Of a DNA stretch of 39,165 nucleotides, positions 1-39,165 are shown piece after piece (within the stretch, counting starts at the first letter, position 1; each line of letters opens with the position of its first letter). Where the stretch lies: sequence record SRR2962707_2562. One strand, given 5' to 3'. A program made the translations under genes and the position numbers. A model generated the notes under the pieces. The model saw nothing but the letters and a program-made list of their open reading frames with translations, was not told where the DNA came from and ran no database searches.

Positions 1-1
1 A

Positions 2-211
2 ATGCCGCCGGCGCAGCTCAAGGAAACCACCATGGCGCCGCAGAACCGAACCCTGATCCGTGTCACCGTACCGGGACAGCATACCGATGATGAAAAGATC
101 GAAGCCAAGGCCACGGCGCGCCTTGTCGAGCAGTTGATGGGCAAGAAGCCGGAATTGCGCTTCAATTACATTCAGGAACACGCCCGCTTCGTCGAGGATA
201 TCGATATCTGA
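2..211 (+). CDS. parE: DNA topoisomerase IV subunit B, C-terminal fragment (5' truncated by window)
   Basis: M.P.QLKETTM.P..RTLIRV and LMGKKPELRF.YIQE.A...DI* match the C-terminus of alphaproteobacterial ParE/GyrB-type subunits. Confidence 0.85.
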   Translation: MPPAQLKETTMAPQNRTLIRVTVPGQHTDDEKIEAKATARLVEQLMGKKPELRFNYIQEHARFVEDIDI

Positions 212-220
212 CCGATCGCG

Positions 221-294
221 CCGACATTCCGGCGAAGGCCGAAATCCAGCTTGCACCTATCATCAATGGACCCCGGCCTGCGCCGGGGTGACGG
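221..294. repeat. Bipartite REP-like palindromic element
   Basis: Two GC hairpins, CATTCCGGCGAAGGCCGAAATCCA and TGGACCCCGGCCTGCGCCGGGGTGACGG, arranged as approximate inverted copies between convergent genes; resembles the dispersed GTCATTCCCGCGAAAGCGGGAATCCA-type proteobacterial repeats. Confidence 0.75.
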
Positions 295-323
295 TGTAGG
301 AAGTCTTTTGCCGGAAAGGGCAA

Positions 324-779
324 TCAGCCGCCGGTTCGCGACAAGTTCTCCGTCCAGACATGTTCCAGCTGCTTCAGTGCCTCGCAGACACCTTCCGTCT
401 GCAGACCTTCACCAAGGGCTTCGCGGTACTGCATAGCGTGCAGCTCTTCCCCGGCACGAACCGCTGATACAGCTTTTTTCGCCTTTTCCGTTGGGATGAC
501 AGTCACCGAGCGTCGATCATGCTTGGTCGGTTTCTGCTTGAGATAGCCCAGCTCCGTCAGCTTGCGCAGGTTATAGGAAACATTGGATCCTAGGTAATAT
601 CCGCGCTCAACCAGATCGCGCACCGCGATCTCGCCATCGCCGACATTGGCCAGCAACAGCGCCTGTACACCGTTGAGATCGTGGATATCGGCACGGGTCA
701 ATTCTGCGCGAACCACGTCCAGCAGACGTCGATGCAGACGTTCGACCAAATGGGTCAGTTCACGGTAGGCAATACTCAC
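324..779 (-). CDS. MarR-family transcriptional regulator, LdtR-like
   Basis: LVERLHRRLLDV and RGYYLGSNVSYNLRKL..LGY...DRRSV motifs; start revised to GTG at 779, which follows an AAGGAG ribosome-binding site. Confidence 0.85.
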   Translation of the reverse strand: MSIAYRELTHLVERLHRRLLDVVRAELTRADIHDLNGVQALLLANVGDGEIAVRDLVERGYYLGSNVSYNLRKLTELGYLKQKPTKHDRRSVTVIPTEKAKKAVSAVRAGEELHAMQYREALGEGLQTEGVCEALKQLEHVWTENLSRTGG

Positions 780-1005
780 GGCTGTGACTCCTTGTTTGTT
801 CCCGCGTGGATACGATGAAACCCAGTGATTGAATATGACTCTCATCACATCAGGATCAGAACTTTTGAAAACCTGAAATTCTTATCTTCGTACTTACAGA
901 TACCTGATCGCAGATCAGCTCAGCCCTGCTTTTCTGGATACTAGACATGGACGCACAGCGGCGGGCATCTTAAGCTGCAAAAAAATCCTCGGAGTGTGTC
1001 ACAAA

Positions 1006-1848
1006 ATGAAATTCGTAAGATTCGGCGAACCAGGTGCCGAAAAGCCCGGCATGATCGACAGTGACGGCCATATCCGCGATCTCAGCAATCAGGTGGACGA
1101 TCTGGCCGGGTCCTCGCTGGCCCCTGACAGACTGGCCCGTCTCGCCAGGATCGATCAGTCATCCCTCCCGCTGGTCAGCAATGACGTCCGCATCGGCGCA
1201 CCGGTCGGCGATATCCGCCAGGTCGTCTGTATCGGCCTCAACTATTCGGATCACGCCGCCGAACTGAACATGCCGCTCCCGTCTGAGCCCGTGATCTTTC
1301 TCAAATCACCTTATGCCATCACCGGCCCGTTCGATGACATCGCCATCCCCCAGGAGTCTGTCAAAACCGACTGGGAAATCGAACTGACCATCGTCATCGG
1401 CCGGAAAGCCGAAGAGGTCGACCGTGCCGATGCCATGAAGTACATCGCCGGCTTCACCATCATGAATGATATTTCCGAACGTGCCTGGCAGCTCGAAGGT
1501 ACCGATCAGTGGACCAAGGGGAAAAGCTACCGTGGATTTGCGCCGCTCGGGCCGTGGCTGGTCACGCCTGACGATATTCCGGACGTCCAGAACCTCAACA
1601 TGTGGCTCGATGTCGACAAGGAACGCATGCAGGAAGGCTCGACCAAAACCATGATCTTCGATGTTGGGCATGTGGTGGCATTCGTGTCCGAACGCCTGAC
1701 CCTGATGCCGGGCGATATCATTGCCACCGGCACGCCACCCGGTGTCGGCTCCGGCAGAAAACCACAGAAATTTCTGAAACCGGGTCAGGATTTGACATTC
1801 GGGATCGAAGGTCTGGGCGAACAGCGCCACAAAATGACCGGCGGCTGA
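1006..1848 (+). CDS. Fumarylacetoacetate hydrolase family protein
   Basis: CIGLNYSDH, DWEIEL, NDISER, KGKS, GDIIATGTPPGVG motifs; ATG at 1006 after GGAG. Confidence 0.9.
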   Translation: MKFVRFGEPGAEKPGMIDSDGHIRDLSNQVDDLAGSSLAPDRLARLARIDQSSLPLVSNDVRIGAPVGDIRQVVCIGLNYSDHAAELNMPLPSEPVIFLKSPYAITGPFDDIAIPQESVKTDWEIELTIVIGRKAEEVDRADAMKYIAGFTIMNDISERAWQLEGTDQWTKGKSYRGFAPLGPWLVTPDDIPDVQNLNMWLDVDKERMQEGSTKTMIFDVGHVVAFVSERLTLMPGDIIATGTPPGVGSGRKPQKFLKPGQDLTFGIEGLGEQRHKMTGG

Positions 1849-1852
1849 TGGC

Positions 1853-2638
1853 CTAGATACCGATGCCGTAGCGTGATGCCCAGCCTAACCCTGTTTCGGT
1901 CCCGGCTTTCGGTGTGTATTCACAGCCGATTGCGCCGGTATAGCCCAGCATATCCGTTAGCTCGATGAACGCGCCCATGTCGTAGCAGCCTTCGGCGATG
2001 GGTTCGCCCCGCCCCGGGAAGCCCGCGATCTGAATGTGCGCGATCACGTCCATATTCGCGCGCAGCCCCTCCAGCGGATCTTCGTCGTTCATCAGGGCAT
2101 GGTAGGCGTCATACTGAAGCCCGATATTCCCATCACCGATCATCGCAATGATCGCCCGGGCCTGTGCCGTGCACTGCAAAAGATAGCCCGGCACGTCGAT
2201 GCCGTTGATCGGTTCGATAACGATCCCGACCCCCGCAACCGCCGCCGTTTGTGCGGCAACGCGAAGGTTCTCGGCATAGGCCGCTGTGGCAATGTCGCGT
2301 TCATTATCCCCGACGACACCCGCCATGACGTGAATGCGCGGGCACTGCAATTCGCGGGCATAGGCCAACGCCATCAGGAAACTGTCGCGGAATGCCTCTT
2401 CACGGCCGGGCAACGCCGCAAGTCCCCGCTCACCTGCTTCCCAGTCACCGCAGGGCGTATTGATCAGCGCCATCCTGAGCCCGCAATCATCAAGCTTTCG
2501 TTTCAGTTCTGAAGCGTCCTCGTCATAGGGAAACTGGTACTCGACAAGCTCGAAACCAGCCTGTCTGGCTGCGGCAAAACGATCAAACAGTGCTAATTCG
2601 GTAAACAGATACTTCAGATTGGCGCACAGTTGCGGCAT
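1853..2638 (-). CDS. hyi: Hydroxypyruvate isomerase / 2-oxo-tetronate isomerase family (Hyi/OtnI)
   Basis: ANL..LFTE...DRF.AA..AGF..VE..FPY, EPIN, D.YH, HIQIA..PGRGEP, GCEY.P. Confidence 0.85.
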   Translation of the reverse strand: MPQLCANLKYLFTELALFDRFAAARQAGFELVEYQFPYDEDASELKRKLDDCGLRMALINTPCGDWEAGERGLAALPGREEAFRDSFLMALAYARELQCPRIHVMAGVVGDNERDIATAAYAENLRVAAQTAAVAGVGIVIEPINGIDVPGYLLQCTAQARAIIAMIGDGNIGLQYDAYHALMNDEDPLEGLRANMDVIAHIQIAGFPGRGEPIAEGCYDMGAFIELTDMLGYTGAIGCEYTPKAGTETGLGWASRYGIGI

Positions 2639-3615
2639 CAGTCCGGCCCCAGCAAGCCGCGTTTCATCACCGCATCGGCGATATCCGCAGCGCTGTCGAG
2701 CGGTACCGGCGTCCAGTCCAGCGAAATCCGGCCGTCAAACATCCGCGCATGCCCGCCACGGCAAAGATTTTCATGAAGCCGGGCATGCTTGTCCGTGATC
2801 AGCCCCGGGGGGGCATGAATATACACCGGTTTACCGCAGGCGACGGCTTCGGAACACATCGACACCGATTCACCGGTCACGATCACCGCATCGGCAAGGG
2901 CCAGATATCCCGGATACGGATTTTCTCCTCCCTGATCCCAGTGGTAAAGCCGGTGCGGGCCCTTCAACGTCTGCTGCACTGCCGTGACGGCATCGCCTGT
3001 GCGGCGGCTGGTCGTGACCATCAGACTCCCCCCCAGTGCAGCCGCAGCTTCACTGGCGGCTCGGCTCAGGGTATGTGCCATGGCGGTTGTAAATTCCCGG
3101 CGCCGCGTGGCCCCTCCGATCAGCAGCGCTATGCGCGGAGCCGGCAGATCATCTATCTGCGGATGCCAGAGTTCACGGGCATTCTGCAGGGTCTCTGCCG
3201 TCATCCGGTGCGGTGCCGCGGTGATGGTCAGGATATTTTCCCCTGCATTTCCGCCCCTGTCGTGGGCCGGGCGGCAGATCAGGTCAAATTCCCGATCTCC
3301 GCTGCCGGGATCCATGATCTGCAGCAGCTTAGCGCTACCTGCGCTCTGATTCTTAATCCAACGTGCCACCGGCGCTGTTCGGCGCCCGGCAGCGATCACC
3401 AGTTTCGGCCATGGCGCATGCAATGCTGCTTTTGAATCTGCATCCAGACCGGATATCGATGCACCAAGCACGATGTTCGGTAACCGCACCATCATGGAAT
3501 AGCGAACCTCAATGCACCGGAACGGTCTGTTCAGCCGTTCCGCCACACCCAACGCCTGCGACCGGTTTCCGGCGCGGTCATCAAGTAGCACCCAGATATC
3601 GTTCTCAGCCGCCAC
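2638..3615 (-). CDS. ELM1/GtrOC1-family protein (glycosyltransferase-like fold)
   Basis: W.L.D.RAGN.SQALG.A, PWP.LVIAAGRR, P.HD, LLIGG, TTSRRT, NPY.G.LA.AD.VIVTGESVSM.SEA...GKPV. Confidence 0.85.
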   Translation of the reverse strand: MAAENDIWVLLDDRAGNRSQALGVAERLNRPFRCIEVRYSMMVRLPNIVLGASISGLDADSKAALHAPWPKLVIAAGRRTAPVARWIKNQSAGSAKLLQIMDPGSGDREFDLICRPAHDRGGNAGENILTITAAPHRMTAETLQNARELWHPQIDDLPAPRIALLIGGATRRREFTTAMAHTLSRAASEAAAALGGSLMVTTSRRTGDAVTAVQQTLKGPHRLYHWDQGGENPYPGYLALADAVIVTGESVSMCSEAVACGKPVYIHAPPGLITDKHARLHENLCRGGHARMFDGRISLDWTPVPLDSAADIADAVMKRGLLGPD

Positions 3616-5611
3616 CCAGCAATCCTTCGTAATTCCGCCAACGACCGACTGCGGTCTTGTAAATCGGTTTGCGGACCTGCCAATTCGACGCCGTCAGCAC
3701 GGTGCCCATGGCCTCATGAGAGCGAAGCACCGCATCATCCCACTCTAGACCGCAGAAATCCAAGAGCTTACGGGCCTCGGTTTCAGGATTTTCGACCAGA
3801 TCCTCGTAGCGTACTTCATGGATGCCGATATCCAGAGTTTCATGCCAATGCGCCATGATACGGGCTTCTCCGGCGGCATACCTGCGAATATCTTCAAGAC
3901 GGGATGCCCAATCCAGCCCGCCACTATGGAAATTCTGAAAATAGCACGACAGTTCCACGTCACGGGCATCGCGCCCGCAGTGAATAACCTTCGCTTTCGG
4001 AAACAAAACCTGGATCAATCCCAGAAAGAAGACGTTCTGCGGAGTCTTGTCGGTAACGCGCAACCCGTCACGGGGTCTGATCGGCAGACGTGCCAGATAG
4101 GTATCCGCATACGTCCGGATTTGCTCCGGCATGATGTCCGGGAATTCAGCCGGGTATTCATCCGGCAAGCCGGTGAGAATGTCGACTTCACCGACGCCGT
4201 TGACTATCGGATGAGCCGCCAGGATCTGCTCGACCAGCGTGGTTCCGGAACGCGGCATACCGCAGATGAAGATCATCTCGGCCTCTGCATCACCCATACC
4301 TTCATGCGATGCTATAGTTTTCCTATTTACCAGATTGATAACATTGCTAATTTCTTCATCATATAAATCTGGATCAAAGGTTGTTTCCAACTTCTCAGCC
4401 AACCGTCGGCGACGTGTGTTTGCCTGATCATACGCCTTTATTGCCTCGGCAAAATTCCCTTTCGAGTCCTCAGCACTGCCAAGAGCAAATAGAAAAGAGA
4501 TACGATCTTCTTCGGGCAGACGTGAATCAGCGGCGCGTTCACGTAATATCTTGAGATCGTCATCACTGAGGTCACTGCCCTTTGCTTCGGCAATATTCAT
4601 CCATGCCTCACCCAGCGACGGACGGATTTCAACAGCGCGTCTAAAGCGACGTTCGGCGTCCGCCACACGGCCCTGTGCCAGTTGAACGATCCCCAGTCCG
4701 AGAGCGGCTTCAGCGAACTCCGGATGACGTTCCAGGACACCTTGGTAATCCGCTTCCGCCCCCTTCATGTCGCCCGCTTTGTACCGGGCGCCAGCAAGGT
4801 TGGCGCGCGCTTCTGGATAGACCTCGCGACGCTGCACCGCATCTTCAAAGGCCTTGATAGCCCCGGGCACATCGCCAAGCTGCAAACGCACGTTTCCAAG
4901 CGCATTATGGGCTTCAGCATAAGCCTGATCGATGCTGATGGCTTCCAGGCACTGCTGCTCGGCAGCCGCCAGTTCACCTATATGACGCAATGCAATGGCA
5001 AGGTTGGTCTTGGCCATGACATTGTTGGGGCCGGATTTGACGGCTTCGGCAAAGCTCTCTGCAGCAGAAATGTAATCTCCGGCACGGAACCACATGTTGC
5101 CGAGGGACAGCAACGCATCCGCATATCCCGGTTTAAGGTCAATTGCCTTGCTCAATGCTTCACGGGCATCGGCAATCTTGCCCTGTGCTTCCAGTGCGAC
5201 GCCGAGGTTGCAATAGGCTTCCGGCATATCAGGCTCGATTTCCAGAACATATCGGGCAGAGGCCTCGGCTTCCATCGGCCGGCCACAAAGGTTCATGATC
5301 GCTGCACAATTGGCGTGTATGGACGGGTCCTTATCGTCAATCAGGGACGCCTTGAGGATCGAATCTCCGGCTTCGGTGATTCGCCCCGTATTCAGATCAA
5401 TCATCGCCATCAGATACCAGGCCCGGGCATTTTGCGGGTCCAGCGACTGGGCTTCCTTCAATGCTGCGACAGCCGCAGCGGTATTCCCTTCGTCCAGTCG
5501 CGTTTCAGCCGCGCGCACCCGGGCCTTGGCCATATTCACCGCTTTGGCGGTACTTGGCCCGGCGCCGGCCTCTCCAAGGCTTTCCAGTCGGCGGCGTTCG
5601 CGGCGGTTCAT
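3605..5611 (-). CDS. TPR-repeat protein with C-terminal sulfotransferase domain
   Basis: Multiple TPR helices (AYCNLGVAL, AHNALGNV) followed by the PAPS-binding loop GMPRSGTTLVEQIL, DKTPQN, RYEDLV and TAS..QVRKPIY. Confidence 0.9.
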   Translation of the reverse strand: MNRRERRRLESLGEAGAGPSTAKAVNMAKARVRAAETRLDEGNTAAAVAALKEAQSLDPQNARAWYLMAMIDLNTGRITEAGDSILKASLIDDKDPSIHANCAAIMNLCGRPMEAEASARYVLEIEPDMPEAYCNLGVALEAQGKIADAREALSKAIDLKPGYADALLSLGNMWFRAGDYISAAESFAEAVKSGPNNVMAKTNLAIALRHIGELAAAEQQCLEAISIDQAYAEAHNALGNVRLQLGDVPGAIKAFEDAVQRREVYPEARANLAGARYKAGDMKGAEADYQGVLERHPEFAEAALGLGIVQLAQGRVADAERRFRRAVEIRPSLGEAWMNIAEAKGSDLSDDDLKILRERAADSRLPEEDRISFLFALGSAEDSKGNFAEAIKAYDQANTRRRRLAEKLETTFDPDLYDEEISNVINLVNRKTIASHEGMGDAEAEMIFICGMPRSGTTLVEQILAAHPIVNGVGEVDILTGLPDEYPAEFPDIMPEQIRTYADTYLARLPIRPRDGLRVTDKTPQNVFFLGLIQVLFPKAKVIHCGRDARDVELSCYFQNFHSGGLDWASRLEDIRRYAAGEARIMAHWHETLDIGIHEVRYEDLVENPETEARKLLDFCGLEWDDAVLRSHEAMGTVLTASNWQVRKPIYKTAVGRWRNYEGLLGGG

Positions 5612-5737
5612 ATATTGCTCCCTTTCAGGAATATGGCGGCGTAATGGCTCGAATACGTCAACGCCAGATTGTCTTTAGTCCACGAAATGCTTAAAACCAA
5701 CGTCAACACATCCTCTGCTGCATAGAACGGGAAAAGC

Positions 5738-6424
5738 ATGCCAGACACAACAACACAAACCACTGTACGCGGCATGGAAACGGCGCGTCTTCTGCTTGAT
5801 ATCAAAGCCGTCAATTTCCGCCCGCAGGAACCCTACATGCTGACTGCAGGCTGGGCGAGCCCTGTCTATATCGATTGCCGCTGGGTGATTTCATTCCTCG
5901 ATGCACGGCGCCGTATTATCGATATGGGTGCGGAAATGCTGTCCGAAAACACCGACATGACCAGCGTCGATATGCTCGCCGGTGGTGAAACGGCCGGTAT
6001 TCCCTACTCATCATGGCTTTCCGAAAAACTGTCAAAGCCGATGCTGTATGTCCGCAAGAAACCCAAGGGGTTCGGCCGAAATGCACAGATCGAAGGCTCA
6101 ATGGCCGAAGGCGCCAAAGTGATTCTGGTCGAAGACCTTGCCACCGATGGCGGTTCGAAAATCAACTTCGTCGAGGCACTTCGCGGTGCCGGCGCGGTGG
6201 TTGAGGATATATTCGTTGTGTTTTTCTACGGCGCATTCCCGGGAGCCGATGAGACTTTCGAGAATATGGGCGTGAAACTGCACTATCTGGCGACGTGGCA
6301 GGATGTCCTTGAAGAAGCGACGCGGGGTGGTGATTTCCCTCAGGAAACACTCGACGGTGTGAGAGCTTTTCTGGATGATCCGATCGGATGGTCGGCGGCA
6401 CATGGCGGCCGCGACGCAGTATAA
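5738..6424 (+). CDS. pyrE: Orotate phosphoribosyltransferase
   Basis: SPVYIDCR, GGETAGIP, YVRKKPKGFGR and PRPP-binding LVEDLATDGGS. Confidence 0.9.
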   Translation: MPDTTTQTTVRGMETARLLLDIKAVNFRPQEPYMLTAGWASPVYIDCRWVISFLDARRRIIDMGAEMLSENTDMTSVDMLAGGETAGIPYSSWLSEKLSKPMLYVRKKPKGFGRNAQIEGSMAEGAKVILVEDLATDGGSKINFVEALRGAGAVVEDIFVVFFYGAFPGADETFENMGVKLHYLATWQDVLEEATRGGDFPQETLDGVRAFLDDPIGWSAAHGGRDAV

Positions 6425-6433
6425 CCGCCAGCC

Positions 6434-7243
6434 TCAGCCCAGTTCGTCGAGATAATCCCGTACAGCCTGACCGACACCGTGATCGAACAGGTCGGTATGA
6501 CCGCCCCCATCGATCCACATCGCTTTCTTGGGCTCTTTTGCGGCGGCATAAAGCTCGCGGCCAAATTGTTGCGGCAAGACCTTGTCATTATCCCCGTGTA
6601 TGACGAATAGAGGCGCAGAAATCTGCGAGATTTTCGACAGGTTGTCGTATCGGTCCCGGACGAGCCAGCGGGCCGGCACATATGGGTGGCGGAACTGGGC
6701 TGCAGCCCCCATTGAGGTGAATGGCGCTTCCAGGATCAGGGCCCGAACGGGCGTTCCTGAATGGGCCAGCTCGAAAGCCATATTCGTAGCAATGCCGGAA
6801 CCGAGGGATTCCCCGTAAAACACCATGTTGGCCGGGTTTACACCTTCACGTTTCAAGTGTTCGATTGCTACACGTGCATCGGCGTAAAGCCCGTGCTCAG
6901 TGGGGCTGCCAGCGTTGCTGCCAAAGCCCCTGTATCCTGTCAGCCAGACCCCATAACCGGCTGCATGCCAGGGTGCCACCTTGAAATCCCTGTCTGCGAT
7001 AGTGCCGGCATTGCCATGGAAGAAAACAATCACCGGCTTGCCGTCTTTCCCGGGTAAATACCAGGATTGTACGTCGATACCGGGCTCACTCTGAAGATGG
7101 TGCACCTGCGCATGCGCCACCTGTGTATCAGTCAGCGGCACAAGGTCGGCATCCGTGTGGTACATCAGATTTCGCTGAAAAACATATAACGAAACAATCA
7201 CAAGCGCATACGCACCGACAGCCATTAGCAGGACCTGCTGCAT
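6434..7243 (-). CDS. Membrane-anchored alpha/beta hydrolase
   Basis: N-terminal hydrophobic helix, FHGNAG, YRGFG, nucleophile GESLG, HGDND and GH.D. Confidence 0.9.
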   Translation of the reverse strand: MQQVLLMAVGAYALVIVSLYVFQRNLMYHTDADLVPLTDTQVAHAQVHHLQSEPGIDVQSWYLPGKDGKPVIVFFHGNAGTIADRDFKVAPWHAAGYGVWLTGYRGFGSNAGSPTEHGLYADARVAIEHLKREGVNPANMVFYGESLGSGIATNMAFELAHSGTPVRALILEAPFTSMGAAAQFRHPYVPARWLVRDRYDNLSKISQISAPLFVIHGDNDKVLPQQFGRELYAAAKEPKKAMWIDGGGHTDLFDHGVGQAVRDYLDELG

Positions 7244-7278
7244 CTTACGACAGATCCTTATAAGTGGTTGGAAAACAG

Positions 7279-7791
7279 TTAATTACCGGATTGGCCATTG
7301 TTGAATAGATATGTCGGAAAGGGCTGACTTTTTGCAGTTGTCGAAACATCGGCCGCGCCGATGTTGCCGAAAGTACGACCTGCTCCGGCCGGTTTCGGTG
7401 CCTCAAAGGCCGGTTGGGGTAAAATAGATTTAACGGCTGAAGTTGACCCGGGTTGCACGGACCGCCCGGCAACGACGTTTTCACATCTGAAAACAGCCGC
7501 ATTTGGCGTCATCATGGGACAGATATTGTAAGTCTGTTCGACAAACACGATCCCCAGGTTGCCCTTTGAACATTCAGCTGCGGCCAATTGTCTGATTGTC
7601 TCTGGCGTTGTCTTCGACTTCGCATAACAGACCGTCACATTTGAGCCTTCGGTTATTTTCGGACCATCCGGATAGGTTTCAAGCTCCCGGTTAATGGTAT
7701 ACGGGCTGTGAATATAGGCTTCCCCGCCTGAACAGGCGGCGAGTCCGGACAGCATCAGAACCAGAAGTGACAGGCGCGCGAAGATATTCAT
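7279..7791 (-). CDS. Putative lipoprotein of unknown function
   Basis: Signal peptide ending in lipobox LAAC; four further Cys in a small domain; Pro-rich tail. Confidence 0.7.
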   Translation of the reverse strand: MNIFARLSLLVLMLSGLAACSGGEAYIHSPYTINRELETYPDGPKITEGSNVTVCYAKSKTTPETIRQLAAAECSKGNLGIVFVEQTYNICPMMTPNAAVFRCENVVAGRSVQPGSTSAVKSILPQPAFEAPKPAGAGRTFGNIGAADVSTTAKSQPFPTYLFNNGQSGN

Positions 7792-7907
7792 AACCTTCTA
7801 TACCCCGGCGGCATTCCGGAAACAATAAAAGCACGTGCGAGGTGCTCCAAAACCGTGCGTTTTCCGTATCTTATGATTAAAGTTCGGCAGTTTCCGAGGA
7901 GATTTCG

Positions 7908-8480
7908 ATGTCTGATCCAATCCTGATAGCCATGACCGGTGCATCCGGTGCCATTTACGGCATCGAAACACTGCGTCTTCTGCGCGAGATCGGCCATCCG
8001 GCGCATCTGATTTTGTCGGAAGTCGCACGGCGAACCATCGAGATTGAAACCGATTACAGCATCGACGAGGTCAAGGCGATGGCTGAAATCGTTCATTCCA
8101 ACAAGGATCAGGCCGCCTGTGTTTCCAGCGGCTCCTACAGGACATGCGGCATGTTGATTGCGCCGTGTTCCATCAAGACGCTCTCAGGCATAGCCAACAG
8201 TTATGCCGACAACCTGATCATCCGGGCTGCGGATGTCTGCCTGAAAGAACGCCGAAAACTTGTACTGATGGTCCGTGAAACCCCCTTCCATGCCGGTCAT
8301 ATCGACCTCATGCGGCGGGCAACCGAAGCCGGTGCCATTATATTTCCGCCGATGCCGGCATTCTATGCCCGGCCTAAAAACATAGAAGAACTTGTCCGAC
8401 AGAGTGTCGGTCGTGCGCTTGATCTGTTTGATATCGAACACGACGCGATTCAACGCTGGATGGGGCCGAACGGCACGTAA
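7908..8480 (+). CDS. ubiX: Flavin prenyltransferase UbiX
   Basis: TGASGAIYG, SSGS, APCSIKTL, RAADV.LKERR.LVL.VRETP, FY..P. Confidence 0.93.
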   Translation: MSDPILIAMTGASGAIYGIETLRLLREIGHPAHLILSEVARRTIEIETDYSIDEVKAMAEIVHSNKDQAACVSSGSYRTCGMLIAPCSIKTLSGIANSYADNLIIRAADVCLKERRKLVLMVRETPFHAGHIDLMRRATEAGAIIFPPMPAFYARPKNIEELVRQSVGRALDLFDIEHDAIQRWMGPNGT

Positions 8481-8492
8481 GATAGTGGTGCC

Positions 8493-10184
8493 TTACAGCA
8501 CAGCGCCCTTGTCCACCATGGCCGTGAACGCTTCAGCGCTCAGTGGTTCACTGATCAGAAATCCCTGCACTTCGTCGCAGTCCCGCCATCGAAGAAAGTT
8601 GAGCTGATCTTCCGTCTCAACCCCTTCCGCGACGACGTTCATATCCAGACAATGTCCGACAGCAATGACCGCGGAAGCCAATCCACCACCACCGCCATCC
8701 GGATTGACGATATCGCTGACAAAGGTGGTATCGATTTTGATCCCGTCGAGCGGAAAATTACTGAGATAGCTGAGCGATGCATACCCGGTGCCAAAATCAT
8801 CCGCCGTCAGGTGGACTCCCAGACTGCGAATTTCCCTGAGCGAGCGGATCACGTCTTCAGCACCTTCCATGACCGCGCTTTCCGTGATTTCCAGTTCTAG
8901 TGAATCCGGTTCAACCCCGGAATCCCGGATGATCCCCATCAAGTCGTCATAAAACGAAGGGCGGGCGATTTCTCGGGCCGAGACGTTGACGGCAATGCGC
9001 AAAAACGGCATGCCACTTTTTTGCCATGCGGCAAGGGTTTCGCAGGCCTGGATGAGCACAATTTTGCCGATCGGGTCGATCAGCCCTGCGTCTTCAGCCA
9101 GAGGGATAAATTCACCCGGCATGATGATGCCGGAATCCGGATCCTGCCAGCGGATCAGGGCTTCCGCCGCGACGATCTCACCCGAGGCCAGCGAGACTTT
9201 CGGCTGATACAAAAGCTGCAGATGCCCGTCATCTATGGCGCGACGCAGTTTGTTTACTCTGGATCTGCGCTCGCGTATCTCCACACCTGTCTGATTGGTA
9301 TAAAACTGGTAGGTGCCGGTTGCAGTACTTTTCGCCAGATCGACAGCCGTCTGGGCGTGACCGATCAGTTCATCCGCATCGTTGCCGCTTTCCGGTGCAA
9401 TGGCGATACCGATACTGGCCGTCAACAGGATCGGATGACGTGCCCCCTTAACCTTGAAGGGTACGGCAATTGCTTCGATCAGACGCTGGGCCACGGCATT
9501 GATCTGTTCATGACTGCGGATATCGGCGATGGCGACAATGAACATATCTTCCTGCAACCGGCCAATGATATTCGAGGCCCGCAGGCTGCGCCCCAGCCGT
9601 TTGGCCGTTTCAATCAGAACTTGATCACCGGTGGCCCGTCCGTGATCGCGATTAACCGCGTCAAACCCGTCAAGATCCACACACAGCAGAGTTACCTGTT
9701 GCTCCCCGTTTCTTGCACTTTGAAGGTCAAGGCCGAGGCGGCGGATCACCAGTTCCCGTCCAGGCAGGTTCGTCAGGGGGTCATATGCCGTTGATGTACT
9801 GTCTATCGGGCCGGTGTTCTGGCCGATCAAGCGCACGATTGCCACCCAGCCGCCAATCCCTCCCGTATTGTCGTAGGCCGGGTACAACTGCATGCGCGCA
9901 ATCCGGCCTGCAAGAACCTCCAGCCTTGCTTCCCAGGCACATCCGTCGGCCATGGCGTCATTAATTCTCGCAGATGCTGCATTCGGTAGAACATCCGCCA
10001 ACCGATTGCCGATCAGTTTGCTCTGATGGACGTTGAGAATTTGTTCCATCCCGGCATTAACCGATGTGATCCGCGCATCGGCATCCAGCGTCGCGCAGGC
10101 ATCTTCCATGAGATGCAAAAGCGCCGTCATGAAAATGGCATCCTGCTCAGGATTTTCAGTGGGCGGTTTGACGGGTGGCGTCAT
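8493..10184 (-). CDS. PAS-GGDEF(degenerate)-EAL protein, probable c-di-GMP phosphodiesterase
   Basis: DPLTNLP, DLDGF..VN..HG...GD, GGDEF position reads QEDMF; EAL domain with YQPK, EALIRW, ELEITES, DDFGTGY, KID, AEGVET, QGF. Confidence 0.9.
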   Translation of the reverse strand: MTPPVKPPTENPEQDAIFMTALLHLMEDACATLDADARITSVNAGMEQILNVHQSKLIGNRLADVLPNAASARINDAMADGCAWEARLEVLAGRIARMQLYPAYDNTGGIGGWVAIVRLIGQNTGPIDSTSTAYDPLTNLPGRELVIRRLGLDLQSARNGEQQVTLLCVDLDGFDAVNRDHGRATGDQVLIETAKRLGRSLRASNIIGRLQEDMFIVAIADIRSHEQINAVAQRLIEAIAVPFKVKGARHPILLTASIGIAIAPESGNDADELIGHAQTAVDLAKSTATGTYQFYTNQTGVEIRERRSRVNKLRRAIDDGHLQLLYQPKVSLASGEIVAAEALIRWQDPDSGIIMPGEFIPLAEDAGLIDPIGKIVLIQACETLAAWQKSGMPFLRIAVNVSAREIARPSFYDDLMGIIRDSGVEPDSLELEITESAVMEGAEDVIRSLREIRSLGVHLTADDFGTGYASLSYLSNFPLDGIKIDTTFVSDIVNPDGGGGGLASAVIAVGHCLDMNVVAEGVETEDQLNFLRWRDCDEVQGFLISEPLSAEAFTAMVDKGAVL

Positions 10185-10358
10185 GCCGGATGACCTCTTT
10201 TATCGTTTTGCGAGAGGGTAAGGCTTAAATCAGCAAAAACAAGCTTATGCACTCGCCGGATCCAGGAACATGTGCATAATTCTGCAGCTTTTTGCAGGCG
10301 CGTGCGACTTGAAGAAATCCGCCTCACGTGCCAGCTTATCTGTCAGGAGTTTTTTAGA

Positions 10359-10691
10359 ATGTCCATACGTCGACACCATGATATGGGCGGCCTTGATGCC
10401 GGTCCCGTCGAGCCCAGCGAGCATGATTTCGCCATGTGGGAAAAGCGCGTCGATGCCATCGTCAAAGTGCTGTCGACACCGGACCGCAAGCTGCTCTCAA
10501 CCGATGAATTGCGCCGCGGCATCGAAGAACTCGGCCCCGGTGTCTATGACGACCTCAGCTATTATGAACGCTGGATTTCATCCGCAACCAATCTGCTTCT
10601 TGAGAAAGGCGTATTCACGGTCGACGAACTGGGTACCAAGATGACCGAGGTCGAGGCCCGTTGGACCCGTGAACGCGAGGATGCATCATGA
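10359..10691 (+). CDS. Nitrile hydratase beta N-terminal half / thiocyanate hydrolase ScnB-like subunit
   Basis: HDMGG, WEKR, DELRR.IE.L, Y..LSYYERW, L.EKGV....EL; ATG at 10359 after AGGAG. Confidence 0.85.
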   Translation: MSIRRHHDMGGLDAGPVEPSEHDFAMWEKRVDAIVKVLSTPDRKLLSTDELRRGIEELGPGVYDDLSYYERWISSATNLLLEKGVFTVDELGTKMTEVEARWTREREDAS

Positions 10692-10978
10692 CAACCGGGC
10701 GATACCATCCGGGCGACAGGGTCCGTGTCCGCGATGCCTACCCACCGGGTCACGTACGGACCCCTTATTTCGTCCGCGGCCAGCAGGGCGAGGTTCAGGA
10801 ATACGCCGGCAGCTACCCCAACCCCGAGGAATTAGCCTACGGACGCGACGGCAAGCCGGAGATTCCGCTCTACAGGGTATGCTTCCGTCAATCCGATGTC
10901 TGGGACGGCTATAAAGGTCCGTCAGCGGACACCATCGTCATCGATATCTATGAACACTGGCTGGAGCCCGCGCAATGA
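10688..10978 (+). CDS. Nitrile hydratase beta C-terminal SH3-like half / ScnA-like subunit
   Basis: GDRVRV....P.GH.RTP..VRG..G.V, PE..AYG, LYRV.F....W, D.YEHWLEPA; ATGA overlap with the upstream gene. Confidence 0.85.
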   Translation: MTTGRYHPGDRVRVRDAYPPGHVRTPYFVRGQQGEVQEYAGSYPNPEELAYGRDGKPEIPLYRVCFRQSDVWDGYKGPSADTIVIDIYEHWLEPAQ

Positions 10979-11625
10979 GCCACGATCACGAGCATGGGCA
11001 CGATCATGACGATGATCATCCATACCAGCCGGACATCGAGGATTTCCCTTTTACCGAACGCATGGTGATGACCCAGGCAGTCGCCGAGCTGATCGTCGAA
11101 AAAGGCATTGTCACCGCCGATGAATTGCGCCGTCAGATCGAACTGATGGACAGCCGCGAACCGGGTCTGGGCGCAAAACTTGTGGCCAAGACATGGGTCG
11201 ATTCCGCCTACAAGGAACGCGTGCTGGACGACGTCGGCAGTGCCGCCGCGGAGATCGGTATCGACATCGGTGATATCCCGATCAAGGCCATCGAGAACAC
11301 GGACAAGGTTCATAACGTCGTCGTCTGCACTTTATGTTCCTGTTATCCGCGCATGCTGATCGGGCTGCCACCGGACTGGTACAAGTCCCGCGCTTATCGA
11401 AGCCGTACCGTCAAGGAACCGCGAAAAGTACTCGAAGAGTTCGGCACGCACATCCCGGACGACGTCGAAGTCAGGGTTCATGACTCGACCGCCGATCTCC
11501 GCTATATCGTGCTGCCGTCCCGCCCTGCAGGTACAGAGGGCTGGGATGAGGAAAAACTCGCTAGCCTGATCACCCGCGACAGCATGGTCGGCGTGACCAC
11601 CGCCAAGTCGCCTGACGTTTCTTGA
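10975..11625 (+). CDS. Cobalt-type nitrile hydratase alpha / thiocyanate hydrolase gamma (ScnC-like) subunit
   Basis: Metal-binding VCTLCSCY (Thr indicates Co-type), GAK.VAK.W.D, GLPP.WYKS..YRSR.V.EPR.VL.EFG, DS.A..RY.VLP.RP.GTEGW; ATGA overlap. Confidence 0.93.
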   Translation: MSHDHEHGHDHDDDHPYQPDIEDFPFTERMVMTQAVAELIVEKGIVTADELRRQIELMDSREPGLGAKLVAKTWVDSAYKERVLDDVGSAAAEIGIDIGDIPIKAIENTDKVHNVVVCTLCSCYPRMLIGLPPDWYKSRAYRSRTVKEPRKVLEEFGTHIPDDVEVRVHDSTADLRYIVLPSRPAGTEGWDEEKLASLITRDSMVGVTTAKSPDVS

Positions 11626-11663
11626 ACGCGCTCATATAAGCGCAAAACCAACAAGAGGACCTG

Positions 11664-12845
11664 ATGCCCAACAAGCCTGAATTCCAGTGGGAAGACCCGT
11701 TCCTGTTCGAAACCCAGTTGAGCGAAGAAGAACGTATGGTTCGCGATACAGCTCGCGATTATGCACAGGACAAGCTTATGCCGCGCGTGCTGGAAGCATA
11801 CCGGAACGAGCACTTCGATACGGAAATCATGAAGGAATTCGGCGAACTGGGTCTACTTGGCCCGACGATCCCGGAAGAATACGGCGGCGCCGGCGTGAGC
11901 AATGTCTGTTACGGACTAATTGCCCGGGAAGTGGAGCGCGTCGACAGCGGATACCGCTCGGCACTCAGCGTTCAGTCGTCGCTGGTCATGCACCCGATCA
12001 ATGCCTATGGCAGCGAAGAACAGAAACAGAAATATTTGCCAAAACTGGCAACCGGTGAGCTGATCGGTTGTTTTGGCCTGACCGAGCCCGATTTCGGTTC
12101 CGATCCGGGTGGGATGAAGACCCGTGCCGAGAAGATCGACGGCGGCTACAAATTGAGCGGCTCGAAGATGTGGATCTCTAATGCTCCTGTTGCCGATGTC
12201 TTCATTATCTGGGCCAAGCTCGATGACAAGATCCGCGGCTTCATCCTGGAAAAAGGCATGAAAGGCCTTTCCACCAACAAGATCGAAGGCAAGCTGTCGC
12301 TTCGAGCTTCGATCACCGGTGATATTTCAATGGATGGTGTCGAAGTCGGTGAAGATGCCTTGCTTCCTAATGTATCCGGTCTGTCCGGCCCGTTCGGATG
12401 CCTGAACAAGGCACGCTTCGGGATCGCCTGGGGGGCGCTTGGGGCCGCAGAATTCTGCTGGCACGCTGCCCGCGCCTACACGCTTGAACGCAAACAGTTC
12501 GGACGTCCGCTGGCGAACAACCAGTTGATTCAGAAAAAGCTCGCCGACATGCAGACGGAAATCACCCTCGGCCTGCAAGCCGTGCTGCGCGTCGGACGCC
12601 TGCTTGATGACGACAATTGCCCGCCGGAGAACATTTCGATGATCAAACGGAACTCGACCGGCAAGGCACTCGACATCGCACGCATGTCCCGTGACATGCA
12701 TGGTGGCAACGGGATTGCTGACGAGTATCATGTGATGCGTCATATGCTGAACCTTGAAACGGTCAACACATATGAAGGCACACACGACATTCATGCACTT
12801 ATCCTGGGCCGTGCACAGACCGGACTGCAGGCCTTCACCGGCTGA
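11664..12845 (+). CDS. gcdH: Glutaryl-CoA dehydrogenase
   Basis: [71 protein letters not shown]. Confidence 0.92.
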
Positions 12846-12886
12846 CAATATTCAGTCCGGATAACCCACGGGATAGAGAGCGGCGT

Positions 12887-13618
12887 ATGGGGACCCAGAT
12901 GCAACTCGATGTCATATTCGATACTGTCTGTCCGTGGTGTTATATCGGCAAGCGTCGGCTTGAGCGTGCCCTCACACTCAGGCCGAATGCCAATGTCCAG
13001 ATCAGATGGCGCCCGTTCATGCTCAACCCGGACATGCCGGCTGGCGGCATTGACCGTACTGCCTATCTGATCAAGAAATTCGGCAGCGAAACCAGAGTTC
13101 GCCGGGTATATGGTGCGATCGGTGATGCCGGCCATTCGGTCGAGATCGCATTTGCGTTCGACCGTATACAGCGCACCCCGAATTCCGTTGCTTCGCATCG
13201 GCTGATCCGGCACGCAGCCCGCTCCATCAATGTCTCACCGCTGGTCGAGCGCCTGTTCGAAGCATACTTCATCAATGGCGAGGATATCGGGGACATAAAT
13301 ACGTTGGTTGATATCGGGGTTTCGTTCGGTCTTCAGAAGGATCAGCTCCAACGCTACCTCGAAAGCGACACCGATATCGCTGAGATTTACGAAGAAAATG
13401 CCCGGGCGCACAGGCTGGGCATCAATGGCGTGCCCGCCTTTTCTTTCGAGGGCAACATGGTCATATCGGGCGCACAGGAACCGGAAGTGCTGGTCAGGGT
13501 GCTGGATGCGGCGAAGGCCGGGCTTGATGTGGAATTGCGTCTCAATGATCCAATGAGCGAACCCCTGAACGACCCAATCAGCGAAACGGACATTCTGATT
13601 GGGAGGGGCGGTCAGTGA
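12887..13618 (+). CDS. DsbA-family (FrnE-like) thiol oxidoreductase
   Basis: D.VCPWCYIGKRRL, WRPF.LNPDMP, GI.GVP.F, SGAQ. Confidence 0.88.
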   Translation: MGTQMQLDVIFDTVCPWCYIGKRRLERALTLRPNANVQIRWRPFMLNPDMPAGGIDRTAYLIKKFGSETRVRRVYGAIGDAGHSVEIAFAFDRIQRTPNSVASHRLIRHAARSINVSPLVERLFEAYFINGEDIGDINTLVDIGVSFGLQKDQLQRYLESDTDIAEIYEENARAHRLGINGVPAFSFEGNMVISGAQEPEVLVRVLDAAKAGLDVELRLNDPMSEPLNDPISETDILIGRGGQ

Positions 13619-14139
13619 CCAGCGCACTTCATCAACTTACGATGAGTTACGTACCAGAACAGGACCGCATCCTGTTCCGTCTGTCCACGAAAGACAAAAA
13701 GGAATACCGGCTATTTCTGACGCGCCGGTTTATTCAGGTTTTGTGGGGGGCGCTTAAACAGAGCTTCGAGAAAGATCAGGAACTCGCCAAATACGTCGAC
13801 AAGGGCGTGCAGGACGCCGTGCTCGGCATGAAACATCAGGAAGCCCTGCAAAGTACGGACTTCGATACACCTGCTGTTTCAGATGCTGTCGATACAACGT
13901 CGAACAGCGGCCCGCTGCTTGTAGTCGGCGGAAAAATTCATCCGGGTGAAAAGATTACGGGTGTTTCCTTCAAAACGATCGACGGTTCGGATATTCGCTT
14001 CAATCTGAATGAACAACTGATGCACGCTTTTTGCCATTTGATCGTCACGACATCCCTTAAAGCGGACTGGAAACTCAACCTGTCACTGGGTGAAGGCAGC
14101 AATGTTGTCGTCCCTGCAGGCGAAGCCGTGGTGCATTAA
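13615..14139 (+). CDS. Hypothetical protein
   Basis: 174-aa ORF with GTGA overlap to the DsbA gene and plausible globular composition; no motif confidently recognised. Confidence 0.7.
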   Translation: MTSALHQLTMSYVPEQDRILFRLSTKDKKEYRLFLTRRFIQVLWGALKQSFEKDQELAKYVDKGVQDAVLGMKHQEALQSTDFDTPAVSDAVDTTSNSGPLLVVGGKIHPGEKITGVSFKTIDGSDIRFNLNEQLMHAFCHLIVTTSLKADWKLNLSLGEGSNVVVPAGEAVVH

Positions 14140-14215
14140 ACACGTCATCTCCATTTTTTGGATGATATGCTAACGTGCTGACTGTTGATCTCTTAAATGC
14201 AGAAGGATCGAGCAC

Positions 14216-15583
14216 TTGAACAAATCGCTGCTGTATCATGCCGCCATCATCACGATGGCGGTGCTGGCGCAGCCATCAGTAGCGCTCGAACGCGGGTTTA
14301 TTGATAAATTCTGCATCTCCCCGCCTCATTCCTCACTATGCCCGCAACTGCCCTTCGATCAGGCGGATTTTTCCAGCGACTTTAACTACATGCTGATCGA
14401 GAAAGGAGCACAGGACCCTTTCGACGTCTTTTCATGGCAGGCAATGGTGGCTCTGAACTGGCCTGCGGATGAATCAGGATTGCCAATGGAATCGGCAATC
14501 GGCTCAAAGCCTGACAAGCCTCGCGTCTGGCAGTCATATGCTAGGCGTGATGCATTATTTCCACCCGATCTGGCCCTGCAATCCTGTGGAAAGTTCCTAG
14601 ATAAGGACACCATTCTGATCAGGGATCTGGTGCAATCGGATGACAATGTCCTTATTGATCAAAACGGCAATCCCGTCGTCTACAGCACGTATGCCAACAA
14701 GGTCGCGGAAAATTTTATTCGCACGAATAATCTGAACACGGCAAAAGGCCAGGACCTGTTTACCGAGAAGCAAGCGATCAGTTTTCCTCAGGGCCGGCTG
14801 ACGAACCTGGAAACCTCAACCCCTGCTGCAGAGCCGTCGTTAACCCTCAAGATGGCCTGGCGGTTGTTGCCTGATAACTTCGCCGAAAACAGTCGATTTT
14901 TTACACGCTCGGGGCTGGTCTTCATTCCCGCCACCCGGACTGGGAACGGCAAACCTGTATGCCACAAAGCAACACTGGGACTAGTCGGAATGCACATAGC
15001 CATGCGCACCCTAAGCGGCCACGGGAATGAATGGATCTGGTCGACTTTTGAACACAGTGATAATGCACCCGAGGCAAGCAACGCTCGGAACGTGAACAGC
15101 ATTTATGCCGATGACCTGTTTCCGGGTGGGTGCGCCATGCCCACGTCAAAGCCAGAAAAACTTTATTCCTTCTATGACCCGGATTGCGAAGCGTGCACCA
15201 CGAACACCCCAGTTTCCAAGACATGGCATTGGTATGAAACGGCACCTCATGCACGTGACATGACAGGTAAAACAATTAAAGGCACCCAAGCCGTAAGGTG
15301 TTGGGAAATCTTTCAGAGCACGGCAGAGGTTAATAAAGCCTGGGCCGAAAAACTGCAGGGAACCGTCTGGGCAAATTACAAACTCATTTCGACACAGTGG
15401 CGGGCGACCGACAAAAGCCCGATTTTTGAGAATGGCGAAGTCCCAAGGTTTCTGACCAATCTGACGCTGGAAAGTTTTCAGCAGACGGCTAATAACGGAA
15501 CGTGTCTTGGATGCCATACAACGGCGCGTACCGCGTCGGGGCTGCCGGCAGATTTCGTCTTCATGTTGCAGCGGGCAAAATAA
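14216..15583 (+). CDS. Secreted uncharacterised protein with a C-terminal CxxCH (putative c-type cytochrome)
   Basis: Signal-peptide-like N-terminus (TTG start after AAGGA), CLGCH about 20 aa from the C-terminus, extra CEAC, Trp-rich blocks (ALNWP, WIWSTFEH, STQW). Confidence 0.7.
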   Translation: MNKSLLYHAAIITMAVLAQPSVALERGFIDKFCISPPHSSLCPQLPFDQADFSSDFNYMLIEKGAQDPFDVFSWQAMVALNWPADESGLPMESAIGSKPDKPRVWQSYARRDALFPPDLALQSCGKFLDKDTILIRDLVQSDDNVLIDQNGNPVVYSTYANKVAENFIRTNNLNTAKGQDLFTEKQAISFPQGRLTNLETSTPAAEPSLTLKMAWRLLPDNFAENSRFFTRSGLVFIPATRTGNGKPVCHKATLGLVGMHIAMRTLSGHGNEWIWSTFEHSDNAPEASNARNVNSIYADDLFPGGCAMPTSKPEKLYSFYDPDCEACTTNTPVSKTWHWYETAPHARDMTGKTIKGTQAVRCWEIFQSTAEVNKAWAEKLQGTVWANYKLISTQWRATDKSPIFENGEVPRFLTNLTLESFQQTANNGTCLGCHTTARTASGLPADFVFMLQRAK

Positions 15584-15594
15584 GGAAAACATAT

Positions 15595-16152
15595 ATGGCA
15601 AAGCTCAACAGGAAATGCCGAACAGGTACGTTGCTCTTCCTCGTCGCGAGCCTGTTTTCTCTCACAGCCGAGGCTGCCGATTTCAGCTGCAACCTGACTT
15701 TTGATCTTGTTGCCGGCAATGCACTTGGTTCCGTCAAACCCGGTGATCTGCTGAAAGGCCGTGTCACGTTTGATACCCGGAGTTCGTGGCAGCAGGACGT
15801 TGAAACCCTGTCCTATAAATCCGAGGGCGATATTGTTGTTACGCATCCAAGCGAGGGGAACGTCCATGCCAAGGTCAGGGTCGTTCATGTCGTCCGCACA
15901 CCCTATATCGCAGATTACATTTCCATTGATGCCCATCTGGCAGAGGGGAATCTTGGTGGGGAAACCCGCTATGAAGACCCAATGCTTATTACCTTTTACG
16001 CGCCACCGTTAACACTCGCGACGTCGGACATTCCGAAAACCTCAGCCGATTGGTCGCAATTGACGAAACGCCGCGTCTTTCAGGTTCATACGCCAGATGC
16101 GATGGCGACTTTCTACGGCGATTTCAATAATCTGGCTGGCGATTGCAGATAG
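15595..16152 (+). CDS. Secreted hypothetical protein
   Basis: ATG at 15595 after AAGGA; basic then hydrophobic signal peptide ending AEA; beta-rich mature part with one Cys near each end. Confidence 0.65.
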   Translation: MAKLNRKCRTGTLLFLVASLFSLTAEAADFSCNLTFDLVAGNALGSVKPGDLLKGRVTFDTRSSWQQDVETLSYKSEGDIVVTHPSEGNVHAKVRVVHVVRTPYIADYISIDAHLAEGNLGGETRYEDPMLITFYAPPLTLATSDIPKTSADWSQLTKRRVFQVHTPDAMATFYGDFNNLAGDCR

Positions 16153-16830
16153 CTATTCCGCATTTTCAAGGCAGGACACAATAGCCCGTGTCGAAGCGTC
16201 GATATGTCGGCGCAGGAAAACCGCGGCCTGCTCACCCTTCCCTGCCTTCATCAGCCGCAGCAGCTTGCGGTGATCTTCCAGCGAGGCCGGGGCATGATCC
16301 GTGTGTTTCCACATATACCCAAGATATTGCACATAGCGGGCGCGTAGACGCTGCACTACTTCCAGCGTAATCGGCTGTCTGGCGGGGCGGTATACCGCCA
16401 GATGAAATGCATCATCGGCGGCGAGTTTTTCAACGATGGTTGTCGAGGATGCCGTTGCCGTGATCGCAGCCAAGGCAGCGTCTTCGTCGGACTTCGTGAA
16501 ATGCCCGGCAGCACGCATTACAAGATCTGTCTCGATCAAAATCCGAAGTGAGGCTATCTCCAACGCATGCGACTTACGGAGTTCCGCAACACGTACACCC
16601 CTGTTCGTGTGATACTCGACCAGTTCTTCAGATGCCAATTGGCCAAGGGCTTCGCGCACCGGCGCCTGACTGACACCGTAGCGGGACGCGAGGTGACTTT
16701 GCCGGATCGCTGTGCCGGGCGCCAATTCAGCGGAGACAATCTCGCCGCGTAATTTTTCGGCAATCTGCTCGGCAATGGTCCGAACCGGCGGATATTCGTT
16801 TTCAATCATGGCAGGGCTGGTTCGCGACAT
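16153..16830 (-). CDS. GntR-family (FCD-type) transcriptional regulator
   Basis: LR.EI....L.PG, LA.RYGVS..PVREAL..L, D.AFH, EDH, HI; start may be a later ATG at 16809. Confidence 0.9.
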   Translation of the reverse strand: MSRTSPAMIENEYPPVRTIAEQIAEKLRGEIVSAELAPGTAIRQSHLASRYGVSQAPVREALGQLASEELVEYHTNRGVRVAELRKSHALEIASLRILIETDLVMRAAGHFTKSDEDAALAAITATASSTTIVEKLAADDAFHLAVYRPARQPITLEVVQRLRARYVQYLGYMWKHTDHAPASLEDHRKLLRLMKAGKGEQAAVFLRRHIDASTRAIVSCLENAE

Positions 16831-16856
16831 GGGCTTGACTCCAACTCAAGGAATCA

Positions 16857-16883
16857 CAATATTATCGATTATCGATAATATTG
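16857..16883. promoter_or_regulatory. Perfect palindromic operator in the GntR/HAD divergent promoter
   Basis: CAATATTATCGAT-T-ATCGATAATATTG: 13-bp perfect inverted repeat with a 1-nt spacer. Confidence 0.75.
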
Positions 16884-16898
16884 CAAGAGGACAGCACG

Positions 16899-17603
16899 AT
16901 GCAGGCCGCCGATTATGATGCCATTACATTTGATGTTTACGGGACACTGATAGATTGGGAACCAACCATTCTGGACACCCTGGAAGACTGGGCCAGCCGA
17001 AATAATGTCAAAACGGCACGTACCGACTTGCTGGATGCTTTTGACCGCGCCCGCGCGCATTACCAGACGCTAACTCCCTGCCGGGACTATCCGCGCGTTC
17101 TGCGATCTGCATTTGCCTATATTGCTGATGAATACGGGATAGCGCCGGAAGCGCGCGAACAGGACGCCTTCGGTCATTCGGTCGGGGATTGGCCGGCATA
17201 CGAGGACAGCGCGGCTGCCCTCGCCCGTCTTAAAGAGAAATTCATCCTGGGCGCGTTCACCAACATGGACGACGCCTCATTCGCGAAATCACATGCACGG
17301 CTGAATGACTGTTTTGACATCATCGTCACGGCCGAACGGGCCCAGGCCTATAAACCTTCTCTCCGCCATTTCGTTCTGGGTCTGACCGATCTGGCGGCAC
17401 GCCAAATTCCCCCGCATCGCGTATTACATGTCGCACAAAGCCTGCGGGCAGATGTAAGACCGGCGAATTTACTGGGGCAGGATGTGGTCTGGATCAATCG
17501 GACGGGGCGTGGTCTCGGGCATACGGGTTTTGGTGCCGAACTTGCCGTGCCGATGGCGACATTCAACAGCATGGAAGCATTCGTAGAGGCATTTCTGGGA
17601 TAG
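16899..17603 (+). CDS. HAD-superfamily hydrolase, haloacid dehalogenase type II-like
   Basis: FDVYGTLIDWE, TN.D, YKP, LHVAQSL..D..PA..LG...WINR; ATG at 16899 after GAGGA. Confidence 0.88.
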   Translation: MQAADYDAITFDVYGTLIDWEPTILDTLEDWASRNNVKTARTDLLDAFDRARAHYQTLTPCRDYPRVLRSAFAYIADEYGIAPEAREQDAFGHSVGDWPAYEDSAAALARLKEKFILGAFTNMDDASFAKSHARLNDCFDIIVTAERAQAYKPSLRHFVLGLTDLAARQIPPHRVLHVAQSLRADVRPANLLGQDVVWINRTGRGLGHTGFGAELAVPMATFNSMEAFVEAFLG

Positions 17604-17604
17604 A

Positions 17605-20600
17605 TTACCCCCCGTTGACCTTGGCCAGTTCTCCCGCGAGGTATTCCAGCCCCTTCATACGTTCTTTCGGGGTATCCCAGGTGCGGGAGAAGACCAGCTT
17701 ATGATCGGGGCGGAGCTTGGCCGTTCCCTTCTGAGCGGTCAGCCATTCGACCAGCTTGACCGGGTCGGCGACCTGATCGTTCAGAAACTGCACTACGGCC
17801 CCCTTGGGACCTGCATCGAGCTTTGAAATCCCGGCGCGACGGCAGAGTTGCTTGATCTTCACCACTTCAAGCAGGTTCTCCGCTTCCGACGGGATCGGAC
17901 CAAACCGGTCAATCATTTCGGCGGCCGTCTGCTCGATTTCGTCCGCATCCTTGAGCCAGGCAATACGGCGATACAGGCCCATGCGTACCGTCAGATCAGA
18001 TACATACCAATCCGGGATCAACACCGGCATCCCGAGCGCCACCTGCGGCGACCATTCGGCATCGTTATCGGCATTCAGACCACGTGCATCAGCGACGGCT
18101 TCTTCGAGCATCTGCTGATAAAGCTCGATCCCGACTTCGCGAATGTGCCCGGACTGCTCATCACCCAGCAGATTGCCGGCACCACGAATGTCGAGGTCGT
18201 GGCTCGCCAATGTAAACCCGGCGCCGAGACTATCCAGTGTCTGCATGACCTCCAGACGTTTCTCCGCCGTCTTCGTAAGCATCTGTCCCGGCGGCAGGGT
18301 CAGATAGGCATAAGCCCGTGTCTTGGATCGACCGACCCGGCCTCGAAGCTGGTAAAGCTGAGCCAGTCCGAACATGTCTGCGCGGTGAATGATGATGGTG
18401 TTCACCGCCGGCAAATCCAATCCGCTTTCAATGATGTTTGTCGATAACAAGACATCGAACGCGCCGTCATAGAACCGCGAAATCGTATCCTCGATCGTGG
18501 CGACGGGCATCTGACCGTGCACCATCGTCATCTTCACTTCCGGGACAAGTTCTCGCAGACGGTCTGCGACTTTTTCCAGATCATTGATACGCGGACACAC
18601 ATAGAATGTCTGCCCGCCACGATATTGTTCACGAAGGATCGCTTCGCGAATAATCACAGGATCGAACGGCAGGACGAATGTCCGCACCGCTAGCCGATCC
18701 ACGGGCGGCGTTGCAATGAGGCTCATCTCACGGATCCCCGTCAGCGCCATCTGCAGGGTGCGCGGGATCGGTGTCGCCGTGAGTGTCACCACATGAACGT
18801 CAGCGCGAATGGCCTTGAGCTTTTCCTTATGCGCGACCCCGAAATGCTGTTCCTCGTCGACTATCAGCAATCCGAGATCACGGAAGGCGATATCCTTGGC
18901 CAGAAGTGCATGCGTTCCGATGACGATATCGACGTCCCCTTTCTTCATGCCTTCCTTGGTTTCCGCCATTTCCTTCTGGGTCACCATCCGCGACAATTGC
19001 CGAACCCGGACAGGGAAGCCACGGAACCGCTCGGCAAAGGTCAAATAATGCTGGCGGCACAGCAACGTGGTCGGCACGACGACGGCGACCTGCTTCCCTT
19101 CCATGGCAACGGCGAAGGCCGCACGCAGCGCTACCTCCGTCTTGCCGAAACCGACATCGCCGCACACCAACCGGTCCGTCGGTCGGCCTTTCTGCAGATC
19201 GCCCAGAATGTCTGAAATCGCTTCAAGCTGGTCTTCGGTTTCGTTGAATGGAAAGCGTGCGGCAAATTCCTCGTAGGCACCTTCCGGGGCGATAAATCGC
19301 GGTGCGGTTTTGAGTTCCCGTGCCGCAGCGATCTTGATCAGCTCGTCCGCCATCTCGCGGACCCGTTCCTTCATCTTTGCGCGGCGCGCCTGCCAAGCGG
19401 CGCCGCCTAATCGGTCGAGCTGCACGCCGGCATCTTCAGAGCCATAGCGCGTCAGAAGGTCCACGTTTTCGACCGGGAGAAACAGTTTCGAATCACCGGC
19501 ATACTTGAGCTGCAGACAATCGTGAGGTGCCCCACCGACCTCAATCGTCTCCAGGTCCATGAACTGACCGATACCGTGGTCCACGTGCACCACCAGATCA
19601 CCCGGCACCAGGGACGACACCTCGGCGATGAAATTTTCCGGCCGGATGCGGCGGCGCCCGGGCCGGGCCATGCGTTCACCCAGCATGTCGCTCTCGGTAA
19701 TGACGGCGAGATCACGATAATTGAAACCGCGATCAAGGCCGATCACACCCGTGACTAGCTCACCTGTTTTGGCATCGTCCTGATTTGTAGTGCGCAGCGC
19801 AGTTGCACCGTGCTCCACCAAAAGACCTTTCAGACGTTCCTGCGAGCCCTCACTGAAACACGCAATGACGACGCGTTTTCCGGCAGTAGTATATTTCCGA
19901 ATATCGCCAACCACCGCCTCGTAAACATTTGCGTTGGGGTCGATCCGGACTTCTGCGTAGTCACGAGCCACACTTGCACCGATATCAATACCGCCGGTTT
20001 CATAAGGTGACAGATCACATACGGTCCGCCCCTTGAACCCTGCCGCCAGTGCTTCCGCATCCACAAACAGCGTATCGGGATGAACCGGCCGGTACGGCAC
20101 ACCGCTGTCAGCATCTGAAATCGTCTGTCGGGCGGTGAAGTATTCGGCGATGAGATCGCGACGCGCCTGCATCGCCGGTTCGGCTTGATGATCGAGCAGC
20201 ACGGCCGCCCCCGGCAGGTAATCAAACAAGGTTTCAAGCTTGTCGTGAAACAGCGGCAGCCAATGCTCGAAACCCTGATGACGACGACCTTCACTGATCG
20301 CCTCATAAAGCGGATCGTCCGAACCAGATGTCTGAAAAAGTTCCCGGTAATTGGTCCGAAAACGTGAAATCGCATCGGGATCCAGCGGCGCTTCGCTGAC
20401 CGGCGTCAGGGTAACGGAGGACACTTCCCCTGTGGATCGCTGTGTCGCAGGATCAAAACTGCGCAGTGTATCCAACTCGTCACCGAAGAAATCAAGGCGG
20501 ATTGGCCCCCCGGCACCGGCCGGATAGATATCCACAATCCCGCCACGGACAGCATATTCGCCAGGTTCGGTGACCGTTTCGATTCGGATGAAACCGAAAC

Positions 20601-21036
20601 GCTCCAACTCACGCACCAGTTCATCCGGTGCGATCCGGGTGCCTGATTGCAGTTCCTTGCCCGCCCCTTCAAGAAATGACCGCGGCGGCACTTTCTGGAG
20701 CAGGGCCGAGACGGTCGTGAAGATCAGCCGTCCGCCACGCGACGGCGCAATCAGCCGCCCCAGTGCCGCCAGTCTGCGCCCGACCAGCGCCCGCCGGGGC
20801 GAAACACGGTCGTAAGGCAGACAGTCCCACGCCGGCAGTTCAATGACATCCGTCCCGGGCGCAAAAAAACCGGCAATGGCAGCGCGGCGTGCCATGCCCG
20901 TATCGTCCCGCAGTACAAAAAGGACGTCGCGGCCTTCGGCGGTCAGCTCCGCCGCAAGAAGAACGTCCGCACCTTCAGGCGCACCGCCGACATCGTATCT
21001 GCCGGGTGCGCCAATTTTCTCAAGATTGTTACTCAC
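17605..21036 (-). CDS. mfd: Transcription-repair coupling factor
   Basis: PAWDCLPYDR.SP, RGGIVD, VVH.DHGIG, CGDVGFGKTEVA, DEEQHFGV, TATPIPRTL, QLRGRVGRS, DLDIRGAGNLLG. Confidence 0.97.
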   Translation of the reverse strand: MSNNLEKIGAPGRYDVGGAPEGADVLLAAELTAEGRDVLFVLRDDTGMARRAAIAGFFAPGTDVIELPAWDCLPYDRVSPRRALVGRRLAALGRLIAPSRGGRLIFTTVSALLQKVPPRSFLEGAGKELQSGTRIAPDELVRELERFGFIRIETVTEPGEYAVRGGIVDIYPAGAGGPIRLDFFGDELDTLRSFDPATQRSTGEVSSVTLTPVSEAPLDPDAISRFRTNYRELFQTSGSDDPLYEAISEGRRHQGFEHWLPLFHDKLETLFDYLPGAAVLLDHQAEPAMQARRDLIAEYFTARQTISDADSGVPYRPVHPDTLFVDAEALAAGFKGRTVCDLSPYETGGIDIGASVARDYAEVRIDPNANVYEAVVGDIRKYTTAGKRVVIACFSEGSQERLKGLLVEHGATALRTTNQDDAKTGELVTGVIGLDRGFNYRDLAVITESDMLGERMARPGRRRIRPENFIAEVSSLVPGDLVVHVDHGIGQFMDLETIEVGGAPHDCLQLKYAGDSKLFLPVENVDLLTRYGSEDAGVQLDRLGGAAWQARRAKMKERVREMADELIKIAAARELKTAPRFIAPEGAYEEFAARFPFNETEDQLEAISDILGDLQKGRPTDRLVCGDVGFGKTEVALRAAFAVAMEGKQVAVVVPTTLLCRQHYLTFAERFRGFPVRVRQLSRMVTQKEMAETKEGMKKGDVDIVIGTHALLAKDIAFRDLGLLIVDEEQHFGVAHKEKLKAIRADVHVVTLTATPIPRTLQMALTGIREMSLIATPPVDRLAVRTFVLPFDPVIIREAILREQYRGGQTFYVCPRINDLEKVADRLRELVPEVKMTMVHGQMPVATIEDTISRFYDGAFDVLLSTNIIESGLDLPAVNTIIIHRADMFGLAQLYQLRGRVGRSKTRAYAYLTLPPGQMLTKTAEKRLEVMQTLDSLGAGFTLASHDLDIRGAGNLLGDEQSGHIREVGIELYQQMLEEAVADARGLNADNDAEWSPQVALGMPVLIPDWYVSDLTVRMGLYRRIAWLKDADEIEQTAAEMIDRFGPIPSEAENLLEVVKIKQLCRRAGISKLDAGPKGAVVQFLNDQVADPVKLVEWLTAQKGTAKLRPDHKLVFSRTWDTPKERMKGLEYLAGELAKVNGG

Positions 21037-21284
21037 GACGTGCCGTTGAATTCTTTGATCATCTGCAGGAGCGGGCTATCGACCATGGCCGGTGTCGGCT
21101 CACGTCCCGTCACCCAGTTATAGAGATCGTTATCGGAATGATTCATCAAATTCTCGAACATATCCGTTTCGCTTTCGCTCAGGTCCGCCAGTCTGGCCAG
21201 GGCGAACCTGCCCAGCAGAACGTCGTTTTCCTTCATGCCGCAATGGGTTGCGCGGTAAATCAGGCGTTTGCGGCGTGCGTCCAC
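21033..21284 (-). CDS. sdhE: Succinate dehydrogenase assembly factor SdhE/SDH5
   Basis: RRKRL.YR..H.GMKE.D..LG.F, D.DL..W; expected position between recG and mfd. Confidence 0.88.
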   Translation of the reverse strand: MDARRKRLIYRATHCGMKENDVLLGRFALARLADLSESETDMFENLMNHSDNDLYNWVTGREPTPAMVDSPLLQMIKEFNGTS

Positions 21285-21392
21285 GACCTCTGTCCTTTTC
21301 CATGATTGCCAGGGAGCCTAGGATACTGAACATGGATATAACCCCTCGTTCGGCAATTGTCAGGGCCAGAAACGAGATCAGATGCAAGAACA

Positions 21393-23474
21393 ATGCGGCC
21401 AGAAAACCTTTTTCCCCTGTTTAAGTCCGTCACCTCGCTGAAAGGCGTTGGTGCGCGCACGGCCGAACTGATCGAAAAGGTAGCAGGCCCGCATATCGTC
21501 GACCTTATATGGCACCTGCCGACGGATATCATTGACCGACGCTATACACCCAAAATCGCCGATGCGCGGCCCGACAGTATCGCTACCATCACCCTCAGGA
21601 TTACCAAGCACTATCCGCCCCATAACAAACGCTCGCCATACAAGATTGTTGGCATGGATGATACCGGAGCGATGAACCTCGTCTTTTTTCGTGCCCGCCC
21701 TGATTACCTCATGAAGACCTTGCCGGAAAATGAAACCCGGGTTGTCTCAGGCAGGGTCGAGAAATTCGGTGACGCCTTACAGATGACGCACCCCGATCAC
21801 ATTGTAACAGTGGATGAGATCGAAAAACTGAGCAAGGTAGAACCGGTTTATCCTCTGACTGCCGGGCTCTCATTGAAAGTGCTGGGAAAAGCGATGACGG
21901 CAGCACTTGAGGTCCCCGAGGATTTGCCGGAATGGCTCGACAAGCCGCTTGTCGAGCGTGAGAAATGGCCGGCATGGCGCGACGCCGTCTTAAAGGTGCA
22001 CGCACCTGAAAGCGAAAGCGACCTGGCCCCGGAAACCTCACCGCGCCGACGCCTCGCATATGATGAATTGTTATCGAACCAGCTGGCCCTGGCCCTGGTC
22101 CGGGCGCATATGAAACGCACCAGAGGCCTGTCCCTCAAAGGGGACGGTAGTCTGCGCCGAAAAGTTATGAGCGCCCTGCCCTTCACCCTGACCGGTTCGC
22201 AGGAACTGGCCATACAGGAAATCGATGCCGATCTTGCCGCCGAACACCGCATGCTCCGGCTGCTGCAGGGGGATGTCGGGTCAGGTAAAACCGTTGTCGC
22301 GTTGATGGCCATGTTAAGCGCTGTTGAGGCAGGTGGTCAGGCCGTCCTGATGGCACCGACGGAAATCCTCGCCCGACAGCATCATGCAACGCTCAGCAGC
22401 ATGACCGAGGCGGCCGGCCTGCAGCCGTTGCTATTGACCGGACGAGAACGTGGTAAAAACCGGGAAGGCCTTCTCGAAAAACTGAATTCAGGGGCAGCCC
22501 GTCTTGCCGTCGGCACCCATGCTCTTTTTCAGGATGATGTCGCCTATAACGATCTTCGCGTTGCCGTCATCGATGAGCAGCATCGTTTTGGCGTGCATCA
22601 GCGCCTGACGCTTGCCGCCAAGGGGCGCGCCGTCGATGTGCTGGTGATGACGGCAACCCCGATCCCCAGGACCTTGATGCTGACCGCTTATGGTGACATG
22701 GACGTGTCACGCCTGATGGAGAAACCTGCGGGGCGCAAGCCGATCCAGACAGTGCTGATTTCTCAGGATCGCCTGGACGAAGTTGTATCGGCCGTGAGGC
22801 GCGCCCGTGAAACAGGTGCCCGTGTCTATTGGGTCTGTCCGCTGATCGAAGAGAGCGAAACCATGGACATGGCAGCGGCCGAAGCTCGCTATGACCATTT
22901 GAAATCCATCTTTGGTGATCATGTCGGTCTGGTTCATGGCCGGCTCAAAGGGGCTGAAAAAGATGCCGTCATGGCGGCCTTCAAGGATGGTGGTATCGAT
23001 ATACTGGTCGCCACGACAGTGATCGAGGTCGGTGTCGATGTACCGGAAGCGACAGTCATGGTGATCGAGCATGCGGAACGCTTCGGTCTAGCTCAATTGC
23101 ACCAGCTCAGGGGCCGCATCGGGCGAGGCGCTGAAAAATCCACATGCCTGTTGCTGCATGCTGGCCATCTCGGTGAAACCGCGAAAGCGCGACTCAAGAC
23201 CATGCGCGAAACCGACGACGGCTTTGTCATTGCAGAAAAGGATCTGGAACTGAGAGGGGCCGGCGAATTGCTCGGTACGCGTCAGAGCGGGCTGCCCGAA
23301 TTCCGTCTGGCGGATATCGCCGTCCATGGTGATCTTTTACAGATTGCCCGCGATGATGCCGAATTGATCCTGAGAAACGACCCTGAACTGGAAAGCGAAC
23401 GCGGTCAGGCGCTACGGCAGTTGCTCTACCTGTTCGAAAGGGATGCGGCGATCCGTTATCTGCGATCCGGGTAG
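21393..23474 (+). CDS. recG: ATP-dependent DNA helicase RecG
   Basis: MRP..L.PLF, L.GVG, RLAYDE, LQGDVGSGKT, DEQHRFGV, MTATPIPR, QLHQLRGRIGRG, DGF.IAE.DL.LRG.G. Confidence 0.97.
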   Translation: MRPENLFPLFKSVTSLKGVGARTAELIEKVAGPHIVDLIWHLPTDIIDRRYTPKIADARPDSIATITLRITKHYPPHNKRSPYKIVGMDDTGAMNLVFFRARPDYLMKTLPENETRVVSGRVEKFGDALQMTHPDHIVTVDEIEKLSKVEPVYPLTAGLSLKVLGKAMTAALEVPEDLPEWLDKPLVEREKWPAWRDAVLKVHAPESESDLAPETSPRRRLAYDELLSNQLALALVRAHMKRTRGLSLKGDGSLRRKVMSALPFTLTGSQELAIQEIDADLAAEHRMLRLLQGDVGSGKTVVALMAMLSAVEAGGQAVLMAPTEILARQHHATLSSMTEAAGLQPLLLTGRERGKNREGLLEKLNSGAARLAVGTHALFQDDVAYNDLRVAVIDEQHRFGVHQRLTLAAKGRAVDVLVMTATPIPRTLMLTAYGDMDVSRLMEKPAGRKPIQTVLISQDRLDEVVSAVRRARETGARVYWVCPLIEESETMDMAAAEARYDHLKSIFGDHVGLVHGRLKGAEKDAVMAAFKDGGIDILVATTVIEVGVDVPEATVMVIEHAERFGLAQLHQLRGRIGRGAEKSTCLLLHAGHLGETAKARLKTMRETDDGFVIAEKDLELRGAGELLGTRQSGLPEFRLADIAVHGDLLQIARDDAELILRNDPELESERGQALRQLLYLFERDAAIRYLRSG

Positions 23475-23480
23475 AGAGGT

Positions 23481-24329
23481 TTAGTCTTTGTCATCGTCAG
23501 GCTTATCAGATGACCTGGCGTTTTCCAGTTGCTGGTTTGGCCTGGAATCCTTGGGAACCAGCACTGGCGTGCCGCCCTTTTCCCGAAGGATATCAACATC
23601 TTCGTATGTCTGTGCAGAAACGACGGGCGTATTGCGTTCGGATTCCGGACGTTCATCCGGCGGCGTCACAATCCCGCCGGAAATCACCATTTTAATCGCG
23701 TCCTCAACCGTCATGGACAACGGCACGATATCTTTCTTTGGAACGAACAAAAGAAAACCGGATGTCGGGTTCGGCGTCGTCGGCAGAAAGACATTGATGC
23801 ATTCTTCTTCTGTCAGGTTCTGCACTTCACCCTTGGTCATGCCGGTCAAGAAGCCGATGGCCCAGATTCCTCTCCGCGGGTATTCGATCAGAACGGCTTC
23901 GCGGAAAGCGTTAGATTGCTGCGCAAGAACCGTTTCGAGAATTTGTTTCACCGCAGAATAAACATTCCGGATCACCGGCATCTGGCTTAGGACACGTTCA
24001 GAAATACGCATCCACAGACGCCCAAAGAAGCCGGCTGTGAGCGCCCCCACCAGCATAAGACCGACAATCAGAACCAGAAGCCCCAGACCGGGCACTGCGA
24101 ACGGCAAATAGGTCTCGGGATTATATTTCGCAGGAATCAGCGGATTGATCTTGCTGTCCACGAACGTCACGAACAGCCAAGCCAGATAGAACGTGATGAA
24201 AATCGGCGCCGTCACAAGAATGCCCGCAAACAGATAAGCCCTCAGGCGCTGCGACATGCTCATGCGCGGCCGTGCCGAACCCGTCCCATCCGTGTGTTTC
24301 GTATTATGTTCCGGTTCTGACGGTGTCAT
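23481..24329 (-). CDS. DUF502-family membrane protein
   Basis: LR.Y..AGILV..P..IT, P.IR.VY...KQ, EYPR.G.W, F.PT.PNPTSGF, S.G. Confidence 0.88.
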   Translation of the reverse strand: MTPSEPEHNTKHTDGTGSARPRMSMSQRLRAYLFAGILVTAPIFITFYLAWLFVTFVDSKINPLIPAKYNPETYLPFAVPGLGLLVLIVGLMLVGALTAGFFGRLWMRISERVLSQMPVIRNVYSAVKQILETVLAQQSNAFREAVLIEYPRRGIWAIGFLTGMTKGEVQNLTEEECINVFLPTTPNPTSGFLLFVPKKDIVPLSMTVEDAIKMVISGGIVTPPDERPESERNTPVVSAQTYEDVDILREKGGTPVLVPKDSRPNQQLENARSSDKPDDDKD

Positions 24330-24457
24330 ATATCAAGTCCTTCAGCGGATCCCGAATTTGGCCATGTCAGGGATATATGGGGCTTATCACAGGCCGACTG
24401 CAAGCAGCGTTTCAGTTGCTGCCGGCAATGATTTTTAAAATTCAGAGGAAATATCAA

Positions 24458-24796
24458 TTACTTGTTACGGACAGTTTCGACAAGAATCCTCAGCAAAGCC
24501 CGTATAAATGGATCGGTGCTCTTGAGCTTTTGCTGATACATGGTTTTGGTGATCGTCACAATGGTGGCGCCGCCTTTCACTTTTGCCGTGGCCATACGCG
24601 GCTGGTCATCGATCAACGCCATTTCGCCAAAAATACCGCCGACTCCGATGGTTGCGAGTTCCTTTTCCTCCCCATCTACTATTCTTGAAATAACGACCTC
24701 GCCACCCTGCACGATATAGGCACTGCTGCCCTGTTCTCCTTCACGGAAAACCGTGTCCCCGTTTTTTAAACTGCGGCGTTCTAGAATATCCGACAC
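24458..24796 (-). CDS. Stand-alone cyclic-nucleotide-binding domain protein
   Basis: F.EG..G..AYI...G.V, G.IFGEMALID..PR.ATA; likely GTG start at 24796 (ORF track starts at TTG 24829). Confidence 0.85.
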   Translation of the reverse strand: MSDILERRSLKNGDTVFREGEQGSSAYIVQGGEVVISRIVDGEEKELATIGVGGIFGEMALIDDQPRMATAKVKGGATIVTITKTMYQQKLKSTDPFIRALLRILVETVRNK

Positions 24797-24895
24797 ACCA
24801 ACCCCCGCTGTGCTTATCGACGTTTTCAATACCGATTAAGACTGTATCTTAACGATATTACCTATTTTTGTAATCGAAGAATCAGCGGGGCCGAT

Positions 24896-25354
24896 ATGAC
24901 ACAGAACACAGGCCGTGAATTTCCACCAAGACCCATCGTCGGGGTCGGTGTGGTCATTGTCGGCGAAAAAGGCGTGGTCCTGATCAAACGCGGCAAACCA
25001 CCCCGTGCCGGCAGTTGGAGCCTGCCTGGTGGTGCCCAGAAACTGGGTGAAACCGTCCATGCCGCCGCCTTGAGGGAGATTAAGGAAGAAACGGGACTTG
25101 AAGCGACAATCGGCGGCCTGATTGATGTCGTCGATTCAATTACCCCGGCGCCGGACGGACGAATTGAATATCATTATACCCTGGTTGATGTCTGGGCCAC
25201 GGTGGCGCAGGACGCTGAACCAAAATTCGGCGGCGATGCAGCCGATGCCTGCTGGGTTGGGATGGACAAACTGGCAGACCTGAACCTCTGGTCGGAAACC
25301 CGCCGAATAATTGACATGGCGCATGCAATGTGGCGGGAAACCCGGCCCATATAA
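24896..25354 (+). CDS. NUDIX hydrolase
   Basis: Nudix box GGAQKLGETVHAAALREIKEETGL. Confidence 0.92.
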   Translation: MTQNTGREFPPRPIVGVGVVIVGEKGVVLIKRGKPPRAGSWSLPGGAQKLGETVHAAALREIKEETGLEATIGGLIDVVDSITPAPDGRIEYHYTLVDVWATVAQDAEPKFGGDAADACWVGMDKLADLNLWSETRRIIDMAHAMWRETRPI

Positions 25355-25364
25355 TTTCATGCGT

Positions 25365-25385
25365 CCGGATACTGTGTCCATCCGG
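25365..25385. terminator. Possible hairpin between convergent genes
   Basis: CCGGAT-N9-ATCCGG between the NUDIX and HlyD stop codons; no clear U-tract. Confidence 0.25.
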
Positions 25386-25403
25386 CCATGTCTTGCCCGC
25401 CGC

Positions 25404-26801
25404 TTAGCGTTCGCGGAATGCCGTTGAGACCGAGCTATATACAGGTTTCAGCAGATATTCGAACAGCGTCTTCTTGCCGGTCTTGATATCCGCCTGAACC
25501 GTCATGCCCGGCATGACCCGGTTCTGTGACGGATCATGACCGACAAAGTTGCGGTCCAGTTCAATGATCCCTTTGTAATAGGGCTCTCCCTGCTCATCCA
25601 GGAAGGTCGACGCCGAAACGTCCTTGAGTTCACCGGAAATGCCGCCGAACCGGGCAAAATCATACGTCGTCACTTTGACCGTCACAGGCTGGCCGATCCG
25701 CACATGACCGACGTCACGCGGTTTGATCTTGGCTTCCACCACCAGTTCCTTATCCAGCGGAACAATTTCTGTGATGATTTCTCCCGGCGGTATCACGCCG
25801 CCCACGGTATGAATATTCAGGCCTTTGACAATACCGCGGACCGGCGCCGTGATTTTCAATCGACGCACACGATCACGCGCCTGCACCAGCGCTTCTTCGA
25901 CCTGAATAAGTTCGTTGGCACTTTCGCTCAACTCAGCCAATGCCTGTTCACGAAACTCTGTTTCGATTTCATCCAGCCGGCTTTGGGATTCCTTGATGGC
26001 TTCCGTTGCCCGTTCCCGTTCGGAAATCAGATCAGAAAGCTCGCCTCTGGCCGTGTTCATGGACCGCTTCGCATCCAGATAGGAAATCTTGGAGGTAAGG
26101 CCTTCCTTATAAAGCTTCTCACGGACCTCAAGCTCTTCTGCGAAGATATCGGCCGTACGGGTCAGTGTCTGCTCACGTTCGTCCAATGCCTGCAGGTCGG
26201 AGCGGCGCTGTTCGATCTGTTTGCGGATCGTTTCCTGGCGGCTGAAAAAGGCCTCCAGAGACCCTTCGTAAATACGCTGCTGATCCTGCAGCATGTTCGG
26301 ATAACGGGTGCCGACCTTTGACCAATCGGGGACACCGCCGATACCGAGTGCACGCAATCGTTCCGAGCGGATTTCAAGACCTGCCCGCCGTGCTTCAAGT
26401 TTCTGCAGTTCCGTCACCGCAGCCGTTTCATCAAGGGTAATCAGGACCTGGCCTTTTTCGACGAGCTGGCCTTCTTGGAGAAGGATCTGTTTGACGATAC
26501 CGCCTTCGAGGTGCTGCAGAGCCTGAACTTGGCCAGATGGAATGACTTCACCCGATGTAACCGCGACTTCATCAACATTGGTCACCATCGACCACCCGAG
26601 AAACAGCATGATCACGATGCAGATGGTCAGCATGGCCCCCCGGATCAAACCGGAACTGCCGCCTTCTTCGAGGATCACCGACTGCGCAAGGAACCGTGTC
26701 TGGCGGTCACCACGACGAATTTTCTTACGCCGGTCCTTATCCGGGGTCCCCGGATGATCGGCGTAGTTCTGTTCTGTAATCTGCGAACCGTCAGCCATCA
26801 C
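25404..26801 (-). CDS. HlyD-family type I secretion membrane fusion protein
   Basis: Single TM helix, G.VIPSG....QHLEGG.V, long coiled coil, I.APV.G.V, GGVI.PG, YDF.R.G, PGM.V.ADI.TG.KT..EYLLKP. Confidence 0.93.
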   Translation of the reverse strand: MMADGSQITEQNYADHPGTPDKDRRKKIRRGDRQTRFLAQSVILEEGGSSGLIRGAMLTICIVIMLFLGWSMVTNVDEVAVTSGEVIPSGQVQALQHLEGGIVKQILLQEGQLVEKGQVLITLDETAAVTELQKLEARRAGLEIRSERLRALGIGGVPDWSKVGTRYPNMLQDQQRIYEGSLEAFFSRQETIRKQIEQRRSDLQALDEREQTLTRTADIFAEELEVREKLYKEGLTSKISYLDAKRSMNTARGELSDLISERERATEAIKESQSRLDEIETEFREQALAELSESANELIQVEEALVQARDRVRRLKITAPVRGIVKGLNIHTVGGVIPPGEIITEIVPLDKELVVEAKIKPRDVGHVRIGQPVTVKVTTYDFARFGGISGELKDVSASTFLDEQGEPYYKGIIELDRNFVGHDPSQNRVMPGMTVQADIKTGKKTLFEYLLKPVYSSVSTAFRER

Positions 26802-29800
26802 ACAAAGTCCTTCGGCATCTGTTTGAGCACTTCACCCGCGGGTCCGAAAGCACGCACGTTACCGTATTCGAGCCATAGAATTTTATCGGCAAGCCGCAAG
26901 TGGCTTGGACGGTGTGTCACCATCAGGATAGTCGTTTCACCACGCATGCGCTCGACATTCTTCATGAACACCTGATCGCTGGCGAAGTCCAGCCCGTTGC
27001 CCGGCTCATCGAAAAGCATGATCGGTGATCGCTTGAGATAACCCCGGGCCAGATTCAGTCTCTGCAGCAGACTTGTCGGCATCTGCCCGGAACTGGAATC
27101 CCCGATGCGAACCTCAAAGCCATCGCGTTTCCACTTCCCGGACCCTTGTGACAGGCCGAGGACTTCATCAAGAACGCCCGCCATATCGCAGGCCCGATAC
27201 AGGTCTTCGTCCGTTGCCGTTGGGTTGGCGAGGCGCAAATTCTGCGCAATCGTACCATAGAAGAACTGCACCGTCTGCGGCACATAAGCCACGGCATGTC
27301 GCAGTTCGACCGTATCCATCTGCCGGATGTCCATATTATCTATACGTATCGAACCGGCCTGTGGTGCATACATTGCAGCCAACAGTTTGAGAACCGTCGA
27401 CTTGCCGGAGCCGTTTCCGCCGACGATGCAAAGGACTTCGCCGGGTTCAAGATCAAAACTGACCCCGACCAGCGCGGGATCGCTGTCCGGGCTGTAACGG
27501 ATCGAAACGCGGGCAAAGGTAACGAACCCCTGGATCTGCTTGAGCGGATTGACCAGCGTATGCTGCTCTCGCTCACCACGGATATTCATGAGGTTATTGA
27601 TCTGTGAAATCGAGGACTTCACCTGTGTCAGACGCGTCAGCGATACAAAGGCGGTCTGCAGCGGCGCCAGCACACGCCACACAAGGATCATCGAGGCCAC
27701 CAGCCCACCGACGGACATATCGCCGTTCATGACCCGGAATACACCGAAGATAATGGTCCCCAAACCGGCCGAAATCATCAACACATGGGAAATCGTCTGC
27801 ATCAGTGCGGATAACTGCGCGGTGTAAAAACTGTTCAGTGAGGCCGTTGCAGAATATTCGCGATACCTTTCCATCCAGCGCTCTTCCGCGCCGCAGTATT
27901 TCACCGCACGCATGCCGCTCAGTGTTTCCACGATCAATTCCTGCTTCTTCGATGAAGCACGAGCCGCTCTGCCAACCGAGTTCCGAAGCAATGGCGAAAT
28001 GATCAGACCGAGGATAAAGAAACACGCCATCATGATGATGGAAACAAAGACAACAGGTCCTGCAAGGGCCGCGATCGTGATGATAAAGATAAATACGAAC
28101 GGCAGTTCGAACAGCACCATCGCCATCGGACCGGTGAAGAAATCCCGGATAGTCTCGAAATCCTTGATCCGCGCAACCTGTGCACCGATTGTTGCTCGTT
28201 CAGTAAATGTCGGCGGCAGAAACAGGATTTTGTGGAATATGGCGATGCCGACGATATTGTCGAGCCGGGCTCCGATAAACGCCATGATCTTGGACCTGAT
28301 CATCCTCAAAATCACATCGCAACCAATGGCGACACCGACCCCGAAAGCAAAAAAGGCCAGTGTCGGCAGCGATCCGGTTGCGACCACCTTGTCATAGACC
28401 GCCATCACGAACAGCGGTGTCACAAGGGCAAGAATATTGAGCACAAACGTAATGCCGAGAGTTTGATAGACCAGCGCACGGAAGCGTTCCGATACGGCAC
28501 GGAACCAGCCGACCTTGCTTTGGGCCGACTGAATTTCATCTGCATCGACGGGACTGAAGAAATAGGCTGTTCCGCGGATATTGCTACGCGGCTGTAATCG
28601 TTCTTGATTCAGGCCGCCATCGAAGACGCGCAAACCTTCTTTCTCGTACCCGAGCAGAACCATCGCATCGCCATCGTCGGGCAAGAACAGGCACGGAAAC
28701 AGGCGCGTATCGATGCTCATCAAGCGCAGTTTCACCGGGCGGCTCTGATAGTGCAGCGTACCCATGATGTTGCGGAACGATGTCACGTCGAGCTGGTTCG
28801 TAAAGTGCGGCAAGGCCTCGGCAATATGACGACGGTCGCCCCGCCAGTTCAGGGCGTGCAACAGCTTCATAAGGCAGTTCGACAGGTCCGTCGCTTCCTT
28901 GAGCGAGGCAAGGGCCGGATCTTCGTGGGCCGGTGGGCCGCTGTCAGGGATCGGCGTCGGCCTCGGCGGCTCCCCTCCGCCATCGCCACCACCAGAACCG
29001 CCCCGCGGTGCGGGTGGCAAAGGCGGTGCTGCTGCCTGATCTGCAGTAAGAGCGGGCGCCATTTGATCAAACCGGGGCAAAGGTTCGAATACGCCTTGTA
29101 ATTCAGGCAGCGGCGGCGGTGGCTGCAGTCCCCTGCCCCGGGCCTCTGCAGGATCGGATTTAAGTGGAGTCTGTCCTGGCTGGGCCGGGCGCGGTGCTTC
29201 CTGAAGCGGGCGAGGTGCGGGCTGCCTTGCCTCAGGTTGCGGAGCTGATTGCCTAGCCGGTTGAGGCCCAGGTTGAACGGGCGGGCTTTGAGGTTGTGCC
29301 ACGGGCTGGGCAGCAACCTTCTGACGGCTTGGTTTTGCGGGCTTGGGCTCTGCGGGTTGGGCCTTTGCTTGCGGGGTCTGCCTTTTGGGTGGCGCTTCAG
29401 GGCGCGTAGCCGGCGCTTGAGTAGCGCGCTGCGCAGGCTTAGGCGATGATTTCTTCACATTGCCGGGTGAGGTTTCTTGCTGTTCTTCTTCCTGTTCCTG
29501 GCGCTTCCGCAGACGAGGCGGCACTCGCCCACCCTTGGCAGGTGCTTTGAGCGCTGCCAAAGCCTTATCGGCAAGTGCGTTACGTTCTTCCTTGGTTTGA
29601 GCGGGAGTCTTCGCAACCGGTGGGGAAACGGGCTTTTGCGGGTTTGCGGATGGCTTGGCCTGTTCCGCCTGTGGCGGTTCTGCACGCGCCATTTTCACAT
29701 TTGGGCGTGGCCCGCGATCGGCCGAAGGGGGTTGCGGTTTCCGGGCTTCGGGTCGGCGCGGTGCGGGGCGTTTGCGCTCACCGATCGGCGGCATGGGCGT

Positions 29801-30043
29801 GCCGCGCTCGTCGTCGCTCAGAGGTGCGGCAACAGGGGCAGATGACGTATCGGATGATGGGGTCGGTGCGGGCGCAGCTTTTGTATCAGATGAGGTTCGG
29901 GCCTGTGGGGCACGCGGTCTCGGCGCACTCTCCTTCTCAGCAGCCCTGTCACCGAAGACGCGGTCGACGGCGGCATCGACAGGCTCGATGATGCTATCTT
30001 CAGCATCATCGACGGCTTCGATTTTTGATAGTATGCCGCTCAT
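26798..30043 (-). CDS. Type I secretion ABC transporter with C39-like region and a long low-complexity N-terminal extension
   Basis: About 380 aa of P/A/Q-rich sequence, then EALPHF...L (C39-like region), TM domain (PLFVM.VYDKV), Walker A GGNGSGKST, Walker B MLFDEP, H-loop VTHRPS. Confidence 0.9.
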   Translation of the reverse strand: MSGILSKIEAVDDAEDSIIEPVDAAVDRVFGDRAAEKESAPRPRAPQARTSSDTKAAPAPTPSSDTSSAPVAAPLSDDERGTPMPPIGERKRPAPRRPEARKPQPPSADRGPRPNVKMARAEPPQAEQAKPSANPQKPVSPPVAKTPAQTKEERNALADKALAALKAPAKGGRVPPRLRKRQEQEEEQQETSPGNVKKSSPKPAQRATQAPATRPEAPPKRQTPQAKAQPAEPKPAKPSRQKVAAQPVAQPQSPPVQPGPQPARQSAPQPEARQPAPRPLQEAPRPAQPGQTPLKSDPAEARGRGLQPPPPLPELQGVFEPLPRFDQMAPALTADQAAAPPLPPAPRGGSGGGDGGGEPPRPTPIPDSGPPAHEDPALASLKEATDLSNCLMKLLHALNWRGDRRHIAEALPHFTNQLDVTSFRNIMGTLHYQSRPVKLRLMSIDTRLFPCLFLPDDGDAMVLLGYEKEGLRVFDGGLNQERLQPRSNIRGTAYFFSPVDADEIQSAQSKVGWFRAVSERFRALVYQTLGITFVLNILALVTPLFVMAVYDKVVATGSLPTLAFFAFGVGVAIGCDVILRMIRSKIMAFIGARLDNIVGIAIFHKILFLPPTFTERATIGAQVARIKDFETIRDFFTGPMAMVLFELPFVFIFIITIAALAGPVVFVSIIMMACFFILGLIISPLLRNSVGRAARASSKKQELIVETLSGMRAVKYCGAEERWMERYREYSATASLNSFYTAQLSALMQTISHVLMISAGLGTIIFGVFRVMNGDMSVGGLVASMILVWRVLAPLQTAFVSLTRLTQVKSSISQINNLMNIRGEREQHTLVNPLKQIQGFVTFARVSIRYSPDSDPALVGVSFDLEPGEVLCIVGGNGSGKSTVLKLLAAMYAPQAGSIRIDNMDIRQMDTVELRHAVAYVPQTVQFFYGTIAQNLRLANPTATDEDLYRACDMAGVLDEVLGLSQGSGKWKRDGFEVRIGDSSSGQMPTSLLQRLNLARGYLKRSPIMLFDEPGNGLDFASDQVFMKNVERMRGETTILMVTHRPSHLRLADKILWLEYGNVRAFGPAGEVLKQMPKDFV

Positions 30044-30087
30044 TCGGATCGTTTACCTGTCTTTTCGCAGTTACTTTTCAGACATGC

Positions 30088-30303
30088 TCAGCCGAAACTG
30101 AACCCACGGCCGGGACCGCTCAGCCAGCCATCCCGGGGCACGCTCATCATTTTCATTTTATCGTCTTTACGGTCAGCGCGGCGGGTCATGCCGGTCCGTG
30201 CAGCCGACCCTGATGGCTCCCGCTGTTCGTAGTCCTGGCTATAGCCATGCACATACCCTTCGACACCGTCTGCGGCTTCCAGTTTTCTAAGTTTCCCAGT
30301 CAT
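30088..30303 (-). CDS. Possible small protein between the two ABC genes
   Basis: 71-aa ORF starting 5 nt after the upstream stop, with AAGGA upstream; fills most of the gap; no motif. Confidence 0.4.
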   Translation of the reverse strand: MTGKLRKLEAADGVEGYVHGYSQDYEQREPSGSAARTGMTRRADRKDDKMKMMSVPRDGWLSGPGRGFSFG

Positions 30304-30308
30304 GATGG

Positions 30309-32039
30309 CTATCCTTTCCCAGGGGTTTGACCGATTTTCTCGCTTTCCGGCATACGTTCGACCAGTTGCGCACCTTCGATATCAAAGATGCGGTCAGCAA
30401 GATTCAGCATGGACGGACGCGGCGTCACCAATACCAGTGTGACCCGGCCTTTCAGCCGTTCGAGCAAATTACGGAGCGTGGAATCACCGGCGCTGTCCAT
30501 AGACGCATTGGCTTCGTCGAACAGCAGTACACGCGGCTTGTCGACGAGAGCCCGGGCAATGGCGATACGCTGCTTGATGCCCTTTGGCAGTTTGTCACCA
30601 GCACCATCGCCAACCTTGGTTTCATAACCATGCGGCATATGGGCGACGACATTGTCGAGCCCCAGCAGGCGGGATATGTCCAATGCCTCGTCAATCTTGT
30701 CATCCCGGAACATCGTGACGTTTTCCAGGATCGTGCCGTTGAACAGCGTCCCTTCCTGAGGCAGGTAGGCAATCTGACGACGAATGCTTGAAGGGTCGTA
30801 TTCATACAGATCCATGCCGTCGGCAAGGATACGTCCCTGGCTCGGTGCAAAAACGCCCATCATGATATAGAGCAATGTCGTCTTGCCACTCGACCCGGCC
30901 CCGGTAATGCCTATGGTTTCGCCGGACTCGATGGTCAGGTCCACGTCCTTGAACACGGGCGGCAGTTCATCGCCATCCTTGTTCTTGCCGTAGGTAAAAC
31001 TCATGTTCTCGATTTTCAGGTTGCCGCGAATGGCCGGCAACTGGGGCAATCCTGCGGGTTTTTCCTCTTCCATTTGAAAGAGCTTCCGCACCCTGTCGAG
31101 AGACAACTGGATCGACTGGAAACGGGTCCAGATACCTACAGCTTTCTGCAACGGCTGCATGGAACGGCCGGCAAGCATGGTACATGCGGCAAGACCACCG
31201 ACGGTCAGTTCCTGATCGATGACGAATGTTGCACCGTAGCCAACCACACAGAACAGCACGAGCTGTGAGAACAATGCACCCGTGGAACTGGCGGATGCGG
31301 AATGAAGCGCAACATTGTAGTCAGCCGTTGCACAGGTTTCCTGCAGTCGTTCATAGCGACGGATCATTTGTTCTTCCATCGCAAGACCTTTGACGGTGTG
31401 AATACCGCCCAGAACTTCGATGATGAAGCTGTAGCGACGGTCATCGGCCATCATTCGGCTTTCAAGGGCGCCGCGCAGCCTGCCGCCGACAACCATCGCC
31501 GCGATCGCAAACACGATGATCAGCGCGATCGGCACCAGCACCAGATGTCCGGCAAGATAGTACATGGCACTCAGGAACAAGACGGCAAACGGCAGATCGC
31601 AAAGCGCAAGGATTGCCTGCCCCGCATAAAATTCCTTAAGCGGGCCCAGGGAATTGAAGCGCTCAAGATGGACGCCCGACCCCTGACGTTCGTAATCGAC
31701 GATAGACACGTTAAGCAGTCTTTCTACCGCTGCGACGCCTGCAAGATGCTCAAAGCGTGCGCCCATCCAACCGCTGACATAGGACCGGCCCTGACGCAGG
31801 CATGCTTCAAGAATCAGTGCAGAACCAACACCGACGATCAGGAGAACCAACGTACCTTCAGCCGAGTTCGGGATGATACGGTCATAGACCTGCAGCAGCG
31901 TCAGCGGCATCGCCAACGCAAGAAGATTGATGAAGACCGACGCCAGGATAAGGTCGAACACGCCCCCCGGCGTATAAGATATACGGCCAAGTTCGCTGCC
32001 CTGCGGCTTCGACGATTTCAGCTTTTCAGCCAAGCCCAT
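30309..32039 (-). CDS. Type I secretion ABC transporter (second subunit, no N-terminal extra domain)
   Basis: FIN.L.LA.PL..LQVYDR..P, DLPF, G.L.AC..L.GR, Walker A GAGSSGKTT, Walker B LLFDEA; ATG at 32039. Confidence 0.9.
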   Translation of the reverse strand: MGLAEKLKSSKPQGSELGRISYTPGGVFDLILASVFINLLALAMPLTLLQVYDRIIPNSAEGTLVLLIVGVGSALILEACLRQGRSYVSGWMGARFEHLAGVAAVERLLNVSIVDYERQGSGVHLERFNSLGPLKEFYAGQAILALCDLPFAVLFLSAMYYLAGHLVLVPIALIIVFAIAAMVVGGRLRGALESRMMADDRRYSFIIEVLGGIHTVKGLAMEEQMIRRYERLQETCATADYNVALHSASASSTGALFSQLVLFCVVGYGATFVIDQELTVGGLAACTMLAGRSMQPLQKAVGIWTRFQSIQLSLDRVRKLFQMEEEKPAGLPQLPAIRGNLKIENMSFTYGKNKDGDELPPVFKDVDLTIESGETIGITGAGSSGKTTLLYIMMGVFAPSQGRILADGMDLYEYDPSSIRRQIAYLPQEGTLFNGTILENVTMFRDDKIDEALDISRLLGLDNVVAHMPHGYETKVGDGAGDKLPKGIKQRIAIARALVDKPRVLLFDEANASMDSAGDSTLRNLLERLKGRVTLVLVTPRPSMLNLADRIFDIEGAQLVERMPESEKIGQTPGKG

Positions 32040-32117
32040 GTATTTATCCGGTCGCTTTTCGCAACCGATCCTTCCGCTCTTAGGCCCTGCCCGCAAAGAT
32101 TAGGCCAGATACCGGTG

Positions 32118-32145
32118 TAAGGGTTTGTTGTTAATAAACCCTTAT
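32118..32145. promoter_or_regulatory. Inverted repeat overlapping a CtrA-like box upstream of the T1SS operon
   Basis: TAAGGGTTT-N9-AAACCCTTA perfect 9-bp arms; TTAA-N7-TTAT at 32131-32145 is one mismatch from TTAA-N7-TTAA. Confidence 0.45.
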
Positions 32146-32243
32146 CAGAAGACCGCTATCACCCGGGCAAACCCTTGGTAACATTGGCACTCCGGCCTGA
32201 CAGCATCCTTAACGCCAGGAAATAAGCAGTGGTGTAATTCCGA

Positions 32244-33026
32244 TCAGTCGACCGGCACGATATTGCGGCTGATGACTGACTCGGCCGTATTGCGGAATGT
32301 GCCCAAATTCATGCCTGCTGGAATCGCCGGGTCGTAAAGTGTACGGACCAATATCCGGTCCAGACGGGATAGCCTGGTCAGCTTGGCCGTCTCGTTAAAG
32401 ACTGAAGGACGAAGCCGGTCACTATCATTAGGCAAGCCAAGAGATTGCGTTAATTCTTCTAATAAACAATGGTTTATATGATCATCTTCAAGAATCGAAT
32501 TAATGACTATTCTGGCTTTCTGAATTTGCCAATTCGCTCCTGGCCAGATCAGAAAAAAGCACCTGCCCGGCCCAAGAGACTGGCGCAAGGTCCGTTCCGG
32601 AACTCCGGGAAAAGGCAGTTGCGACATCAGCGTCCGGGGGACGATCGTGATTACGATGTCGCCGCCGACGCCTATATCGCGAGGCATAAGCCGTATCGTC
32701 AGACCGCTTTCGGCACTCAGGCTGATGATGTGATTACGGAGATTATCGTAATACGCTTCCGATGTTTTGGCCGGGATCGGCACAGCTTTTCCCGACGCAT
32801 CACGAGGCCCTGCAACCAGTGTTTCCAGACGAACCGACGGCGGCGACTGCCATTTGACCAGATGCGCGCCGGGCCTGGAGCCGATCATCACGTCTTCGGC
32901 AAAGCGCCGGATATCCGTGATGTCCGGCAAGGGTTCGGCATATGCCGCAGTCTTCAGCGCGGTCAATGAAACCAGAAACGAAAGAATGATGAGGCGGCAA
33001 AGCCGTTTACCGAGCAAGATGTTCAC
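32244..33026 (-). CDS. DUF2927-like secreted protein (paralogue 2)
   Basis: Signal peptide, KW..P, CFF, CLLEELTQSLGLPNDS....PSVFN, D..L...LYDP....G. Confidence 0.75.
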   Translation of the reverse strand: MNILLGKRLCRLIILSFLVSLTALKTAAYAEPLPDITDIRRFAEDVMIGSRPGAHLVKWQSPPSVRLETLVAGPRDASGKAVPIPAKTSEAYYDNLRNHIISLSAESGLTIRLMPRDIGVGGDIVITIVPRTLMSQLPFPGVPERTLRQSLGPGRCFFLIWPGANWQIQKARIVINSILEDDHINHCLLEELTQSLGLPNDSDRLRPSVFNETAKLTRLSRLDRILVRTLYDPAIPAGMNLGTFRNTAESVISRNIVPVD

Positions 33027-33819
33027 TCATAATGTCGCGGCCTATCCTTAGTGCATCCCTTCGCGGTGTGCCGGCAGGCAGCCTTTTATCATAAAGCGTT
33101 TTAATCAACACAACATCGGTCGAGCTTAGTGTTTCCGAGGTCGATTTCTGATTAAAGATCGAAGGCGATACAAGGTCACTATCGTTCGGCAGGCCCATAG
33201 CCTGCGTCATTTCCTCGAGCAGGCATGCATTCATCTGCTCTGGCGGTAACTCATTGTTGACGACGATCAGGCTCCGGAACATGGCACCTGTGCTGATTGA
33301 GCGTGTCAGGAAATAGCAGACGCCGGGCTGTCCAAGCCGTTTTAAAATCTCCGGGTCAACATCACTCGCCAAAAAGGGCTGCCCCATCACCAGCCGGGGG
33401 ACGAACTTGATGATGAAATTGGCGGGCTTGCCATTCTCTTTGTCGCTCTTTTCTGACTGAGCCCCCGTCAGTTTAACCAGTGTCGTCAGATGCTTGCGGA
33501 TCATATCCACCTGATTTTTACCGGGGGGTGCATAACTGAGCTTCAATTCCCGCTTGCCGTCGGGCTTGTTGATCATGTTTCCCTGCATGGATGTGATCGA
33601 CACGCGAATGGGGGTCATCCATTTCTGAACATATTCAGCCGGTTTGACGCCCTCGATCTCAGCGCCGAACACGATACTGTCAAAATGCTGCATAAGTTCA
33701 TCAAGACCGGGTTCTGCGGCGTCGGCACAGAACACAGCCCCTGTCATCAGGGCAAACACGGCCGCCGCGGCGAAATGACGGGATTTGATGGACGTACGCT
33801 GAAACAGTGAAACGGTCAT
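33007..33819 (-). CDS. DUF2927-like secreted protein (paralogue 1)
   Basis: Signal peptide, KW..PIRV, CYF, CLLEEMTQAMGLPNDS....PSIFN, D..L...LYD..L..G. Confidence 0.75.
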   Translation of the reverse strand: MTVSLFQRTSIKSRHFAAAAVFALMTGAVFCADAAEPGLDELMQHFDSIVFGAEIEGVKPAEYVQKWMTPIRVSITSMQGNMINKPDGKRELKLSYAPPGKNQVDMIRKHLTTLVKLTGAQSEKSDKENGKPANFIIKFVPRLVMGQPFLASDVDPEILKRLGQPGVCYFLTRSISTGAMFRSLIVVNNELPPEQMNACLLEEMTQAMGLPNDSDLVSPSIFNQKSTSETLSSTDVVLIKTLYDKRLPAGTPRRDALRIGRDIMSEHLAR

Positions 33820-33851
33820 GGATCAGAGACTAGCACACCGAGCGGGGTGAT

Positions 33852-35087
33852 CTAACCCTGTCCGCCGTCAATTTTCAGTGAATTCAGTATTCGTTCCGCG
33901 ACAGGCCGGTAGGTATCGAATTGAGCTGCCGGCGCCGTGTATGACCAGATATGTGCGATGCCACCTTCCGGTCTCGGCAGAACCAGTGCCCATTTGCGGA
34001 ACCGTTGTCCCTGATGATCATAGCTGGCGACAAACTGATGCCCTTCAAGGGTCATCCCGTATTTTGCATACGTTACCGGCTTTTCACCAACGAATTGAAC
34101 CCCGTGCGCCTGAGTAGCCAGGTCATTTTTGAGGTTGTTGATCGCCGTGCGAGCCACATCGCCTTCACCTACAGGTTTCACGTTCTGCAAAGAAATGATG
34201 GCATCATATGCAGGTGTGCCTCGCGGGCCACTGATTGCGTTCGTATAGGCACTCAATTTCTCAAGCTGCCAGGCAGACGGATATTCAACACGGTATCCAT
34301 ATCCCGCCTCGGAAAAAACGATCACATCCGGTGCGCTAACGACTTCCGGAAGTTTCGGCCGGCCGGCAGGATTTACTTCGGGTGCATTTTCAGCCCGCAA
34401 TGGCGGCTGTTTTTCTTCCGGCGCCGGATTTTCGACGATCTTCACAGGCTCAGCCGGCATATCCGCGGGTGAGGGCCTGAAACTGGCAAGTATCCACTCA
34501 AATTCCGTATATAGCTTCTCATAATGGCTGATCGGCGCGAAGAACATGAAGACGAAATCCGTCTTCATGCCACGTGCAATAACCACTTTGGTCTTCGTGG
34601 ACCCGGCTTCATAAGTGGCATATGCAGCTGGCAGGCCTGCAACGACGGCATTTCCTTCGCCGGTTTTCCGCGCCCACGGTTTCCCGTCGCCCAGATACTG
34701 CACTTCCAGTTTATGAAACATCTGCGGGGTAGCGATCTGTGGATTTGCATCCCCTGTCTGTATGTTGACCCCGTAACCTTTACGCGACTGGATCGCAATC
34801 TGTTGCCCGCTGGGGTGTTCCTGAAACCGAGCCCCGGGAGGAGCGACCAGCATGTAACCACGCTGCGCATCCTGATAAGCGACCGGCTTCGACATTGAGG
34901 AGCCGGGTGTACCCGGAATTGATGGTGAAGCACCAGGGGACGCGGCAGCGACGTTCGGGAAAATACTGTTCTGCGGCACCATGCCCGGCGCCGAAGTCCC
35001 GTCTGCCTTGGCAAGATGCACACCTGATCCGGTCAGAATGGCAATACCGGTCAATATCGCCGGCAGAGTGAAAGAATTATGGCGCAT
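33852..35087 (-). CDS. Secreted protein with two PsbP/DcrB-like domains
   Basis: Signal peptide (AKA), Pro-rich linkers, two units starting Y.D...GY....P / FS...YGY...YP..W and ending ....IL.S(F/L). Confidence 0.6.
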   Translation of the reverse strand: MRHNSFTLPAILTGIAILTGSGVHLAKADGTSAPGMVPQNSIFPNVAAASPGASPSIPGTPGSSMSKPVAYQDAQRGYMLVAPPGARFQEHPSGQQIAIQSRKGYGVNIQTGDANPQIATPQMFHKLEVQYLGDGKPWARKTGEGNAVVAGLPAAYATYEAGSTKTKVVIARGMKTDFVFMFFAPISHYEKLYTEFEWILASFRPSPADMPAEPVKIVENPAPEEKQPPLRAENAPEVNPAGRPKLPEVVSAPDVIVFSEAGYGYRVEYPSAWQLEKLSAYTNAISGPRGTPAYDAIISLQNVKPVGEGDVARTAINNLKNDLATQAHGVQFVGEKPVTYAKYGMTLEGHQFVASYDHQGQRFRKWALVLPRPEGGIAHIWSYTAPAAQFDTYRPVAERILNSLKIDGGQG

Positions 35088-35233
35088 GGCTGCGCTCCCT
35101 TGTCTCCGTGCGTCCTGAATGACGCGCCCAATTGCCTCGCGGAATATCCAAGCGTGACAAATCCCGTTAACAATATGTCACCACGTGGTTAACAATCCGT
35201 GAATCAATTGACGGAATCGCATGCCTGACGGCA

Positions 35234-36910
35234 TCAGGAACGGCGGAAACCCCGCATTTTTGAGAAATTCTCAGCACTTAACTCTTCGAACAATGCCCGG
35301 CGCTTTTCAACGTCGACACCCGCCGCTTCAAGGGCCGCAGCCCCTAATCTGAGGCTTGCCTCAACGGTTTCCGGCATCGCGTGATCTACACCAAGCTCGG
35401 CGAATGTATCGGCGACATCCCAGTCATGGGCGCGGACATGGATCGGAACATGCGGATATATTCGCCGGACCGTGCGCACCATGCCTTCTGCTACTTTAGG
35501 ATCATCCAGGGTCACGACAATCAATCGCGCGTGCTTTGCGCCAACGGACCGCAGCACTTCCGGTCTGCCGGCACTCCCAAAATAGACATGATAGCCATGC
35601 CGCCGGGCGCGCCTGACGCGGTCGGCATCGGCATCTATCGCGACGTAGGGCACATCGGCAGCAGCAAGCATATTCGCTACGGTTTCACCAACACGTCCAA
35701 AACCGGCAATCAGCACGGGGCGAACGTCCTCGGCAACGGCACCGTGAACTTCACCTGGGATGAACAGTGAGATCCTGTCTGCAATCCTTGCACCCAGCCA
35801 GACCATAACGGGTGTCAGCATCATGCTGAGCACGATAATAGCGATCAGCATATCCACGAGTTCAAAGGGCAGGATTTGCTCGGCCAATGCCAGAGAGAAA
35901 AGCACAAAACCGAATTCGCCCGCCTGGGAAAGAATAAACCCGCTGCGTATGGCGACGGCAATCGGCACGCGAAACAGCAATGACAGGCCAATCGTTATCA
36001 GGGATTTCACCAGCAACAACGCAAATGTTGCGATAAGGATGTAGAACGTATGCTCCATAAGCGGCTTAGGATCCAGACTCATGCCGACACTCATGAAGAA
36101 CAACCCCAGGAGCAAACCCCGGAAGGGCAGGATATCGGCCTCTATCTGATGGCGGTATTCGGACTCAGCCAGCATCACCCCGGCCATAAAAGCCCCTAAA
36201 GCCAGGGACAAACCAACCTGGTTCATCACCCACGCAAATCCCAGCACCATCAGCAGTGCCATGGCGACAAAGGTGTCACTGTTACCGATACGTGCTATGG
36301 CGTGCATAACCGGACCAATGGCATAGCGTCCGGCCAGGACGACACAGAGGATAATCGCCACAGCCTGGATGATGGCCAACCCCATCGACGTTGTAACCGC
36401 GACCTCGCCGATACTGATCAGCGGCAACAGGACAATCAGCGGCACCACGGCCAAATCCTGAAACAGAAGAACGGCAAAGCTGTTGCGGCCATGATGACTG
36501 GTCAGTTCATTCCGCTCGGAGAGCATCTGCACACCGAATGCCGTTGATGACAACGCCAGCCCCAACCCCGTAACAGTGGAAACAATGATATCCAGGCCAA
36601 AGATGAAATGCGCCCCAGCAGCCAGCACGGCACCTGTGGTCATGACCTGCAGTCCACCAAGCCCAAACACGAGACGGCGCATGATCCAAAGCCGTTGCGG
36701 CTTCATTTCAATACCGATCATGAAAAGCAGGAAAACCACACCGAATTCACCGATGTGGCGAAGGTTCTCCGCTTCGGTGATCAAGCCTATGCCAAATGGC
36801 CCGATAACCGCACCTGCAGCCAGATATCCGAGTTGAGAGCCGAGTCCGAGCCGCGTGGAGATAAGTACGGCCACAACTGCCGCCCCCAGCAGAAAAAGAA
36901 TCTCGACCAT
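35234..36910 (-). CDS. CPA2-family (KefB/KefC-like) cation:proton antiporter with KTN domain
   Basis: GYL.AG..IGP, EFGVVFLLF.IG.E, LSSTA, LLFQDLA, LGAF.AG..LAES.YRH..E.DI.PF.GLLLGLFF, SQ.GEF.FV, GFGRVG. Confidence 0.92.
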   Translation of the reverse strand: MVEILFLLGAAVVAVLISTRLGLGSQLGYLAAGAVIGPFGIGLITEAENLRHIGEFGVVFLLFMIGIEMKPQRLWIMRRLVFGLGGLQVMTTGAVLAAGAHFIFGLDIIVSTVTGLGLALSSTAFGVQMLSERNELTSHHGRNSFAVLLFQDLAVVPLIVLLPLISIGEVAVTTSMGLAIIQAVAIILCVVLAGRYAIGPVMHAIARIGNSDTFVAMALLMVLGFAWVMNQVGLSLALGAFMAGVMLAESEYRHQIEADILPFRGLLLGLFFMSVGMSLDPKPLMEHTFYILIATFALLLVKSLITIGLSLLFRVPIAVAIRSGFILSQAGEFGFVLFSLALAEQILPFELVDMLIAIIVLSMMLTPVMVWLGARIADRISLFIPGEVHGAVAEDVRPVLIAGFGRVGETVANMLAAADVPYVAIDADADRVRRARRHGYHVYFGSAGRPEVLRSVGAKHARLIVVTLDDPKVAEGMVRTVRRIYPHVPIHVRAHDWDVADTFAELGVDHAMPETVEASLRLGAAALEAAGVDVEKRRALFEELSAENFSKMRGFRRS

Positions 36911-36929
36911 GCACTCCCGCTCCTGGACT

Positions 36930-38801
36930 TTAGGAACCGTTGACCGGTTCTACGCGCATTTGTTCAGCCGGACCGCTGACCCGATAGCGTTGCAGCGACC
37001 GCGCGTCGCCGTCTGTTCCCAATCTGCCGATATTCAGGTCGATCGTCCAGTTCGCAAGATCGATTTGGCCCTTACCGACCAGACTTAACTTCCCGGACTG
37101 CAGCAATAAATCCTCGCTGACAGCAATCCCCTGACCGATCGTAAACCGTCCGTTCAACGACTTGAATGGTAGCGTACTCCCCGATTCAGGCGCCAGGCCG
37201 CGAACAAGTTCCTCAACAGCAATTTCACCAGCCTGAACCAGGACCTCGGCTTGCCCCGTCAGGGCTTCACGCAATTCTCTGGGGGTTCCCCCTACCGAAA
37301 AAAGATTTAGTTCTATCGTTGATTTTCCGCTGAGTAATTCCTGGCCCGCTGTCTCCGCATTATCGAGTATGGGACCAACGCTGATACCAAGCGCACGGGC
37401 TTCCAGATTCATGGCTCGCATACCTTCGGACGCATCAAAGGTGAAAGATCCGCGCAGCTTGCCCCCATACAACTCAGCTTCCTGAAGCTTGATGCTTAAT
37501 CTTCGGGATTTTGGCTGCCGGTCAATAATGGCCTCGCCGGCCCCCAGCACAACCGAACGCCAAACCAACCGTTGCCATCTCAGGTCTACAGTGCCACTCG
37601 GCATACCCGGCACCATCAACGGTGCTTCGGCCGCAGCCATGACATCGTCAGCATCGGCCATGCCAAGATCAATTGTTTCAGCCTGTATGTTGCCGTTGAT
37701 TTGCGGGGAACCTGTGGCCAGGTCTTCAAACCTGAGGCTTCCCGTAAACGATGTCGATCCATAGGCCAGATCGACCCGGCGAACATCAATTGTGTCACCC
37801 GCCATGTCGATGGATGCTTCCAATGACAATGTGCCATGTCGTCTCGCCGGAAGCAGTGGGCCGATCCAGTCATTAATTGCCTTAACATCCCTGCCGGACA
37901 GCTTGAGCAACCCCTCACCCACCATACGTTCACGTACGGCAATCGATCCATTGAACGAGCCATCAAGCAGTCCGGATGAAAACGTCAGGTTCAGTGGCCA
38001 CCGGTTTCCCGAAACCAACAGTTGCGGATTGGAAGTTACGGCATCGAGCTTGATGGGTTTGCCGTTCAAAAGTCCTTCACCGCCTATGACCAAACCATCC
38101 TGTACCTGGTCTTTGTTCGGCTTGGTGTTTTCAGCATTGAACTTCTCTAAACGCAAAATGCGGCCGGTTCTCTCATCTGACAGGATGAATGCACCGTCTT
38201 CGATCTTGATATGGTTCAGGCTCATATCGCGCCACCAGCCCCAGGCACGATCGATTTGGGGTGCATTATCTGAAGCACCCGTCATCCGCGCCATGCGAAG
38301 CTGGATCAACGGTTGGCGCAACATGAATAATTCCAGGTCGGCACTGCCTGACAGCACCCCCAGAGCACTGAACTCAATTTCCAGATGCGGTAAATTCAGA
38401 CTGACCGGGCCGTTATCTTTTGAGACGACATTTTCCGCCTCCAATTCAAGGGACGGCAGAATGCTGAAGGAGTGATCTCCCTTGATCGTCACTTCGACAC
38501 CAGCGACTTTTGAGATCAGCCGCTCAGCATACGGTGCGGTTATTGATCCCGGCAGAACCATCGGCGCCAAGGACAACGTCGCGACAAACAATAATCCGAG
38601 CGCCCCCAGAACCAGGCCGAATTTGGCCAGCAGTGGGAATCTTGATGGCGTACCCTCTACCTCGACGGTCCAGTCATCATCCGGATCAATCGCGCTGTCT
38701 TCGGGATCATCGACCAGTTCAGGCGTTTTTCTCACGTCGAATCCAAGCCATTTTCTTGCTAAGGCAAAGCCTGAACGCGGGCACCATTCCGGCCACGGCA
38801 A
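36930..38801 (-). CDS. AsmA-family protein
   Basis: N-terminal TM helix then G..V.I.G....S.LP, LYGG...G, G...I..G, G.G.IDL; start uncertain (GTG at 38735 is plausible). Confidence 0.75.
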   Translation of the reverse strand: MPWPEWCPRSGFALARKWLGFDVRKTPELVDDPEDSAIDPDDDWTVEVEGTPSRFPLLAKFGLVLGALGLLFVATLSLAPMVLPGSITAPYAERLISKVAGVEVTIKGDHSFSILPSLELEAENVVSKDNGPVSLNLPHLEIEFSALGVLSGSADLELFMLRQPLIQLRMARMTGASDNAPQIDRAWGWWRDMSLNHIKIEDGAFILSDERTGRILRLEKFNAENTKPNKDQVQDGLVIGGEGLLNGKPIKLDAVTSNPQLLVSGNRWPLNLTFSSGLLDGSFNGSIAVRERMVGEGLLKLSGRDVKAINDWIGPLLPARRHGTLSLEASIDMAGDTIDVRRVDLAYGSTSFTGSLRFEDLATGSPQINGNIQAETIDLGMADADDVMAAAEAPLMVPGMPSGTVDLRWQRLVWRSVVLGAGEAIIDRQPKSRRLSIKLQEAELYGGKLRGSFTFDASEGMRAMNLEARALGISVGPILDNAETAGQELLSGKSTIELNLFSVGGTPRELREALTGQAEVLVQAGEIAVEELVRGLAPESGSTLPFKSLNGRFTIGQGIAVSEDLLLQSGKLSLVGKGQIDLANWTIDLNIGRLGTDGDARSLQRYRVSGPAEQMRVEPVNGS

Positions 38802-38918
38802 CAGGCTGCCGATTTACATTCTGTTCTCTAAGTCATCGCTGAAACTTGTGCATAAATCGTAAACACAGAATCCGAGACAAGATTTTAGAACATTTCTGAT
38901 GGTTTTACCGTATCTAGA

Positions 38919-38947
38919 TTGACATTCATCAGAAGCTGCCATAGAAG
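38919..38947 (+). promoter_or_regulatory. Candidate sigma70 promoter for the TauE-family gene
   Basis: TTGACA-N17-TAGAAG upstream of the ATG at 39016. Confidence 0.4.
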
Positions 38948-39015
38948 CTTGATATTACTCGGTAATTATTCCCCCTCGCCAACTGGCGTGACTGCCCGGC
39001 CGGAGCTGCCGCTCG

Positions 39016-39165
39016 ATGCAGATTTATTTGCCCATCGCCGAAATGTCGGTGAACATTTTCCTCATTCTGGGGATGGGCGGGGGTGTGGGTTTCCTGTCAG
39101 GACTATTCGGTGTCGGTGGTGGCTTTCTTATGACACCGCTTTTGATTTTCATCGGCATTCCCCCT
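39016..39165 (+). CDS. TauE/SafE-family permease, N-terminal fragment (3' truncated; absent from the ORF track)
   Basis: Manual translation MQIYLPIAEMSVNIFLILGMGGGVGFLSGLFGVGGGFLMTPLLIFIGIP; GGAG upstream. Confidence 0.88.
   Translation, partial: MQIYLPIAEMSVNIFLILGMGGGVGFLSGLFGVGGGFLMTPLLIFIGIPP

Follow-up and report, generated by a model that had tools for sequence, protein, structure and literature searches.

A predicted three-subunit cobalt-type nitrile hydratase with an arginine/leucine pocket belongs to a common bacterial branch

The analyzed window, a stretch of 39,165 nucleotides from sequence record SRR2962707_2562, contains a compact three-gene operon whose products resemble the subunits of nitrile hydratases (NHases) and of thiocyanate hydrolase (SCNase). 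The distinguished features are as follows:

10359..10691, + strand: gene of the beta-N subunit (counterpart of SCNase beta and AnhD), 110 aa; Pfam PF21006 NHase_beta_N, 67.7 bits
10688..10691, + strand: ATGA stop/start overlap of the beta-N and beta-C genes, read from the sequence; 0 indels in two independent contigs
10688..10978, + strand: gene of the SH3-like beta-C subunit (counterpart of SCNase alpha and AnhE), 96 aa; Pfam PF02211 NHase_beta_C, 76 bits
10975..10978, + strand: ATGA stop/start overlap of the beta-C and alpha genes, read from the sequence; 0 indels in two independent contigs
10975..11625, + strand: gene of the alpha (metal-binding) subunit, 216 aa; Pfam PF02979 NHase_alpha, 255 bits
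11664..12845, + strand: acyl-CoA dehydrogenase gene, 38 bases downstream of the alpha gene (Pfam/NCBIfam)

All three subunits exceed their Pfam cut-offs. Each of the three start codons is preceded, 8-10 bases upstream, by a GGAG/GAGG-like site, and that of beta-N is additionally backed by homologues of 110 aa. The three ORFs and both overlaps are present as a sequence-only reading of this DNA had described them, i.e. a beta chain encoded by two ATGA-coupled genes, followed by an alpha gene with the motif VCTLCSCYPR. The N-terminus of the alpha subunit is rich in His/Asp. A promoter and terminator scan of the window gave no signal above that of shuffled sequence. The upstream neighbour, located on the opposite strand, encodes a diguanylate cyclase/phosphodiesterase. 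The downstream acyl-CoA dehydrogenase, which we take to be glutaryl-CoA dehydrogenase-like, is possibly co-transcribed with the operon; it is a lineage-specific neighbour that lies outside the system. The closest relatives among the matches listed come from uncultured Rhodospirillales, which share the flanking genes of the operon.

The division of the beta chain into two genes is genuine. Among the best 80 of at least 174 related loci confirmed in GTDB genomes, 75 comprise three separate ORFs and none carries fused beta halves; of the others, two begin within a short contig, beta-N is fused to alpha in two, and no beta-C is visible in one. Moreover, 1067 stand-alone proteins (60-193 aa) match beta-N, and contigs of two independent runs align to the locus without gaps, one (X3) covering positions 10201-11800 with 74 substitutions and the other (X2) covering 10200-11351 with 48. 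These findings rule out a sequencing frameshift in a fused beta gene, an artefact that the earlier reading had named as one that would refute it. The predicted complex of the chains obtained a score of 0.91 (best control, 0.37), the mark applied to this score being reached by 51 of 78 solved pairs and by 2 of 108 mismatched pairs. Contact agreement of the model runs was at least 86% and partner pLDDT at least 89; the model shows likeness only, because similar complexes have already been solved.

The window alpha chain scores higher with the NCBIfam NHase alpha model (245.9 bits; cut-off 249.85) than with the SCNase gamma model TIGR03887 (206.3 bits; cut-off 291.45), with which true SCNase members reach 357-359 bits. 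Beta-N aligns with positions 2-99 and beta-C with positions 137-226 of the NCBIfam NHase beta model; their scores with the beta-type model are 61.7 and 74.6 bits (cut-off 152.2). Assignment to the canonical two-subunit Co-NHases (TIGR01323/TIGR03888) was rejected on the basis of the split beta, Arg126 and scores below the curated cut-offs, and assignment to the true SCNases on the basis of the TIGR03887 score and of a leucine (Leu51) in place of beta Arg90. The proposal that the enzyme is neither a canonical NHase nor an SCNase is thus upheld: it lies under both NCBIfam cut-offs, and three trees separate it from the canonical group. Judged by its motif, predicted fold and beta-chain catalytic residues, all of which are present, it belongs to the cobalt-type NHase superfamily.

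Pocket residues were assigned by alignment to the chains of Thiobacillus thioparus SCNase (PDB 2dd4), reached via the annotated scnC locus of Azospirillum. SCNase gamma reads C128-T-L-C131-S-C133-Y-P-R136, and Arg126 of the window alpha chain aligns with its Arg136, the position of Trp116 in NHase alpha. SCNase beta reads W85-T-A-E88-E89-R90-R91-R92; the window beta-N, in the same register, has L46-S-T-D49-E50-L51-R52-R53. DELRR of the window is therefore opposite EERRR of the SCNase-family protein, with Leu51 at the position of Arg90, and Arg52 and Arg53 at those of Arg91 and Arg92. These alignments bear out the suggestion that the gamma-type arginine is present and that the beta position is occupied by leucine. 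The same suggestion had named phenylalanine as the NHase residue at the latter position. This is correct for P. putida NHase (3qxe_B; D49-E50-F51-R52-H53) but not in general, the 41 non-Arg alphaproteobacterial NHases having mostly Ser (14), Gly (6) or Ala (6) at beta-51. The alpha/gamma position has been exchanged in both directions according to the PDB titles R136W (SCNase; 3vyg, with Trp at gamma 136) and W116R (NHase). Yamanaka et al. are said to have found in 2013 that both arginines, gamma Arg136 and beta Arg90, are required for SCNase selectivity.

The alpha metal motif of the window is C118-T-L-C121-S-C123, with Thr119 indicating the cobalt type. C118, T119, C121, S122 and C123 are found in 80/80 relatives, R52, E56 and Y68 of beta-N in 78/78 (aligned also to 3qxe_B and 2dd4_B), and H22 and R24 of beta-C in 76/76, the latter arginine corresponding to beta Arg141 of the Fe-type enzyme (alignment to 2ahj_B). 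By these alignments, the catalytic set is complete and invariant across the relatives. In the pocket, position 126 is Arg in 78 and Lys in 2 of 80 relatives, beta position 51 is Leu in 72, Met in 4 and Ala in 2 of 78, and beta position 53 is Arg or Lys in all 78. Such near-invariance of Arg126, Arg53 and Leu51 is easier to reconcile with a single specific substrate than with loose scavenging of nitriles, the role preferred below, and counts against the latter. An AlphaFold model of the alpha chain (pLDDT 88) matched both NHase alpha and SCNase gamma chains with Z scores of 24-27; it superimposes on SCNase gamma at 1.6 Å over 191 residues and on NHases at 2.5-6.9 Å, with similar Z.

The prevalence of this pocket was assessed in an even sample of 401 Alphaproteobacteria genomes, 137 of which carry an NHase alpha. 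Ninety alpha matches were examined (the top 30, and 60 chosen among the lower-scoring matches listed), and 49 of them have Arg/Lys at position 126. Within these 49 loci, 47 contain a split beta, two show alpha alone in the fetched stretch and none has a one-piece beta, while the other 41 comprise 35 with a one-piece and six with a split beta. Proteins of the window's beta-N type (at least 95 bits by profile) occur in 61/401 genomes (~15%), a count to which the centre genome and an unpublished one (G227) contribute. Hence, the Arg/Leu pocket is the normal state of a common bacterial branch, whose members are labelled in databases as “nitrile hydratase subunit alpha” and two “SH3-like domain-containing proteins”. 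The idea of a “hybrid” pocket special to this locus found no support: most members of a large radiation have Arg/Leu, and the trees described below make it at least as likely that SCNase arose from this state. No assayed Arg/Leu enzyme was found in the literature searched, whose coverage of subscription journals and bioRxiv supplements is thin, so that this negative result carries little weight; the branch is apparently unstudied.

The arginine and the split might be neutral marks of a lineage, the enzyme being an ordinary NHase that accepts a broad range of neutral nitriles, whether aliphatic or aromatic. A split beta also occurs in 6/41 alphaproteobacterial loci of the non-Arg kind and in the Streptomyces canus group (see below), so splitting appears to be easy and need not change function; in fused beta-alpha proteins, residue 126 is free to vary (Leu in 8, Arg in 8 and Thr in 5 of 31). 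In the prokaryotic split group, however, Arg/Lys is found at this position in 80/80 and 49/50 cases, versus Trp after CSCYP in 39/41 alphaproteobacterial enzymes outside the Arg group, which argues for selection rather than drift. We therefore regard the ordinary broad-range NHase as highly improbable.

Three trees were obtained, one of alpha (157 rows) and two of concatenated chains (75 rows), one of these without the pocket columns and under a mixture model; they are unrooted, come from quick searches without bootstrap, and were accompanied by a direct IQ-TREE search. In each, a long branch (SH-aLRT 99, 100 and 100) splits off the canonical Trp-pocket enzymes together with the S. canus-like group. 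The opposite side comprises the Arg/Leu enzymes (that of the window among them), a plasmid-borne Arg/Lys clade (EEKRR), fused beta-alpha proteins of the protist type and the SCNases, the last represented by two family stand-ins on a long branch (351 bits to 2dd4_C) and not by T. thioparus. In both concatenated trees these stand-ins group with the Arg/Lys clade (SH-aLRT 99 with and 91 without pocket columns), whereas in the alpha tree SCNase joins a different row. In AU tests on 35 rows, all three placements of SCNase that were tried were retained: beside the Arg/Lys clade (p 0.58), beside the window group (p 0.11) and on the canonical side (p 0.15). The tests rejected a joint clade of the window group and the S. 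canus-like enzymes (delta lnL 100, p-AU 0.0001).

As SCNase falls inside the Arg branch in the best trees, Arg/Leu may be the precursor state of SCNase, and it probably precedes both the Arg/Lys and the Arg/Arg (SCNase) states. A path from Leu through Lys to Arg at beta-90 is the best-scoring picture in these trees and is not proven. A broader reading would join several of these points: the Arg/Leu enzymes would form a major unrecognized branch with an anionic substrate of their own (beta-cyanoalanine, a carboxy-nitrile, cyanate, or thiocyanate at a low rate are the candidates), would be the stock from which SCNase arose stepwise (Leu-Lys-Arg), and would be kin of the fused protist enzymes. 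Taken as a whole, we consider this unlikely.

Among the known systems closest to the window enzyme is SCNase ScnABC of T. thioparus, whose three chains likewise correspond to beta-N, beta-C and alpha, with CTLCSCYPR in the last, although in some members of its family (L081, L082) the beta halves are fused. The window enzyme could act as an SCNase (SCN- + 2 H2O -> COS + NH3 + OH-) without belonging to the named family, Arg126 and Arg53 being sufficient when no equivalent of beta Arg90 is present. The shared three-chain layout and gamma Arg, the position of SCNase within the Arg radiation in the best trees, the retained window + SCNase clade and the 1.6 Å fit of the alpha model are consistent with this; the last two also count against a nitrile scavenger. 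By contrast, the window has Leu at the position of beta Arg90, reportedly one of the two arginines needed, its alpha chain scores 85 bits under the TIGR03887 cut-off, and its identity to SCNase-family chains is 28-47% (28-31%, 29-32% and 47%), no closer than to canonical NHases. The extended beta N-terminus of SCNase and its gamma insertion are missing as well, as are the TauE/SafE and cobalt-transport neighbours found beside scnC. A true SCNase with both arginines aligned, an outcome that the initial reading had considered, is rejected on Leu51 and the score below the SCNase cut-off. A dedicated thiocyanate enzyme is unlikely because the second cation is absent, and a functional SCNase seems to us distinctly improbable. 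A further difference from SCNase concerns maturation, as the window type has no activator-like gene in the genomes of five relatives that were searched; specifically, no extra beta-N-like (activator) gene was detected in 5/5 close genomes, apart from one paralogous operon.

According to the accessible text of PMC7329996, the NHase of S. canus CGMCC 13662 (AnhD-AnhE-AnhA) has D2E2A2 composition, is active with no activator and hydrates acetamiprid, thiacloprid and benzonitrile. Its gene order (beta-N, beta-C, alpha) is that of the window, the chain sizes are similar, Glu56 and His21/22 are common to both, and, as far as that text and the five relatives' genomes extend, both types are activator-less. 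The S. canus enzyme was represented in our comparisons by relatives matching its published primer in metagenomes (L088-L101). This primer scan revealed 14 loci, 12 with a split beta and 11 with alpha, which reproduce the numbering Glu56, His21, Tyr108, Leu110 and Lys121 given in the accessible text of PMC7329996 and PMC13243292. The stand-ins differ from the window in having NEFRD and CSCYP(L/I), i.e. a Leu/Phe pocket, share 33-46% identity with it and are located on the canonical side of the trees (SH-aLRT 99-100). Judged on these primer-matched relatives, close kinship is rejected (joint clade, p-AU 0.0001), and the two types resemble each other in layout but differ in clade and pocket. That the nearest characterized three-subunit NHase is not close kin counts against the nitrile-scavenging role. 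Toyocamycin NHase ToyJKL of Streptomyces rimosus also has three subunits (PMC7329996, accessible text) and, in the part of the review PMC13243292 that was available, branches with the S. canus enzyme, which would place it away from the window group. No 7-deazapurine cluster was found around the window genes by Pfam/NCBIfam annotation of the neighbours.

A second characterized three-subunit enzyme is PnhF, encoded by a plasmid of Microvirga flocculans CGMCC 1.16731 (Zhao et al. 2020). The accessible text of PMC11573777 and PMC8278588 describes a beta-alpha-beta layout, with alpha between the beta genes, and hydration of the neutral nitrile flonicamid with a Km of 32.9 mM; a Km this high suggests that the natural substrate is another compound. 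A plasmid locus of Microvirga terrae with PnhF-like layout encodes CSCYPR and EEKRR, so PnhF, placed in this clade by gene layout and not by its sequence, probably carries the same alpha Arg. If so, an Arg pocket is compatible with the hydration of neutral nitriles. The plasmid clade with the order beta-C/alpha/beta-N (M. terrae, Rhizobium, Burkholderia) has a split beta like that of the window, but differs from it in the Lys at the beta position, in gene order and in its cobalt transporter and aquaporin neighbours, which do not recur beside the window type; identity is 44-57%.

Canonical Co-NHases (P. thermophila 1ire, P. putida 3qxe, Bacillus 1v29) share catalytic residues and fold with the window enzyme, but have a one-piece beta, Trp after CSCYP and usually an activator, and are set apart by the long, well-supported branch. 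Fused beta-alpha NHases of the Monosiga brevicollis type are known from protists (PMC2603476 and PMC3323583, accessible text). Those used here, whose eukaryotic origin was judged from architecture only, show the order beta-N, beta-C, His-rich stretch, alpha, mostly have D/H-E-L-R-R (Leu51 in 21/31, Arg53 in 24/31) and lie in the tree on the same side as the Arg radiation; they differ from the window in being a single chain with a variable residue 126. The alpha of Roseobacter CCS2 is presented in the accessible text of PMC3323583 as a top bacterial match to the Monosiga enzyme, with a beta termed “truncated”; this locus (L036) is a member of the window's radiation. NHase family trees are also given in PMC2603476 and PMC10098168, whose accessible text contains no discussion of the pocket.

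Genomic context was surveyed at 80 close and 49 wider Arg-type loci (72 cluster representatives from the 80 loci; 191 flanking genes of 50 loci). No neighbour recurs beyond lineage synteny across these loci, so no substrate could be assigned from gene context. An acyl-CoA dehydrogenase homologue lies near 10/80 close and 1/49 wider loci; in single-seed searches, which may miss distant family members, the glutaryl-CoA link was limited to the window lineage. Glutathione S-transferase genes are found near 7/80 and 6/49 loci and near 1/11 non-Arg loci; this proposed link shows no enrichment (6/49 versus 1/11), again in single-seed searches that may miss distant members. An amidase gene occurs near 1/80 and 1/49 loci, a NicO cobalt transporter near 0/80 and 1/49, and cyanase near 0/80 and 0/49. 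At the genome level, cyanase is present in 12/61 genomes with the window's beta type and in 16/76 other NHase genomes; it is neither associated with nor excluded from this beta type, and a cyanate link was rejected. SCNase loci, on the other hand, adjoin TauE/SafE and cobalt-uptake genes, and the Arg/Lys clade adjoins cobalt transporters and aquaporins.

These data bear on the possibility that the enzyme is specialized for a single nitrile, either anionic or zwitterionic; Arg126 would then bind the negative charge and Leu51 would leave room for a group larger than that of thiocyanate. Beta-cyanoalanine, cyanoacetate, 4-cyanobutyrate and cyanate may serve as example substrates. The basic residues at alpha 126 (80/80) and beta 53 (78/78) and the mutants R136W and W116R, in which the key position was exchanged between SCNase and NHase, are in agreement with this, as are some scattered neighbours, i.e. 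the acyl-CoA dehydrogenase (window lineage), an asparagine-synthase-like gene (Planktothrix) and glutathione genes (some lineages). However, no neighbour recurs between lineages, the glutathione S-transferase, acyl-CoA dehydrogenase (1/49) and cyanase counts reveal no linkage, and PnhF, a probable Arg-pocket enzyme, hydrates a neutral compound. An anionic substrate is possible, with no support from gene context, and we judge the specialist to be rather unlikely.

The reading that we favour, with moderate confidence, is a Co(III) hydratase that needs no activator, acts by itself on small polar nitriles and has a scavenging or detoxifying role. The enzyme would be a heterotrimer of alpha, beta-N and beta-C, a non-corrin Co(III) NHase of the Arg-pocket, split-beta radiation, whose chains would assemble into the usual NHase alpha-beta unit. 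Maturation would proceed without a separate activator, as in the S. canus enzyme. The Co(III) ion would be bound by the three alpha cysteines (ligands C118, C121, S122 and C123), of which C121 would be oxidized to the sulfinate and C123 to the sulfenate, as in the family, and the oxidized cysteines would be held by Arg52 of beta-N and Arg24 of beta-C. By the mechanism generally attributed to NHases, the nitrile nitrogen would bind Co(III), the sulfenate would attack the carbon, and the amide would be released. For the family mechanism, the accessible text of PMC7193024 was drawn on. Replacement of Trp by Arg126 would make the pocket entrance polar, and the substrates would be small polar nitriles (R-CN -> R-CONH2); these are the least certain steps. 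The nitrile activity itself is inferred, because the literature searched yielded no assay of an Arg/Leu enzyme. We hypothesize that the hydratase acts on its own, and not as one step of a dedicated pathway, because its genes are scattered among housekeeping genes without an amidase, transporter or regulator.

No feature singles out the window copy, and both its chemistry and its three-chain layout are already known. Few natural substrates of NHases are known, and the branch to which this enzyme belongs is found in about 15% of the sampled Alphaproteobacteria genomes. If the Arg/Leu enzymes were indeed an anion-specific branch and the stock of SCNase, they would add to the cyanide-nitrogen cycling of seas and soils a step that is common but overlooked. 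This enzyme type may also yield a biocatalyst for polar nitriles that needs no activator, and it could be used to test whether SCNase evolved by the addition of one cation.

Two thiocyanate hydrolase (SCNase)-family loci, from Azospirillum (L081:5051-5902) and Roseomonas (L082:5032-5883), each encode both beta halves in one 283-aa protein, so three separate chains are not a fixed trait of SCNase. Among close relatives of the window locus, which encodes separate beta-N, beta-C and alpha subunits, a cupin gene lies between beta-N and beta-C in two loci of the roseobacter group (L067 and L080), which shows the halves to be genes in their own right. In two others (L050:5308-6600 and L068:5620-6600) beta-N is fused to alpha and beta-C is absent from the locus, while L059:5658-6633 contains beta-N and alpha without beta-C. 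Five alphaproteobacterial nitrile hydratases with a Trp pocket (L103, L106, L117, L124 and L126) are ordered alpha, beta-N, beta-C, with a short open reading frame for beta-N, which suggests more than one origin of the split beta.

Pockets are given here as residue at alpha 126/residue at beta 51. On plasmid p1 of Planktothrix agardhii PCC 7805 (L083:232-6579), the three genes of an enzyme with the Arg/Leu pocket of the window enzyme are the last in a run on one strand whose other members encode methyltransferase, TauD dioxygenase, NADAR, glutathione S-transferase and asparagine-synthase-like proteins. The cluster looks biosynthetic and could point to a substrate. A sub-clade with Gly or Thr at beta 51 (L161, L182 and L188) has a molybdopterin hydroxylase large subunit gene 26-44 bases downstream. 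The genome of one close relative (G003) carries a second, divergent three-gene operon with an Arg/Met pocket (G003:C1:3169000-3181000), adjoined by a B12-binding radical SAM gene.

Further ORFs were distinguished within the window:
14216-16152: a pair of ORFs, 455 and 216 aa long, with no Pfam or NCBIfam match; the first has a CxxCH motif at its C-terminal end
This pair is missing at the equivalent place in close relatives L001, L002, L004 and L006.

The group nearest to SCNase in two trees is a plasmid clade with an Arg/Lys pocket:
L084-L087, L163, L193-L195: plasmid loci with CSCYPR (alpha) and EEKRR (beta-N) motifs
The plasmid hosts are Rhizobium, Agrobacterium, Burkholderia, Streptomyces, Microvirga, Azospirillum and Polymorphobacter. 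Gene order is mostly beta-C/alpha/beta-N, and the loci are accompanied by cobalt transporters and often by an aquaporin; a cyanase and a nitrate/cyanate-type ABC transporter are encoded in the vicinity of the Burkholderia locus (L086). This clade is a better thiocyanate hydrolase candidate than the window enzyme.
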